NCBI GenBank assembly: GCA_943370615.1
Contig: CALRRQ020000010.1
Coordinates: 30,553 to 94,552 of the forward strand
DNA length: 64,000 nt
DNA from: Rhizobium sp. Q54
Lineage (GTDB): Bacteria; Pseudomonadota; Alphaproteobacteria; Rhizobiales; Rhizobiaceae
Direction of reading: 5' to 3'
Shown: piece by piece, positions 1-64,000 of the stretch
Position numbering within the stretch: the stretch's first letter is position 1
How the letters are laid out: every line of letters begins with the position of its first letter
Made by a program: the position numbers and the translations under genes
The notes under the pieces: model-generated
Database searches by the model: none
Told to the model about the DNA's origin: nothing
Seen by the model: only the letters and a program-made list of their open reading frames with translations

Positions 1-1
1 C

Positions 2-364
2 GGCTCGCGCGATTCCGAAAGCGCCCGCAAGATGCGCGAAGCCCTGCAGCTGATCCGGGCCCAGGCGCCCGAGCTGGAAGTCGACGGCGAAATGCAGGGC
101 GGCTCGGCGCTGTCGGAGGCGCTGCGCAAGCGCGCCATGCCCGACGGCACGCTGACCGGCGAAGCCAATCTGCTGGTTTTCCCCAACCTCGATGCCGCCA
201 ATATCTCGCTCGGCATTGTCCGCACCATGATGGATGCGCTGCATGTCGGACCGATCCTGCTTGGCGCCGCCCTGCCCGCCCACGTGCTGTCGACATCCGT
301 CACCTCGCGCGGGGTGGTCAACATGGCCGCCCTTGCCGTCGTCGAAGCCGCCCAGCCCGACTGA
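2..364 (+). CDS. dme: Malic enzyme, C-terminal phosphotransacetylase-like domain (5' end lies outside the window)
   Basis: The frame is open from base 2. Motifs EVDGEMQG and ANLLVFPNLDAANI..GPILLG are typical of the PTA-like tail of chimeric malic enzymes. dme is chosen over tme because it sits upstream of sinR, as in Sinorhizobium. Confidence 0.75.
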   Translation, partial: GSRDSESARKMREALQLIRAQAPELEVDGEMQGGSALSEALRKRAMPDGTLTGEANLLVFPNLDAANISLGIVRTMMDALHVGPILLGAALPAHVLSTSVTSRGVVNMAALAVVEAAQPD

Positions 365-520
365 CCACTGGGCGCATCCCGGTCCTCGGACATCGGACCG
401 AGCCCCCGCCACCGCCGGTGACGGGGCGCTCCTTCAGGCCGGTGCATGCTCCAAATTACCGGCTGGACATCATGGTCTCCGGCGAACACTCTTGACCCAT
501 ATTTTTGCAGGGTTTCAGGA

Positions 521-1267
521 ATGACGAACCAGGGCGGCTACTTCGACCTGCTGGACTGGCTGCAAGACCAGAAGGTCGTGCGTCCGCTCCCGTTCTTCAG
601 GCAGATGCAGGCCAGCTTCGGCATCGCCCACATCTTCTACATCGACGCGGTGTGCACGCCGGCCGGCGTCAAGGCCCATCGCCTGTTCCACACCTTCGGC
701 GCGGCCGCGGTGCATGCGGTCAGGGCGCTCGGCCCGGGCGTGTTCGAACCGCCGCTGCGCCTGGCGCTGTCGGCGATCCGGCCGCTCGACTGGAACGTGC
801 TGACGCCCGGTACGCCCGCCCGCGACGGCCTCGACAAGGTGGCCGAACGCCTCGGTATCACGCCCTGCGGCGTGGCCTACCCGCTCATCTCGCGCGAAGG
901 CCGCCAGGCCGTGTTCGCCGTGCACATCGATGCCGAGGCCTGCGACTGGCACAGGTTCCGCCGCGTGCATGACCGCGACCTGCAGGCGCTCGCCGTCGAG
1001 TTCCATGCCTCGCTGCTCCAGGGCAGCGGGTCCGGCGGCAGCGACAGCGAGGCCACGCCGCGGCTGACCCGGCGCGAACGCCAGGCGCTCTACTGGGCGG
1101 CGGCCGGAAAGAGCTACTGGGAGACCGCGGTGATCCTCGGAATCACTGAGCGCACGGTGCGCTATTTCATGTCCAATGCGCGCCGCAAGCTCAATGTCGT
1201 CTCCAATACCCAGGCGGTCGCCGAGGCCGCCTGGCGCGGTCTCTTGCCAGGCCCGGACCTGCACTGA
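521..1267 (+). CDS. sinR: LuxR-family regulator, SinR-like
   Basis: C-terminal LuxR HTH (LTRRERQALYWAAAGKSYWETAVILGITERTVRYFMSNARRKLNV). It lies directly upstream of an AHL synthase gene. Start placed at ATG 521. Confidence 0.85.
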   Translation: MTNQGGYFDLLDWLQDQKVVRPLPFFRQMQASFGIAHIFYIDAVCTPAGVKAHRLFHTFGAAAVHAVRALGPGVFEPPLRLALSAIRPLDWNVLTPGTPARDGLDKVAERLGITPCGVAYPLISREGRQAVFAVHIDAEACDWHRFRRVHDRDLQALAVEFHASLLQGSGSGGSDSEATPRLTRRERQALYWAAAGKSYWETAVILGITERTVRYFMSNARRKLNVVSNTQAVAEAAWRGLLPGPDLH

Positions 1268-1319
1268 GCGCCCCTGCCCGGTGCGGCGCACAAGCATAAT
1301 CCGCAATTGCAATTCCGCG

Positions 1320-1339
1320 ACCTGTCGCTACCGACAGTT
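1320..1339 (+). promoter_or_regulatory. lux-box-like inverted repeat upstream of the AHL synthase gene
   Basis: ACCTGTCGCTACCGACAGTT has a CTGTC-N6-GACAG dyad and resembles the 20-bp lux box ACCTGT-N8-ACAGGT. It lies 57 bp upstream of the sinI ATG. Confidence 0.7.
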
Positions 1340-1396
1340 TCATTTCATATGCAATTCGCCATCTTTCAGTCGCCTGGACAAACAAGGGAGACTGGA

Positions 1397-2038
1397 ATGA
1401 TCCGGATCATCAATGGCGCCAATCGCAACGAATACCCCGAGGAAATCGCCGCCATGCACCGGCTGCGCAAGCGGGTTTTCCACGATCTTCTGAAATGGGA
1501 CGTAACCGTCAGAGACGACTGGGAAGTGGACCACTATGACGATGCCAACCCCATCTACGTCATGTCCTATTCGCCCGACGGCCATCTGCGCGGCTCGCTC
1601 AGGCTGCTGCCGACGCTCGGTCCCAACATGCTCGACGATACCTTCCCGATCCTGCTCGGCGGGCGGCCGGAGATCCGCAGCGCCGAGATCTGGGAATCGA
1701 GCCGCTTCTGCATCGAGCCGGAAATCTCGCAGGACCGCGCCTCGAACCAGGTGACGATCGCGGCCGCCGAACTGATGTGCGGGGTCGGCGAAATCGGTCT
1801 CGCCTCGGGCCTCAGCCATATCGTCACCGTGACGGACGTCTTCCTCGAGCGCATGTTCCGGCGCATGGGCTGCCCGGGCGAGCGCATCGCCGAGCCGCAC
1901 AAGATCGGCTCGGTCCATGCGGTCGCCGTCGCATGGGAGGTCACGCCGGACCTGTTGGCACGCATGAAGGGCGTCGCCGAGATCGACGGGCCCCTGCTGG
2001 TCGAACCGCTCTCCATCGAGCAGCCCCGCGCCGCCTGA
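1397..2038 (+). CDS. sinI: Acyl-homoserine-lactone synthase (LuxI family, SinI-like)
   Basis: Motifs RLRKRVFHDLLKW, EVDHYD, GSLRLLPT and WESSRFC. A GGGAG RBS precedes ATG 1397. Confidence 0.92.
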   Translation: MIRIINGANRNEYPEEIAAMHRLRKRVFHDLLKWDVTVRDDWEVDHYDDANPIYVMSYSPDGHLRGSLRLLPTLGPNMLDDTFPILLGGRPEIRSAEIWESSRFCIEPEISQDRASNQVTIAAAELMCGVGEIGLASGLSHIVTVTDVFLERMFRRMGCPGERIAEPHKIGSVHAVAVAWEVTPDLLARMKGVAEIDGPLLVEPLSIEQPRAA

Positions 2039-2200
2039 CACGACCCGCAAGAAGCCGAAGCGCCGCGCCCGCCGTGGCGCTTCGCCGTTAACACAGATTT
2101 GTGTTGCCGTTTGGCGGTTTGTCCCTCGCAAACTATAGTGAAACTGCCTATAGGCTCCGCAGTAATCCGTACAAGGACCGACGCCGACCGGGGACGCGAC

Positions 2201-3289
2201 TTGCACCATCGCAGACATCGATTGCTCCTGACGCTTGCCGTCCTGTTGACCTGCCAGCCGCTGGCTGCGCAGGCATCCGTCGTGTGCGAGAGCCTGCGCC
2301 TGCGGCTCGCATCCCAGCCGGAAGTGATCGCCGACACCAGCGAAATGCGCCGCTATTCGAGCGCCATCGCCCGGCAGAACCTGGAAATCCGCAAGGTTCG
2401 CTACGACATGCGGCGCCTGCGCTGCAACGGCGCGGTCATCGAATACCGGGCCGACGGCACCAGCCAGTGCGGCGAACTGTCCGCGGCCCTCACCCGCATG
2501 GAAAGCAACAAGCTGATGCTCGCCGGCAAGCGCGACGCGCTGCGTGAGGAAGGCGCCGCGGCCAATCCGGCACGCGAGCGGCTACTGGCGGCGCTCGAGG
2601 CCAATGGCTGCAATGCCGAGCAGCCGGGCCCGCGCGACATGCCCATGGCACCGCCGGGAACGCTCAGCCGACCGATCGAAGCGAACGCACCGGAGAGCGC
2701 GGCGAGCCGCGCCGGCCGCTTCCAGACCTTCACCGGCCACGGCAGCCTCAGAACGCTGTGCGTGCGAACCTGCGACGGCGCCTTCTTCCCGATCTCGTCG
2801 AACACCTCGCCGCTCAATTTCCGCCGCGATGCGCAGATCTGCGAGCAGATGTGCCCGGAAACGGAGACCGAACTCTACTACCACTCGATGCGCACCGAGG
2901 AGAGCGCCGACATGGTCTCCGCCGAGACCGGTCAGCCCTATCGCACGCTGCCGACCGCCTTCGCCTACCTCAACCGGGCGAGTGGCGAGAAACCGTCCTG
3001 CGGCTGCGATCTCGCCGGTTACTATCGCCGCATGCAGGGCCACACCGCGCAGGGCAATACCGCCGCCGGAAGCGACAAGGCCGTGGTCGAGATCGGCCGC
3101 TCGGCTTCGGCCGACGCGAAACCCGGCGTCCTGCCGCCGCGGACGCCACCGGCCGCGCCGCAGGATCGGACCTATGATCCGCAATCGGCATCCGTGCGCC
3201 AGGTCGGCCCCACCTTCCTGCCGTCCGCGACCAGCGACATCGACCTGCGCAATCCCGCCCTGCCGGGTCCCCAGCCGCTCCAGCAATAA
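2201..3289 (+). CDS. Secreted Cys-rich protein, DUF2865-like
   Basis: Signal peptide (LLLTLAVLLTCQPLAAQA), a coiled N-terminal region, and the motif RTLCVRTCDGAFFPIS..CEQMCP..AFAY..CGC. TTG start at 2201 with a GGGGA RBS; the start is uncertain. Confidence 0.7.
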   Translation: MHHRRHRLLLTLAVLLTCQPLAAQASVVCESLRLRLASQPEVIADTSEMRRYSSAIARQNLEIRKVRYDMRRLRCNGAVIEYRADGTSQCGELSAALTRMESNKLMLAGKRDALREEGAAANPARERLLAALEANGCNAEQPGPRDMPMAPPGTLSRPIEANAPESAASRAGRFQTFTGHGSLRTLCVRTCDGAFFPISSNTSPLNFRRDAQICEQMCPETETELYYHSMRTEESADMVSAETGQPYRTLPTAFAYLNRASGEKPSCGCDLAGYYRRMQGHTAQGNTAAGSDKAVVEIGRSASADAKPGVLPPRTPPAAPQDRTYDPQSASVRQVGPTFLPSATSDIDLRNPALPGPQPLQQ

Positions 3290-3389
3290 CGACCGCCGCC
3301 GTCCGCCGGAACCGACAGCCCACCCGCCGAACGCAGACGGCCGGGCGAGAGCCCGGCCGTCTGGCAGTCCTTGAGAAGGATCCGATGGA

Positions 3390-5267
3390 TCAGGCGGCGC
3401 GCGCCCGCGCCGGGGCATAGCCGCCGCGATTGCCGCTGATGTCGAACTGCCCCACTTGGGTGAACAGCTCTTCGGCCTCCTGCGCCAGCTTGTGCGCCGA
3501 GGCGGTCGACTGCTCAACCATGGCGGCATTCTGCTGGGTCACCTGGTCCATCTGGGTAATCGCCCCGTTGATCTCGGAGAGGCCGGTGGCCTGCTCGTGC
3601 GCGCCGGTGACGATGGCGCGGATGTCGCTGTTGATCTCAGTAACATTCGCCTGGATCAGGCTGAGGATTTCTCCCGACTGGTTGACCAGCGATACGCCGG
3701 AGCTGACGGCCTCGCTCGAGCGCGCGACGAGCGCGGTGATTTCCTTCGCCGCATTGGCCGAGCGCTGGGCAAGCTCGCGCACTTCCTGGGCAACGACGGC
3801 AAACCCCTTGCCGGCCTCGCCTGCGCGGGCGGCCTCGACGCCGGCATTCAGCGCCAACAGGTTGGTCTGGAAGGCGATCTCGTCGATCACGCCGATGATC
3901 TTGCCGATCTGCGACGAGCTTTCCTCGATATTGTCCATGGCGGCGATGGCGTTGCGGACGATCTCGTCCGACTGCTGCGCCTGCCGGTTGGCATCGCCGA
4001 CCTTGCGGCTGGCGCTGTCGGCGATCGCCGCCGAATTGCTGACTGTCGTGGTGATCTGGTTGAGGGCGGCGGCCGTCTGCTCCAGGGCGGCGGCCTGCTG
4101 CTCGGTGCGGCGCGCCAGATCGTCCGAGGCGGAGCGCATCTCGGCGGAGCTGGAGCGGATCTCGTGCGAGATACCGGCAATGTCGGACATGGCGGTCTGG
4201 AGCCTCGTGGCCGACTGGTTGAAGTTCAGGCGCAGGCGGTCATATTCGCCCTCGAAGACCGTGTTGATGCGCGACGCCAGGTCCCCCTGCGCCAGCCGGT
4301 CGAGGGCTTCGGCCAGGGCATCGACGGTTGTCTTGGTGCGGTTGAGCTCGACGATGCGCTCCGCATCGTTCATCGACTGGATCTCGGCCAGACGCTCGCG
4401 ATTGCGCTGCTCCTCGACCTCGGCTTCGCGCCGGGCGATCAGGTTCTCGCGGAAATTCTTGAAGGACCGGGCGAGGTCGCCGATTTCGTCCGGGCGATCG
4501 ACCCCGGCAAGTTCGACATCGACATGGCCCTCGGCCAGCTTGTTCATCGCCGCGGTGGCGCGGTTCAGCGGGCTGAGCAGGCGGCGCATGACGAAGGCCG
4601 CAAGTCCGGCTCCGCAGGCCAGCACGAAGACGCCGAGTGCGGCCAGAACCAGCGCCATGTCGGTCGACTGCTGGCGCGCCGTGCGGATATCGGCCTCAGC
4701 CTTGCCGGTCTCGCGGTCGACAACGGCCGTGACGATGGCGCCGGTCGCCTCGATCTCCTTCTGCAAAGCATCGGAGAAGCCGTCGAAACTGCCCATCAGC
4801 TTGTTGCCCTCGGTGGTTCCGCCGGCAATGAAGGCTTCGGCCATCTCGATCCCGGCCTTGTGAAATTCGCCATAACGCTGGGACAGGAGCTTCATCGCGG
4901 GGACGAGATCGGGCGCATCGAGCGCCACGGCCAGGCTTTCGATCCGCTCGACTAGCTTGGCGAGGCGCGCCGCTTCCTGCTCGGCGAGCACGAAGCCGTC
5001 GTCGAGGCCGTCCTTCGCCTGCGTCGCGGAAATGTCGGTCAGCGATTCCTGGGTGCTGACGATCGCCAGTTCGACTTCCTTCTGGCTGGCGACCAGCTCG
5101 CGCAGCAGCACGTCGGTCTTTCGCTCTTCTTCGTAGAGGCTGATGACGGCCTCCAGCTGGCGCTGCCCGGCGATATCAGAAACGGCGATCACCGAGACAC
5201 TGACGAGAACGAGTCCGCCGATGGCAGCCGAAACAGCCCTGCCGAGGCGAATTTTGAGAAGATTCAT
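3390..5267 (-). CDS. Methyl-accepting chemotaxis protein
   Basis: Two TM segments, a HAMP domain ([13 protein letters not shown]) and the MCP hairpin [37 protein letters not shown]. There is no C-terminal xWxxF pentapeptide. Confidence 0.93.
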
Positions 5268-5384
5268 GATGGCCCCAATTGACGATGAAATGTTGAAAGA
5301 GCCTCGCCGAGCCATTCGGCGCGCAACATCTGCATCATGCGGTTGGTGGAGCAAACTCCCAGGCAGGGCAAGTTTTAGCCCAGG

Positions 5385-5406
5385 ATGTTTAATGGATGTT
5401 AAACAT
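5385..5406. promoter_or_regulatory. Perfect 8-bp inverted repeat upstream of the MCP gene (candidate operator)
   Basis: ATGTTTAA-TGGATG-TTAAACAT in the AT-rich bluB-mcp gap. Confidence 0.35.
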
Positions 5407-5447
5407 AGCGATCGGGTGCGCAACTACTTCAAAGCACAACCAAAAGC

Positions 5448-6194
<747 letters not shown>

Positions 6195-6204
6195 CTAAGC
6201 CTAT

Positions 6205-6395
6205 CTTGCCAGGCCGGTCTTCTGACTGGGCTTCGTCTGCACCGCGCCGACCTTCCCGGCCCGAAGAACCAGTGGTTCGAACCGCCTGCGGTTCGTTGGC
6301 GCGAGGCATCCACCTCACAGCGTTGGGCACGTGCCGGAATTCCACCGGCTTCCCGATTCTCCCGCCCCGGAAGGGCGGGCACCTGACGGAAGAAT
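6205..6395 (-). promoter_or_regulatory. Cobalamin (B12) riboswitch
   Basis: The minus strand reads CAGGTGC..GAATCGGGAAGCCGGTGGAATTCCGGCACGTGCCCAACGCTGTG..CCACTGG..GGGAAGG..AGTCAGAAGACCGGCCTG, which are the conserved B12-element blocks. Boundaries are approximate. Confidence 0.92.
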
Positions 6396-6442
6396 GTCTA
6401 CAGCATCACCGCCCGAAGGCAAGACGGCTTGCCCGCGTTTGC

Positions 6443-7276
6443 CTAACCGGCCGCCGGGGAGTAGCGGACATAGGCGAATTCGTCGCCACCGGGCGACCAA
6501 CAGGGAACATTGATCGTGCCCTGCCCGCCGAACAGCTCGAACAGCGTTTCCGGATTGCTCCCATCCGGATCGACGAGCCGCAGACGCACGTCGAGATCGC
6601 GGGGATGGTCGAAGACATCAGGGTCGTAGGACAAGAGCAGGACCTTGTCGCCCTTCGGCGACGGATGCGGGAACCAATCGCCGAATGCGCTGTCGGTGAC
6701 CCGCTCCGCGGCACCACCCTCGGCCGGCACGCGCCAGATCTGCATCCGCCCCGAGCGGCTGGAATTGAAATAGATCCATCGGCCGTCCGCCGAATAATCC
6801 GGTCCGTCATTGCGCCCTTCGCCGAAGGTCAGCCGGGTCTCCTCTCCGCCGTCGACGGAAATCGTGTAGATGTCGAAGACGTCGTTGCGAATGCCGCAAT
6901 AGGAGAGCGTGCGCCCGTCCGGCGACCAGCCGTGCCAGTAGGACGGCAGGTTGCGCGTCACCTGGCGCGGGGTACCGCCCTCGGCCGGCAGGATGTAGAT
7001 GCACGACTTGCCGTGCTCGACCTTGTCCGACAGGACGATCCAGCGGCCGTCCGGCGAAATCCCGTGGTCGTTGTTGCAGGCGGTGGCAAGGCCGGTGTCG
7101 ATCCTGACCGGCGCGGCACTGCCGTCCGCCGGCAGCCGGTAGAGCAATCCGTCGCCGTTGATGACGAGGGAAAGGCCGTCCGGGCTCCAGTTGGGCGCCT
7201 CGACCAGCCGGTCCGTCTGCCACACGACCCGCCCGGCGCGGCTGCGGATATTGAAGATCTCGACGGAACTCCGCAT
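6443..7276 (-). CDS. TolB-like / PD40 beta-propeller protein
   Basis: Repeated PxWSPDG/SPDG motifs (APNWSPDG, GISPDG, HGWSPDG, PDYSADG, PCWSPGG). No signal peptide. Confidence 0.8.
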   Translation of the reverse strand: MRSSVEIFNIRSRAGRVVWQTDRLVEAPNWSPDGLSLVINGDGLLYRLPADGSAAPVRIDTGLATACNNDHGISPDGRWIVLSDKVEHGKSCIYILPAEGGTPRQVTRNLPSYWHGWSPDGRTLSYCGIRNDVFDIYTISVDGGEETRLTFGEGRNDGPDYSADGRWIYFNSSRSGRMQIWRVPAEGGAAERVTDSAFGDWFPHPSPKGDKVLLLSYDPDVFDHPRDLDVRLRLVDPDGSNPETLFELFGGQGTINVPCWSPGGDEFAYVRYSPAAG

Positions 7277-7311
7277 CGCGCGCTCCCTTCAGGCCCCGGG
7301 AACCGCGTCTG

Positions 7312-8991
7312 TCAGCGATCCCGGAAGCGATTGGTGATCGGATAACGCCGGTCGCGGCCGAAATTCTTGCGGGTGATCTTCACGCCCGGCGCCGACTGGC
7401 GGCGCTTGTATTCGGCGAGATAGAGAAGGTGCTCGACGCGGTGCACGGTGGCGATCTCATGGCCGCGCCCGACGATCTCGTCGACGGACATTTCCTTCTC
7501 GACCAGGCACTCCAGAATATCGTCCAGCACCGGATAGGGCGGCAGCGAATCCTGGTCGGTCTGGTTCGGCCGAAGTTCGGCGGATGGCGCCTTGGAGAGA
7601 ATATTGGCCGGGATCACTTCGCCCGACGGTCCGAGCGCGCCCGGCGGCACATGGTCGTTGCGCCACGCGGCCAGCGCATAGACCTGCATCTTGTAGAGGT
7701 CCTTGATCGGATTGAAGCCGCCATTCATGTCGCCGTAGAGCGTCGCATAGCCGACCGACATTTCCGACTTGTTGCCGGTGGTCACCAACATAGAGCCGAA
7801 CTTGTTGGAAATCGCCATCAGGATCGTGCCGCGCGCACGGCTCTGCAGGTTCTCCTCGGTGATCCCGCTCTCGGTGCCCTCGAACATGTCGGACAGCGCC
7901 GAGAGGAAGCCGTCGACCGGCTCGCCGATCGGCACGATATCGTAGCTGCAGCCGAGCGCCTTGGCGCAGGCAGCGGCATCGGTGAGCGAGTCCTTCGACG
8001 TATAGCGATAGGGCAGCATGACGGCGCGCACCCGTTCCTCGCCGAGCGCGTCGACGGCGATCGCCGCGCAGATGGCCGAATCGATCCCGCCCGAAAGGCC
8101 GAGCACGACGCTCTTGAAGCCGTTCTTGTTCACATAGTCGCGGAAACCGAGCACGCAGGCGCGGTAGTCGGCCTCTTCCTTTTCCGGAATGCGCGACATC
8201 GGCCCCTCGCCGCAGCGCCAGCCGTCTGCCGCCCGCTTCCACGTGGTCACGGCCAGCGTTGTCTCGAACTGGCTCATCTGGAAGGCCAGCGTCTTGTCGG
8301 CATTGAAGCCGAAGCTCGCGCCGTCGAACACCAGTTCGTCCTGTCCGCCCAGCTGGTTGGCATAGATCAACGGCAGGCCGCTTTCGATCACCTGCTTCAG
8401 CGCGACCTGGTGGCGGATGTCGACCTTCTCGCGGAAATAGGGCGATCCGTTCGGCACCAGCAGGATCTCGGCACCGGATTCGGCCAGCGTCTCGCAGACG
8501 CCGAGATCGCCCCAGATGTCCTCGCAGATCGGAATGCCGATGCGGATGCCGCGGAAATTGACCGGACCCGGCATTTCGCCGGCGGTGAAGACGCGCTTCT
8601 CATCGAACTCGCCGTAGTTGGGCAGGTCGATCTTGTCGCGCGTGGCGATGACCTTGCCGCCGTCCAGCACCGCGACCGAATTGTAACGGCCCTTCTGGTC
8701 CTCGCGGGGAAAGCCGATCACCACGCCCGGCCCGCCGTCGGCGGTCTCGGCAGCGAGCTGTTCGACCGCCTTGCGGCACGCCTTCAGGAAGGCCGATTTC
8801 AGCACCAGATCCTCCGGCGGATAGCCGGAAATGAAGAGCTCGGTCAGCAGCAGCAGATCGGCGCCCTGGGACGCGGCTTCCGCCCGCGCCTCCCGGGCCT
8901 TGGCGAGATTGCCGGCGACGTCGCCGACAGTCGGATCGAGCTGCGCGACGGCAATGCGGAGGGTGTCGGATCGGGTCTGGATATCGCTCAT
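7312..8991 (-). CDS. nadE: Glutamine-dependent NAD+ synthetase
   Basis: Nitrilase-like N-terminal domain (ELF..GYPPEDL, ICEDIW) plus a synthetase domain (LGLSGGIDSA, ENLQSRARG, TTGNKSE, KAPSAELRPNQTDQDSLPPY). Confidence 0.95.
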   Translation of the reverse strand: MSDIQTRSDTLRIAVAQLDPTVGDVAGNLAKAREARAEAASQGADLLLLTELFISGYPPEDLVLKSAFLKACRKAVEQLAAETADGGPGVVIGFPREDQKGRYNSVAVLDGGKVIATRDKIDLPNYGEFDEKRVFTAGEMPGPVNFRGIRIGIPICEDIWGDLGVCETLAESGAEILLVPNGSPYFREKVDIRHQVALKQVIESGLPLIYANQLGGQDELVFDGASFGFNADKTLAFQMSQFETTLAVTTWKRAADGWRCGEGPMSRIPEKEEADYRACVLGFRDYVNKNGFKSVVLGLSGGIDSAICAAIAVDALGEERVRAVMLPYRYTSKDSLTDAAACAKALGCSYDIVPIGEPVDGFLSALSDMFEGTESGITEENLQSRARGTILMAISNKFGSMLVTTGNKSEMSVGYATLYGDMNGGFNPIKDLYKMQVYALAAWRNDHVPPGALGPSGEVIPANILSKAPSAELRPNQTDQDSLPPYPVLDDILECLVEKEMSVDEIVGRGHEIATVHRVEHLLYLAEYKRRQSAPGVKITRKNFGRDRRYPITNRFRDR

Positions 8992-9118
8992 GACCCTCGT
9001 TTAGCGCGGGACGGTCGCCTTCGCAATGTCGGCGAGCGAATGGGGTGTGCCGCGCCGCAACTACCGTGTTGAAAATCGCGGGAACAAAGCACTGTGCGGC
9101 ATGGTTCATCTAGCGTTC

Positions 9119-9136
9119 ATGACGACTATGTGACAG
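9119..9136 (-). promoter_or_regulatory. Putative Pho box (PhoB site)
   Basis: The minus strand reads CTGTCAC-ATAG-TCGTCAT, a 7-4-7 direct repeat close to the CTGTCAT-N4-CTGTCAT consensus. It lies between divergent nadE and the LTA-synthase-family gene. Confidence 0.55.
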
Positions 9137-9210
9137 CTATGCGAAAGTTTTGTTAAGCTTCTTGTCGATTGCTGGAGAGCGCGTTGGCTGAGATTATATC
9201 CGAGCCTGGA

Positions 9211-11127
9211 ATGTCCGCTGCAGGCGCAAACGTCGCCCTTCAAGGCGAGAATGCAGTCCCTTCTGAGCGCACCGGGGCGGTCCGCGCGGCCGTCAGGCTG
9301 GTCAATTCGTTCCTCCTGGCTCTGCTGACGATCATCGTCACCGAATGGCTGGCGCGCGGTACGCTGATCGACGTCTCCGACTATCTGCTCTCCCCGGCCC
9401 GCCCCGGCATGGTCGCCGTGCTGGCGCTCTTCCTGCTGTTCATCGCCGCCGACGCCCTGGTCGGCCGGGCCTACCAGTCGGCGCTGATCCTCGTGCCGCT
9501 GGCCATCCTGCCCGCCTTCCTGTCGATGCAGAAGCAGCAGTATCTCTCCGACCCGCTCTATCCGAGCGACATGCTGTTCGGCCGCCAGATCGGCGAGCTC
9601 GTGCCGGTGATGTTCGCCGCGCGCCCCTTCGCCTCGATCGGTCTTGTTCTCGGAACGCTCGCCGCCCTTGGGCTGCTCGGCTATCTGCTCGTGCTCGGAC
9701 GCCGCCACTTTCCGCAGCTCTCGGCCTCGTCGAAGCTTCTCCGCCTCGTCGTTTCCCTGCCCCTGATCGGCGGCTTCCTGTCGCTGATGGACCCCAACTC
9801 CTTCTCCTATATCCGCGATCGGCTGAACATCGTGCCGATGATGTGGGACCAGCAGGAAAACTATCGCCACAACGGCTTCCTGCTCGCCTTTGCTTTCAAC
9901 GTACCGATGGCCAATGTCCAGGCGCCGGGCGGCTACGGCCCCGACGTGATCGCCGACATCGCGCCGGAGCGGCTGCCGGCCACCTTCTTCGGCGGTCGCA
10001 ACGCGGACGTGATCATGGTGATGAGCGAGTCGCTCTGGGATCCGACACGCCTCAACAATGCCGCGCTGTCGCCCGATCCGATGCCGACCATCCGCGCCAA
10101 TTCCTCCGGCAATCTGTTCTCGCCGGAATTCGGCGGCATGACGGCCAATGTCGAATTCGAGGCGCTGACCGGCTTCTCCAACGCCTTCCTGCCCTATGGC
10201 AGCATTCCCTATCAGCAATATGTGCGCCGGCCCCTGCCCTCGCTCGCCACCTTCTTCGCCTCGAAGGGCTACACGACGCGCGCCTTCCATCCGTTCCAGA
10301 GTTGGTTCTGGAACCGCGCCAACGTCTACCAGTCGCTCGGCTTCCAGTCCTTCATGTCGGAGGAGAACATGCCGGTCATGGACAAGCGCGGCCTGTTCGC
10401 CTCGGACGACGCGCTGACGAAGGAGATCATCCGTTCGGCCGACCAGACCAAGGAACCCTTCTTCTTCTTCGCCGTCACGCTGCAGGGCCATGGGCCCTAT
10501 GAGAAGAACCGCTATGCGAAGAACACGATCGACGTGCAGTCCGCTTCGCTCGCTCCGGAGAATCGCGACAGCCTGGCGACCTATGCCCAGGGCGTGCGCG
10601 AGGCCGACAGCAGCTTGAAGGCGCTGATGGACTGGGCCAAGAAGCGCCGCCGCGAGACGATCATCGTGCTGTTCGGCGACCACCTGCCGCCGCTCGGTAA
10701 TGTGTATACCGACACCGGCTACATGCCGGACGTGGTTGCCACCCGCAAGGCTTCGGTCGGCGTGATGAAGCGCGAACACGAAACGCCGCTGGTGGTCTGG
10801 TCGTCGAAGCGTGGCGTGCAGAAGGACCTGGGCTCGGTCAGCCCCTCGCAGCTGCCCTATTACGTGGTGCGTCTGGCCGGCTACCGTCACGCCTTCTACA
10901 CCGGTGTGCTCGGTCGCCTTCACGAACGCTATGCCGTCGTCGACCGCCACCAGCTGATCGAGCGCAACGACCGGCCGCATCCCGACTGGGCAACCTCGGG
11001 CGCGCCGATCGACCCGCTGATCCGCGACTACCGCTTCCTGCAGCACGACCAGATGTTCGGCGAGGGTTTCGGCACCGAGCGCTTCTTCCCCGAGCAGGCG
11101 GAACGCGTCGACGCGCCGGCGAGCTGA
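9211..11127 (+). CDS. LTA synthase / phosphoglycerol transferase family (sulfatase-like) membrane protein
   Basis: About five N-terminal TM helices, followed by the motifs MSESLWDP, FGGMTANVEFE, TLQGHGPY and LFGDHLP. The start is uncertain. Confidence 0.85.
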   Translation: MSAAGANVALQGENAVPSERTGAVRAAVRLVNSFLLALLTIIVTEWLARGTLIDVSDYLLSPARPGMVAVLALFLLFIAADALVGRAYQSALILVPLAILPAFLSMQKQQYLSDPLYPSDMLFGRQIGELVPVMFAARPFASIGLVLGTLAALGLLGYLLVLGRRHFPQLSASSKLLRLVVSLPLIGGFLSLMDPNSFSYIRDRLNIVPMMWDQQENYRHNGFLLAFAFNVPMANVQAPGGYGPDVIADIAPERLPATFFGGRNADVIMVMSESLWDPTRLNNAALSPDPMPTIRANSSGNLFSPEFGGMTANVEFEALTGFSNAFLPYGSIPYQQYVRRPLPSLATFFASKGYTTRAFHPFQSWFWNRANVYQSLGFQSFMSEENMPVMDKRGLFASDDALTKEIIRSADQTKEPFFFFAVTLQGHGPYEKNRYAKNTIDVQSASLAPENRDSLATYAQGVREADSSLKALMDWAKKRRRETIIVLFGDHLPPLGNVYTDTGYMPDVVATRKASVGVMKREHETPLVVWSSKRGVQKDLGSVSPSQLPYYVVRLAGYRHAFYTGVLGRLHERYAVVDRHQLIERNDRPHPDWATSGAPIDPLIRDYRFLQHDQMFGEGFGTERFFPEQAERVDAPAS

Positions 11128-11341
11128 TACCCCTCGCCAGCGCCCGCCCCGAACTCGGTCGGCGTAGAGCGGCATTGCCGTCTTGCGTCGACGATGTAAA
11201 CGAGCCATTGACACAAAACGGATATGAAAACTGTCTAGCCAGCAGCTAGGCCTCGCCGCGCCGTCATCCCGCTCGCCGGAATGCCGACCTACCGCAGGCC
11301 GAGCAAGATGTTGAAGACCTTTAGCAAAGCGTAGACCAGCC

Positions 11342-12265
11342 ATGCGGCCACTGACCCGCACCGAGATCGCCGCCCACCCCCTGTTCCCGACGATCGAGAA
11401 GCAGATCGCCGAACATCTGATCGGCATTCACCAGCGCACGCCGCGCCTGTCGCGGCTGAAGGCGTCGCATCGCAAGTGGCTGATGACCCATTCGCTGTTC
11501 GCCCTGTCCCTGCAGCGCCGCGACGACGATCCCCTGTCGGGGCTCACGGCGACCCGCTTCGTCGAGATCGTCATGAAGCTCGGTGCGGCGAGCCGCAACA
11601 CGGCGACCGCCTTCCTCGCCGAACTGGTCGCCTACAAGTTCCTGCGCGACGTTCCCGACGTGCCCGACCGCCGCGTGCGCGTGCTGGAGACGACCGAAAC
11701 CGCCTATGAGGCGATGGCCGCCTGGTTCATGGGCCACATGGCCTGCCTCGACCGGCTGGACGGCGGCACGCGCGAGCAGACGGCTGCCGCCGAGCCGCGC
11801 ATCTTCCGCATCGCCCAGCCCTTTGCCGCCGCGCATCTGGTCGAGGATCCGACCTGGCGCGATCCGCCGGACAGCATCGGCCATTTCCTCTGGTCGGATC
11901 TCGGCGGCATGGTCCTGCACGACCTGATCGCCCGCATTCCGGGCAGCCTGGCCGACCAGGACCGCATCGATGTCGGTCCGCTGTCGCTGCCGGAACTGAG
12001 CGAGGTCTACATGATCTCCGCCACCAACCTGAAGCGCATGTTCAAGAAGGCAGAGGTCGAGGGGCTTCTCGGCTGGCAATTGCCGCGCCGCCGCGGCTCG
12101 CTGTGGCTGTCGCGCCCCTTCGTCGACGACTATTTCCGCTGGCAGTCGGCCAAGTTCGCGGCGCTGGACCAGGCCTACCACCATGCGGCCGGCGAACTCG
12201 GCATCGCTCTGCCGGCACAACTGGCGCCGGCCCGGCCGGCGCTTCAGGCGGGCTTGCCGGCCTGA
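11342..12265 (+). CDS. Hypothetical protein with two predicted winged-helix segments
   Basis: 307 aa with host-like codon usage. HTH-like segments LTATRFVEIV..ASRNTATAFLAELVAYKFL..DRRVRVL and LSLPELSEVYMISATNLKRMFKKAEVEGLL. Confidence 0.7.
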   Translation: MRPLTRTEIAAHPLFPTIEKQIAEHLIGIHQRTPRLSRLKASHRKWLMTHSLFALSLQRRDDDPLSGLTATRFVEIVMKLGAASRNTATAFLAELVAYKFLRDVPDVPDRRVRVLETTETAYEAMAAWFMGHMACLDRLDGGTREQTAAAEPRIFRIAQPFAAAHLVEDPTWRDPPDSIGHFLWSDLGGMVLHDLIARIPGSLADQDRIDVGPLSLPELSEVYMISATNLKRMFKKAEVEGLLGWQLPRRRGSLWLSRPFVDDYFRWQSAKFAALDQAYHHAAGELGIALPAQLAPARPALQAGLPA

Positions 12266-12645
12266 TAGGCGGGCAGACCGTCGTCGATCTCGTAGAACGC
12301 GGCCTTGTCGGCACAGAAGATGTGATGGCCGCTGACCAGCCCGCTCGGCTCGTCGAACGCCCCGGCCATGACCGAGATCTTCTCGCTGCCGTCGCTCAGC
12401 CAGAAAAGCGCCGAGCCGCAGGTGCCGCAGAAACCCCTCTGCGCCCCGTCGCTTGCCCGATACCAGCGGACCATGTCCTCGCCGGTGATCTCCAGGCGGT
12501 CACGCGCCACGTCGGTCGCCGCGTAGTGGAGCCCGGTCTGCCGGCGGCACTGCGAGCAATGGCAGTACACCACCTCGCGAACCGGCCCATGCGTGCGGAA
12601 GCGGACGGTGCCGCACAGGCAGGCCCCGGTTCTCAGCTCGTCCAT
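12244..12645 (-). CDS. GFA family (glutathione-dependent formaldehyde-activating-like) Zn protein
   Basis: Motifs GACLCG, YCHCSQCRR and RGFCGTCGSALF. Its 3' end overlaps the convergent gene by 22 bp. Confidence 0.88.
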   Translation of the reverse strand: MDELRTGACLCGTVRFRTHGPVREVVYCHCSQCRRQTGLHYAATDVARDRLEITGEDMVRWYRASDGAQRGFCGTCGSALFWLSDGSEKISVMAGAFDEPSGLVSGHHIFCADKAAFYEIDDGLPAYQAGKPA

Positions 12646-12732
12646 CCGATATCCCCATTCTGACAAAACGAAACCGGGCCAGCTTGGGGAAGCCGGCCCG
12701 GTCGGTCAAATGCGCTTATCTGAAGCTTAGCT

Positions 12733-14109
12733 TCAGCCGTTCGCGACCATCATCCGCTTTTCGTCGCGGCCACCCTTCATCCGCTCGGCGAGCAGGAAGG
12801 CCAGTTCGAGCGCCTGGTCGGCATTGAGACGCGGGTCGCAATGCGTGTGGTAACGGTCCTGCAGGGCTTCCGCCGTCACGGCGCGTGCACCGCCGGTGCA
12901 TTCCGTAACGTCATTGCCGGTCATCTCGATGTGGATGCCGCCCGGATGGGTTCCTTCCGCCCGATGGATCTGGAAGAAGCTTTCGACTTCCGACAGGACC
13001 CGCTCGAACGGACGGGTCTTGTAGTTGTTGAGCGTGATCGTGTTGCCGTGCATCGGATCGCAGGACCAGACGACCTTGCGGCCCTCGCGCTCGACCGCGC
13101 GGATGAGGCGCGGCAGATGGTCGGCGACCTTGTCGTGACCGAAACGGCAGATCAGCGTCAGACGGCCGGCTTCGTTGTTCGGGTTCAGGATGTCGATCAG
13201 GTTGATCAGGTCGTCGGCCTGCAGCGACGGGCCGCATTTCAGGCCGAGCGGGTTCTTGATGCCGCGGCAGTATTCCAGATGTGCATGATCCGCCTGGCGG
13301 GTGCGGTCGCCGATCCAGATCATGTGGCCCGACGTGGCATACCAGTCGCCGGAGGTGGAATCGACGCGCGTCAGCGCTTCTTCATAGCCGAGAAGCAGCG
13401 CCTCGTGGCTGGTGAAGAAATCCGTCTCGCGCAGGCTCGGATTGGTCTCCGAGCTGATGCCGATCGCCTTCATGAAATCCATGGTCTCGGAAATCCGGTC
13501 GGCGAGCTTGCGGTAGCGCTCGGCCTGGGGACTATCCTTGACGAAGCCGAGCATCCACTGGTGCACGTTGTCGAGATTGGCATAGCCGCCCATGGCGAAA
13601 GCGCGCAGCAGGTTGAGCGTCGCCGCCGACTGGCGGTACGCCATGATCTGCCGATCCGGATTGGGAATGCGCGATTCCGGCGTGAACTCGATGCCGTTGA
13701 TGATGTCGCCGCGGTAGCTCGGCAGCTCGACGTCGCCCTGCTTCTCGAAGTCGGAGGAGCGCGGCTTGGCGAACTGGCCGGCGATGCGGCCGACCTTGAC
13801 CACCGGCAGCTGGGCGCCGAAAGTCAGCACCACGGCCATCTGAAGGAAGGCGCGGAAGAAGTCGCGGATCGTGTCCGCGCCATGTTCGGCGAAGCTTTCG
13901 GCGCAGTCGCCGCCCTGCAGCAGGAAACCATTGCCTTCGGCGACGTTGCCGAGCGCCTTGGTCAGGCGACGGGCTTCACCGGCAAAGACGAGCGGCGGAA
14001 ACTTGGCGAGACGCGCTTCGGCATCGGCAAGGGCGCCCATGTCCGGATAGGCCGGAACCTGCTTGATCGGCTTGCTGCGCCAGCTGCTCGGGGTCCAATT
14101 CTGTGCCAT
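12733..14109 (-). CDS. aroF: Class II 3-deoxy-D-arabino-heptulosonate 7-phosphate synthase
   Basis: Motifs [40 protein letters not shown] and CDPRLNADQ. Confidence 0.95.
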
Positions 14110-14313
14110 GATCGTCACCTGCTGTTCGAAATAGGACGGCCTCCTCCCGGCCGCTTTGGATCGGGGGCTTATAGACCCTAATATTTGCCTTGCAAAGCCG
14201 AACTTGAAGGGCCACCGGCAACGATTCTGTTGGGGCGGCGAAAAAAGACACCCTGCCCTCTGCCATCAGGCGAGACCGGCCGCCCCCTGCCGGCCCAAAT
14301 CCGCGCACTTGCA

Positions 14314-14329
14314 TTTACATGGACGTAAA
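14314..14329. promoter_or_regulatory. LiuR-like (MerR-family) palindromic operator
   Basis: TTTACATGGACGTAAA compared with the LiuR-type consensus TTTACGTwwACGTAAA. It overlaps a candidate TTGCAT -35 element upstream of the hydrolase gene. Confidence 0.5.
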
Positions 14330-14375
14330 CGTAAGTATTTTCGTCGTTGAGCGTGGGAGATGGAGGAGATCAGCC

Positions 14376-15266
14376 ATGCAGGACCGGACCGCCGTCGCGC
14401 GCGAAGAGATCACATTTGCCGCGAAGGACAGCTTTCCTCTCGCCGGCACGCTGTTCCGCGGACATGGCGACGGCCCCCTCGCCCTGATTTCGTCCGCCGC
14501 CGCCGTACCGCGAGGCATCTATGCGCGCTTTGCCGAACACCTGGTGGCCGAACGCGGCTTTCGCGCCGCAATGACCTATGACTATCGCGGCGTCGCCGGC
14601 TCCCGCATCCCGCGCGGCTGGAAGGCCCGGCCGAGCATGGCGGACTGGGCGGAGAAGGACATGGCCGCGGCAGTCGATCGCCTGGAGAGCGTCGCCCCGG
14701 GGCACACCATGGTCGGCGTCGGCCAGTCCTTCGGCGGCCAGGGCCTCGGTCTCTGCGGCCGCGCCAACCGCTTCGACCGCTATCTGATGGTCGCGGTCAT
14801 GTCCGGGCACTGGGCCTATACCGCCGAGCCCTACAAGGTCTTCGCCTCGATGAACCTCGTCGGCGTCCCCCTCGCCCTCCTGACCGGCAGCGTACCGGGC
14901 TGGATCGGGCTCGGGCAAACGCTGCCGGGCACGGTCTTCCGCCAATGGGCGCGCTGGGGCCGCTCGCCGGACTATTTCTTCGCCGACCAAAAGATGGATG
15001 CCGCCCGGCGTTTTGCCGAAGTGCGCACGCCCATCCTCTCGATCGGCGTCGAAGACGACGTGTGGGGCACGCCGAAGGCCCAGGAGGCCATCCTCAAGGC
15101 CTATGTGAATGCGCCGGTCGAGCGGATGCGCGTTTCACCGGCAGTGGCCGGACAGCCCATCGGCCATCTCGGATTCTTTCGTCCGGCCTTCCGCGACAGC
15201 CTGTGGAAACCGGCCGTCGACTGGTTGAGCGACGGTCCTCCATCCTCCACGGCGATCGCCTCCTGA
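14376..15266 (+). CDS. Alpha/beta hydrolase (COG4757-like)
   Basis: Nucleophile elbow GQSFGG, TYDYRG, an Asp (EDDVW) and a His (GHLGFF). GGAGG RBS. Confidence 0.85.
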   Translation: MQDRTAVAREEITFAAKDSFPLAGTLFRGHGDGPLALISSAAAVPRGIYARFAEHLVAERGFRAAMTYDYRGVAGSRIPRGWKARPSMADWAEKDMAAAVDRLESVAPGHTMVGVGQSFGGQGLGLCGRANRFDRYLMVAVMSGHWAYTAEPYKVFASMNLVGVPLALLTGSVPGWIGLGQTLPGTVFRQWARWGRSPDYFFADQKMDAARRFAEVRTPILSIGVEDDVWGTPKAQEAILKAYVNAPVERMRVSPAVAGQPIGHLGFFRPAFRDSLWKPAVDWLSDGPPSSTAIAS

Positions 15267-15524
15267 CGTCCACAGCGCGGATTTCAATCGATTAATGCGA
15301 CAGATTTTCCACTTTCGTCCACACGGCGAAGCAGGCTGGCGTTCATCGAAAAATTGTCATACTCTAATCTTTGGAGGCGAGCGGAGGGCTCGTATCCGGA
15401 GGGTTTACAACAAGCTTCGCGCCAGCCTCGACCGCTATAGCGGATGGGGCATGGGTTTATCCGTGCCGATCGGGACGGCGTGAGTTGCTCCCGCGTATGA
15501 GTAACGATCATGAGGATCAGTGCT

Positions 15525-15638
15525 ATGTCGTATGATTGGAGTGGAGTTCGTACCAGGCGTATTCGGCGGTTGAAGTTCGCGATCGCGTCCTGTCTCGGGC
15601 TGATGGTGCTGGCGGCACCGGTTCTGGCCTTCACCTGA
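15525..15638 (+). CDS. Small 37-aa membrane-anchored peptide (absent from the ORF track)
   Basis: MSYDWSGVRTRRIRRLKFAIASCLGLMVLAAPVLAFT*. A GAGGA RBS precedes the ATG. A basic patch is followed by one hydrophobic helix. Confidence 0.6.
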   Translation: MSYDWSGVRTRRIRRLKFAIASCLGLMVLAAPVLAFT

Positions 15639-15658
15639 AAATAATTCTCGCTCACGAC

Positions 15659-15683
15659 GGAACCCGCGCAGCGTTCCGGCGTT
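15659..15683 (+). promoter_or_regulatory. EcfG/RpoE2 (general stress sigma) promoter
   Basis: GGAAC-N16-CGTT, in the context GGAACccgcgcagcgttccgGCGTTT. Confidence 0.6.
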
Positions 15684-15689
15684 TGAGCA

Positions 15690-15765
15690 TGGTCGGACCG
15701 GCGCCGTGGCGCATGTCCGAGGTTCCTTCCGCACAAATTGCCCCGTCATCGACGGGGCATTTTTC
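15690..15765 (+). ncRNA. Candidate ~75-nt trans-acting sRNA
   Basis: It follows the EcfG motif. It consists of a 5' hairpin TCGGAC..GCGC-CGTG-GCGC..GTCCGA, an unpaired GGTTCCTTCCGCAC linker and an intrinsic terminator. There is no ORF before the convergent gor stop. Confidence 0.45.
15739..15764 (+). terminator. Intrinsic terminator
   Basis: TGCCCCGTC-ATC-GACGGGGCA followed by TTTTT. It may also act on the convergent gor transcript. Confidence 0.8.
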
Positions 15766-15806
15766 GTTCTGGGCAGGCGTTCTGCCGGCAGAGCCGGCTC
15801 GCCCGA

Positions 15807-17195
15807 CTAGACCCGCTCGCCATTGCGGATCCGGTAGCTCGGGCTGTACATCGTCACCAGTTCCTCCGCCGCGGTCGGATGCACGGCCATGGTCCGGTCG
15901 AAATCGTCCTTGGTGCAGCCCGCCTTCAGCGTGATGCCAAGGATCTGCGCCATCTCGCCGGCATCGTGGCCGAGGATGTGCGCGCCGACAACCTTGCGGT
16001 CGGCGGCGTTGACGATCAGCTTCATGATGGTCTTCTCGGCACGACCCGAAAGCGTCGCCTTCATCGGCCGGAACTGGGCGCGATAGACTTCGAGCTCAGG
16101 GAAACGCTTGGCCGCGTCGTCTTCCGACAGGCCGACCGTGCCGATTTCCGGCTGCGAGAACACCGCCGTGGCGATCGTCTCGTGGTCCGGAGAGGTCGGA
16201 TTGTTCTTGTATTCGGTCTCGATGAAGCACATCGCCTCGTGGATCGCTACCGGCGTCAGCTGGACGCGGTCGGTGACATCGCCAAGCGCGAATATGCTCG
16301 GCACATTGGTCCGCGAGTACTTGTCGACGACGATCGCGCCGCGCTCGTTGATTTCGACGCCGGCCGCCTCGAGGCCGAGGCCCTGCGTATAGGGATCGCG
16401 GCCGAGCGCCAGCATGACCTGGTCGGCGACCAGCTCGCCGCTGTTCTTCGTCTCCGCCACCAGCCGGCCGTCGGCGGTCTTGCTCACCCGCTCGATGATG
16501 TCATGGCACAGGATGCGGATGCCCTTGGCTTCCATCGCCTCGTGCAGGCCGCGCCGCATGTCCTGGTCGAAACGGCTGAGGATTTCGGCCCCGCGATAGA
16601 TCAGCGTCGTCTCCACGCCGAGTCCGTGGAAAATGTTGGCGAACTCGACAGCGATATAGCCGCCGCCGGCGATCACGATCGCGCGCGGCAGTTCCTTCAG
16701 GTCGAAGGCTTCGTTGGACGAGATGCACAGCTCGTGGCCCGGCAGCGCCGCATGCGGATTGGGCGCGCCGCCGACGGCGATGATGATCTTCTCCGCGGTG
16801 ACGATCTTTCCCGACTTGAGCAGGCGCACGCTGTTCGGCCCGGCCAGCTCGGCGCGCGTTTCGAGGATCTCGGCGCCGGCATTGTCCAGACCCTTGCGGT
16901 AGAGGCCTTCCAGCCGGGAGATTTCCCGATCCTTCGCCGCAACCAGCGTCGGCCAGTCGAAACGGGTCTCGCCGACGGTCCAGCCATAGCCGGCCGCATC
17001 CTCGAAATGCTCGTGGAACTGCGAGGCATAGACGAACAGCTTCTTCGGCACGCAACCGCGGATGACGCAGGTGCCGCCGAAACGGTATTCCTCGGCGATC
17101 GCCACCTTCTTGCCGAGCGATGCGGCCATGCGGGCACTGCGCACGCCGCCGGAGCCGCCACCGATCACGAACAGATCATAGTCAAAACCGGACAT
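15807..17195 (-). CDS. gor: Glutathione-disulfide reductase
   Basis: Motifs DLFVIGGGSGG, GGTCVIRGCVPKK, GGGYIAVEFA and VHPTAAEE. Confidence 0.96.
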   Translation of the reverse strand: MSGFDYDLFVIGGGSGGVRSARMAASLGKKVAIAEEYRFGGTCVIRGCVPKKLFVYASQFHEHFEDAAGYGWTVGETRFDWPTLVAAKDREISRLEGLYRKGLDNAGAEILETRAELAGPNSVRLLKSGKIVTAEKIIIAVGGAPNPHAALPGHELCISSNEAFDLKELPRAIVIAGGGYIAVEFANIFHGLGVETTLIYRGAEILSRFDQDMRRGLHEAMEAKGIRILCHDIIERVSKTADGRLVAETKNSGELVADQVMLALGRDPYTQGLGLEAAGVEINERGAIVVDKYSRTNVPSIFALGDVTDRVQLTPVAIHEAMCFIETEYKNNPTSPDHETIATAVFSQPEIGTVGLSEDDAAKRFPELEVYRAQFRPMKATLSGRAEKTIMKLIVNAADRKVVGAHILGHDAGEMAQILGITLKAGCTKDDFDRTMAVHPTAAEELVTMYSPSYRIRNGERV

Positions 17196-17263
17196 GGCGA
17201 ATCTCCTTGCAAATCGGCGGTACGGACGTGGCCCTGATATAGGATGCGGGGTCCCCAAAAGAA

Positions 17264-17286
17264 AAGCCCGGAACGGGTCCGGGCTT
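17264..17286 (-). terminator. Intrinsic terminator after the DUF2059 gene
   Basis: AAGCCCGGA-ACGGG-TCCGGGCTT, followed by a T-rich tract on the minus strand. Confidence 0.6.
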
Positions 17287-17311
17287 GGCATTTTTCAAGA
17301 AGCGGAGGGGC

Positions 17312-17839
17312 TCAGGGCTTGGGGGCCGGTGGCGTGCCGCCGACTTCCTTGAGCATTACTTCGTTGGCCTGCTTCTCCAGGTCGCGCGCGACGCCGGCGG
17401 TCCAGATGTCGGCGGCCTTCATCAGCTCGCGCATGGCGATCGGGCCGTCCTTGAGCAGCTTCTTGCCGGCTTCGCTCGAGTAGAAGGCCGTCATGGCGTT
17501 GAGTTCTTCGACGGTGAAGGCCTTGGCATAGACCAGGGCTGCCTCGCGCTCGAGATCGCCGCGGCGCGCCGCAAGCTTCAGGGCCTCGGCATCGACGGTC
17601 TCCGAGATCTTGTCCTCGAGGTTCGGATAGGCCTGAATGAGCTGGGCCTTCAGACGATCCGAAATGTTCGGCAGGATGTTGTCGAGGCGATCGGTCGCAC
17701 CGAGCGCCGTGATGGCGGCGCGCGCCGCCTGAACGTGCTCAGCCGGGATTTCCTGTGCCTGGGCGGAAAGCCCGGTAAAGAGGGTGCCGGCAATGACGGT
17801 GACAGAAGCGAAACGCCCCAAACCCGAAAATTTGACCAT
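17312..17839 (-). CDS. DUF2059-family periplasmic protein
   Basis: Signal peptide and the motif YAKAFTVEELNAMTAFYSSEAGKK. An alternative start is at 17848. Confidence 0.82.
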   Translation of the reverse strand: MVKFSGLGRFASVTVIAGTLFTGLSAQAQEIPAEHVQAARAAITALGATDRLDNILPNISDRLKAQLIQAYPNLEDKISETVDAEALKLAARRGDLEREAALVYAKAFTVEELNAMTAFYSSEAGKKLLKDGPIAMRELMKAADIWTAGVARDLEKQANEVMLKEVGGTPPAPKP

Positions 17840-17857
17840 GAAATCCATTGCTCCTGT

Positions 17858-18556
17858 TTAGTTCTTTGCGTCCATGACCCGCGCACCCGCCGGTCCGGCG
17901 ATGATGGCAAGCGAGGCCAGATTGATGAATAGCCCGTGCTCGACCACACCGGGGATCGCGTTGAGCGCCATGGCCAAGGCCTCTGCATCAGGAATGCGGC
18001 CAAATGATGCGTCGAGAATGAGGTGGCCGCCGTCGGTGGTGAACAGCCCGCCGCCGGAGGCGCGCAGCTTGAGTTCGCCGGTGAGCCCGAAGCGCTCGGC
18101 CGTCTTTTCCACTGCAATCCGCGTGGACGCCTGGCCGAAGGGATTGATTTCGATCGGCAGCGGAAAGCGGCCCAGCACGTCGACGACCTTGCTTTCGTCG
18201 GCGATGACGATCATGCGCTCGGAGGCCGCCGCGACGATCTTCTCCCGCAGCAGTGCGCCGCCGCCGCCCTTGATCAGGCGAAGCTGCGCGTCGACTTCGT
18301 CGGCGCCGTCGATGGTGAGATCCAGCTGCGGCAGTTCGTCGAGCGACTTCAGCGGCACACCGAGTTCAAGGCAGAGACGCGCGGTGCGTTCCGAAGTCGG
18401 CACGCCCTCGACCTTCAGGCCGCCGGCCACCTTTTCGGCCAGAAGCCGGACGAACTCCTCCGCGGTAGAACCGGTGCCGATGCCGAGACGCATTCCGTCC
18501 TCGACATGCTCCAAAGCTGCAGCCGCAGCCTTAATCTTCATCTCGCGGGCGTCCAT
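17858..18556 (-). CDS. rpiA: Ribose-5-phosphate isomerase A
   Basis: Motifs [19 protein letters not shown] and [11 protein letters not shown]. Confidence 0.96.
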
Positions 18557-18719
18557 GCGCCAAAAGCTCCTGTCCGTTTCGTCGACAGCTGTTTACACGC
18601 CTCGCCCGGCAAACGAAAGCCCCTTTCCGATACCGGTGTATCGGTTGCCTTTTGTCAGTATTTCGCCTACCCGGCTTGTGTAATGCCGCCTTCCCCAGAG
18701 CCAGCGACGGAGCCCGCCC

Positions 18720-19397
18720 TTGAAAGCCCCCACGATCGTCTTCGACCTTGACGGCACGCTCGTCGACACCGCCCCGGACCTCGTCTCCAGCCTCAATCAT
18801 ACGATCGCCGTCGCCGGCCTTCCGCCGGTCGGCTACGAGGACCTGACCCATCTGGTTGGCCATGGCGCCCGCGCCATGATCGCCCGCGCCTTCGCGCTGC
18901 GCGGCGTGCCGCTCGACGAAGACGAACTGCAGCCGCTGCTCGACCGCTTCATCGATCACTATACGGCGGGCATGCCGGGCGAGAGCCAGCCCTATCCGGG
19001 CCTGGTCGACGCGCTCGGACGCCTGCGCGAGGCCGGTTTCCGGCTGGCCGTCTGCACCAACAAGATGGAGGGGCTGGCGGTCCCGCTGATCGAGAAGCTG
19101 GGCCTCGCCCATCATTTCGCGGCAATCGCCGGCGGCGACACCTTTGCCGTGCGCAAGCCCGATCCGGGCCATCTCACCGCAACCATCGAGCGGGCCGGCG
19201 GCGATCCCGGCCGCGCCGTGATGGTCGGCGACAGCATCAACGACATCCTGGCCGCGCAGAATGCCGGCATTCCGTCGGTCGTGGTGCCCTTCGGCTATTC
19301 CGATCGCCCGGTCGAGGAACTTGGCGCCGATCGGCTGATCCGTCACTTCGACGAACTGACGCCGGCGATGTTGTCGGAGTTGATGGGGCGGGCCTGA
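18720..19397 (+). CDS. gph: HAD hydrolase, phosphoglycolate phosphatase-like
   Basis: Motifs FDLDGTLVDT, CTNK, RKPDP and MVGDS. TTG start with a GGAG RBS. Confidence 0.85.
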   Translation: MKAPTIVFDLDGTLVDTAPDLVSSLNHTIAVAGLPPVGYEDLTHLVGHGARAMIARAFALRGVPLDEDELQPLLDRFIDHYTAGMPGESQPYPGLVDALGRLREAGFRLAVCTNKMEGLAVPLIEKLGLAHHFAAIAGGDTFAVRKPDPGHLTATIERAGGDPGRAVMVGDSINDILAAQNAGIPSVVVPFGYSDRPVEELGADRLIRHFDELTPAMLSELMGRA

Positions 19398-19407
19398 CGC
19401 CCGCCCT

Positions 19408-21285
19408 TTATCTCAGCTGCGCGGCGCGGGCGTCGCTGATGACCTTGAAGGCCTTGCGGGTCGAATCGTCGCGGCCGTAGACGTCGTCGAAATAGTCGAT
19501 GCCGCCGTCCTTGTTCGGCCATGCGGTGAAGTAGGCGACGTAGACCGGGATCTTCTGCGGCACCTGCACGGCCCGGTTCTGGCCCGACGCGATCTGCTTG
19601 GCGATCTCGGCCGTCGTCGTACCCATCACAGCCGCCGCCATCACCCGCGGCTCGGCCAGGCGCACACAGCCATGGCTGAGCGCGCGCATATCGCGCTGGA
19701 AGAAGCTTTTCGACGGGGTGTCGTGCATGTAGATGGCGTGGCTGTTGGGGAACAGGATCTTCAGCTCGCCGAGCGCATTGTCACCGCCCGGAGGCTGACG
19801 GACATCGACGCTGTGGGTGGTGTTCCAGTCGACCTGCGTCGACGAGACCTTGCGACCACCATAGCTGACCTCATAGCCGAGCCGGTCGAGATAGCTCGGA
19901 TCGGCGCGAAGCTTGGGCAGCATTTCGTTGACGATGATCGACTTCGGCACGCCCCAATAAGGGTTGAACTCAACCGTCTCGATCTGGTCCTGGAAGAAAT
20001 AGGTCTGGTTCGACTTCGACCCGACGACCACCCGCATGGTCAGCTGCTCGCGGCCATCGTTGACATAATAGGCGGTGAAGGCCGGCTGGTTGATGAGGAC
20101 ATAGCGCTGGCCGAGATCGTCCGGCAGCCACCGCAGCTCTTCCATGGCGATGATCAGCTTGTCGATCTTCTCGGCATTGCTGTGACCGGTCAGCTGGCGA
20201 ATGGTCGCGCGGCCGACGACGCCGTCGGGCTTCAGGCCCCTTTCCTTCTGGAAGGCCTCGACCACGGCGACCAACTCGGGCGTGTATTCCGGCGCACCCG
20301 TATAGGCGGCCAGCACCGCCGCGTGGGTCGCCTTGAGTTCCTCCGAGCCTTCGGTGCGGATCGCCGCGAGAATGTTGGCGAGTTCCGGATTGCTCTGGCC
20401 AGGCTTCAGCAGGGTGCCGGGTGCGATCTCGACCCGGGCGCCACCCTGGCTGTCGGCCGCACGCAGCCGCGCCAGCTCCGCCTTCATCGCCTGGAACTGC
20501 GCATTGTCCGGATCGCGCGAGCGCAGATAGGCGGCGACATCCGGGCTTAGCCGCAGCATGTTGAGAACGGGCTTCAGATTGACCGTCTTGCGCTTGAAGT
20601 CGTGATAGCCGGAAATCTTGTTCGGATCGATCCGGCCGCGCGCCGTGTCGGTGGCATAGGTCAGGAGCTTGGCCGAAAGAGCCACTTCGAAACGTGCGAG
20701 GTCGCGGGCGAGCTTGTCCGGATCGGCCGGATCGGCGGCCTCTGCCGGCAATGCGACGGCGTAGTCTTCCGGCGCAAGCCCCGCTTCGCCAGCCTGGCTC
20801 AGGCCCTGCATGGCCTGGCGCGCGCGATCGGTGATCCCGCTGTCGGTGACCCAGATCAGCGGCTTGTTGTCCTTGTAGTAGGTTTCCACGGCCGCGGCGA
20901 TCTCGTCGGGCGCGCGCACGCCGGTCTCGGCGAGAAAGCGGCGCACCTGCGGTTGATCGCCGGCGACGGCCGGGCTGACGGCGGTAACGTCGGTTGCGGC
21001 CGGAGCCGCCGGCGCCTTGATGGCGATCGGGCGGGTGGCCTCCGCCTTGTAGGTGTAGTAGCGGGGACCGGCGACCTTCGGCAGCGGCTCCGGATCGCCC
21101 ATCTCCAGCCCGCCCCGGGCCTGGGGTTCGAGGATCGTGCTCAGACCGGATTTCTGGTTGGATTTGCCGGGTCCGCCGCGCAGCAGATCGAGAAGCGTGG
21201 CCGCCTCCGCCGCCTGGGGCAAGGCATTGAGGCTCGTCATCGCAGCCAGCACTGCCGTTGCCGCGATCTTCCTGTATTTTGTCAT
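19408..21285 (-). CDS. L,D-transpeptidase (YcbB/LdtD-type) with a peptidoglycan-binding domain
   Basis: Signal peptide, a PG-binding segment (AFQKERGLKPDGVVG), NPYWGVP, and IYMHDTP..RALSHGCVRL. Confidence 0.9.
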   Translation of the reverse strand: MTKYRKIAATAVLAAMTSLNALPQAAEAATLLDLLRGGPGKSNQKSGLSTILEPQARGGLEMGDPEPLPKVAGPRYYTYKAEATRPIAIKAPAAPAATDVTAVSPAVAGDQPQVRRFLAETGVRAPDEIAAAVETYYKDNKPLIWVTDSGITDRARQAMQGLSQAGEAGLAPEDYAVALPAEAADPADPDKLARDLARFEVALSAKLLTYATDTARGRIDPNKISGYHDFKRKTVNLKPVLNMLRLSPDVAAYLRSRDPDNAQFQAMKAELARLRAADSQGGARVEIAPGTLLKPGQSNPELANILAAIRTEGSEELKATHAAVLAAYTGAPEYTPELVAVVEAFQKERGLKPDGVVGRATIRQLTGHSNAEKIDKLIIAMEELRWLPDDLGQRYVLINQPAFTAYYVNDGREQLTMRVVVGSKSNQTYFFQDQIETVEFNPYWGVPKSIIVNEMLPKLRADPSYLDRLGYEVSYGGRKVSSTQVDWNTTHSVDVRQPPGGDNALGELKILFPNSHAIYMHDTPSKSFFQRDMRALSHGCVRLAEPRVMAAAVMGTTTAEIAKQIASGQNRAVQVPQKIPVYVAYFTAWPNKDGGIDYFDDVYGRDDSTRKAFKVISDARAAQLR

Positions 21286-21605
21286 TCTCGCACTCGTTCC
21301 AGCTCTGTCGTCGCGAAGCGGCGCACGGGGCCGCCGCCGTTCATGGCGCGGATCACTAGCCGATAGGCATATCATTGAAAAGTTGCCGACGCTTCGGCGC
21401 CGAAGCCAACCGGTTTCAAATTTGCGTGAGTCCGCGAATGCCGGCACGCCGGCCTTCATCCAGACTTTAATGAAAATACTCGTTAAATTTTCCTTTACGG
21501 AAGACCATCAACTGACGGTCCGCCGGCAAGCCGGGGCCATCGCCCCCGTTATTTAGCCGGGCCGCGTGCCATATATGACACGGCGTGCCGCCTCGGTGGC
21601 GGGGC

Positions 21606-22658
21606 TCAGGCGGGAAAATGGCGACGGGTCGAATTGGCCAACGCGACGAGGGCCAGCATGGCGGGCACTTCGACCAGCACGCCGACGACGGTCGCCAGCG
21701 CAGCGCCGGAATTCAACCCGAACAGGCTGATCGCCACCGCGACCGCAAGTTCGAAGAAATTCGAGGTACCGATCAGCGCGGCCGGCGCGGCGACATTGTG
21801 CGGCAGACGCCAGAGATAGGCCCAGCCATAGGCGATGACGAAGATCAGCGCATTCTGGATGAGAAGCGGCACGGCAATCAGCAGGATGACCAGCGGCGAC
21901 GAGACGATCGTCTCCGCCTGAAAGCCGAAGAGCAGCACGACGGTCGCGAGCAGACCGACGATGGAGAACGGCTTGAGCCCGGCGGTGAAGCGCGCGACCG
22001 CCTCGCCGTCATGCCGGGCATCGAGCCGTCGGCGGGTGAGATAGCCGGCCGCAAGCGGTATGACGACATAAAGGATCACCGAAAGCAGCAGTGTGGTCCA
22101 CGGCACAGTCACCTCGGTCACGCCCAGCAGGAAGGCGGCGATCGGCGCAAATGCGACGACCATGACCAGATCGTTGATCGAAACCTGCACGAGCGTGTAG
22201 TTCGCGTCCCCGCGCACCAGCTGGCTCCAGACAAACACCATGGCCGTGCACGGCGCAACGCCGAGCAGGATCATGCCCGCGATGTATTCCTTCGCATCCT
22301 CAGGCGAGACAAGGTCGGCGAAGACGTACTGGAAGAACAGGACGCCGAGGATAGCCATGGTGAACGGCTTGATCAGCCAGTTGACCACGAGCGTCACGCA
22401 CAGCCCCTTGGGCTTGCGCCCGACATCCTTGAGCGATGCGAAATCGATGCTCACCATCATCGGATAGATCATCACCCAGATCAGCACCGCCACCACGAGG
22501 TTGACGCTGGCATATTCGATGGCTGCCACGACCTGGAACAGGCCGGAAAAGGACAAACCCAGGCCGACGCCGGCGGCGATGCACAGCGCCACCCAGATCG
22601 AGAGATAGCGCTCGAAGAAGCCGAGGGGCGACGGGGCGGAAGTGGTCGATGTGGTCAT
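21606..22658 (-). CDS. acr3: Arsenite efflux permease, ACR3 family
   Basis: Motifs [35 protein letters not shown] and SNFFELAVA. Confidence 0.95.
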
Positions 22659-22728
22659 TGCTGCGGGCCAATCATTGCGAGGAACGGCGGGCGGTCCCGT
22701 CCGGTCAAGTCTCTGTGGGTCGGTCTGG

Positions 22729-23223
22729 TCAGGCCTGGCCGATATCGCTGATCCGCTTCTGCAGGGCGAGCCGGTCGAGGCTGGCAATCGGCAGGTTGAC
22801 GAAGATGGAGATGCGGTTGTTCAGCATGCGGTAGGTGTCGGCAAAGGCCAGCGCCTTCTCCGTGTCGGTGCCCTCGACGGCCGCAGGGTCCGGAACACCC
22901 CAATGGGCGGTCATCGGCTGGCCGGGCCAGACCGGGCAGGATTCGGCTGCCGCCGAATCACAGACAGTGAAGACGAAATCCATCTGCGGCGCGCCGGGCA
23001 CGGCAAACTCGTCCCAGCCCTTCGAGCGCAGGCCGGAGACATCGTAGTTCGCCCGCTTCAGCAGGTCGATCGCCATCGGGTGCACCTCGCCCTTGGGATG
23101 GGATCCCGCGGAATAGGCGGTGAAGCGTCCCCGCCCCTCGCGGTTGAGGCAGGCTTCGGCGAGGATTGAGCGGGCGGAATTGCCCGTACACAGGAACAGC
23201 ACGTTGAAATGATCTTGCGTCAT
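22729..23223 (-). CDS. arsC: Arsenate reductase, LMW-PTP/thioredoxin type
   Basis: Motifs [23 protein letters not shown] and HWGVPDP. Confidence 0.92.
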
Positions 23224-23234
23224 CGGTGGGACCT

Positions 23235-23567
23235 TCAGCAACGACAGGTGATTTCTTCAAGGATCGGCCGGCATAGCTCGGGCGAACCGCCGCAGCAGTC
23301 TTCGAGCAGGAAGCCCATCAGTGCGCGCATCGCCTCGAGATCGGCGCGATAGCGGATGTGCCTTCCCTCGCGCTCGCTGCCCACCAGGCCGGCATTGGAC
23401 AGCACGGTCAGGTTGGCCGACAGCGTGTTGGCCCGGAAATTGAGCGCGACGGCAATGTCGCCGGCATTGAGGCCGTCCGGCGCGTGGCGCACCAGCAAGC
23501 GGAAGATCGCCAGCCGTCCGTCATGGCCGAGCGCTGAAAGCGCCTCGAGAGTCTGTTTCGTATCCAT
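23235..23567 (-). CDS. arsR: ArsR/SmtB repressor with a C-terminal CC..C motif
   Basis: Segments ALGHDGRLAIF and NTLSANLTVLSNAGLV, ending EDCCGGSPELC. Confidence 0.92.
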   Translation of the reverse strand: MDTKQTLEALSALGHDGRLAIFRLLVRHAPDGLNAGDIAVALNFRANTLSANLTVLSNAGLVGSEREGRHIRYRADLEAMRALMGFLLEDCCGGSPELCRPILEEITCRC

Positions 23568-23721
23568 ATTTCCAGAAATCATGAATTATCGAAGTTTACA
23601 AGAGGCCGGACCGTGAATATTTAACCTGAATTGCGCAGTCAAATTTCCACCACCCATTGCGCCCGACACGACGAAGACTAATTATCCCGGCAAGAAACAG
23701 TTCGAGAGCAAGGCCAGCACG

Positions 23722-25113
23722 ATGAGCAATACCCGCACCGAAACCGACACTTTTGGCCCGATCGAGGTCGCCGCCGACCGCTATTGGGGCGCCCAGGCGG
23801 AGCGCTCGCGCGGCAATTTCAAGATCGGCTGGGAAAAGCAGCCCCTCTCCGTCGTGCGGGCCCTCGGCATCGTCAAGCAGGCGGCGGCACGCGCCAACAT
23901 GGCGCTCGGCGGCCTCGATCCCAGCCTCGGCGACGTCATTGTCAAGGCGGCACAGGAAGTGATCGACGGCAAGCTGGACGACCATTTTCCACTCGTCGTC
24001 TGGCAGACCGGATCCGGCACCCAGTCCAACATGAACGCCAATGAGGTGATCTCCAACCGGGCGATCGAAATGCTCGGCGGCGTCATGGGCTCGAAGAAGC
24101 CGGTGCATCCCAACGATCACGTCAACATGAGCCAGTCGTCGAACGACACCTATCCGACGGCCATGCACATCGCCTGCGCCGAACAGATCGTCCGCCACCT
24201 GATTCCCAATCTGAAACATCTCCACCAAGCCCTTGATGCCAAGGCAAAATCCTTCGCCCACATCATCAAGATCGGCCGCACCCATACGCAGGACGCCACG
24301 CCGCTCACGCTCGGCCAGGAATTCTCCGGCTATGCCGCGCAGGTCGCCTCGGCGATCAGGCGGATCGAGCTGACGCTGCCGGGTCTCTACGAACTGGCCC
24401 AGGGCGGCACCGCCGTCGGCACCGGGCTGAACGCGCCGGTCGGCTTTGCCGAGAAGGTGGCCGAAGAGATCGCCCAGATCACCGGCCTGCCCTTCGTCAC
24501 CGCGCCGAACAAGTTCGAGGCGCTCGCCGCCCACGACGCCATGGTCTTTGCCCACGGTGCGATCAATGCCGCAGCGGCCGCCCTGTTCAAGATCGCCAAC
24601 GACATCCGCTTCCTCGGCTCCGGCCCGCGCGCGGGCCTCGGTGAACTGTCGCTGCCGGAAAACGAACCGGGTTCGTCGATCATGCCGGGCAAGGTCAACC
24701 CGACCCAGTCCGAAGCGCTGACCCAGGTCTGCGCCCACATCTTCGGCAACAATGCCGCCATCACCTTCGCCGGCAGCCAGGGCCATTTCGAGCTCAACGT
24801 CTACAATCCGATGATGGCCTACAATTTCCTCCAGTCGGTGCAACTGCTCGGCGATGCCGCCCGCTCCTTCACCGACAATTGCGTCACCGGCATCGAGGCG
24901 CGTGAGGACAATATCCGCAAGGGGGTGGAGAACTCGCTGATGCTGGTCACCGCGCTCAACACCCGTCTCGGCTACGACACCTGCGCCAAGATCGCCAAGA
25001 CCGCCCACAAGAACGGCACGACGCTGCGCCAGGAAACCGTCGGCGGCGGCTATCTCAGCAACGAGGAGTTCGACCAACTGGTGCGGCCGGAGCTGATGAT
25101 CGGGCCGAAGTGA
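23722..25113 (+). CDS. fumC: Class II fumarate hydratase
   Basis: Motifs [29 protein letters not shown] and [11 protein letters not shown]. Confidence 0.96.
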
Positions 25114-25300
25114 AAGGCGCCGCGCAAAGACGGCCTCGGCCCCTGCGCGCGGCCGCCGTTCCTCAAATCGATTTTATTGCGGCGGCCCGGATTTCAATCC
25201 ATTCAACCGGGCCGCTCCCCCTTTCGCTGCATTGAATTCTTAAGGCCTTGCCCTTACACCACCGCCATCCGACAACCTGCCTCCGAAAGGCTTTTGACTG

Positions 25301-26908
<1,608 letters not shown>

Positions 26909-26934
26909 TCCGGACGGTATAAAGTGAAGATCAA

Positions 26935-26958
26935 GGGGCGGTACGAAAGTACCGCCCC
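26935..26958 (+). terminator. Strong hairpin after fumA (probable terminator)
   Basis: GGGGCGGTAC-GAAA-GTACCGCCCC, a 10-bp stem with a GNRA loop and a weak U-tract. Confidence 0.6.
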
Positions 26959-27131
26959 CTATTGTGCGCACAGGGTTTCGCGTGTGAATTCAGCGCGTTG
27001 CGCCACGTTCACGCAAGCGCTGCAAAATATCGCCGACTATTTCAGGGGTGTGTGCCATTAAATATTTCCAAACAATTTTCATCTAACTATTGGAAAGGAT
27101 CATGGATCCGAGAGATGAATGGAGTTCGCCG

Positions 27132-28199
27132 ATGAACACGGCAACGACGCCGAAGGCGCAGATTCCCGACATAGCGGCGCAGATCACCTATGCCATGCGC
27201 ACGATGGGCGTCGCTCCCATTCCGCGGAACTATGAACTGTTCTACGAAGCCTATATCGGCTCCAATCCGACCCTGACCAAGGAACTTGCCGCGCTCGGCA
27301 GCAAGGCCACCCAGGAGGAACTGGACGAACTCGGCCAGCAATATTTCGGCAATCACCAGACAAGGGTGATCGAGAACGCCCATTCCAAGATCATCACCGA
27401 ACTCGACGGGCTGCTGCGCCTGCTGAAGCAGGAGCAGAATTCGCTCGAGAGCTACAACAAGCTGCTCGGCGAGACCTATACCCGGATCAGCTCGAAGAAC
27501 AGCACCAGCGCCGACATCCTGCGCAGCGCCATCACGCTCCTGTCGGAAGCCACCGGCGACACGATGGCGCACGGCTCGCAGACGGTCGAGCAGGTCAGCC
27601 AGAAATCCCAGGAAATGGACCAGGTCCGCAAGGAACTGGACGAATACAAGCGCATCGCCAACACGGATTCGCTCACCCGCATCGCCAATCGCCGTGCCTT
27701 CGACGAGCGTCTGGCGTCGATCTACAATGCGACGACGAGCGCGCCGCTGACTGCCCTTGTGCTAGCCGACATCGACAATTTCAAGAAGGTCAACGACACC
27801 TACGGCCACCCCGTCGGCGACAAGATCCTGGCAACCGTCGCCACCGTGATCCGCGCCAATGTGCGCAAGGACTGTTTCGTCGCCCGGACCGGCGGCGAGG
27901 AATTCGCCATCATCATCGAGGGCAATACCGCCGAAGAGGTCAACCAGATGTGCGAGCGGGTCAGGACCTCGCTCGAGACGACGCCCTTCAAGAACTCGCG
28001 TACCGGCGTGAACTACGGCCCGATCACCCTTTCGCTCGGCTTCTGCATGGCCGGCGACGCCGAGGACCCGGGCGAACTGTACGCCAAGTCGGACATCGCC
28101 CTCTACTGCGCCAAGAATGCCGGCCGCAACCGCACGAAGATCTTCGAGGACGGCATGAAGAAGGACTTCACCAAGAGCTGGCTAATCTACAAGCGATAG
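27132..28199 (+). CDS. Cytoplasmic diguanylate cyclase (helical N-terminus plus GGDEF domain)
   Basis: Motifs TDSLTRIANRRAF, DIDNFKKVNDTYGHPVGD and ARTGGEEF. GGAG RBS. Confidence 0.92.
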   Translation: MNTATTPKAQIPDIAAQITYAMRTMGVAPIPRNYELFYEAYIGSNPTLTKELAALGSKATQEELDELGQQYFGNHQTRVIENAHSKIITELDGLLRLLKQEQNSLESYNKLLGETYTRISSKNSTSADILRSAITLLSEATGDTMAHGSQTVEQVSQKSQEMDQVRKELDEYKRIANTDSLTRIANRRAFDERLASIYNATTSAPLTALVLADIDNFKKVNDTYGHPVGDKILATVATVIRANVRKDCFVARTGGEEFAIIIEGNTAEEVNQMCERVRTSLETTPFKNSRTGVNYGPITLSLGFCMAGDAEDPGELYAKSDIALYCAKNAGRNRTKIFEDGMKKDFTKSWLIYKR

Positions 28200-28299
28200 C
28201 TCGTTGATCGCCGCGATCAAAGGCAATCGGAACGCCGTTTCCTGTATCGTCAAAAGTGCGGCGCCGTGCAGCCAGCGCATCGCGGGGGCTTCGCTCCCG

Positions 28300-28803
28300 C
28301 TAGCGAGACGTTGCGGCGACAGTCCCATCGACGTCGTCTCCGTCTTCGCAAATCTCACCGTCCTTGACTGAGACCCAGCGGACGCGCTCACTTTGCTTGT
28401 CGAAAATCGTCCACACAGGTTGCCCTTCCGCAGTCATGAAGGAAGCCACGTAGAGCCCGCCCGCCAACGCAATCGACAACTCCGGCAATCGACCATGGAT
28501 GGTCACGTCCTCCACAGTGCGACCAACCAGTGATTGGAAGACCTCATCCCACCCTTCCTCGTCGCTCCAGCTTCCGCAGAGAATTTCCCTCTCACTTTCG
28601 ATGCGCCAACTCCATTCGATCATCACCGAGTACTCCCCTCTCGGGCTCGCAGGCGAGCCATCCCGCTTCGTCTGAGCGGTCAAGGCGCCAAACTCAAGAA
28701 AGATTGCCGAGCCATAACCCTGCCAGACCGCGGACAATGGTCGCGAGAGCAGGGCCATCCGATATTTCTCGAAAGCTGAAGATTTTGCGTTGAACACGTT
28801 CAC
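28300..28803 (-). CDS. Hypothetical protein with atypical codon usage
   Basis: Open frame with a GTG start near 28803 (alternatives 28797 or ATG 28758). Many A/T-ending codons. Confidence 0.6.
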   Translation of the reverse strand: MNVFNAKSSAFEKYRMALLSRPLSAVWQGYGSAIFLEFGALTAQTKRDGSPASPRGEYSVMIEWSWRIESEREILCGSWSDEEGWDEVFQSLVGRTVEDVTIHGRLPELSIALAGGLYVASFMTAEGQPVWTIFDKQSERVRWVSVKDGEICEDGDDVDGTVAATSR

Positions 28804-28875
28804 AGAACTCCGAAGATCATGCCTCGTGGAACCAAGAATAGTCCCAACACGGCCTGGGCGCATTGGACCACGCGC

Positions 28876-29673
28876 TCACGGACAGGCCGAAACGCCGCTT
28901 TCCCGGGCAATCGCGATCAGTTCGGGTCGGTATTCGAAGTGCATCGTGTCATAGTGATACCAGCGCCCGCCCCAGATGAAACCATGGCGCTCGAACACGT
29001 CGACAATCGCCATCGGGAACTTGTTGGCATAATGGGGCACGTTGCCCGGCTTGCCGCCGGACCAGATCCAGTAGTCGGCGAACCTGGTGTTGATGTCGAT
29101 CGCGGCGCCAAAGCTGTGGACCGACATGTTGGAGGCGTTCGCCACCTTGCGCCAGTTGAACGTGCCGGCCGAGGGCGTGAGGTATTTCTTCAGCTCGGGT
29201 TTTGACGCGAGTTCGTCGCGAACCTTTTCCAGCGCCGCCGCGGCCCCCTGCCTCTTCGTCACCCGGAGGCTTTCGCCGAACCAGGCCACCTTGACCAGCG
29301 AGCGTTCCACCTCCCGGGCCGATGCCCCGTAGAGCCGCATCATCAACGGATCGCTGCGGATGCGGCCGGGATCGAAATTGACCGCCGGCTTGGTTTCGCA
29401 CGGCCCGACCGGATAGTCCTGCGAAAGGCTGTCCTCGACATCGCCCTTTTCGAGCTTGGCGAAATGGTCCTTGGCCTTGCCGTCGTCGATCGGAAGGGGC
29501 TCGCCCCCGTCGCGAAAGGTCAGGCGACCATCCTCGGTGCCGGCGATCGTTTCGGGATAGGCCGCGACGAGCAGCCTCAGCTTCTCGTCCAGCCCGAGGT
29601 CGGCGGCAGGTGCAGCGGAGGCTGCAACGGCAAACCCCAGACACATGAGTGCAAGTGATCCGACGCGCTTCAT
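28876..29673 (-). CDS. Secreted M15-family metallopeptidase (D,D-/L,D-carboxypeptidase-like)
   Basis: Signal peptide and motifs FNWRKVA, MSVHSFGAAIDIN and WGGRWYHYDTMHFEYRPE. Confidence 0.88.
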   Translation of the reverse strand: MKRVGSLALMCLGFAVAASAAPAADLGLDEKLRLLVAAYPETIAGTEDGRLTFRDGGEPLPIDDGKAKDHFAKLEKGDVEDSLSQDYPVGPCETKPAVNFDPGRIRSDPLMMRLYGASAREVERSLVKVAWFGESLRVTKRQGAAAALEKVRDELASKPELKKYLTPSAGTFNWRKVANASNMSVHSFGAAIDINTRFADYWIWSGGKPGNVPHYANKFPMAIVDVFERHGFIWGGRWYHYDTMHFEYRPELIAIARESGVSACP

Positions 29674-29786
29674 CCGCTCCCCCATGCGAGCTATCCAACT
29701 CCCCGCCAGCGAAGCCTCGCATGGGCAGCCAGTTCTGGCAATGCGTCATGCCGCCGCCGAGAAAGGGAGCGGCGCCGAGGCCTGTC

Positions 29787-30395
29787 TCACCACATGGTCT
29801 TGGCGGCGCGCTCCGGCCATTGGCGATCGTAGGTTTCCTTGTCGAAATCGGCCTGCGCCGCCTGCAGCAGATCGCCGGGCGTCGGCAGGCTCTTCGGCTC
29901 GACAAAACTCTCAGGATTCCACAGATCGGCCCGCATGATCGCCCGGGCGCACTGGAAATATACCTCGCCGATGGTGACCAGCACGACGCTGCGCGGATGC
30001 TTGCCGTCCATCTCGAAGCTGTCGAGCAGGTCGACATCGACAGAGACGACGGCCTGGCCGTTGACCCGGATCGCCGTGTTCGAGCCGGGAATGAGGAACA
30101 TCAGCGCGACGCGCGGATCGCGCACGATGTTCATCAGCGAATCGATCCGGTTGTTGCCGCGCCAGTCGGGGATGGCGAGCGTCTTTTCGTCTTCCACCCG
30201 CACGACCGCGCCGCGATCGCCGCGCGGCGAGCAGTCGAGCCCTTCCGGACCGACGGTCGCCAGCGCCATGAAGGGCGAGGTCTCGATCATCCGGCGATAG
30301 TCGGCGGTCAGCGCCGGCGTGACCTTGACGAGCGAGGCTTCCGATACGCCCTGATAGATCTCCCGGAGAGCTTCGGGGGTGCGGATGATCGTCAT
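29787..30395 (-). CDS. Pyridoxamine 5'-phosphate oxidase-family FMN-binding protein
   Basis: Motifs DCSPRGD, IPDWRGNNRIDSLMNI and EVYFQCARA. Confidence 0.85.
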   Translation of the reverse strand: MTIIRTPEALREIYQGVSEASLVKVTPALTADYRRMIETSPFMALATVGPEGLDCSPRGDRGAVVRVEDEKTLAIPDWRGNNRIDSLMNIVRDPRVALMFLIPGSNTAIRVNGQAVVSVDVDLLDSFEMDGKHPRSVVLVTIGEVYFQCARAIMRADLWNPESFVEPKSLPTPGDLLQAAQADFDKETYDRQWPERAAKTMW

Positions 30396-30466
30396 GGCTG
30401 CTCCTTCCAGGTCTTTGGCGATGGGCGCGGCACGCGGCTGCCCGCCCCCTCTACGACCGAAGCGTA

Positions 30467-31405
30467 TCAGAAGGATGACGCCGCGCGCAGCAGCGTCGTT
30501 TCGCCGATCTCGCCGAAAGCGCCGCCCCCGAGAAGAAAGTCCGAAACGGCCGCGATCACCCCCGGCGCGCTGACGATGCGGCGATGCCCCTGCCCGTTCG
30601 CCCAGTGATGGCGGATGTGATCGGCGACGCCGAGATAGCGTCGGGCCTGGTCGGCGCCGACCTCCTTGTCGTCCTCGGCATGGACCACCAGCAGGGGCTT
30701 GCCGAGCCGAAGCGCGATCGGCACGCCGTCCAGCGCTTCCACGGGGCAGCCGACCCGCCGCTCGGTTCTGGCAATGAGCGCCCGGCCGGTCGCGGCTGTG
30801 AGGCCAACCATGCGGGCGAAGCCGGTGAAGACATCGTCGATCCGCGACGGCGCGCCGATCACGGCGAAACGCTGCGCCTTGATGGCCGGGATACCGGGAA
30901 AGCTGCCGCCCGCCGCCGCCATCAGGGCTGCGCCGCCGAAGGAGTGGCCGACAGCGGCGTCGAAGGGTCCGAACCGCTCCTGCACCCTGGCCATGGCCTC
31001 GGCCGCCAGGCGCATGTCTAGGCTCCGGCCATAGGAGCGGCCATGTCCCGGCAGGTCGAGCACGAAGACTTCCGCGCCCGCTTCACGCAGGCCCATGGCG
31101 AGATCGGCCAGATACTCCGCCCGCGAGCCCCAGCCGTGCACGACGAGCACCCGCGGCGCCGAGCAGTTCGGCGAGCCGATCCTGTGGACGCCGACCCTGG
31201 CACCGGAAGGCCCGAGCCGCAGCTTCTCGGCGAGCGCCAGCGTGCGCGCGCCCTCGGCAAAAGCCGCCTTGGCCTTGGCCTCCCGCGGCCGCTTCGGCGG
31301 CGTGCGGCAGAAAAGGGCAAGGGCGGCGCGGCTGGCAAGCTCCGGAGAGACGCGACCGAGCGCGGAGAAACCGAATCGGGTGACCTTGATGGCAAAGGAT
31401 GGCAT
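30467..31405 (-). CDS. Alpha/beta hydrolase
   Basis: Motifs VHGWGS, DLPGHG, GHSFGG, HAEDDKEV and GHRRI. Confidence 0.88.
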   Translation of the reverse strand: MPSFAIKVTRFGFSALGRVSPELASRAALALFCRTPPKRPREAKAKAAFAEGARTLALAEKLRLGPSGARVGVHRIGSPNCSAPRVLVVHGWGSRAEYLADLAMGLREAGAEVFVLDLPGHGRSYGRSLDMRLAAEAMARVQERFGPFDAAVGHSFGGAALMAAAGGSFPGIPAIKAQRFAVIGAPSRIDDVFTGFARMVGLTAATGRALIARTERRVGCPVEALDGVPIALRLGKPLLVVHAEDDKEVGADQARRYLGVADHIRHHWANGQGHRRIVSAPGVIAAVSDFLLGGGAFGEIGETTLLRAASSF

Positions 31406-31423
31406 AGTCGGAATCCCTGTAAA

Positions 31424-31439
31424 TGTTCAACGATGAACA
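31424..31439. promoter_or_regulatory. Palindromic operator between the divergent hydrolase and MarR genes
   Basis: TGTTCA-ACGA-TGAACA in the 47-bp AT-rich gap. Confidence 0.6.
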
Positions 31440-31452
31440 ATAAAGTACAACT

Positions 31453-31920
31453 ATGAACAAAAATCAAGCCCTGCCGTGGGACCACCCGCGCTTCAAGAGC
31501 TGGATCTCCGTCGGCCGCGCCTGCCAGCTCATGCAGCAGGCGCTGACGCGGGCGCTCTCCTCGCTCGACATCAAGCCGCCCCACCTGGACATCCTGATCA
31601 ATCTCTACCGCTTCGAAGGCATTTCGCAGCAGGAACTGGCCCGCAAGCTGCTGGTTGGCCGCTCCAATATGAGCATGCTGCTGCCGCAGATGGAAAAGCG
31701 CGGCCTGATCGAGCGGCGCGCGGACAGCCGCGACAAGCGCATCCTGCGCCTGTTCCTCACCGAGCAGGGCCGCGACCTGACCACCCGTGCCATGGTCATC
31801 CAGACGGACCTGATCGAGCGCACGCTTTCGGTGACGCCGATCGAGGATTGCATGATGATGGCGACGCATATGGAGAAGCTGATTGCTCGCCTGCAAAGCG
31901 AGGAGGCGGCGGAGGACTGA
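31453..31920 (+). CDS. MarR-family regulator
   Basis: Segments ISQQELARKLLVGRSNMSMLL and GLIER..DKRILRLFLTEQG. Confidence 0.92.
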   Translation: MNKNQALPWDHPRFKSWISVGRACQLMQQALTRALSSLDIKPPHLDILINLYRFEGISQQELARKLLVGRSNMSMLLPQMEKRGLIERRADSRDKRILRLFLTEQGRDLTTRAMVIQTDLIERTLSVTPIEDCMMMATHMEKLIARLQSEEAAED

Positions 31921-31963
31921 AGCTTCCGGCCCCCGGTCCTTCTCCGTTCCGGAGTGCTATCGT

Positions 31964-32326
31964 TCAGCGGCGGTCGCGGCTCAGCCCCTTTTCCGCCAGC
32001 TCGCGTTCGTATTCGGCAAATTTCGTCTCGCCGGTCTCGCCGAGCTCGCGCAGATAGGTCCAGGTGAAGATGCCGCTGTCATGGCCGTCGTCGAAGGCGA
32101 TGCGCACGGCGTAGTTTCCGGTCGGCGCGACGGCCTTGATCGCCACCTCGCGCTTGCCCGGCACGGTGACCTTCTGCCCCGGCCCATGGCCCTGCACTTC
32201 GGCCGAGGGCGACAGGACCCGCAGCATTTCCGCCGGCAGGGCCGCGGTTACGCCGTCGTTGAAGCTCACCGACAGCATCCGCCGATCCTTCGACACCTTG
32301 AGTTCGGTTGGCCAGAAATCGCTCAT
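31964..32326 (-). CDS. DUF971 / GBBH-like N-terminal domain protein
   Basis: Motifs LRVLSPSAEVQGH, GNYAVRIAFDDGHDSGIFTW and Y..EL.EKGLSR. Confidence 0.85.
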   Translation of the reverse strand: MSDFWPTELKVSKDRRMLSVSFNDGVTAALPAEMLRVLSPSAEVQGHGPGQKVTVPGKREVAIKAVAPTGNYAVRIAFDDGHDSGIFTWTYLRELGETGETKFAEYERELAEKGLSRDRR

Positions 32327-32472
32327 CTTCGCATCCGTCAAATTGCCCTGCGCCGAGAACTATGCCCGCATCTTGTGCAGCGCAAGACATTTTGCCGGTC
32401 GAACAAGCACCCATTTGCTTGACCTTGGTCACCATGCTGACCATCTTAGCCGCATAAACGGGAGGTCGTGCT

Positions 32473-33522
32473 TTGAATTTCAGTGCCGGACCATGGCAGG
32501 ATGCAACCGCGCTCACCTCGGCCGACGCGCCGATGGTCGATCCGTTCGGCCGCGCCGTGACCTATCTTCGCGTCTCGGTCACCGACCGCTGCGATTTCCG
32601 CTGCACCTACTGCATGTCGGAAAACATGAACTTCCTGCCGAAGAAGGACCTGCTCACCCTCGAGGAGCTCGACCGCCTCTGTTCCGCCTTCGTCGCCAAG
32701 GGCGTGAAGAAGCTGCGGCTGACCGGCGGCGAACCGCTGGTGCGCAAGAACATCATGTTCCTCGTCCGCAGCCTGTCGCGCCATCTCGAAAGCGGCGCGC
32801 TCGAGGAACTGACGCTGACGACCAACGGCTCGCAGCTGTCGCGCTTTGCCGCGGAACTCGCCGACTGCGGCGTGCGCCGCATCAACGTCTCGCTCGACAC
32901 GCTCGATCCGGAGAAGTTCCGCACGATCACCCGCTGGGGCGAATTCGACAAGGTGATGGAGGGCGTGCGCGCCGCCCAGGCCGCCGGCATCCGCGTCAAG
33001 CTCAACGCCGTCGCCCTCAAGGACTTCAACGAGCACGAGATTCCCGAACTGATGCGTTATGCCCATGCCAACGACATGGATCTGACGCTGATCGAAACCA
33101 TGCCGATGGGCGAGACCGGCGAGGACCGTACCGATCAGTACCTGCCCCTGTCTTTGGTCCGGCAACGGCTGGAGGAAAACTACACCCTCACGGATCTGCC
33201 TCTCTCTACGGGAGGTCCTGCCCGTTACGCGAGGGTCGAGGAGACCGGCGGCAAGCTCGGCCTGATCACGCCGATGACGCACAATTTCTGCGAGAGCTGC
33301 AACCGCGTGCGCCTCACTTGCACCGGCACGCTCTACATGTGCCTCGGCCAGGACGATGCGGCGGACCTGCGCACGGCGCTGCGCGCCTCGCCCGACGACG
33401 CCTTCCTGTCGGCGGCGATCGACGAGGCAATCGGCCGCAAGCCGAAGGGCCACGATTTCATCATCGACCGCGACCACCGCCGCCCGGCCGTGGCCCGCCA
33501 CATGAGCGTCACCGGCGGCTGA
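32473..33522 (+). CDS. moaA: GTP 3',8-cyclase (radical SAM)
   Basis: Motifs [20 protein letters not shown] and [19 protein letters not shown] start with a GGAGG RBS. Confidence 0.95.
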
Positions 33523-33671
33523 ATCCCGACGGCGGCTCTGTCGTCTCCCTGCACTCCAACGCGTCGTACACTTCTTTTTGCGTACAATCCGACATTCACC
33601 GCCCCAGGCGATACCGAACATGCGTCGCATCCGTTAGAAGGTCCGACAGAGTTTTCCAGGATTCCCCCCGA

Positions 33672-34583
33672 ATGGCATTGTCCAACAATACCAAGGGCGC
33701 CTTGCTGATGGCGCTCTCGATGGCCGGCTTCACGTTCAACGATGCGCTGAGCAAGTCCGTGACCCCGCTGATGAATGTCGGCCAGCTGATGTTCGTGCGC
33801 GGTGCGCTCACCACCATCCTGGTCTTCCTGGTGGCCCGCCACATGGGGGCGCTTGCTCATATCCGCATGCTGATGCGGCCGACCGTGCTGCTGCGCATGC
33901 TGTTCGAGACGCTGGCCGCCGTCACCTTCCTCAGCGCGCTGGGCCAGATGCCGCTCGCCAACGTCTCGTCGATCCTGCAGTCGCTGCCGCTCGCCGTCAC
34001 GCTAGGCGCCGCCCTCTTCCTCGGCGAGCCCGTCGGCTGGCGCCGCTGGACGGCCATCGGCGTCGGCTTCCTCGGCGTGCTGATCATCATCCGGCCGGGC
34101 CCGGAAGGCTTCACGCTGGCCTCGCTCTACGTGCTGATGAGCGTCGTTTTCGCCGCGGCCCGCGACCTCGTCACCAAGAAGATCGATTCCGGCATATCGT
34201 CGCTCGCCATCACCCTCAGCACCGCCGCCGGCATCACCATCGCCGGCGCGGCGCTGATCGTTCCCTTCGGCGGCTGGCAGCCGATGAGCGGATCGACCTG
34301 GGGCATCATGCTGATCGCCTCCTGCCTGATCTTCATCGGCTATCTGGCGATCATCATGGCCATGCGCACCGGCGAGATTTCCTTCATCGCCCCGTTCCGC
34401 TATACGAGCCTGCTCTGGGCCGTCACGCTCGGTATGGTCTTCTTCGGCGAGGTTCCCGACATCTGGATGGCAGTCGGCACGGTGATCGTCATCGGCTCCG
34501 GCCTCTACGCCTTCTATCGCGAGAACAAGCGCCGTGCGGAGATGGCGAGGCACGAGGCCGCGTTGTCCAAGCCGGCCCTGTGA
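33672..34583 (+). CDS. DMT/EamA-family transporter
   Basis: About 10 TM helices and the motifs FLGEPVGWRRW and APFRYTSLLWA..FFGEVPD. Confidence 0.88.
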   Translation: MALSNNTKGALLMALSMAGFTFNDALSKSVTPLMNVGQLMFVRGALTTILVFLVARHMGALAHIRMLMRPTVLLRMLFETLAAVTFLSALGQMPLANVSSILQSLPLAVTLGAALFLGEPVGWRRWTAIGVGFLGVLIIIRPGPEGFTLASLYVLMSVVFAAARDLVTKKIDSGISSLAITLSTAAGITIAGAALIVPFGGWQPMSGSTWGIMLIASCLIFIGYLAIIMAMRTGEISFIAPFRYTSLLWAVTLGMVFFGEVPDIWMAVGTVIVIGSGLYAFYRENKRRAEMARHEAALSKPAL

Positions 34584-34602
34584 GCAGGCAAGCGAGGCGC
34601 CC

Positions 34603-35832
34603 ATGGACGCGACAAGGAAAGACAGCTTGAAGACCGCCCGCTTCCTCGACCGCCGGTCGCCCCCGCACATCGTCACGCTGGTGGCGATTGCCGGCCTTTC
34701 GGCGCTGACCATGAACATCTTCCTGCCCTCGCTGCCCAGCATGGCGAAGGATTTTGGCGTCTCATACGGCACGATCCAGATCCTGATCTCGGGCTATATC
34801 GCCATGACGGCGGTGGTGCAGATCGCCATCGGCCCGCTCTCTGACCGTTTCGGGCGGCGGCCGACCGTCATCGGCAGCCTCGTCATCCTGCTGGTCGCCA
34901 CGCTCGTCTGCATGGTCGCGACGGACATCTACACGCTCGTCGCCGCCCGCATGCTGCAGACCGCCGTGGTCTGCGGCATCGTCCTGTCGCGCGCCATCGT
35001 GCGCGACATGGTGCCGATGGAAGAGGCCGCCTCGATGATCGGCTATGTCACCATGGGCATGACCATCGTGCCGATGATCGGCCCGACGCTCGGCGGCGTG
35101 CTGGGCGACGCCTTCGGCTGGCGGGCCAATTTCGTCGCCCTCTTCGCCCTCGGCGTGGTCGTGCTGGCGCTGGTCGCGGCCGACCTCGGCGAGACCAATC
35201 GCAACCGCAGCGCCAGTTTTTCCGCGCAGTTCAAGGCCTGGCCCGGGCTGCTCGCCTCGCCGCAGTTCTGGGGCTATACCGCGGTGGTGACCTTCACCTC
35301 CGGCGCCTTCTTCGCCTTTCTCGGCGGCGCGCCCTTCATCGGCGCGACACTGATGCATATGAGCCCGAGCACGCTCGGCCTGCAATTCATCTTCATTGCC
35401 GCCGGTTACATGGCCGGCAACTTCGTCTCCGGCCGTTACGCGCGGCGCTACGGCACCTCCAACATGATGCTCGCCGGCACCATCGCCATGATCGTCGGAA
35501 CGCTGGTTCCGGCCGCCTTCCTGCTTGCGGGCGTGGGATCCGCCCTCGCCTTCTTCGGGCCGCAGGTGATCGTCGGCTTCGGCAACGGGTTGACGCTGCC
35601 GAGCGCCAATGCCGGTGTCGTCAGCGTCAAGCCCCACCTCGCCGGCTCGGCATCGGGCCTGAGCGGCGCCATCGCCATGGGCGGCGGTGCCGGAACCTCG
35701 GTCTTCGCCTCTTCGATCCTGACCGTCGAGACGGGCGCCATGCCGATGCTGCTGGTCATGCTGGCCTGCGGCGTGCTCGCCGTGGCCGCCATCCTCTACC
35801 TGCGCTATGATGATCCGCAGGTGAGCGAGTAA
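34603..35832 (+). CDS. Bcr/CflA-family MFS efflux transporter
   Basis: Motifs NIFLPSLP, GPLSDRFGRRP, RAIVRD and GPTLGG. Confidence 0.88.
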   Translation: MDATRKDSLKTARFLDRRSPPHIVTLVAIAGLSALTMNIFLPSLPSMAKDFGVSYGTIQILISGYIAMTAVVQIAIGPLSDRFGRRPTVIGSLVILLVATLVCMVATDIYTLVAARMLQTAVVCGIVLSRAIVRDMVPMEEAASMIGYVTMGMTIVPMIGPTLGGVLGDAFGWRANFVALFALGVVVLALVAADLGETNRNRSASFSAQFKAWPGLLASPQFWGYTAVVTFTSGAFFAFLGGAPFIGATLMHMSPSTLGLQFIFIAAGYMAGNFVSGRYARRYGTSNMMLAGTIAMIVGTLVPAAFLLAGVGSALAFFGPQVIVGFGNGLTLPSANAGVVSVKPHLAGSASGLSGAIAMGGGAGTSVFASSILTVETGAMPMLLVMLACGVLAVAAILYLRYDDPQVSE

Positions 35833-35846
35833 GCCACGGAGCCGTG

Positions 35847-36473
35847 ATGCGAGACCGTCTTGTCCCTGCACTGATCCTCGCGGGCGGCCTGTCGCGCCGC
35901 ATGGGCCGCGACAAGGCCTCGGCCGAGCTTGCCGGCAAGCCGATGATCGTCAGGATCGCCGAAAGGATCGGGCCTCAGGTGACCGCGCTCGCCATCAACG
36001 CGCCGGAGGCTTTTTCCGCCGGCATCGATCTGCCGCTGGTCCCCGATACGATCACCGGCCATCCCGGCCCGCTCGCCGGCGTGCTCGCCGGGCTGCGACG
36101 CGCCGCCGCCATGACGCCCGGAGCGACCCACCTGCTGACCGTCCCGGCCGACACGCCCTTCCTGCCGCTCGACCTCGTGGCGCGGCTCGAGGGCGCAGCC
36201 GCCGCACCCGACCAGATCGTGCTCGCCGCCTCCGCCGGCCGGGTCCATCCGGTCGTCGCATTGTGGCCGCTCTCGCTCGCCGACGATCTGGAGGCTTGGC
36301 TCACCGAACCCGAAAACCGGAAACTGCAGGTCTTCATCACCCGCCATCCATCCCTGGCGGTCGACTTCCCCCTGCTGGCAACCCCGGCCGGTAATCTCGA
36401 TCCCTTCTTCAACGTCAACACGCCGGACGATCTCGCAACGGCCGAACATTTTCTCAAGGTGCTTGGCGAATGA
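35847..36473 (+). CDS. mobA: Molybdenum cofactor guanylyltransferase
   Basis: Motifs ILAGGLSRRMGRDK, GPLAGVLAGL, PADTPFLP and FFNVNTPDDL. Confidence 0.93.
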   Translation: MRDRLVPALILAGGLSRRMGRDKASAELAGKPMIVRIAERIGPQVTALAINAPEAFSAGIDLPLVPDTITGHPGPLAGVLAGLRRAAAMTPGATHLLTVPADTPFLPLDLVARLEGAAAAPDQIVLAASAGRVHPVVALWPLSLADDLEAWLTEPENRKLQVFITRHPSLAVDFPLLATPAGNLDPFFNVNTPDDLATAEHFLKVLGE

Positions 36474-36994
36474 CCGACAAACCCCGCATTTTCGGCATTT
36501 CCGGCTGGAAGAATTCCGGCAAGACCGGCCTTGCCGTTCGCCTGGTCGAGGAGTTCACCCGGCGCGGCTATCGCATCTCGACGATCAAGCACGCCCACCA
36601 CGATTTCGACATCGACAAGGTCGGCGCCGACAGCTATCGCCACCGCCAGGCCGGCGCCCATGAGGTGGCCCTCGTCTCAGGCACACGCTATGCCATCATG
36701 CACGAACTGCGCGGCGCCGACGAGCCGAGCTTCGAGGACATCCTCGCCCGGCTCGGACCTTGCGATCTGGTGCTGATCGAGGGCTACAAGCGCGAGCCGG
36801 TGCCGAAGATCGAGGCCCGCAGGCTGGAGGCGAAGAACCGAGAGCCGCTTGCGCCGAACGATCCGCACATCGTCGCCATCGCTGCCGATCATCCGGTGGA
36901 CGGTGAGACCTTGCCCGTCTTCGACCTCGACGACACACAGGCGATCGCCGACTTCATCGCCCGCGTCACCGGTCTGCCGCAACCCCGCATCTGA
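36470..36994 (+). CDS. mobB: Molybdopterin-guanine dinucleotide biosynthesis protein B
   Basis: Motifs GWKNSGKT, IKHAHHDFDID and LIEGYK. ATGA overlap with mobA. Confidence 0.93.
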   Translation: MTDKPRIFGISGWKNSGKTGLAVRLVEEFTRRGYRISTIKHAHHDFDIDKVGADSYRHRQAGAHEVALVSGTRYAIMHELRGADEPSFEDILARLGPCDLVLIEGYKREPVPKIEARRLEAKNREPLAPNDPHIVAIAADHPVDGETLPVFDLDDTQAIADFIARVTGLPQPRI

Positions 36995-37020
36995 CGACAG
37001 CGGCGCGAGCCGAACATGAA

Positions 37021-37053
37021 AAAGGGCCGCCGGATGGTCTCCGGCGGCCCTTT
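37021..37053. terminator. Bidirectional intrinsic terminator
   Basis: AAAGGGCCGCCGGA-TGGTC-TCCGGCGGCCCTTT between convergent mobB and the OmpA-family gene. Confidence 0.85.
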
Positions 37054-37076
37054 CGATTGTGATGGTCAGTCGACCG

Positions 37077-39392
37077 TCAGTTGGCGGCGGTCGCCGGGCG
37101 GACGAGCGAGGTGACGCGGCGGATCGCCACGCGGCGGTTCTGCTGCTCCGCCTCGGCGGTGCGGATCTTCAGGTAGCGCTCGCCATACCCCTGGACGCTG
37201 AGGTTTTCCGGCGGAATGCCGTAGACCTCGGTCAGGAGGTTGGCGACCGTTTCGGCTCGCTGATCCGACAGGACCAGGTTCGAGCGGTCGGAACCCACCG
37301 CATCGGTGTGCCCCTCGATCAGGAAGGTCTCACCGGGATCCTTGGCCAGCACCTGCTCCATGGCTTCGGCCACCTTGCGCAGGGTCTTCGCCTGCGCCAG
37401 CGGCACTTCGGCCGAACCCGACGGGAAGGTGATGGTATCGAGGTCGATACGGCGCACCTTGTCGCGCAGACGGGCCGACGACTTCACCTCCTCGATCGAG
37501 TAGACCCGTTCGACGCGCTCGACCGGCGGCTGGGCCAGGAAGTCGTAGTAGTCGCGGTCCGGCGCATTGGACGTGGTGACGATATAGTCCTGAACCGGGA
37601 TCGTCAGGCGCATCGGCGGCAGGCTGTAGCCGACGTCGACATAGACATGCGGCTCTTCGCGGTCGGCTTCCGGTGCATAGAACAGCACATATTCCTCACC
37701 GCGCGACGTGAAGCGCGAGCGCAGGATGATGTCGCCGTAGCGGTTGTAGACGGTCACGAGGCGCGAGCCGTCATTGCGCTCGATGGTCTCGCGGACGCGG
37801 CCACGCGACAGTTCCTCATAGAAGGTCTGCTCCTCGTCGTAGCGCAGGCGCGACCGGTCGTTGCTGCGAACGACTTCCACGTTGCCGATATTGATGATCG
37901 TGCGGTTGTCGACCTCCTCGACCACCCGGACTTCGTTCACCTGATTGACGATGTTCGTCTCGTTGCTGGTATTCGTGACATTGGTGACGTTCGTCACATT
38001 CGTCACATTGGTCACGTTGTTGATGACAGTGGTCGGCACCTCGAAGGTGGGGGCTGCTTCGCGGACAGTGCCCTTTTCCTCGACGATTGCTTCCATCACC
38101 TGCGGTTCAACCTTGACGGCATCTCCCTGCGCCTCGGCATCGCTCGTCGGCGCGGCAACGACCGGAGTCTCTTCGCGAAGCACGGTGCGCGCATCGCGGA
38201 CTTCGGCACCGCCGGTATTGTCGGCATCCTTGTCGCTGTCGAGAACGGCAGCACCGTTGTCGACCGGCAGCACCACGGTTTCGGCCGTGCTGGCCGGGTC
38301 CTCGGCGATCTGCTGCTTGTCTTCTTCCGACCGCTCGTCGATCACCTCGACCACCGGTGCATCCTTCGGCGGCTCGACGGCCGGCACGACAACCTCTTCG
38401 CCGGTCGGCTGCGCAGCGGGTTCAGTCGTCGACTGGTCCTGCGGTGCGGCTGGCGTCTCGCCCTGGGTCGCATCCTGAGCGGGCTTCAGTTGGTCGTCGG
38501 TCAGCGGGCTTTCGGCCGGCTGGTCGGCAGGAGCCGGTTCCGCTGCGGGGGTCTGCTCGCCCGGTGCCTGATCGGCAGGAGCTTCGGCGGGGGCATCGGG
38601 GGTCTGCGCCGGTTCTTCGGCCTGGGCCGGCTTTTCGGCCGGCACCTGTTCGGCGGGGGCTTCCTCTGCGGCGGCGGGCTGCTCTGCCGGAGCCTGTTCG
38701 GCCGGCGGGCAGGCATCGGCGGATGCCGCCTGCGATCCGTCGGCACAGGTCACGGCTTCAGCCGCCGGCTGCTGCTCGGCAGCCTTCTGCGCCTCTTCGG
38801 CAGCCTGCTGTTCAGCGGCCTTCTGGGCCTCCTCCGCAGCCTGCTGTTCAGCGGCCTTCTGAGCGTCGTCAGCGGCCTGCTGCTCGGCAGCCTTCTGAGC
38901 CTCTTCGGCAGCCTGCTGCTCGGCGGCCTTCTGGGCTTCTTCGGCAGCCTGCTGTTCGGCGGCGCGTTGGGCCTCTTCGGCGGCCTGCTGTTCGGCAGCC
39001 TTCTGGGCTTCTTCAGCGGCCTGCTGTTCGGCAGCCTTCTGGGCCTCCTCGGCAGCCTGCTGTTCCGCGGCGCGCTGGGCTTCTTCGGCGGCCTGCTGTT
39101 CGGCGGCCTGGGCTTCTTCGGCAGCCTTCTGGGCTTCCTCGGCCTGCTGCTGTTCGGCCGCGCGCTGGGCGTCGATCGCATCACAGCTCGCCTGGTCGGC
39201 CGCCTGGCTTCCGTCACTGCAGGTGACAGCGGCCTGGGCGAGCAGGATCATGCCTTCGACCGCGCCGGGGCGGGATTGGCTGGTGGTGTCCTGCGCCTTC
39301 AGAACGGCCGCGGCCGCCACGGGCTCGACCATTGCGGCGGCCGACAGAACCGGAACCGCAACGGTGGCGAACAGTCTCGATCTCAAATTCAT
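37077..39392 (-). CDS. Large OmpA-family peptidoglycan-binding protein with low-complexity repeats
   Basis: Signal peptide, a long A/E/Q repeat, and a C-terminal OmpA-like domain (FLIEGHTDAVGS..NLVLSDQRAETV..GYGE..NRRV). Confidence 0.9.
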   Translation of the reverse strand: MNLRSRLFATVAVPVLSAAAMVEPVAAAAVLKAQDTTSQSRPGAVEGMILLAQAAVTCSDGSQAADQASCDAIDAQRAAEQQQAEEAQKAAEEAQAAEQQAAEEAQRAAEQQAAEEAQKAAEQQAAEEAQKAAEQQAAEEAQRAAEQQAAEEAQKAAEQQAAEEAQKAAEQQAADDAQKAAEQQAAEEAQKAAEQQAAEEAQKAAEQQPAAEAVTCADGSQAASADACPPAEQAPAEQPAAAEEAPAEQVPAEKPAQAEEPAQTPDAPAEAPADQAPGEQTPAAEPAPADQPAESPLTDDQLKPAQDATQGETPAAPQDQSTTEPAAQPTGEEVVVPAVEPPKDAPVVEVIDERSEEDKQQIAEDPASTAETVVLPVDNGAAVLDSDKDADNTGGAEVRDARTVLREETPVVAAPTSDAEAQGDAVKVEPQVMEAIVEEKGTVREAAPTFEVPTTVINNVTNVTNVTNVTNVTNTSNETNIVNQVNEVRVVEEVDNRTIINIGNVEVVRSNDRSRLRYDEEQTFYEELSRGRVRETIERNDGSRLVTVYNRYGDIILRSRFTSRGEEYVLFYAPEADREEPHVYVDVGYSLPPMRLTIPVQDYIVTTSNAPDRDYYDFLAQPPVERVERVYSIEEVKSSARLRDKVRRIDLDTITFPSGSAEVPLAQAKTLRKVAEAMEQVLAKDPGETFLIEGHTDAVGSDRSNLVLSDQRAETVANLLTEVYGIPPENLSVQGYGERYLKIRTAEAEQQNRRVAIRRVTSLVRPATAAN
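37971..38018 (-). repeat. Coding 9-bp repeat (Asn-Val-Thr x5)
   Basis: NVTNVTNVTNVTNVTN within the OmpA-family protein. Confidence 0.9.
38769..39158 (-). repeat. Coding 36-bp tandem repeat (AEQQAAEEAQKA, about 10 copies)
   Basis: One variant unit, a 6-aa spacer, nine consecutive 12-aa units and a partial unit. Synonymous positions vary between copies. Confidence 0.95.
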
Positions 39393-39754
39393 ATTCGTTT
39401 CCTTGCGAAGCGTGTCACCACGCGGAGAGTGTTGGAGGAGCCAATGACGAGGCGGCTTTTTTAAGGCCGCGCGATTCCCCCGCTGCAATGGGCGGAACCT
39501 AGCTTCCCGCGAATTAACCCTGGCTGAACGAAAAAGTTTCGTGGGCCGCGGCGTTTTTCGCCAGCCACCGCAGCCATCCGCACCACCTCGCTATTGCTCA
39601 ACTGTACAATTTTTGCCGGTACCGCGTCTTTGGAGTTGATTTTCCCTGAGAAAGAGTAGGAATATCGCCACAGGTACGACACGCCGGTGTCGCGCTTGCC
39701 CTGTTCAGCGCAGGAATCATAACAACCGCGCGAACGACCAACAGAGAGGATCTC

Positions 39755-40531
39755 ATGCGTATTTCGACACGTTTCTTCGCCGCCGCTTCGATTGCCGCCT
39801 TGTCGCTTTTTGCCGGCAGCGCAATGGCCGAAGGCGAAAAGCTGATCATCGGCACGGAAGGTGCCTACCCGCCCTTCAACAACCTCGAATCGGACGGCAC
39901 GCTCGTCGGCTTCGACATCGACATCGCCAAGGCTCTTTGCGATGAAATGAAGGTCACCTGCGAATTCGTCACCCAGGATTGGGACGGCATCATCCCGGCG
40001 CTGCAGGCGAAGAAGTTCGACGCCATCATCGCCTCGATGTCGATCACCCCGGAACGCAAGGAAAAGGTCGACTTCAGCGACAAGTACTACAACACCGGAC
40101 CGGCGATCGCCGTGCCGAAGGATTCGCCGATCACCGACGTGGCCGGTCTCAAGGGCAAGACCCTCGGCGCCCAGTCCTCGACCACCCACGCCAACTTCGC
40201 TGAAAAGGCCTTCGCCGATTCAGAACTCAAGCTTTACCCGACCACGGACGAATACAAGCTCGACCTCGAAGGCGGCCGCATCGATGCCGCCATCGATGAC
40301 GTCGTCGTCCTGTCGGAATGGGTCAAGTCCGACGCCGGCGCCTGCTGCAAGATCCTGACTGCGCTCACCCCCGACATCGAAATCCACGGTCCGGGCGCCG
40401 GCATTGCCGTCCGCAAGGGCGAAACCGCGCTGGCCGACAAGTTCAGCGCCGCGATCAAGGCGATCCGCGCCAACGGCAAGTACAAGGAAATCAACGACAA
40501 GTACTTCGATTTCGACGTTTACGGCGATTAA
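39755..40531 (+). CDS. Polar amino-acid ABC transporter substrate-binding protein (Lys/Arg/Orn/His family)
   Basis: Signal peptide and motifs GTEGAYPPFN, GFDIDIAKALC and QDWDGIIPALQAKKFDAI. Confidence 0.92.
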   Translation: MRISTRFFAAASIAALSLFAGSAMAEGEKLIIGTEGAYPPFNNLESDGTLVGFDIDIAKALCDEMKVTCEFVTQDWDGIIPALQAKKFDAIIASMSITPERKEKVDFSDKYYNTGPAIAVPKDSPITDVAGLKGKTLGAQSSTTHANFAEKAFADSELKLYPTTDEYKLDLEGGRIDAAIDDVVVLSEWVKSDAGACCKILTALTPDIEIHGPGAGIAVRKGETALADKFSAAIKAIRANGKYKEINDKYFDFDVYGD

Positions 40532-40553
40532 GCGTTGAAAATCTGAGCCTCGG

Positions 40554-40580
40554 ATGGCGGAAGACCTGCTCTTCCGCCAT
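40554..40580 (+). other. Intercistronic hairpin between the SBP and permease genes
   Basis: ATGGCGGAAGA-CCTGC-TCTTCCGCCAT, with no U-tract. It probably stabilises or attenuates the mRNA. Confidence 0.5.
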
Positions 40581-40638
40581 TCCCGCATGAAAAGAATGAA
40601 AAAAGTATGCGGCACGAACCGCTGAGGGGAAATTTGGT

Positions 40639-41442
40639 ATGAGCGGATTGTTTTCCGCGCTCGGGTCGTTCTGGGCCTGGTTGCAGTATGCCTTCGATCC
40701 GCTGTGCGGACCGGCTGGCGTCTTCACGGTCTTCGGCAGTTCGTCGCTCGTTGCCTGTGGCGCGACCGGCTGGGGAGATGAAATCGCCTTTGGCGTCAAG
40801 GTCACCGTCTCCCTTTCGCTCGCGACGCTGCCGATCGGGCTGCTGATCGGTTTTCTGGTGGCGCTTGCCATGCAGTCGGAGGAAAAGACGCTCAGGCTCG
40901 CCGGCGGCATCTACACGACGATCTTCCGTGGCCTGCCTGAACTGCTGACGCTGTTCATCGTCTATTACGGCGTGCAGATGGGCATCCAGTCGATCCTTTC
41001 CTGGTTCGGCAATGACCAGCGCATCGAGATCAACGCCTTCCTCGCCGGCATGATCGCGCTGTCCGTGGTGTTCTCCTCCTATTGCTCCGAAGTGCTGCTG
41101 TCGGCGTTCCGCGCCATCCCCAAGGGCCAGTACGAGGCCGGCGATGCGCTCGGCCTCCATCGCGGCAAGACAATGCGGCTGATCATCGTGCCGCAGTTGA
41201 TCCGCATCGCCCTGCCCGGCCTCGGCAATCTCTGGATGAACCTCCTGAAGGACACAGCGCTGGTCTCGGTCATCGGCCTCTCGGACATCCTGCGCCAGAC
41301 CGGCATCGCAGCCAAGGTCGCCAAGGAGCCGTTCTTCTTCTACCTGCTGGCCTGTGCCCTCTTCCTCTTCCTTGCCGTCATCTCGTCGATCGGCATCAGC
41401 GCGATCGATCGCTGGAGCAATCGCAGCGGAGTGCGCCGATGA
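40639..41442 (+). CDS. Amino-acid ABC permease (HisQ-like)
   Basis: Motifs FRGLPELL, EAGDALGL and LKDTALVSVI. Confidence 0.9.
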   Translation: MSGLFSALGSFWAWLQYAFDPLCGPAGVFTVFGSSSLVACGATGWGDEIAFGVKVTVSLSLATLPIGLLIGFLVALAMQSEEKTLRLAGGIYTTIFRGLPELLTLFIVYYGVQMGIQSILSWFGNDQRIEINAFLAGMIALSVVFSSYCSEVLLSAFRAIPKGQYEAGDALGLHRGKTMRLIIVPQLIRIALPGLGNLWMNLLKDTALVSVIGLSDILRQTGIAAKVAKEPFFFYLLACALFLFLAVISSIGISAIDRWSNRSGVRR

Positions 41443-42269
41443 GCTATGCGACCCAACTCATTCCGCCGCGCCCGGCCCCGCCCCAAAGGGCGACGGCCTT
41501 AAGCGGTTCGCGCATCGTCGGACTTGCCGGCATCGCATTGTGGCTGCTGCTCGCCGCCGCGCTCGCCTATATGATGATCAGCAACTGGGACACCGACAAG
41601 TTCGTCAAGTATGGCCCGCGCTACCTGTCCGGCCTCTGGGTCACACTGACTCTGGTGGTGGTCGGGATCGCCGTCGGCGCGCTCCTGTCGGTTCCGATCG
41701 CCTTTGCGCGCATGTCGAACAACCGCGTGCTCAACGTCATCTCCTACGCCTATGTCTACGTCTTCCGCGGAACGCCGCTGCTCGCGCAGATCTACCTGAT
41801 CTATTACGGTTTCGGCTCCTTCCGTCCGCAGATCGAAGCCGTGGGCCTTTGGTGGTTCTTCCGCGAGGCCTGGTATTGCGCGCTCCTGTCGATGACGCTC
41901 AACACCGCCGCCTATCAGGCGGAGATCCTGCGGGGCGCCATTCTCAGCGTGCCGCGCGGCCAGACAGAAGGCGCCAAATCGCTCGGGCTGAGCCCCTTCG
42001 TCACCTTCCGCAAGATCATCCTGCCCCAGGCCTTGATCGTGGCGCTCAGGCCCTATGGCAACGAGATCATCCTGATGATCAAGGCCTCGGCTGTCGTCGC
42101 GGTCGTCACCGTTCTCGATCTCATGGGCCAGACGCGCTACACCTTCTCGCGCACCTTCGACTATCAGGCCTATCTCTGGGCCGCGATCTTCTATCTGTCG
42201 ATGGTCGAGGCGATGCGCCACATCTGGGCCGCCATGGAAGCGAGACTGACCCGGCACCTCAAACGCTGA
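41439..42269 (+). CDS. Amino-acid ABC permease (HisM-like)
   Basis: Motifs FRGTPLLAQ, AAYQAEILRG and IKASAV. ATGA overlap with the preceding gene. Confidence 0.9.
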   Translation: MSYATQLIPPRPAPPQRATALSGSRIVGLAGIALWLLLAAALAYMMISNWDTDKFVKYGPRYLSGLWVTLTLVVVGIAVGALLSVPIAFARMSNNRVLNVISYAYVYVFRGTPLLAQIYLIYYGFGSFRPQIEAVGLWWFFREAWYCALLSMTLNTAAYQAEILRGAILSVPRGQTEGAKSLGLSPFVTFRKIILPQALIVALRPYGNEIILMIKASAVVAVVTVLDLMGQTRYTFSRTFDYQAYLWAAIFYLSMVEAMRHIWAAMEARLTRHLKR

Positions 42270-42487
42270 GCGCGTCCGACCCAAGGCGTTGGCAGCACTC
42301 AGGGAGACCGGCTGCCAACCCATTGGTTTAGAAGGGGAATTCGCGAAAGATCCACCTTCGTTAAGCTTCAGGTAATCTTACGCTGCTTCCATGGATGCAG
42401 GCCGCTTCTCAAGCGGCCGATCGGTCCGCCGAAGCGGAACACCGCCGGCTCCGGTCCTCTGGAAAAGGGAACGAAGACGAGGTTGTC

Positions 42488-42754
42488 ATGAACCACGAAA
42501 TGGAACTGATGCTGAAGGGCTACGGCCTGACGACGGCACAAATCCTCTACCGCCTGCCCGACCATCCCACCTTGCTGCAGACCTATGTCTGGCAGCACTA
42601 TGATCTGGCGCCGGACTTCCCCGAGATGAAGGGCTTTCTCAAATTCTGGCAGGAAAAGCTCGACGGGCCGCTGCATTCCGTCAGCTACGTGCACAAGCGC
42701 CTGATCGCCGCCAACGAATGGCGGGCGCTGCGGGGCGAATTCATCCTGCACTGA
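42488..42754 (+). CDS. usg: Usg-family small protein
   Basis: GYGLTTAQILYRLPDHPTLLQTYVWQHYDLAPDFP..FLKFWQEKLDGPLHSV. Confidence 0.85.
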   Translation: MNHEMELMLKGYGLTTAQILYRLPDHPTLLQTYVWQHYDLAPDFPEMKGFLKFWQEKLDGPLHSVSYVHKRLIAANEWRALRGEFILH

Positions 42755-42760
42755 CGCCGC

Positions 42761-43504
42761 TCAGACATGCACCTCGCCATGGGCGAACTCACCGTCATCA
42801 GGCTCGCGATGCAGCGCTGCGAAGACCACCGAAGAGTGCAGCAGGGCGACGGCCGACAGCACCAGCCAGCCAGGTAGCGGACCGAGCGTGGCATTGGCGA
42901 CCAGTTCTCCGAAGGAATGGACGAACTCCACGGCCCGTTCCTCGGGGAGGAGCTTGGGGCTGGAGATCTTCAGCCCCCAGGCCAGCAGCAGGATGAGATA
43001 CATCCAGACATAGTTGCGGCGGATACGGCGGAACAAGGCCTCGCGGTAGCTCATCAGAAAGGCCGGGCTGCGCAGGCTTGCCGCGATCGCCGCCGCCCAA
43101 TCGGGATTGAGCTCGGCCTGCGGGCTCAGCACCTGGGCGAAATAGTGCCGCTCAAGCTGGCGCACCCGCGCCCGGTAGACATCGAAGAAACGGTAGCGGC
43201 GCGCCTCGATCATCAGAAACAGCGAAATCAGCAGCATAGCGAACAGCACAACCCCGTGATGCGAGGTCGGCGTCGACAGCGACACCGAGAGCAGGCCCGC
43301 GACCACGGTCATGGCCCAGTTCGAGGTACGGTCGATCCGGTCGCGCCAGCTGGTCATCCGGCCGATCTCGCCGCGGTAGTAGTGGATGATCATATTGGCT
43401 TTTTCAACCGAAGTGGCCGGCAAGGCCGGCCCGTCGCCATGCGCCTTGCCTGCCGGCTGGATGACCGTGCCCGAACCCTGGATGATCTCGCCCTGTTCTG
43501 CCAT
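42761..43504 (-). CDS. DUF2270 membrane protein
   Basis: Motifs HYYRGEIGRMTSWRDRIDRTSNWA, EARRYRFFDV and RRIRRNY. Confidence 0.85.
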   Translation of the reverse strand: MAEQGEIIQGSGTVIQPAGKAHGDGPALPATSVEKANMIIHYYRGEIGRMTSWRDRIDRTSNWAMTVVAGLLSVSLSTPTSHHGVVLFAMLLISLFLMIEARRYRFFDVYRARVRQLERHYFAQVLSPQAELNPDWAAAIAASLRSPAFLMSYREALFRRIRRNYVWMYLILLLAWGLKISSPKLLPEERAVEFVHSFGELVANATLGPLPGWLVLSAVALLHSSVVFAALHREPDDGEFAHGEVHV

Positions 43505-43673
43505 GCCGCTGCCCATCTCCAGTGTAACCTTCGTGGTTATCCCGCCTAACGAGGCACGACAAGGCCGTGTTCCGGCACGCACCCCGCCTCGCGCATTGCC
43601 AAAGGCCCGGCGACCCTTTAGAGGCTGGCCAAACGGGCGCCGGCGGTCGGCGCGCAACGACTGGAGTTTCCCC

Positions 43674-44489
43674 ATGGCCAAGATCGACGAAGACGCATTG
43701 GCGGAAGCCTACAACCGGGCGCTCGCCCTTGAAAAGGCCGGCGACATCGACGCCGCCGTCAAGGCCTATGAGGAAGTGCTGGCGATCGACCCCGAGGACC
43801 ATGGCGGCGCCTCCGTCCGTATCGCCTCGCTCGGCCGCGGCGAAGCCCCGCCGAAGGCGCCCGACGCCTATGTCGAGACCCTGTTCGACCAGCATGCCGA
43901 AGCCTTCGAGGACATTCTCGTCGAACAACTCGGCTATGCGGTTCCCGCCATGGTCCGCCAGCGGCTGCAGGCGCTGGAGCTCGGCCCCTTCAAGCGCATG
44001 CTCGACCTCGGCTGCGGCACCGGCCTCACCGGCGGCACGCTGCGCGACATGGTCGACGACATCACCGGCATCGACATCTCCGAAAACATGGTCGAGATCG
44101 CCCACGAGAAGGATCTCTACGAGACGCTCTACGTCGCCGAGGTCGAGGATTTTCTCGAGGACAATGACGACGAGGCCTTCGATCTCATCACCGCGACCGA
44201 CGTGCTGCCCTATCTCGGCGCGCTCGAGCCGCTGTTCTTCGGTGCGGCGGAGAACATGGTCGAGGGCGGCCTCTTCATCTTCTCGTCCGAGACCCTGCCC
44301 GAGGACGTGCTGGCCGGACGCACCTACATGGTCGGCCCGCACCAGCGCTTCGCCCATTCGGAAGCCTATATCCGCGAACGGCTGGCCTCGACCGGGTTCG
44401 AGATCGTCGAGATATCCGAGATCAATGTGCGCATGCAGGACGGCAACCCCTCCCCGGGCCATCTGGTGATCGCACGGCTCAAGGGCTGA
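43674..44489 (+). CDS. SAM-dependent methyltransferase with an N-terminal TPR (COG4976-like)
   Basis: A TPR-like helix pair, YVETLFDQHAEAFE..LVEQLGY, LDLGCGTGL and ATDVLPYLG. Confidence 0.88.
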   Translation: MAKIDEDALAEAYNRALALEKAGDIDAAVKAYEEVLAIDPEDHGGASVRIASLGRGEAPPKAPDAYVETLFDQHAEAFEDILVEQLGYAVPAMVRQRLQALELGPFKRMLDLGCGTGLTGGTLRDMVDDITGIDISENMVEIAHEKDLYETLYVAEVEDFLEDNDDEAFDLITATDVLPYLGALEPLFFGAAENMVEGGLFIFSSETLPEDVLAGRTYMVGPHQRFAHSEAYIRERLASTGFEIVEISEINVRMQDGNPSPGHLVIARLKG

Positions 44490-44568
44490 GCGATTGCCGC
44501 GCCGGTGATTTGGTGAGAAGCTGACGGGGCCGCCGGAGCAGCCCGTCTCTTCCCGTCAGAGGTCCCCC

Positions 44569-44835
44569 ATGATCCTCGCCACGTCTTTCGTCGTCCTTCT
44601 CTGTCTGGCCGGCCAGGTCCAGGCCGCAGGCGATCCGGTCGCCGGCGAAGCCGCCTATGCCAAGGCCTGCGCCCGCTGCCACCGCAGCGTCGACCGCCTC
44701 GTCCCGATGATCGGCGGAGACGACGCGGCGACCCGCAGCGCCTATCTCGACGGCTTCCTCGCCGACCACAGAGTGCCCGATCCGGCCATGCGCGCCGACA
44801 TCATCGCCTACCTGCTGAAAGTTTCCGGCTTGTGA
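44569..44835 (+). CDS. Small c-type cytochrome
   Basis: Signal peptide, GDPVAGEAAY and the heme motif CARCH. Confidence 0.8.
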   Translation: MILATSFVVLLCLAGQVQAAGDPVAGEAAYAKACARCHRSVDRLVPMIGGDDAATRSAYLDGFLADHRVPDPAMRADIIAYLLKVSGL

Positions 44836-44924
44836 GAAGCGCCGCCCGGCCTGCTGCGCTTTTCCTTCGCCGCGCAATGCTTTAATCCTGCCCACACGAA
44901 ACACGAGGCAGGAGAATTCTGAGC

Positions 44925-45797
44925 ATGGCCAAGGTCGCATTCATCGGTTTGGGCGTCATGGGTTACCCCATGGCGGGGCACCTGAAGACCAAGGGCGGAC
45001 ACGACGTCACCGTCTATAACCGCACCGCCGCCAAGGCCGAGAAATGGGTCGCCCAGTTCGGCGGCAAGGCGGCGGCCACCCCGGCGGAAGCAGCCGCAGA
45101 AGCCGATTTCGTCTTCACCTGCGTCGGCAATGACGACGACCTGCGCTCGGTGACGATCGGCAAGGACGGCGCGCTGGCCGGCATGAAGTCCGGTGCCATC
45201 CTGATCGACAACACCACCGCATCGGCCGAAGTCGCCCGCGAGCTTGCCGAGGCAGCCGCGGCAAAGGGTTGCGGCTTTGTCGACGCACCCGTCTCCGGCG
45301 GCCAGGCCGGCGCCGAGAACGGCGTGCTGACCGTGATGTGCGGCGGCGATCAGGCGACCTTCGACAAGGCCAAGCCGGTGATCGACGCCTTTGCCCGCAT
45401 GGTCGGGCTGATGGGTCCGGCGGGATCCGGCCAGCTCACCAAGATGATCAACCAGATCTGCATCGCCGGCCTGGTCCAGGGCCTTGCCGAGGGCATTCAC
45501 TTCGGCAAGAAGGCCGGCCTCGACATTGAAAAGGTCATCGAAGTCATCTCCAAGGGGGCGGCCGGTTCCTGGCAGATGGAGAACCGCCACAAGACGATGA
45601 ACGAGGGCAAGTACGAATTCGGCTTTGCCGTCGACTGGATGCGCAAGGATCTCGATATCGTGCTGTCGGAAGCCCGCCGCAACGGCGCGGCCCTGCCGGT
45701 TACCGCTCTGGTCGACCAGTTCTACGGCGAAGTGCAGAAGCTCGGCGGCAATCGCTGGGACACGTCCTCGCTGCTCGCCCGGCTCGAAAAGAAATGA
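44925..45797 (+). CDS. NAD(P)-dependent oxidoreductase, beta-hydroxyacid dehydrogenase family
   Basis: Motifs FIGLGVMGYPMA, DAPVSGG, GSGQLTKMINQ and MRKDL. Confidence 0.92.
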   Translation: MAKVAFIGLGVMGYPMAGHLKTKGGHDVTVYNRTAAKAEKWVAQFGGKAAATPAEAAAEADFVFTCVGNDDDLRSVTIGKDGALAGMKSGAILIDNTTASAEVARELAEAAAAKGCGFVDAPVSGGQAGAENGVLTVMCGGDQATFDKAKPVIDAFARMVGLMGPAGSGQLTKMINQICIAGLVQGLAEGIHFGKKAGLDIEKVIEVISKGAAGSWQMENRHKTMNEGKYEFGFAVDWMRKDLDIVLSEARRNGAALPVTALVDQFYGEVQKLGGNRWDTSSLLARLEKK

Positions 45798-46486
45798 CGC
45801 TGACGCCGGCATCTTCGGTCGACGAGATCGTCGCCTGCCTGAAGTCGTTGCGCAACGAGGCCAATATTGCCGGCATGGCCCGGTTCGGCATCGAAACGAC
45901 CACGGCGCTCGGCATCTCGACGCCGCAGATGCAGGCCATTGCCCGGCAGGTGAAGCGCGATCACCGCCGGGCGCTCGCCCTGTGGGGCACGGGCCTTCGC
46001 GACGCGCGCATGCTGGCGATCCTGACCGCCGATCCCAAGGCGCTGGCCGCGGACGAGGTTCGCGCCTGGGCCGGCGACTTCAACTCCTGGGAAATTGTCG
46101 ACACGGCAGCGGATCTCTTCACCGACACGCCCTACTGGCGTGACCTCGTCGAGGAATTCGCCGCCGACGAGCGCGAATATGTCCGGCGTACCGCCTTCGC
46201 CATGATCGCCGGCGCCACGGTCCACAACAAGGACGAGCCGGATCAGGCCCTGCTCGCCTATCTGCCGCTGATCGAGAAACACGCAAGCGACCCGCGCAAC
46301 TTCGTCCGCAAGGCGGTGAACTGGGCGCTGCGCAATATCGGCAAGCGCAACCGCACCTGCCACGCCCCGGCCCTGGCGCTCGCTGAAAAACTGGCGGCGA
46401 GCAGCGACAAGACGGCACGGTGGATCGGCAAGGATGCGGTGCGCGAACTGACGAGCGAAAAGATCCTCAAGCGCCTGAAGCCCTGA
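45794..46486 (+). CDS. DNA alkylation repair protein (AlkD-like HEAT repeat)
   Basis: Motifs WEIVD, EREYVRR and DPRNFVRKAVNWALRNIGKR. ATGA overlap. Confidence 0.85.
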   Translation: MTLTPASSVDEIVACLKSLRNEANIAGMARFGIETTTALGISTPQMQAIARQVKRDHRRALALWGTGLRDARMLAILTADPKALAADEVRAWAGDFNSWEIVDTAADLFTDTPYWRDLVEEFAADEREYVRRTAFAMIAGATVHNKDEPDQALLAYLPLIEKHASDPRNFVRKAVNWALRNIGKRNRTCHAPALALAEKLAASSDKTARWIGKDAVRELTSEKILKRLKP

Positions 46487-46501
46487 GGCTCGCGGCGAAC
46501 C

Positions 46502-46990
46502 TCAGTCCTCGGAATTGCGCTGGTTGTCGAGCAGCATGTAGTCGAGCGGCAGTTCCGTCGTGTACTTGATCTGCTCCATGGCGAAGGCCGAGGAGACGTC
46601 GCGGATCTCGATCTTGGCGATCATGCGCTTGTAGAAGGCGTCATAGGCGGCAATGTCCGGCACGACGACGCGCAGCAGGTAGTCGACGTCGCCGCTCATG
46701 CGGTAGAACTCGACGACCTCAGGGAATTCCGCCACCACTTCGGAAAAGCGCTTCAACCATTCGATCGAATGGCTGGAGGTGCGGATCGAGACGAAGACGG
46801 TGACCTTGGTATTGACCTTGACCGGGTCGAGCAGCGCGACACGGCGGCGGATGATACCGTCTTCCTCCATCTTCTGGATACGCCGCCAGCACGGCGTGGT
46901 CGACAATCCGACCTTCTTCGCCAGATCGGCGACGGCCAGGGTGGAGTCTTCCTGAAGGATGCGGAGAATTTTTCGGTCGAGTCTGTCCAT
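46502..46990 (-). CDS. Lrp/AsnC-family regulator
   Basis: DRLDRKILRIL..LAKKVGLSTTPCWRRIQKME and EFYRMSGDVDYLL. Confidence 0.94.
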   Translation of the reverse strand: MDRLDRKILRILQEDSTLAVADLAKKVGLSTTPCWRRIQKMEEDGIIRRRVALLDPVKVNTKVTVFVSIRTSSHSIEWLKRFSEVVAEFPEVVEFYRMSGDVDYLLRVVVPDIAAYDAFYKRMIAKIEIRDVSSAFAMEQIKYTTELPLDYMLLDNQRNSED

Positions 46991-47054
46991 GCCAAAGCCT
47001 TTCGAATAATTTTCTCGGTATAGCTGAAAATCCGTTAAAGCAAAGAAAATCGTT

Positions 47055-47711
47055 TCAAGTCGCGAGCTTCTCCACCTCGCGTTTCAGCACCGGCAAAACC
47101 TCGGCCTCGAACCAGGGATGACGCTTCAGCCAGCCGGTATTGCGCCAGCTCGGATGCGGCAGCGGCAACACCTTCGGCCCCTCGACATTGCCCTGCCAGT
47201 AGTCGCGCCAGTGCTCGACCGTCTCGGTCATCGTCTTTCGCCGGCGGCCACCCAGATGAAAGGCCTGGGCGTATTGTCCGATCGCCAGCACCAGCTCGAC
47301 CTGCGGCATGGCCGCCAGAACCGTCTCGCGCCAGTGCGGCGCGCATTCACGCCGCGGCGGCAGGTCGTGACCGTTTTCGTTGTAGCCGGGAAAGCAGAAG
47401 CCCATGGGCACGATGGCGAAGCGCCGACGATCGTAGAAGGCCTCGCGGTCGACGCCGAGCCACTGACGCAGCCGGTCGCCGGAGGCATCGTTGAACGGCA
47501 GACCCGTCTCGTGCACCCTCAATCCCGGCGCCTGGCCGGCGATCAGGATACGGGCCTGCGAGGAGATGATGGCCACCGGGCGCGGCTCGTGCGGCAGGCG
47601 GTATTCAGGCCCGCCGGCCGGACAGTCGCGGCAGATACGGCAGGCGGCAATCGCGCGCCGGAGCGGATCCAACGCCTCGTCCATGCCCTCGGCAGCGCCT
47701 GCCTCTTCCAT
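47055..47711 (-). CDS. Uracil-DNA glycosylase superfamily protein
   Basis: Motifs ACRIC, IAGQAPG, FNDASGDRLR, MGFCFPG and LPHPSWRN. An alternative start is at 47684. Confidence 0.88.
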   Translation of the reverse strand: MEEAGAAEGMDEALDPLRRAIAACRICRDCPAGGPEYRLPHEPRPVAIISSQARILIAGQAPGLRVHETGLPFNDASGDRLRQWLGVDREAFYDRRRFAIVPMGFCFPGYNENGHDLPPRRECAPHWRETVLAAMPQVELVLAIGQYAQAFHLGGRRRKTMTETVEHWRDYWQGNVEGPKVLPLPHPSWRNTGWLKRHPWFEAEVLPVLKREVEKLAT

Positions 47712-47722
47712 GCTCGAACCGT

Positions 47723-48334
47723 TCAGAGGGCAGCGCTCGGCCGCGCGTGCACGGCCTTGTACCAGCGCCAGACATGCGTCAGCTCTTCCGGACAGGTGAT
47801 CTTCGCCGGTTTCATGAATTCGAAGGCGATCATCGCCGTGATGTCGGCAATCGTATAGCGCGGCCCGGCAATGAACTCGCGGGTCGCCAGCTCGCCGTCG
47901 AGGAAACGCAGGAAGTCCAGGACCTTCGGCTTGTTTGCCTCGCCCCATTCCGGCACTTGCGGCACTTCCCATTCGCGCATGGCCGGATGCAGGTGACGGA
48001 AGGCGGCGGCCACCGCGGCGAAGAAGCTCAGCTCCGCCCGCCGGTTCCACATCTCCACCAGCGCCCTGTCCTTGGCGTCGATGCCGAACAGCGGCGGATC
48101 CGGCTGGATCTCCTCGAAGTAGCGGCAGATGGCGACCGATTCGCACAGGATGGTACCGTCGTCGAGTTCCAGGACCGGCAGTCGCTGCAGCGGGTTCTTC
48201 GAGGTGATCTCGGGCGATTTGTGCCCGAACGAACCCATGTCGACCGGCACGATCTCGACCTCGATCCCCTTTTCCTTGAGGAACACCGTGACCCGGCGTG
48301 GATTGGGCGCTCGCCCGCCGTCATAAAGCTTCAT
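47723..48334 (-). CDS. Glutathione S-transferase family protein
   Basis: Motifs APNPRRV, NPLQRLPVL, LCESVAI and YTIADI. Confidence 0.92.
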   Translation of the reverse strand: MKLYDGGRAPNPRRVTVFLKEKGIEVEIVPVDMGSFGHKSPEITSKNPLQRLPVLELDDGTILCESVAICRYFEEIQPDPPLFGIDAKDRALVEMWNRRAELSFFAAVAAAFRHLHPAMREWEVPQVPEWGEANKPKVLDFLRFLDGELATREFIAGPRYTIADITAMIAFEFMKPAKITCPEELTHVWRWYKAVHARPSAAL

Positions 48335-48355
48335 GAAACCTCCCGCGATTTTGCC

Positions 48356-48940
48356 TCAGTTGACACCAAGCCAGCGGCCAAGGGAAGCCACAAAACCCGG
48401 AGAATGTTCGCTCTCGTCGAGCGCCGCGCCGGCCTGATGGCTACGCCTCCAATCGGCCGGTCGCTGGAATACAGCCGCCCACAGGCCCTTGCCGTCAAGC
48501 CGCGCCGCCGTCTCCTCGCGACCGTAGTCGCCATAGGACACGGCAAACCCGTCGCGCACCAGCGCCGCATTGACGTCGGCCTCGCCTGCCCTGCAGCGGA
48601 CCAGAAGGCGGCCGTAGCGGTCGCGATCGCCGCCGCGGCAGGAGAAATCGTTCCGAGCCACCCACTCTGCGAGCCTTCGCTTTGCGATCTCGCCGCATGC
48701 GGTCGGGGCTTCGGCCGGACCGCAGCTCTGCCCGATCTCCGGTGCGTCGATCCCCTCCAGCCGGAACCGTGCCCCCGCCTGCATCAGCGTATCGCCGTCG
48801 ACCGCGATGAAACGCCCGGCAAAGGTCTGCCGATTGTCGTTCTCCAGCTTGGCGGCGATCAGCAGGCCTAGAAACAGCATGGAAATGCCGATGACGGCAT
48901 CGCGCGCCACGCGCCATGCACGCTTCACATTTCGGCCCAT
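48356..48940 (-). CDS. Thermonuclease (SNase-like) family protein with a membrane anchor
   Basis: Motifs VDGDT, RLEGIDAPE, DRYGRLL and LVRDGFA. Confidence 0.88.
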   Translation of the reverse strand: MGRNVKRAWRVARDAVIGISMLFLGLLIAAKLENDNRQTFAGRFIAVDGDTLMQAGARFRLEGIDAPEIGQSCGPAEAPTACGEIAKRRLAEWVARNDFSCRGGDRDRYGRLLVRCRAGEADVNAALVRDGFAVSYGDYGREETAARLDGKGLWAAVFQRPADWRRSHQAGAALDESEHSPGFVASLGRWLGVN

Positions 48941-49048
48941 TTCAACAACGAAACCTTGGCGAGCATGGCAAACAAATCCTTTTCGACAGCATCTTCTTAA
49001 GAATTACCCGCTAACTTCGCCTGATCCGCGACAAGTGACCATCCGAAT

Positions 49049-50584
49049 ATGAGTAAAGGCGTCCCAACCTCGGCTGACAAGAACATCGTCGACCTCTCCC
49101 GCGGCCATCGCAACACGGCTGTGGCGAAGGCGGTCCGGACGACGCGCGAACGTTTGCAGTCGAGCAAGGCCGGGACGATGCTGTTCGAGAGCGAAATGCT
49201 CGGCATGCATGTCGGCGCCACCCTGCAGGGTGCGGCCGTGATGCCGATCGTCATCCTCATGGTCAGCGGATTCGGCGCCTACATCAATCCCGATCCGACG
49301 CTTTTCCTCTGGACTCTGGCGACGCTCACCGTCCACGCGCTCAATATCCTCCTCGTCAAGCGCGCCGCGCGCCATGACCTGGCCGCGGCCAACCTGGTCA
49401 AGTGGCGCCGCCTGCTGCTCGCCGGCCAGGCCGCGATGGGCGTCTGCTGGGCCTTCTTCTCGCTGCAGTCCTGTACCGCCTGCGGCGGCGACACCTTCGT
49501 GCTCTACAAGGGCGCGGCGCTGCTGATCGTGCTGTCGGTCACGGCCATGTCGAACATGCTGCTGCGCCAGGCGGTGCTGTTCGGCTTCCTGCCGACCGTC
49601 GGCGCGCTGGTCTATGTGGCGATGACCACACGCTATGCGCTCGACATCGGCGTCACCGCACTGTTCACCACGGCGCTGATCTTCTTCATCTACATCACCA
49701 GCCGGCTGCATCAGGCCAACCTCAAGCTCCTCTCCTTCCAGACGGAAAAGGACGACCTGATCGCCGAACTCGAAGTGGCGAAATCGCTGTCCGACGAAGC
49801 CCGCCGTCGCGCGGAAGAGGCCAATCTCGCCAAATCGCGCTTCCTCGCCTCGATGTCGCACGAGCTCAGAACCCCGCTCAACGCCATTCTCGGCTTCTCC
49901 GAGGTCATGGCGACCGAAGTGCTCGGCCCGCTCAACAATCCGCTCTACAAGGAATATTCCGGCGACATCCATCGCTCCGGCCAGCACCTGCTCGACCTCA
50001 TCAACGAGATCCTCGACCTGTCGCGCATCGAGGCAGGCAAATACGAGCTGAACGAAGAGGTCGTCTCGCTGCTCGACCTCGCCGAGGATTGCGTCGGCAT
50101 GGTGCAGTTGCGCGCCAAGGCCAAGAACATCACCATCGAGGAACAGTTCCAGCCCGACCTGCCGGCCGTATGGGCCGACGAGAAGGCCATGCGCCAGGTG
50201 GTGCTGAACCTGCTGTCGAACGCGGTCAAATTCACGCCCCAGGGCGGCGAGATCCGCGTCAAGGTCGGCTGGACCGCCGGCGGCGGCCAGTATGTCTCCA
50301 TCCGCGACAACGGCCCCGGCATCCCCGAGAACGAGATCCCGGTCGTGCTGTCCGCCTTCGGCCAGGGCTCGATCGCCATCAAGAGCGCCGAACAGGGCAC
50401 CGGCCTCGGCCTGCCGATCGTCCAGGCGATCCTTGCCAAGCATGGTGGCGAATTCAAGCTCAAGTCGAAGCTGCGCGAAGGCACCGAGGTCATCGCCATC
50501 CTGCCGGCGCACCGCGTGCTCGAAAGCCTGCCGGCCGTGACCGAGACCCAGGCGGTCGAGCCGCGCAAGCGCCAGTTCGCCTGA
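49049..50584 (+). CDS. pdhS2: Membrane histidine kinase of the PleC/DivJ (PdhS) family, PdhS2/CbrB-like
   Basis: Multiple TM helices and the H-box FLASMSHELRTPLNAILGFSE, with His at residue 271 and Thr at 275 by my count. It lies near dgkA-cobT, as I recall for CbrB/PdhS2. No cognate regulator is adjacent. Confidence 0.7.
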   Translation: MSKGVPTSADKNIVDLSRGHRNTAVAKAVRTTRERLQSSKAGTMLFESEMLGMHVGATLQGAAVMPIVILMVSGFGAYINPDPTLFLWTLATLTVHALNILLVKRAARHDLAAANLVKWRRLLLAGQAAMGVCWAFFSLQSCTACGGDTFVLYKGAALLIVLSVTAMSNMLLRQAVLFGFLPTVGALVYVAMTTRYALDIGVTALFTTALIFFIYITSRLHQANLKLLSFQTEKDDLIAELEVAKSLSDEARRRAEEANLAKSRFLASMSHELRTPLNAILGFSEVMATEVLGPLNNPLYKEYSGDIHRSGQHLLDLINEILDLSRIEAGKYELNEEVVSLLDLAEDCVGMVQLRAKAKNITIEEQFQPDLPAVWADEKAMRQVVLNLLSNAVKFTPQGGEIRVKVGWTAGGGQYVSIRDNGPGIPENEIPVVLSAFGQGSIAIKSAEQGTGLGLPIVQAILAKHGGEFKLKSKLREGTEVIAILPAHRVLESLPAVTETQAVEPRKRQFA

Positions 50585-50687
50585 GCGCGGGCTGCGTTCA
50601 GCCTCACGCCGCAATCATTTTTCTTTCGTGCGTCTGTCATCGATCCCGCTTATCGTCGGCGAAAATCGACGGATTCGGGAGAACTTC

Positions 50688-51653
50688 ATGTCCAGGCTGC
50701 TGTCCGCAATGCTAATCTCGACGGCGCTCGCCGGCGCACCGGCTCTGGCCGCCGACGCGCCGACCGAGCTTACGGTCATGAGCTTCAACATCTGGGGCGG
50801 CGGCGCCAACGAGGAGAAGGACGTCTCCGAGACGGCCGCCGTGATCCGCGCCGCCGGCGCCGACATCATCGGCATCCAGGAGACCAAGCCTGAACCCGAC
50901 GTTTGCGATGCGGACGACTGCGTGCCGACCGGCCCGAGCGTCGCCAGGGAACTCGCCAAGGCGCTGGGCTTCCACTACTACGATCAGACGAAGACCAACC
51001 CGGCGCTCTGGGCCAACGCGATCATCAGCCGCTACCCGATCGGCAAGCCGACCGACAATGATCTCGGCGCGGAAATCGACGTCAACGGCCGCAAGGTCTA
51101 CGCCTTCAACATCCACCTCACCGACTTCCCCTACCAGCCCTACCAGCTGCTTGGCATCGACTACGGCCCGGCGCCCTTCCTGAAGACCGCCGACGAAGCC
51201 GTGGCTACGGCCACCAAGGCGCGCGGCCCGGCGCTCGATCTGGTGATGAAGGACATGAAACAGGCCGAGGGCGCCGACGCTCTCTTCCTTTTCGGCGATT
51301 TCAACGAGCCGTCCTATCGCGACTGGACCGACGCGGCCGTCAAGGCCGGCAACCAGCCGATGGCGGTGAAATACCCGTCTGCGCTGAGGATCGAGCAGGA
51401 GGCCGGCATGACGGATCTGCTGCGCGCCGTCCATCCCGACGAAGTGGCGAAGCCCGCCTTCACCTGGACGCCGACGTCCGAGCCGACCGCCAAGGATGAC
51501 CACCACGACCGGATCGACTACGTCTTCGGCCGCAGCGCCAAGCTGGAAACGCTGAGCGTCTCCGTGGTCGGCGAAAAGAAGCCAGAGGCCAACATCGTCG
51601 TCACGCCATGGCCGTCCGATCACCGCGCGGTGGTCGCGAAGGTCCGTTTCTAG
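50688..51653 (+). CDS. Secreted endonuclease/exonuclease/phosphatase (EEP) family protein
   Basis: Signal peptide and motifs MSFNIW, IGIQE, GDFNEPS, RIDYVF and PSDHRAV. Confidence 0.88.
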   Translation: MSRLLSAMLISTALAGAPALAADAPTELTVMSFNIWGGGANEEKDVSETAAVIRAAGADIIGIQETKPEPDVCDADDCVPTGPSVARELAKALGFHYYDQTKTNPALWANAIISRYPIGKPTDNDLGAEIDVNGRKVYAFNIHLTDFPYQPYQLLGIDYGPAPFLKTADEAVATATKARGPALDLVMKDMKQAEGADALFLFGDFNEPSYRDWTDAAVKAGNQPMAVKYPSALRIEQEAGMTDLLRAVHPDEVAKPAFTWTPTSEPTAKDDHHDRIDYVFGRSAKLETLSVSVVGEKKPEANIVVTPWPSDHRAVVAKVRF

Positions 51654-52060
51654 GCGGCGAAGAACACGACATAGCCGGCATAGAGGCCGTTGGCCACCAG
51701 CAGGCAGAAGACGGCGAACGAGCCGAGGTCCTTGGCATTGCGGCCGACCGTCGAGATTTCCGGCGAGATCCGGTCGACCAGTTCCTCGATCGCCGTATTG
51801 ACCGCCTCGACGCAGAACAGCACCAGCATCAGGATGATGAAGGTGACGAATTCGCCAAGCGTGGCACCGACATAGGCAAACAGCCCCAGGCCGATGACCA
51901 GCGCCAGCAATTCGTGGCGAAACGCCGCCTCGCCGACCAGCCGGCGAAAGCCCTGGAAGGAATAGCGACCGGCCGCGAAGAAATGGGCGACGCCCGTCTT
52001 CTTCTCGATCGCCGCCGCGGCCTTGGCCGCGGCTTTCTTGTCGCGCGCGTCGTTAGCCAT
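51650..52060 (-). CDS. dgkA: Diacylglycerol kinase
   Basis: Motifs EAAFRHE and EAVNTAIEELVDRISPE..AKDLGSFAV. Confidence 0.93.
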   Translation of the reverse strand: MANDARDKKAAAKAAAAIEKKTGVAHFFAAGRYSFQGFRRLVGEAAFRHELLALVIGLGLFAYVGATLGEFVTFIILMLVLFCVEAVNTAIEELVDRISPEISTVGRNAKDLGSFAVFCLLVANGLYAGYVVFFAA

Positions 52061-53075
52061 CGGACTTCGTGGATACCCCGGCGCTCTGGAAGGTCGCCAT
52101 GCCGGAATGGCAGGCGGCAGCCGCCTTGACGATGCCGGCGGCGAGCGCGGCACCCGTGCCCTCGCCGAGCCGCATGCCGAGCGCCAGGAGCGGCGTCTTG
52201 CCGAGCTTTTCGATCGCCTTCAGATGGCCCGGCTCGCCGGACACGTGGCCGATCAGGCAGTGGTCGAGTGCCGACGGATTGGCGGCCTTGAGGATGGCCG
52301 CAGCCGAGGTCGCGACATAACCGTCGATCAGCACGGGGATCTTCTGCATGCGGCAGGCGAGGATGGCACCGGCCATGGCGGCGATCTCACGCCCGCCGAG
52401 GCGGCGGAGAATCTCCAGCGGATCGCCGAGATGGTCCTGGTGGAATTCGACGGCGGTCTTGACCGCATCGATCTTGCGCTTCAGTACCTCGCCTTCCGAT
52501 CCGGTGCCGGGACCGACCCATTCCTCGGCGGTGCCGCCATAGAGTGCCAGATTGATCGCGGCGGCGATCGTCGTATTGCCGATGCCCATTTCGCCGAGGC
52601 AAAGCAGGTCCGTGCCGCCGGCGATCGCTTCCATGCCGAAAGCCATGGTGGCGGCGCAGTCGCGCTCGGAGAGGGCTGCCTCGCAGGTGATGTCGCCGGT
52701 CGGATAGTCGAGCGCCAGGTCGAAGATCTTCAGCCCGAGATCATAGGTCGCGCAGATCTGGTTGATCGCGGCCCCGCCGGCGGCGAAGTTCTCGACCATC
52801 TGCTGCGTCACCGACGACGGATAGGGCGTGATGCCGTGGCGGGTCACGCCGTGATTGCCGGCGAAGATGGCGACCAGCGGACGCGTGACGGCCGGCGGAC
52901 GGCCGGTCCAGGCGGCGAGCCAGAAGGCGATCTCCTCGAGCCGGCCGAGCGCACCGGCCGGCTTGGTCAGCTGCCGGTCACGCTCGCGCGCCGCCACCAG
53001 CGCAGCCGTGTCCGGACCGGGGAGGTCACGCAACAGCGCGCGGAAATCGTCGAATGGCAGGCCGGTCACGGTCAT
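52053..53075 (-). CDS. cobT: Nicotinate-nucleotide-dimethylbenzimidazole phosphoribosyltransferase
   Basis: Motifs LTKPAGALGRLE, FAGNHGV, GEMGIGNTT, GGREIAA and LGMRLGEGTGA. Confidence 0.94.
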   Translation of the reverse strand: MTVTGLPFDDFRALLRDLPGPDTAALVAARERDRQLTKPAGALGRLEEIAFWLAAWTGRPPAVTRPLVAIFAGNHGVTRHGITPYPSSVTQQMVENFAAGGAAINQICATYDLGLKIFDLALDYPTGDITCEAALSERDCAATMAFGMEAIAGGTDLLCLGEMGIGNTTIAAAINLALYGGTAEEWVGPGTGSEGEVLKRKIDAVKTAVEFHQDHLGDPLEILRRLGGREIAAMAGAILACRMQKIPVLIDGYVATSAAAILKAANPSALDHCLIGHVSGEPGHLKAIEKLGKTPLLALGMRLGEGTGAALAAGIVKAAAACHSGMATFQSAGVSTKSDG

Positions 53076-53204
53076 GAGCAAGGCTTCCTTGTAATCTGCG
53101 TCGAAATCGGGCTTTGTTGGCTCCTCTAATACGGACCGCGCCCTGCCGCAACAAGCCAAAAAACGGTGCCGGCCGTCGTCTTTGCAATGGAGTGAACCGA
53201 TCCC

Positions 53205-53987
53205 ATGGATTGGCGTGCCTATCTGACCGACACCGCCCGGGCGGTCTCCTTCCTCAGCCGGATCACAGTGCCGGCCCGCGTCTTCGAGGGCCATGACGGC
53301 AGCCTGTCGCGCGGCGTCAGGGCCTTTCCGCTGGCCGGTCTGGTGATCGCCCTGCCGGCGGCGGCAACGCTTGGCCTCATGCTCGTGCTCGACGCGAGCC
53401 CCCTGCTTGCCGCCTTTGCCGCGCTTGCCGTGCAGGCGGTCGTCACCGGCGCGCTGCATGAGGACGGCCTGTCGGACGCCGCCGACGGCATGGGCGGCGG
53501 GCGCGACCGCGAGCATGCGCTGGCGATCATGAAGGACAGCCGCATCGGCTCCTATGGGGCCGTTGCCCTGGTCATCGCCTATGGGCTGCGCGCCGCGGCG
53601 ATCGCCGAATTGGCCACGCACCTTAGCCCCCTCGCCGCTTCGCTTTGCCTATTGGCCGTCGCCGCGCTCAGCCGCGCGCTGATTGTGTGGCACTGGTCGG
53701 CCCTGCCTCCGGCTCGCAGCGGCGGACTGGCGGTCGCGGCCGGCGCACCGCTCAAGTCCTCGCTCCATCTGGCGCTGATCTCGGGCCTTGCCATCGCGGC
53801 AGCACTGGTCATCCCGGCAGTCTCGCTGTTTTCCTATTTTCTCGCCGTGCCTGTCGCTGCCCTCGCCGCTGCGGCTTTCACCGCCAAGGTCCGCAGCGTA
53901 CTCGCCGGCCATACCGGCGATACGATCGGGGCCACCCAGCAGGTGGCGGAGATCGCGGCACTCGCCGCCCTTGCCATGGCCAGTTGA
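53205..53987 (+). CDS. cobS: Adenosylcobinamide-GDP ribazoletransferase (cobalamin synthase)
   Basis: Motifs TGALHEDGLSDAADG, IMKDSRIGSYG and GHTGDTIGA. Confidence 0.94.
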   Translation: MDWRAYLTDTARAVSFLSRITVPARVFEGHDGSLSRGVRAFPLAGLVIALPAAATLGLMLVLDASPLLAAFAALAVQAVVTGALHEDGLSDAADGMGGGRDREHALAIMKDSRIGSYGAVALVIAYGLRAAAIAELATHLSPLAASLCLLAVAALSRALIVWHWSALPPARSGGLAVAAGAPLKSSLHLALISGLAIAAALVIPAVSLFSYFLAVPVAALAAAAFTAKVRSVLAGHTGDTIGATQQVAEIAALAALAMAS

Positions 53988-54026
53988 GGATCCGATATAG
54001 TTCCGAGCGCAATCAAGGTCCGCCCG

Positions 54027-54248
54027 ATGGAATCACCCTGCATTCTCGTCTGCTCGATCGATGACAAGACCGGCTACTGTTTCGGCTGCGGTCGAACCCG
54101 CGACGAGATCGGCGCCTGGACGAGCTATACCGACGCCGAGCGCCGCGCGATCATGGAGGCCCTGCCCGCGCGTCTCGAGACCGTCGAGCGCAAGCCGCGC
54201 CGCGAGACCCGCCGCAGCCGCATGGCCAGGGAGCGGGAGGCCAACTGA
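54027..54248 (+). CDS. DUF1289 family small Cys-rich protein
   Basis: SPCILVC..TGYCFGCGRTRDEIGAW. Confidence 0.85.
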   Translation: MESPCILVCSIDDKTGYCFGCGRTRDEIGAWTSYTDAERRAIMEALPARLETVERKPRRETRRSRMAREREAN

Positions 54249-54946
54249 TGCGGCTGATCATCGTTCTTGCCATTCTCGGCTTCGGCCTCGCCGTGCTCGT
54301 CGTCAACCATGACAGCGGACAGAGCTTCGGCATGGCCAACGAGGATTTCGGCAGCCTCATCCGCCTGCTGCCCTTCGCCGCCCTGCTGTCGGTCGGCCTC
54401 ATCGCCTCGCGCCGCTCGCTCGGCGAAAGCGCCCGGCAGCTCGCCGTCTGGCTGCTGATCATGCTGGCGCTCGTCACCGGCTATCTCTACCGCATGGAAT
54501 TGCAGGCGATCGGAGACCGGCTGCTGGCAGGCCTCATCCCCGGGCGTGCCGTCGTCGTCACCACCAGCGAGGGCACGGCGGAAGTCATCCTGCACAAGTC
54601 TCTCGGCGGCCATTTCGAGACCTCGGTCGACGTCAACGGCGTATCGGTCCCGGTGCTGATCGACACCGGCGCCAGCGCCGTGGCGCTGCGCTACGAGGAT
54701 GCCATGCGCATCGGTATCGATCCCGCAGACCTCGCCTTCTCCCAGACGATCCTGACAGCGAACGGCCGGGCCATGGCGGCGCCGGTCCGACTGCGGCAGG
54801 TGGCCCTTGGCCCGATCCTGCGCGAAGGCATCCAGGCCGCCGTGATCGAGCAGGGTCAGCTCGACCAGAGCCTGCTCGGCATGAGCTTCCTGTCGACGCT
54901 CGGCTCGCTGCAGATGCAGAGCGACGAACTGCGCCTGCGCGACTGA
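54248..54946 (+). CDS. Membrane-anchored clan AA aspartic protease (TIGR02281 type)
   Basis: Motifs GGHF, LIDTGASAV, TANG and SLLGMSFL. Confidence 0.9.
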   Translation: MRLIIVLAILGFGLAVLVVNHDSGQSFGMANEDFGSLIRLLPFAALLSVGLIASRRSLGESARQLAVWLLIMLALVTGYLYRMELQAIGDRLLAGLIPGRAVVVTTSEGTAEVILHKSLGGHFETSVDVNGVSVPVLIDTGASAVALRYEDAMRIGIDPADLAFSQTILTANGRAMAAPVRLRQVALGPILREGIQAAVIEQGQLDQSLLGMSFLSTLGSLQMQSDELRLRD

Positions 54947-54953
54947 ACGGGGA

Positions 54954-55715
54954 TCAGGCGCGCAGCTTGTAGCCGGTGCGGAACACCCAGGCGAGAAAGC
55001 CGAGACAGATGGCGAGGAACAGGCCGATCATGCCGAGGCTGATCAGCGGATGCACGTCCGACACCTCGAAGAAGCTCCAGCGGAAGCCGCTCACCAGATA
55101 AAGCACCGGGTTGAAATGGCTGACCGTCTGCCAGAACGGCGGCAGCACGCTCACCGAGTAGAAGGTGCCGCCGAGGAAGGTCAGCGGCGGAACGACCAGC
55201 ATCGGCACCATGCTCAGCTGTTCGAAATTCTTCGCCCAGATGCCGATGATGAAGCCGGCCAGGCTGAAGGCGATCGCGGTCAGCAGCATGAAGAACAGCA
55301 TCAGGACCGGATGATCGATGCGCAGGTCGACGAAGAAGGCCGCGGTGGCGAGAATGATCAGCCCGATGATCATGCCCTTGGTCGCCGCCGCGCCGACATA
55401 GCCGATGAGGATTTCCGTCATGGCGATCGGCGCCGAGAGGATCTCGTAGATCGTGCCGGTGAATTTCGGGAAATAGATGCCGCTCGAACCGTTCGAAACG
55501 CACTGGGTGATCAGCGTCAGCATGATCAATCCCGGAGTGATGAAGCCGCCATAACCTACACCGTCTACCGGCTCCATGCGCGAGCCGACGGCGGCACCGA
55601 AGACGATGAAGTAGAGCGCCGTGGTGATGACCGGCGAGACCACGCTCTGCAGCAGGGTGCGGCGCGTGCGCGCCATTTCGTAGTAGTAGATCGCCTTGAT
55701 CGCTTCGAAATTCAT
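54954..55715 (-). CDS. ABC-2 type permease (YadH-like)
   Basis: Motifs [29 protein letters not shown] and [10 protein letters not shown]. Confidence 0.9.
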
Positions 55716-56638
55716 CTGCCTTCTCCGATCAGGGAAACGAAAATGTCCTCCAGCGAGGTCTGGTGGGTCGACAGGTCGGCAAAACCGATGCCGGCCGCCT
55801 CGACCGCTGCCAGGAGCCGCGCGATGCCGCCGTGATTGCTCTCGTCGTCATACTGGTAGATCAACTGCCCGCCGTTCTCCGACAGCTGGAGGTTCCAGGC
55901 GGACAGCGCCGCGGGTATCTCGCCGATCGGTTCGCGCAGCTCGATGCTCAGCTGCTTGCCGCCGAGCTTGCGCATCAGCGTGTCCTTGTCCTCGACCAGC
56001 ATCAGTCGGCCGCGGTCGATGATGCCGATGCGGTCGGCGATCTCCTGCGCTTCCTCGATATAGTGCGTGGTGAGGATGATGGTCACGCCCCCTTCGCGGA
56101 GGCGCCGCACCAGTTGCCACATGTCCTTGCGCAGGCTGACGTCGACGCCCGCTGTCGGCTCGTCGAGAAACAGGATGCGCGGCTCGTGCGACAGTGCCTT
56201 GGCGATCAGCACGCGGCGCTTCATGCCGCCCGACAGTTCGCGCAGCGCATTGTTGCGCTTCTCGAACAGCGTCAGTTCGCGCAGCAGCTTGTCGATATGC
56301 TCCGGCGCCGGCTTCTTGCCGTTCAGGCCGCGGGAGAAGCTGACCGTGTTGACCACGGTCTCGAACATGTCGGTGGTCAGTTCCTGCGGCACGAGGCCGA
56401 TCAGGCCACGGGTCTTGCGGAAGTCGCGCACCACGTCATGGCCGTCCACCGTAACCGAGCCTTCGCTCGGATTGGCGATGCCGCAGATGATTGAGATCAG
56501 CGTCGTCTTGCCCGCGCCGTTCGGGCCGAGCAGGGCCAGGATCTCGCCCTCCTCGATGTCGAGCGACACGTTGTCGAGCGCCTTGAACCCGTTGGCATAG
56601 GTCTTGGAAAGGGATTTTACGGAAACGATGGGGGCCAT
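55712..56638 (-). CDS. ABC transporter ATP-binding protein (YadG-like)
   Basis: Walker [10 protein letters not shown], signature LSGGMKRR and Walker B ILFLDEP. Confidence 0.93.
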
Positions 56639-56748
56639 GGCCGGAGACTCCGGATGGGAGGAAGATGGTCAGCCCTATATAGGCAGCGCTTCGGCGATTG
56701 CCAGCGCCCCGTCCCACCTCCGGCGGAAATCAGAACGGCACCAGGCCC

Positions 56749-58086
56749 TCAGCCGCCGGTCGCCAGCATGCGAAGCAGCGTATTGTCGGAATAGACCCGG
56801 TTGCGGCCATAGCGCTTGGCCAGATAGAGGAACTGGTCGGCCGCGTTGAGGTAGTTGCTGAAGTTCTCCAACCCCGCCACTTCCGCAACCCCGATCGAGG
56901 CGGTGACCGCGATGTCGGTATCGTCGAGCGCGACGCGCAATTCGGCGACGCAGCGGCGCACCGTCTCGCAAAAGGCGCTGGCATCCTCGCAATCCATGCC
57001 AGTCAGCAGGATACCGAACTCCTCGCCGCCGAGCCGCGCCAAAAGATAGTCGCTGTCTTCCACCAGGCTCGAAAGCCGCGTGGCGACGGCCTTCAGCACC
57101 CGGTCGCCGATCTCGTGGCCATAGGTGTCGTTGAGCTGCTTGAAATGGTCGATGTCGAGCATCGCCATGCTGCAGGCCTCGCCCCGTTCGAGGCAGCTCG
57201 CGACGCGGGCCGGCCCCTCGTCGAAGAAATGGCGGCGGTTGCGCAGGCCGGTGAGATAGTCGCTGAAGGCCGCGAGCCGCAGCTGGCGCATCTGCGACAG
57301 CGTCTCGATATTGTGGCCGATACGGCACTGCAGTTCCTCGACCACGAAGGGCCGATAGACGAAGTCGTTGGCGCCGGCCTTGAGGAAGCTCGCCGACAAG
57401 AGACGGTCGGCCGAGGAAGAAATGCCGATGATCCGCAGCCGGTCGGAGCCGTGTTCGCGGCGGATGCGGCGGGTCAGCTCGTAGCCGTCCATGTCCGGCA
57501 TGTTGTAGTCGGTGATCACCATGTCGATGCCGGGATGACGCACCAGCATGTCGAGGGCTTCGCTCCCCGTCGTCGCCTCGAAGACCTGGAACTGCTGCAC
57601 CTTGAGCAGGTCGCTCAGCATCTTGCGCGCCGAGGCCACGTCGTCGACCACCAGCACCCGCACATGGCGGTTGGAGAGAACGCGCTCGACGGCCGAGACG
57701 ACCATGTCGACGGCACGCTCGTTGTTCTTGATGACATAATCGGCCACGCCGCGCTCGACCAGCCGCTCGCGCATGTGGCGGTTGAAATCGGCGGTGAAGA
57801 CGACCGCCGGAATGCCCATCGCCACGACTTCGTCGAGGATCTGGCCGTCGGGCGAATCGGGAAGGTTGAGATCGACCACCGCCGCATCGAAGGGCGGGTC
57901 CGTCTCCTCTGCCGCCTCGTGGAACGCCTTGGTCGACGCGCAATGCGTGACCTTGAGCCCGTGCTCCTTCTCGAAGCGATGGCAGAGCAAGGAGGAAAAG
58001 GTGCGGGAATCCTCGATCACCAGCACATGCGCACGTTTGCGCGAGGTGGATTGAGGTCCGGGTGACGGTTCGCTCGGCAGTGACAT
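56749..58086 (-). CDS. REC-REC-GGDEF diguanylate cyclase
   Basis: Two receiver domains (VVDLNLP and ITDYNMP), then DIDHFKQLNDTYGHEIGD and ARLGGEEF. Confidence 0.92.
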   Translation of the reverse strand: MSLPSEPSPGPQSTSRKRAHVLVIEDSRTFSSLLCHRFEKEHGLKVTHCASTKAFHEAAEETDPPFDAAVVDLNLPDSPDGQILDEVVAMGIPAVVFTADFNRHMRERLVERGVADYVIKNNERAVDMVVSAVERVLSNRHVRVLVVDDVASARKMLSDLLKVQQFQVFEATTGSEALDMLVRHPGIDMVITDYNMPDMDGYELTRRIRREHGSDRLRIIGISSSADRLLSASFLKAGANDFVYRPFVVEELQCRIGHNIETLSQMRQLRLAAFSDYLTGLRNRRHFFDEGPARVASCLERGEACSMAMLDIDHFKQLNDTYGHEIGDRVLKAVATRLSSLVEDSDYLLARLGGEEFGILLTGMDCEDASAFCETVRRCVAELRVALDDTDIAVTASIGVAEVAGLENFSNYLNAADQFLYLAKRYGRNRVYSDNTLLRMLATGG

Positions 58087-58146
58087 TGTATTTGCCTTCG
58101 AAAATCAGTCGGTTTTCAAAAAAATAAATGCAGAGAACAGGCAACC

Positions 58147-58176
58147 GCCGATCCGGGGTCTTCTCCCCGGATCGGC
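58147..58176. other. Perfect 12-bp hairpin between the two REC genes
   Basis: GCCGATCCGGGG-TCTTCT-CCCCGGATCGGC, with no downstream U-tract on the transcribed minus strand. Confidence 0.6.
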
Positions 58177-58207
58177 AAAATTCGACGATTTTTCCCGGTC
58201 CGGCGGC

Positions 58208-59029
58208 TTATCTGCGCGCCGTGGCCGCCTTGATCTGCACGAGCGTGTCGAGGTTCTGGTTGACGCGGCAGTAGAACTCTTCGTCGATGAACGGACGCAG
58301 CATGAAGTCGTTCCCGCCGACCTTCAGGAAGCGGGCCGACAGCAGGCGGTTGGTCGAGGACGAAACGCCGATGATGCGGAGCTCGTGGCTGCCGCGCGCG
58401 CCGCGGATGCGCCGCGTCAGCTCGAAGCCGTCGATGTCGGGCATGTTGTAGTCCGTCACCACGAGGCCGATATCAGGATTGGCCTTGAGGATCTCGAGCG
58501 CCTTGGCGCCGCTTTCGGCGGTGCTGACGCGGAAATTGTAACGCTTCAGGCGGCTGGAGAGCAGCGCCCGGGCCGTCGGGCTGTCGTCGACGATCAGCAC
58601 GTGGTGGCGGTGGTTGGTCAGGAAGCGGTAGACCGACTCGCCGAGCATCTCGACGGCGAAGATATTATCCTTGAGGATGTAGTCGACGATGTCCTTGGCG
58701 AGCAGCTTCTCGCGGGTCTGCTCCTGGAAGGTGCCGGTAAAGACGACGACCGGGATGTTCTGGTCGATCAGATATTCGAGCGCCTCGCCGTTCTCCGCGC
58801 CGGGCAGGTTGATGTTCGAGATCGCCAGCGTGACGGCCTCGTCCGACAGCTCGTTGGCGGCCTGCAGGTCCTCGAAGGTTCTGCAGATTTCGACATTGAT
58901 GCCGAACAGCTCCCTCATGCGCGTGCTGATCATGGAGGTGAAGACGTTCGAATCCTCGGCAACAATGATTCGAACATCGGGAAAAGTTTCTCCGGAATAT
59001 TGCATTCCGGAAATGCCTAGAAAAGCCAT
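58208..59029 (-). CDS. Tandem REC-REC response regulator with no output domain
   Basis: REC1 has AISNINLP (Asn at the phospho-Asp position) and REC2 has VTDYNMP. It is paralogous to the N-terminal part of the downstream DGC. Confidence 0.88.
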   Translation of the reverse strand: MAFLGISGMQYSGETFPDVRIIVAEDSNVFTSMISTRMRELFGINVEICRTFEDLQAANELSDEAVTLAISNINLPGAENGEALEYLIDQNIPVVVFTGTFQEQTREKLLAKDIVDYILKDNIFAVEMLGESVYRFLTNHRHHVLIVDDSPTARALLSSRLKRYNFRVSTAESGAKALEILKANPDIGLVVTDYNMPDIDGFELTRRIRGARGSHELRIIGVSSSTNRLLSARFLKVGGNDFMLRPFIDEEFYCRVNQNLDTLVQIKAATARR

Positions 59030-59277
59030 GACGCGCCTTCAACCTGAGAGAACTATTGGCAATTTAGCCTGTGCGGCTTGCAGATCCGTTAATCGACGAT
59101 ACGCGATCGAAACATGCGAAGATTAATTCGCCATAAAAGCGGCTGCGTCACTTCTGCCCCTTTTTGACGATTGCTTGGTCTTTATCCGGCCGAAGACAAG
59201 ATGCCGCATCCTGATGGCGAAGTCCGGTGCCTTGCCCGGTTGCCCATCTGCCCGTTGCTCTGTTCTGCACACGCAAA

Positions 59278-59301
59278 AGCGCCCGGACCTGGCCGGGCGC
59301 T
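59278..59301 (-). terminator. Probable terminator of the small secreted-protein gene
   Basis: AGCGCCCGG-ACCTGG-CCGGGCGCT, followed by T residues on the minus strand. Confidence 0.55.
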
Positions 59302-59337
59302 GTGTACTGACGATTCGGTCTGCGGATTGAGAGCCGG

Positions 59338-59601
59338 CTACTTGACGGTGGCCGCGCCGTCCTTGATCTCGACGGTCTCGCCACCCTCCAGGCCGATGCG
59401 GTCGCCGTTCGGCAGGGTAAGGAAGCAGCCCGACGGGCAGATGGTCTCGGAGGCGCCGGCATCGATCGCAACTTCCGTGCGGTTACCGTCTTCGACGACG
59501 GTCAAGACGACGGCGCTCGAGCCGGCATTGGATATCGACGCGGCCCAGGCACCGCTCGTCGCGCCGAAAAGGACCACTGTGGCTGCCAGAAACTTGATCA
59601 T
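59338..59601 (-). CDS. Small secreted hypothetical protein
   Basis: Signal peptide MIKFLAATVVLFGATSGAWA and a beta-rich mature part containing CPSGC. Confidence 0.7.
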   Translation of the reverse strand: MIKFLAATVVLFGATSGAWAASISNAGSSAVVLTVVEDGNRTEVAIDAGASETICPSGCFLTLPNGDRIGLEGGETVEIKDGAATVK

Positions 59602-59720
59602 TGCGCATTCGGCGCTTTCTGCGCCGCCCTCTCGTTTTGCCCGTCCGCCGACTGTTGCCGGTCGATCAGGCATGCCCCTCTTCTAATATGCATCCCCTGA
59701 ACGCCTGCTGAACGTGCCGT

Positions 59721-62204
59721 TCATGGCAGGATCTTGTCATCATCCGGCGGATCGCGCAAATCCGCATGCGGACCGGGCTTGCGTGCATCGGCGCGGCCGC
59801 TGAACAAGCGCCGGTCCTTTTCGTCGAGATGCAGGTGCACTTCCTGATGGGGATAGGGCATGAGGATGCCCTTCGAGCGGAACCGCTCAAGGATCGTCAC
59901 CCGCAGTTCGTTGCGGATCGGCAGGGCGCCCAGCACGTCGCCGATGAAACCGCGCAGCTCGAAATCGAGCGAGGACGCGCCGAACCCGTTGAACATCACC
60001 ACGGGCTCGGGATTGCGCAACAAGCCGGGATGGGCGAGCGCGATCTCCATCAACAGGTCCATGACCTGCCGCGGGTCGCTGTCGTAGGACACGCTGACGG
60101 GGATCTCGATGCGGCCGAGCTTGTTGCGGTGGGTCCAGTTGCCGACCGGCGCATTGATCAGCTCGGAATTCGGCACGATGATCGACTGGCGCTGGAAGGT
60201 CTCGATCTCGGTCGCGCGCACCGAAATACGCCGCACGAAACCCTCGGTCGTGCCGGTCGCCACCCAGTCGCCGACCTTGAAGGGCCGCTCGACCAGGAGG
60301 ATCAGGCCGGAAACGAAGTTGGAGACGATGTTCTGCAGGCCGAAGCCGATGCCGAGCGACAGGGCGCCGGCGACTAGGGCGAGGCTCGACAGGTCGATGC
60401 CGGCCGCCGAGATCCCGATCAGCCCGGCAATGCCGGTGCCGAGATAGCCGACCCCGGTCTTGACCGAGTTTCGCACGCCGGCATCGACGTGGGAACGGGC
60501 CATGACATTGCCGTCGAGCCATTTCTGCAGCCAGCGCGTGGCGACGAGACCGAGACTGAACAGCAGGATGCCGCCCAGAATGCCGAAGATCGAGATGCGG
60601 ATCGTGCCGATATTGATCTCGGTGAAGATGTTGATCAGCCAGATCTCCAGATCGCGCGGCTGGAAACCCCAGGAGATCAGGATGAGCGGAATGCCGATCG
60701 ATAGCGCGAAGACATAGATGGCAAGACCGGCCGCGATCCCGGCCTGGTCGAGGCCGACCGGCTTCAGGTTGAAGCGCCGCTGCAGGAACCGGCCGACGCG
60801 CGTCTCGCCGAACTGGTTGGGTGCGGAGATCGCCTTGCCGGACAGGATGCCGATATACATGGTCGCGACGACCGCGCCGGTGAGCACGATCTGGGTGGCG
60901 AGGAAGCGCGACAGGCCCACATAGCCGATGGCGCTGAGCAGGATGAGGCCGAAGCCGATCAGCCGGAACAGCACAGCGATGGTCTTCGGCCAGGGACGGC
61001 CGCGCTCGGCCGGATCGCCACTCTCGCTCAGCACCGGACGCAGGAACGAGACGATGAAGACGATCAGCCCGACGATCACCGACGAGATAAAGCTCTTCAT
61101 CACCGTCAGCACCACGGGCGAGCTCAGCGTCTCGCTGACCGCGCCGAGCACATAGTCTGAGCCGTTGACGACCGCCATGGAGAGCACGGCAAAATTCAGG
61201 TCTCGCGCGCCCTTGTTCGACAGCCTGACGAGCCGCCAGCTCGGCGCCTTCGGCGCAAGCACGGCGCGCGCCAGCATGGCGACGAAGAAGACGAGGCCGG
61301 CAAAGCCGAACAGGGCCGCGGCGATCGGCGCGATGTCCGGCCTCAGCACGTTGAACGTGTCGAGGAAGAAGAAGCTCGCCACCAGGAAAGCGCCGAGCGC
61401 CAGCGCCGGCAGGATGGTCGACCAGAAGGCGACCGAAAACCGGCTCATATAGGTCGGATTGCTCTCGGCCGGATCGCGGCGGATCAGCGAGCCGAACAGC
61501 CGGTACTCGGCCGCCAGCAGCACCAGCGCCATGACCAGCGACAGCATCACCGCCGTGCCGAGCGGCACGCGTTTGAATTTCCAGATGAACGAGAACCAGC
61601 TGCTGACGGTTCGGTTGAAATCGCTGAGCTCGGAGGAGAACACGTTGATCGCGTCGTCGAGCACGTCGCCCGAGATCTCGGTATGCTCGAACAGGCGCTC
61701 GGTGAAGAGCTGGCGCCTGAGGTCGGTGATCGAGTCGGAAAGATTGGAGGCCCGGATCGAAAGATCCTCGGCCCGGCCCGTGAGGGTGTTGATCTCGAGC
61801 CGCGTGGCGTTCAGCCGATTGCGCTCCTCGGTAACGGCGGGCGCCTCTTCCGGGTCGCCTTCGGCCGGCTTCTCGCCGAGCTGGGCCAGCCGTGCCTTGA
61901 CGTCGTTGAACCGCGGCCTGAGTTCGACCGAGATCTTGAGCAGCTGGCGGATGAGTTCGTCGGCCTTGACCTTCACGTCGACGAGCGCCGCATCGTCGTT
62001 CTTGCGCTGTTCGACCTGTCCCTCGATGACGCCGAGCGCCTTTTCCGCCTCGGCGATCTGGGCGCTGACGCTCTCGACGACATCGTCCCGCGCCGGCACG
62101 ACCTCCTGGGCGAATGCCGGGAGGGCGCAACAGGCTGCGACGAGGGGCTGGAAGGCCAGCACCATGACGAGGGCGAAGGGAAAAAGGCGGCGGTTGCGAA
62201 ACAA
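59721..62204 (-). CDS. Large MscS-family mechanosensitive channel with a periplasmic coiled-coil N-terminal domain
   Basis: GIGFGLQNIVSNFVSGLILLVERPFKVGDW, ISVRATEIETF and IVPNSELI. TTG start at 62204 with an AAGGA RBS. Confidence 0.9.
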   Translation of the reverse strand: MFRNRRLFPFALVMVLAFQPLVAACCALPAFAQEVVPARDDVVESVSAQIAEAEKALGVIEGQVEQRKNDDAALVDVKVKADELIRQLLKISVELRPRFNDVKARLAQLGEKPAEGDPEEAPAVTEERNRLNATRLEINTLTGRAEDLSIRASNLSDSITDLRRQLFTERLFEHTEISGDVLDDAINVFSSELSDFNRTVSSWFSFIWKFKRVPLGTAVMLSLVMALVLLAAEYRLFGSLIRRDPAESNPTYMSRFSVAFWSTILPALALGAFLVASFFFLDTFNVLRPDIAPIAAALFGFAGLVFFVAMLARAVLAPKAPSWRLVRLSNKGARDLNFAVLSMAVVNGSDYVLGAVSETLSSPVVLTVMKSFISSVIVGLIVFIVSFLRPVLSESGDPAERGRPWPKTIAVLFRLIGFGLILLSAIGYVGLSRFLATQIVLTGAVVATMYIGILSGKAISAPNQFGETRVGRFLQRRFNLKPVGLDQAGIAAGLAIYVFALSIGIPLILISWGFQPRDLEIWLINIFTEINIGTIRISIFGILGGILLFSLGLVATRWLQKWLDGNVMARSHVDAGVRNSVKTGVGYLGTGIAGLIGISAAGIDLSSLALVAGALSLGIGFGLQNIVSNFVSGLILLVERPFKVGDWVATGTTEGFVRRISVRATEIETFQRQSIIVPNSELINAPVGNWTHRNKLGRIEIPVSVSYDSDPRQVMDLLMEIALAHPGLLRNPEPVVMFNGFGASSLDFELRGFIGDVLGALPIRNELRVTILERFRSKGILMPYPHQEVHLHLDEKDRRLFSGRADARKPGPHADLRDPPDDDKILP

Positions 62205-62356
62205 AGTCGGTCCTTGCAATGGTCTGAAATCTGCGCGGACCATAGTGGCTGTTTTAGCCAAAAGAAAGAACGCCATGGCGGGCCGTCGCGACGAAAATCG
62301 CCGCGCGTCGATCAGGACGCCCGGCGATCAAATCGGCACAGTCAGTCACGGACGGT

Positions 62357-62878
62357 TCAGGCGGTCGCCATGGTCTCGCGCAGCGCTTCGAACCGCTGCA
62401 ACTGGTCCGCCAGCAAAGCCTTCTCCGCATCACGCCGGACGAAGATCTTGAACATCGCCCGGCCCTCTTCGTTCATGAACCACACGGAACACGACCGCCG
62501 CCCGTGGAAACCGCGGTCGACGAAGGCGATCGAGGCGCAGCGATCCTTGCGGATATGCCCGCCGATCGGGCTGTCGCCGTGGATGTTGAACCAGCCATGG
62601 CCCACGCTGCCTTCCGGCAGCGCACCCTCGACCTCGAGCACGATGTCGTCGGTGTGCACGATCATCAACACGTCGCCCCAGCCTGCCATATCCTGCCAGA
62701 TCGCCAGGAACCGGTCGGAGGGAGCCAGCACCGCGGCGCCGGGCGGCAGGACCGCCAGGACCTCGGCCGGGGTCACGTCCGCCTGGGCGGCGATCGCCTC
62801 GACGACGCCGTCGGGCTTTTCGGCAAGTGCTGCGCGCGCCCGCTCGGCACGCTCGGGGCTGTTGGCCGCCAGATGCAT
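62357..62878 (-). CDS. hutX: Cytosolic heme carrier, HutX/ChuX family
   Basis: Motifs HGWFNIHG..IGGHI, FVDRGFHGRRSCSVWF and MFKIFVRRD. Confidence 0.85.
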   Translation of the reverse strand: MHLAANSPERAERARAALAEKPDGVVEAIAAQADVTPAEVLAVLPPGAAVLAPSDRFLAIWQDMAGWGDVLMIVHTDDIVLEVEGALPEGSVGHGWFNIHGDSPIGGHIRKDRCASIAFVDRGFHGRRSCSVWFMNEEGRAMFKIFVRRDAEKALLADQLQRFEALRETMATA

Positions 62879-62889
62879 CGCGCCGCTCC

Positions 62890-63231
62890 TCACGCCGCCT
62901 CGTCGACGCGCTTGCCGTCGCGGTCCTCGTGGATGATGACCTCGAAGCCCTCGAAATGCGGGCCGGACAGGTACTGGACCTTGGATTCGCCGGCACGGGC
63001 ATGGGCGGCACGGAACTGCTCGGACTTGGTCCAGGCCTTGAAATGCTCCTCGGTCTCCCAGACCGCATGCGAGGCATAGAGCGTGTGATCTTCGGCCGTC
63101 GGACCCTTCAGCATGTGGAATTCCACATAGCCGGGCACCTCGGCCAGACGCCCCTTGCGGTTCGCCCACATGGCCTCGAAGGCCTCCTCGTGGCCGGGTA
63201 CGACCCGAAAACGGTTCATCGCAATAAACAT
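62890..63231 (-). CDS. Antibiotic-biosynthesis monooxygenase family, IsdG/HmuQ-like heme-degrading enzyme
   Basis: MFIAMNRFRV, VPGYVEFHML and WTKSEQFRAAH. It lies within the heme locus. Confidence 0.8.
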   Translation of the reverse strand: MFIAMNRFRVVPGHEEAFEAMWANRKGRLAEVPGYVEFHMLKGPTAEDHTLYASHAVWETEEHFKAWTKSEQFRAAHARAGESKVQYLSGPHFEGFEVIIHEDRDGKRVDEAA

Positions 63232-63343
63232 GGCTGAAATCCTCTCTCTATCTGTCGGGCAGGCCGCCGGTCCCGTGGCGACGGCTGTATTTCAAGCCGC
63301 CCCCGAGCCCTGTCGCGGCGGCGCCGTGTTGCCTTGGTATTTA

Positions 63344-63366
63344 AACTTGTGTATTTGTGTCAAGTT
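63344..63366. promoter_or_regulatory. RirA IRO-type operator
   Basis: AACTTGT-GTATTTGTG-TCAAGTT, i.e. TGA-N9-TCA with one mismatch and palindromic flanks. It lies between divergent heme genes. Confidence 0.65.
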
Positions 63367-63459
63367 AAATGTCGCCGGCCACGGCGCACCTCCATCCTTA
63401 GGCTTCCGGCGCTCAGCGTGCCGGCAGCGCTTCCCCTTTGGCAACAGGAATTTCCCCGC

Positions 63460-64000
63460 ATGCAGCTTTTCCGAGCCCCGCGCACCGCCGCAAGAACCTT
63501 CGCCGCACCCCTCATCCTGCTGGCGCTTGCCGGTGCATCGGCCCGCGCCGCCGAGGTCCCGACGGATGCGAAACGAATCGTGTCGATCGGCGGAACGGTG
63601 ACGGAGATCATCTACGCGCTGGGCGACGACGCCCGCATCGTCGCGGTCGACAGCACAAGCACCTATCCGGCGAGCGCGGCGGACAAGCCCGATGTCGGTT
63701 ATATCCGCCAGCTCTCCGCCGAAGGCGTGCTGTCGCAGAAGCCCGATCTGATCATCGCCGAAGCGGGCGCCGGCCCGGCCGACGCGATGGCCATCCTGAA
63801 GGCCAGCGGCATTCCGATCGTCACCATACCCACGCCCCCCGAGGCAGGCGCGATCGCCGCCAAGATCCGCGCCGTCGGCGCGGCCGTCGGCAGGGACGAC
63901 GCGGCGGACAAGCTCGCGACCGAAGTCGATGCCGCGCTGAAAACGCTGGAGACACGCGTCTCCGCCCTGTCCGTGCCGAAGAAGCGCGTGCTCTTTGCCC
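63460..64000 (+). CDS. hmuT: Hemin ABC transporter periplasmic binding protein (3' end lies outside the window)
   Basis: Hand translation from ATG 63460 gives a signal peptide, RIVSIGGTVTEIIYALG, VAVDSTSTYP and GYIRQLSAEGVLS. Confidence 0.88.
   Translation, partial: MQLFRAPRTAARTFAAPLILLALAGASARAAEVPTDAKRIVSIGGTVTEIIYALGDDARIVAVDSTSTYPASAADKPDVGYIRQLSAEGVLSQKPDLIIAEAGAGPADAMAILKASGIPIVTIPTPPEAGAIAAKIRAVGAAVGRDDAADKLATEVDAALKTLETRVSALSVPKKRVLFA

Follow-up and report, generated by a model that had tools for sequence, protein, structure and literature searches.

In the 64,000-nucleotide stretch of DNA analysed here (the window), the interval between a gene for a 37-residue peptide and the gor gene carries a compact unit (the module) that we read, with somewhat more confidence than doubt, as a small RNA (sRNA) gene embedded in the 3' untranslated region (UTR) of the peptide mRNA, which would possess an EcfG-type promoter of its own and whose product would pair with ribosome-binding sites. 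The internal transcription start site (TSS), the identity of the sigma factor, the involvement of Hfq and the targets are the elements of this reading that we infer. The window comes from a Ciceribacter-like bacterium of the family Rhizobiaceae, with a Gor protein 98% identical to a 'Rhizobium sp.' MAG homologue and 93-96% identical to the Gor proteins of C. selenitireducens and C. naphthalenivorans.

The module stands between two convergent genes. To its right, at 15807-17195 on the minus strand, lies gor, whose naming as such in an earlier sequence-only reading is borne out by a match to TIGR01424 (glutathione-disulfide reductase) of 747.5 bits against a cut-off of 606. The gor stop codon occupies 15807-15809, and the gene ends 42 nt past a hairpin that is probably a terminator common to gor and the peptide gene with its module; on the gor strand this hairpin is followed by just AAUUUGUG, a weak U-tract. 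A strandless wetland metatranscriptome contig of depth about 3 (X16) extends from the 3' end of gor across the common terminator into the linker of the putative sRNA (window 15717-15895), which indicates read-through in one direction, on one strand or the other; an antisense overlap between gor transcripts and the module is possible.

To the left, at 15525-15638 on the plus strand, lies the small-protein gene (37 aa, MSYDWSGVRTRRIRRLKFAIASCLGLMVLAAPVLAFT, plus stop codon), which is delimited by its orthologues, its codon pattern and a GAGGA Shine-Dalgarno (SD) sequence preceding the likely start at ATG 15525; a start at the first ATG, 15510, was rejected. The product, with a basic N-terminus and one hydrophobic helix, is described here as a membrane peptide. 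Of the 80 genome loci, 15 (L001-L008, L011-L014, L016, L017 and L019) have an orthologue of 37-42 aa (MAYDW(S/T)GV...) convergent with gor, as do several metagenome loci. Across the Ciceribacter set the variable columns are distributed 7/3/20 over the three codon positions, and 17 codons vary only synonymously while 7 carry an amino-acid change, a pattern by which the ORF is a genuine, conserved gene; searches of Pfam and NCBIfam with the family returned no match. Since the terminator scan found no terminator between the peptide stop codon (15636-15638) and position 15739, the module is by construction the 3' UTR of this gene, and RNA contigs do join ORF and module, in keeping with the earlier suggestion that the unit belongs to the 3' UTR of the upstream peptide gene.

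The RNA data are assembled contigs of public runs, flat in depth and strandless. Contigs of a close relative of L003 from four bioreactor metatranscriptomes begin 75-114 nt 5' of the peptide start codon and extend to about 6 nt past the U-tract, with a 3' end at L003 position 4424. A rice-paddy transcriptome contig spans window positions 15389-15711, and the predicted TSS is crossed as well by a contig from wastewater and by one assembled from 454 reads of a sludge metatranscriptome. Peptide ORF and module are accordingly transcribed together, in an mRNA of about 360 nt, and the terminator is the 3' end of their transcript. Given their flat depth and lack of strand, the contigs are silent for or against an extra internal start; no short contig was among them, but from standard libraries and assemblies such as these a short RNA would not appear as a contig of its own. 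The Logan 'RNA' runs that cover the window yielded 3-4-kb contigs of flat depth, which probably reflect DNA or pervasive coverage.

Searches by blastn, by motif and by covariance model located the module in 12 distinct sequences of four lineages, all within one sub-clade of Ciceribacter (the window, L001-L005, metagenome loci L081-L083, and L090-L095), a sample that is small and phylogenetically narrow. Lineage A comprises the window, L001, L081 and L002; lineage B, L003, L004 and L082; lineage C, L083/L095, L093, L090 and L094; and lineage D, L005 (C. naphthalenivorans). C. selenitireducens ATCC BAA-1503 is one of the strains with the module. Nowhere else in the 44 sources searched did the covariance model find it. 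Allorhizobium-like relatives keep the peptide gene, with 55-124 nt and a simple terminator hairpin between its stop codon and gor, and C. azotifigens and C. lividus have neither peptide nor module downstream of gor. As distant relatives carry the peptide gene with a plain terminator, the module is a discrete addition of about 100 nt at the level of the genus. The conservation of motif and hairpins proposed for related genomes therefore holds inside the Ciceribacter sub-clade (11 of 12 sequences for the motif) and is absent from more distant relatives; in place of the rhizobial gor-flanking regions at large, it is confined to part of one genus. An Rfam search, likewise proposed, matched the module to no family (alpha-r7/9/14/15/35/45, SuhB, GsrN-like or others): at the gathering threshold only a cobalamin riboswitch elsewhere in the window was reported (RF00174, 105.7 bits, 6195-6401, minus strand), and at E <= 10 the interval 15200-15900 gave just a chance match to the GRIK4 3' UTR element (E = 6.8), located in the 3' flank of gor on the other strand.

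The RNA body consists of a 5' hairpin, a linker and a terminator. The hairpin, H1 (15693-15720, plus strand), is formed by the arms TCGGAC (15693-15698) and GTCCGA (15715-15720) closing an inner GCGC/GCGC stem, as the sequence-only reading described, save that it begins 9 nt after CGTT and not 7. Its distance from CGTT is 8-9 nt in all lineages while its sequence varies among them (UCGGA.../GCGGG.../CCGGAUG...), and in an alignment fitted to the covariance model derived from lineages A, B and D, a procedure that leans towards structure, its 12 pairs are 91% paired, with 6 pairs changed on both sides. Covariation was scored at 0.229, the corresponding value for shuffles being 0.119, and none of 500 shuffles scored as high. 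The proposed check by covariation thus came out in favour of H1, which, on this comparison of sequences, is maintained by compensatory substitutions at a fixed position.

Between H1 and the terminator lies a CU-rich linker of 18 nt (15721-15738, plus strand; DNA GGTTCCTTCCGCACAAAT, RNA GGUUCCUUCCGCACAAAU), a putative anti-SD seed followed by an A/U-rich stretch and recognized by its conservation and its predicted lack of pairing. Within it GGUUCCUUCCG is invariant in lineages A-C, L002 having one substitution at the next base, and L005 reads GCUCCUCCGCC; the CU-rich anti-SD character is kept in every lineage, and for 11 of the 12 sequences the linker of the short RNA is predicted to be unpaired with a probability of 0.70-0.89. 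The intrinsic terminator (15739-15764, plus strand), defined by terminator scan, fold and RNA contig ends, has a GC-rich 9-bp stem with its loop (15739-15759) and then TTTTT; eight of its nine pairs never vary and the 5' arm is invariant in 12/12 sequences. Linker and U-tailed terminator are accordingly both where they had been noticed. Beyond the terminator, agreement with the window falls to 5 of 13 positions in L003 and in L090 and to 0 of 13 in L005. For the 80-nt unit the predicted folding energy is -35.4 kcal/mol, with z = -2.7 relative to shuffles. The statement that no ORF is present needs rewording, because mechanical ORFs do overlap the unit; its substance stands, in that none keeps its frame in relatives, where 2-nt indels in the terminator loop put the overlapping ORFs out of frame, and the unit is non-coding. 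Structure, an accessible conserved seed and a U-tailed terminator together make the module, as predicted from its alignment and folds, a standard base-pairing sRNA architecture.

The promoter motif, GGAAC-N16-CGTT, is present at 15659-15683 as first described: a -35-like GGAAC (15659-15663), a 16-nt spacer (15664-15679) and a -10-like CGTT in the context GCGTTT (15680-15683), all on the plus strand. GGAAC-N16/17-CGTT occurs three times in the window against an expectation of 0.89, and 4 of 100 shuffles reach three; since one occurrence per 64 kb or so is expected by chance, its presence alone is weak, and its weight comes from conservation. All nine motif columns and the exact spacing are invariant in 11 of the 12 sequences, across lineages A, B and C, against 9 of the 45 other columns between the peptide stop codon and H1 (Fisher one-sided p = 9e-6). 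GGAAC is replaced by GACAC in L005 alone and CGTT is invariant in 12/12, while the spacer is always 16 nt long with only 5 of its 16 columns invariant: the window and L090 share 6 of 16 spacer bases and 6 of 20 bases upstream, and in lineage C generally an unrelated spacer and upstream flank go with an unchanged N16.

GGAAC -35 boxes are common across many ECF sigma factors and their regulons, and with that element so widely shared the assignment to EcfG is the best available from the motif, yet not a unique one. The match itself, claimed earlier as the EcfG/RpoE2 consensus, is exact, and the motif described for sigma-EcfG1 of R. etli is identical to it (PMC3892343). For RpoE2 of S. meliloti, mapped TSSs follow the motif at a distance of 5-11 nt, and 26 putative non-coding RNAs (ncRNAs) are preceded by it (PMC3738161); the distance rule would place the start of the present RNA at 15689-15695 on the plus strand. 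For a start 7 nt after CGTT the predicted RNA measures 76-83 nt in every lineage and begins 0-3 nt before the 5' hairpin.

The conservation of the two boxes might have causes other than a promoter, and the first alternative to weigh is a plain structured 3' UTR, which we regard as unlikely, if worth serious consideration. On this account the hairpins stabilize or terminate the peptide mRNA and terminate gor, there is no independent RNA, and the promoter-like motif is conserved for another reason or for none. It agrees with the contigs that cross the predicted TSS and with the lack of a terminator between ORF and module, and the AAAUU before the terminator hairpin doubles as the U-tract of the gor strand. 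L005 also speaks for it, having lost the -35 element and kept hairpin, CU-rich linker and terminator, so that the RNA body is maintained without the promoter in at least one species; there it may be useful, for instance, as a 3' UTR element or a processed sRNA. A structural cause for the motif was sought in two forms. The local GGAAC/GTTCC hairpin that the sequence-only reading had itself offered as an alternative fails, since lineage C lacks it and the change to GATCC in L081 disrupts it. A helix drawn by RNAalifold, GCUCACGACG/CGUUUGAGC, contains CGUU and would favour the plain UTR, but it is not kept in lineages C and D, two to three of its nine pairs are broken in L083 and L005, and lineage C folds otherwise; the predicted folds of the long form vary among lineages. 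No common RNA structure accounts for both GGAAC and CGTT; a promoter acting at the level of the DNA explains the boxes and their fixed spacing, whereas structure leaves unexplained why nine of nine bases and N16 should be fixed over a free spacer. The plain UTR equally fails to explain the invariance of an unpaired 12-nt CU-rich stretch, and relatives terminate the peptide gene by a simple hairpin.

Distinctly unlikely, in our view, is a second alternative, in which an RNA of about 77 nt does act in trans, yet arises by ribonuclease cleavage of the peptide mRNA, and the motif is not an active promoter. Such type II sRNAs, made by processing from a 3' UTR, include CpxQ and SroC. Co-transcription with the peptide ORF would supply the precursor, most predicted long-form folds leave the bases immediately 5' of H1 unpaired, and L005 possesses RNA body and anti-SD linker in the absence of a -35 element. 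Against this, processing would leave the invariance of motif and spacing in three lineages without a reason, and no conserved A/U-rich, RNase E-like site is found, the stretch from CGTT to H1 varying among lineages.

One further observation touches the relation between motif and seed. GGAACC is the exact complement of GGUUCC in the linker, the two coexist in 11 sequences and have changed jointly in L005, so an RNA-level reason for the conservation of GGAAC is possible. From this a promoter-gated switch can be conceived, on which we would place very little weight: GGAACC in the long mRNA would mask the seed GGUUCC, whereas the internally started short RNA would have its seed free, and one DNA segment may thereby serve as a sigma-factor site and, once transcribed, as an anti-seed. 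The constitutive 3' UTR would then be inert and the stress-induced short form active. The predicted masking is inconsistent across lineages, the seed of the long form having unpaired probabilities of 0.29-0.81.

A real promoter whose main effect is exerted in cis on gor, by antisense pairing or transcriptional interference, is improbable to our minds. It would work through stress-induced transcription towards gor or through an overlap of the sRNA with a 3' extension of gor, and it could draw on the closeness of the gor end to the shared hairpin, on the weak U-tract of the gor strand and on contig X16, were that contig not strandless and so shallow. A conserved, exposed CU-rich seed is unnecessary for cis-antisense action, and the strong plus-strand terminator should halt most sRNA transcription before gor. 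Scarcely credible, finally, is a mobile or repeated intergenic element (REP-, RIME- or MITE-like) inserted downstream of the peptide gene. In its favour, the module forms a discrete extra unit of about 100 nt that distant relatives lack at the same locus, and it is rich in inverted repeats, but no second copy was found in the window (blastn), in the 96 loci (pattern search and covariance model) or in 72,556 PLSDB plasmids, terminal repeats and target duplication are absent, and its position is the same in all lineages.

The preferred reading, an embedded sRNA gene with its own promoter, can be put as a sequence of steps. The peptide 3' UTR (15639-15764) of the Ciceribacter sub-clade would have acquired the sRNA gene together with an ECF-type promoter of exact EcfG/RpoE2 consensus, from which transcription would begin at about 15689-15695. 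The predicted product, of about 73-80 nt (some 77 nt), would consist of the 5'-terminal hairpin, the CU-rich anti-SD sequence GGUUCCUUCCGC followed by AAAUU, and the U-tailed terminator. Under general stress sigma-EcfG would raise the level of this short RNA, whose exposed seed would pair, probably aided by Hfq, with GGAAGGA-type ribosome-binding regions of target mRNAs and lower their translation and stability. The same RNA body is also made constitutively as the tail of the peptide mRNA, from which it may be released by processing. Within the window, the seed gave nothing above background against the translation-initiation regions of 58 crude gene calls, nor against gor and the peptide mRNA leader. 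A perfect 12-nt complement of the seed (GCGGAAGGAACC, minus strand) at 12949-12960 lies inside the coding region of a class II DAHP synthase, near its 3' end, and was rejected as a target, being at chance level for a 132-nt query in 128 kb.

An expressed mRNA holds the module within its 3' UTR, and one terminator serves both, the arrangement that characterizes 3'UTR-embedded sRNAs. MicL (sigma-E-dependent, inside cutC) and DapZ are enterobacterial type I sRNAs of this sort, embedded in a 3' UTR and transcribed from a promoter of their own. They resemble the module in being nested in the 3' end of an mRNA, with a shared terminator and an internal promoter, which in the module is predicted; the internal promoter of MicL is moreover an ECF sigma promoter, as proposed here. 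Lineage (at the level of the phylum), sigma factor and sequence all differ, and whereas the promoters of MicL and DapZ lie in coding sequence, the host gene of the module encodes a 37-aa peptide and the promoter would lie in its 3' UTR.

Closer in lineage, the CcsR1-4 RNAs of Rhodobacter are encoded downstream of, and co-transcribed with, a gene for a small DUF1127 protein, and are driven by stress sigma factors. They share with the module the position 3' of a small-protein ORF. Hfq-dependent sRNAs of rhizobia usually act through CU-rich anti-SD seeds (PMC7143759); among them AbcR1/2 (alpha-r15), NfeR1 (alpha-r14) and MmgR (alpha-r8) have, like the module, unpaired CU-rich anti-SD motifs flanked by hairpins and a U-tailed terminator, MmgR being 77 nt long, as is the RNA predicted here (PMC7143759). 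The motif of the module is UUCCUUCC, whereas the AbcR/NfeR1/MmgR/CcsR group has CCUCCUCCC or CUCCCA, and the promoters of that group are sigma-70, RpoN or RpoH promoters where that of the module is EcfG-type; the module is single-copy.

Among RNAs of the general stress response, R. etli ReC64 and the S. meliloti 2011 ncRNAs with an RpoE2 motif (such as SmelC601 and SmelB126) show the same GGAAC-N16-CGTT consensus at the same distance from the RNA start, which is predicted in our case (PMC3892343, PMC3738161), and, like the predicted RNA of the module, they are short, at about 75-105 nt, and come from the same bacterial family (PMC3892343, PMC3738161, PMC7143759). No sequence or Rfam similarity to the module was detected, and ReC64 belongs to the phyR-tcrY/ecfG locus whereas the module occupies a small-protein 3' UTR beside gor. 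For ReC64 both expression and EcfG dependence have been demonstrated (PMC3892343), whereas for the short RNA of the module both are predictions. The sigma-T/EcfG-dependent GsrN of Caulobacter crescentus has in common with the module an EcfG-type promoter, small size and an exposed pyrimidine- or C-rich stretch, by which GsrN pairs with G-rich mRNA leaders (PMC5869019). The two are not homologous, published BLAST hits of GsrN being limited to Caulobacteraceae. The seed of GsrN, furthermore, is in the loop of its 5' hairpin and that of the module in the linker separating its two hairpins; katG is activated by GsrN, which is itself processed to a 5' isoform, whereas the module would resemble an anti-SD repressor; and, by comparison with GsrN, the locus of the module is not, within the window, near regulators of the general stress response.

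If the preferred reading is true, the module would be a clear case, from the alpha-proteobacteria, of a small-protein gene whose 3' UTR houses an sRNA driven by an ECF sigma factor, and it would illustrate how such a unit is added to an older peptide gene. Three promoter/hairpin variants and one loss of the -35 element (C. naphthalenivorans NBRC 107585) would make it a natural test system. It represents no new class, as EcfG-dependent sRNAs, anti-SD seeds and 3'UTR-embedded sRNAs are all established, and with EcfG-dependent ncRNAs so numerous, 26 being predicted in S. meliloti alone (PMC3738161), it adds to a known kind.

The two other occurrences of the EcfG-type motif in the window are both on the minus strand. 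That at 58290-58314 (GGAAC-N16-CGTT) falls within a 273-aa ORF (58208-59029, minus strand) and is probably a chance occurrence. The other, GGAAC-N17-CGTT at 43548-43573, ends 31 nt 5' of the ATG of a gene for a DUF2270 integral membrane protein (42761-43516, minus strand; PF10028, E = 1e-66), with a GGAG SD sequence between motif and ATG, and by this placement it is plausibly a genuine general-stress promoter.

The peptide mRNA has features of its own at the 5' end. Its leader (window 15385-15524, plus strand, 5' end approximate) is delimited by RNA contig starts, at window position 15389 for contig X11 and at 75 and 114 nt 5' of the ATG for the L003 contigs, and by conserved blocks; no EcfG-type promoter was found upstream of the gene. 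In this leader of about 115-140 nt, two blocks are kept across genera (L001-L019 and L083-L090; window 15385-15545), namely AGCUUC(G/A)CGC(C/A)AGCCUCG and the near-invariant GAUCAUGAGGAUC. Pairing of the second block with codons 3-5 (UAUGAUUGG) is possible in 21 of 21 orthologues and would place SD and AUG inside a stem-loop, which suggests translational control of the small hydrophobic peptide, an arrangement that recalls type I toxin mRNAs. Locus L096 encodes, at positions 1301-1453 (plus strand), a homologue of the peptide with 50 aa (MQYDWSGVRTRRIRR...), in a P2-like prophage region, opposite a GH108 endolysin gene and near tail genes (Phage_tail_X, GpU).
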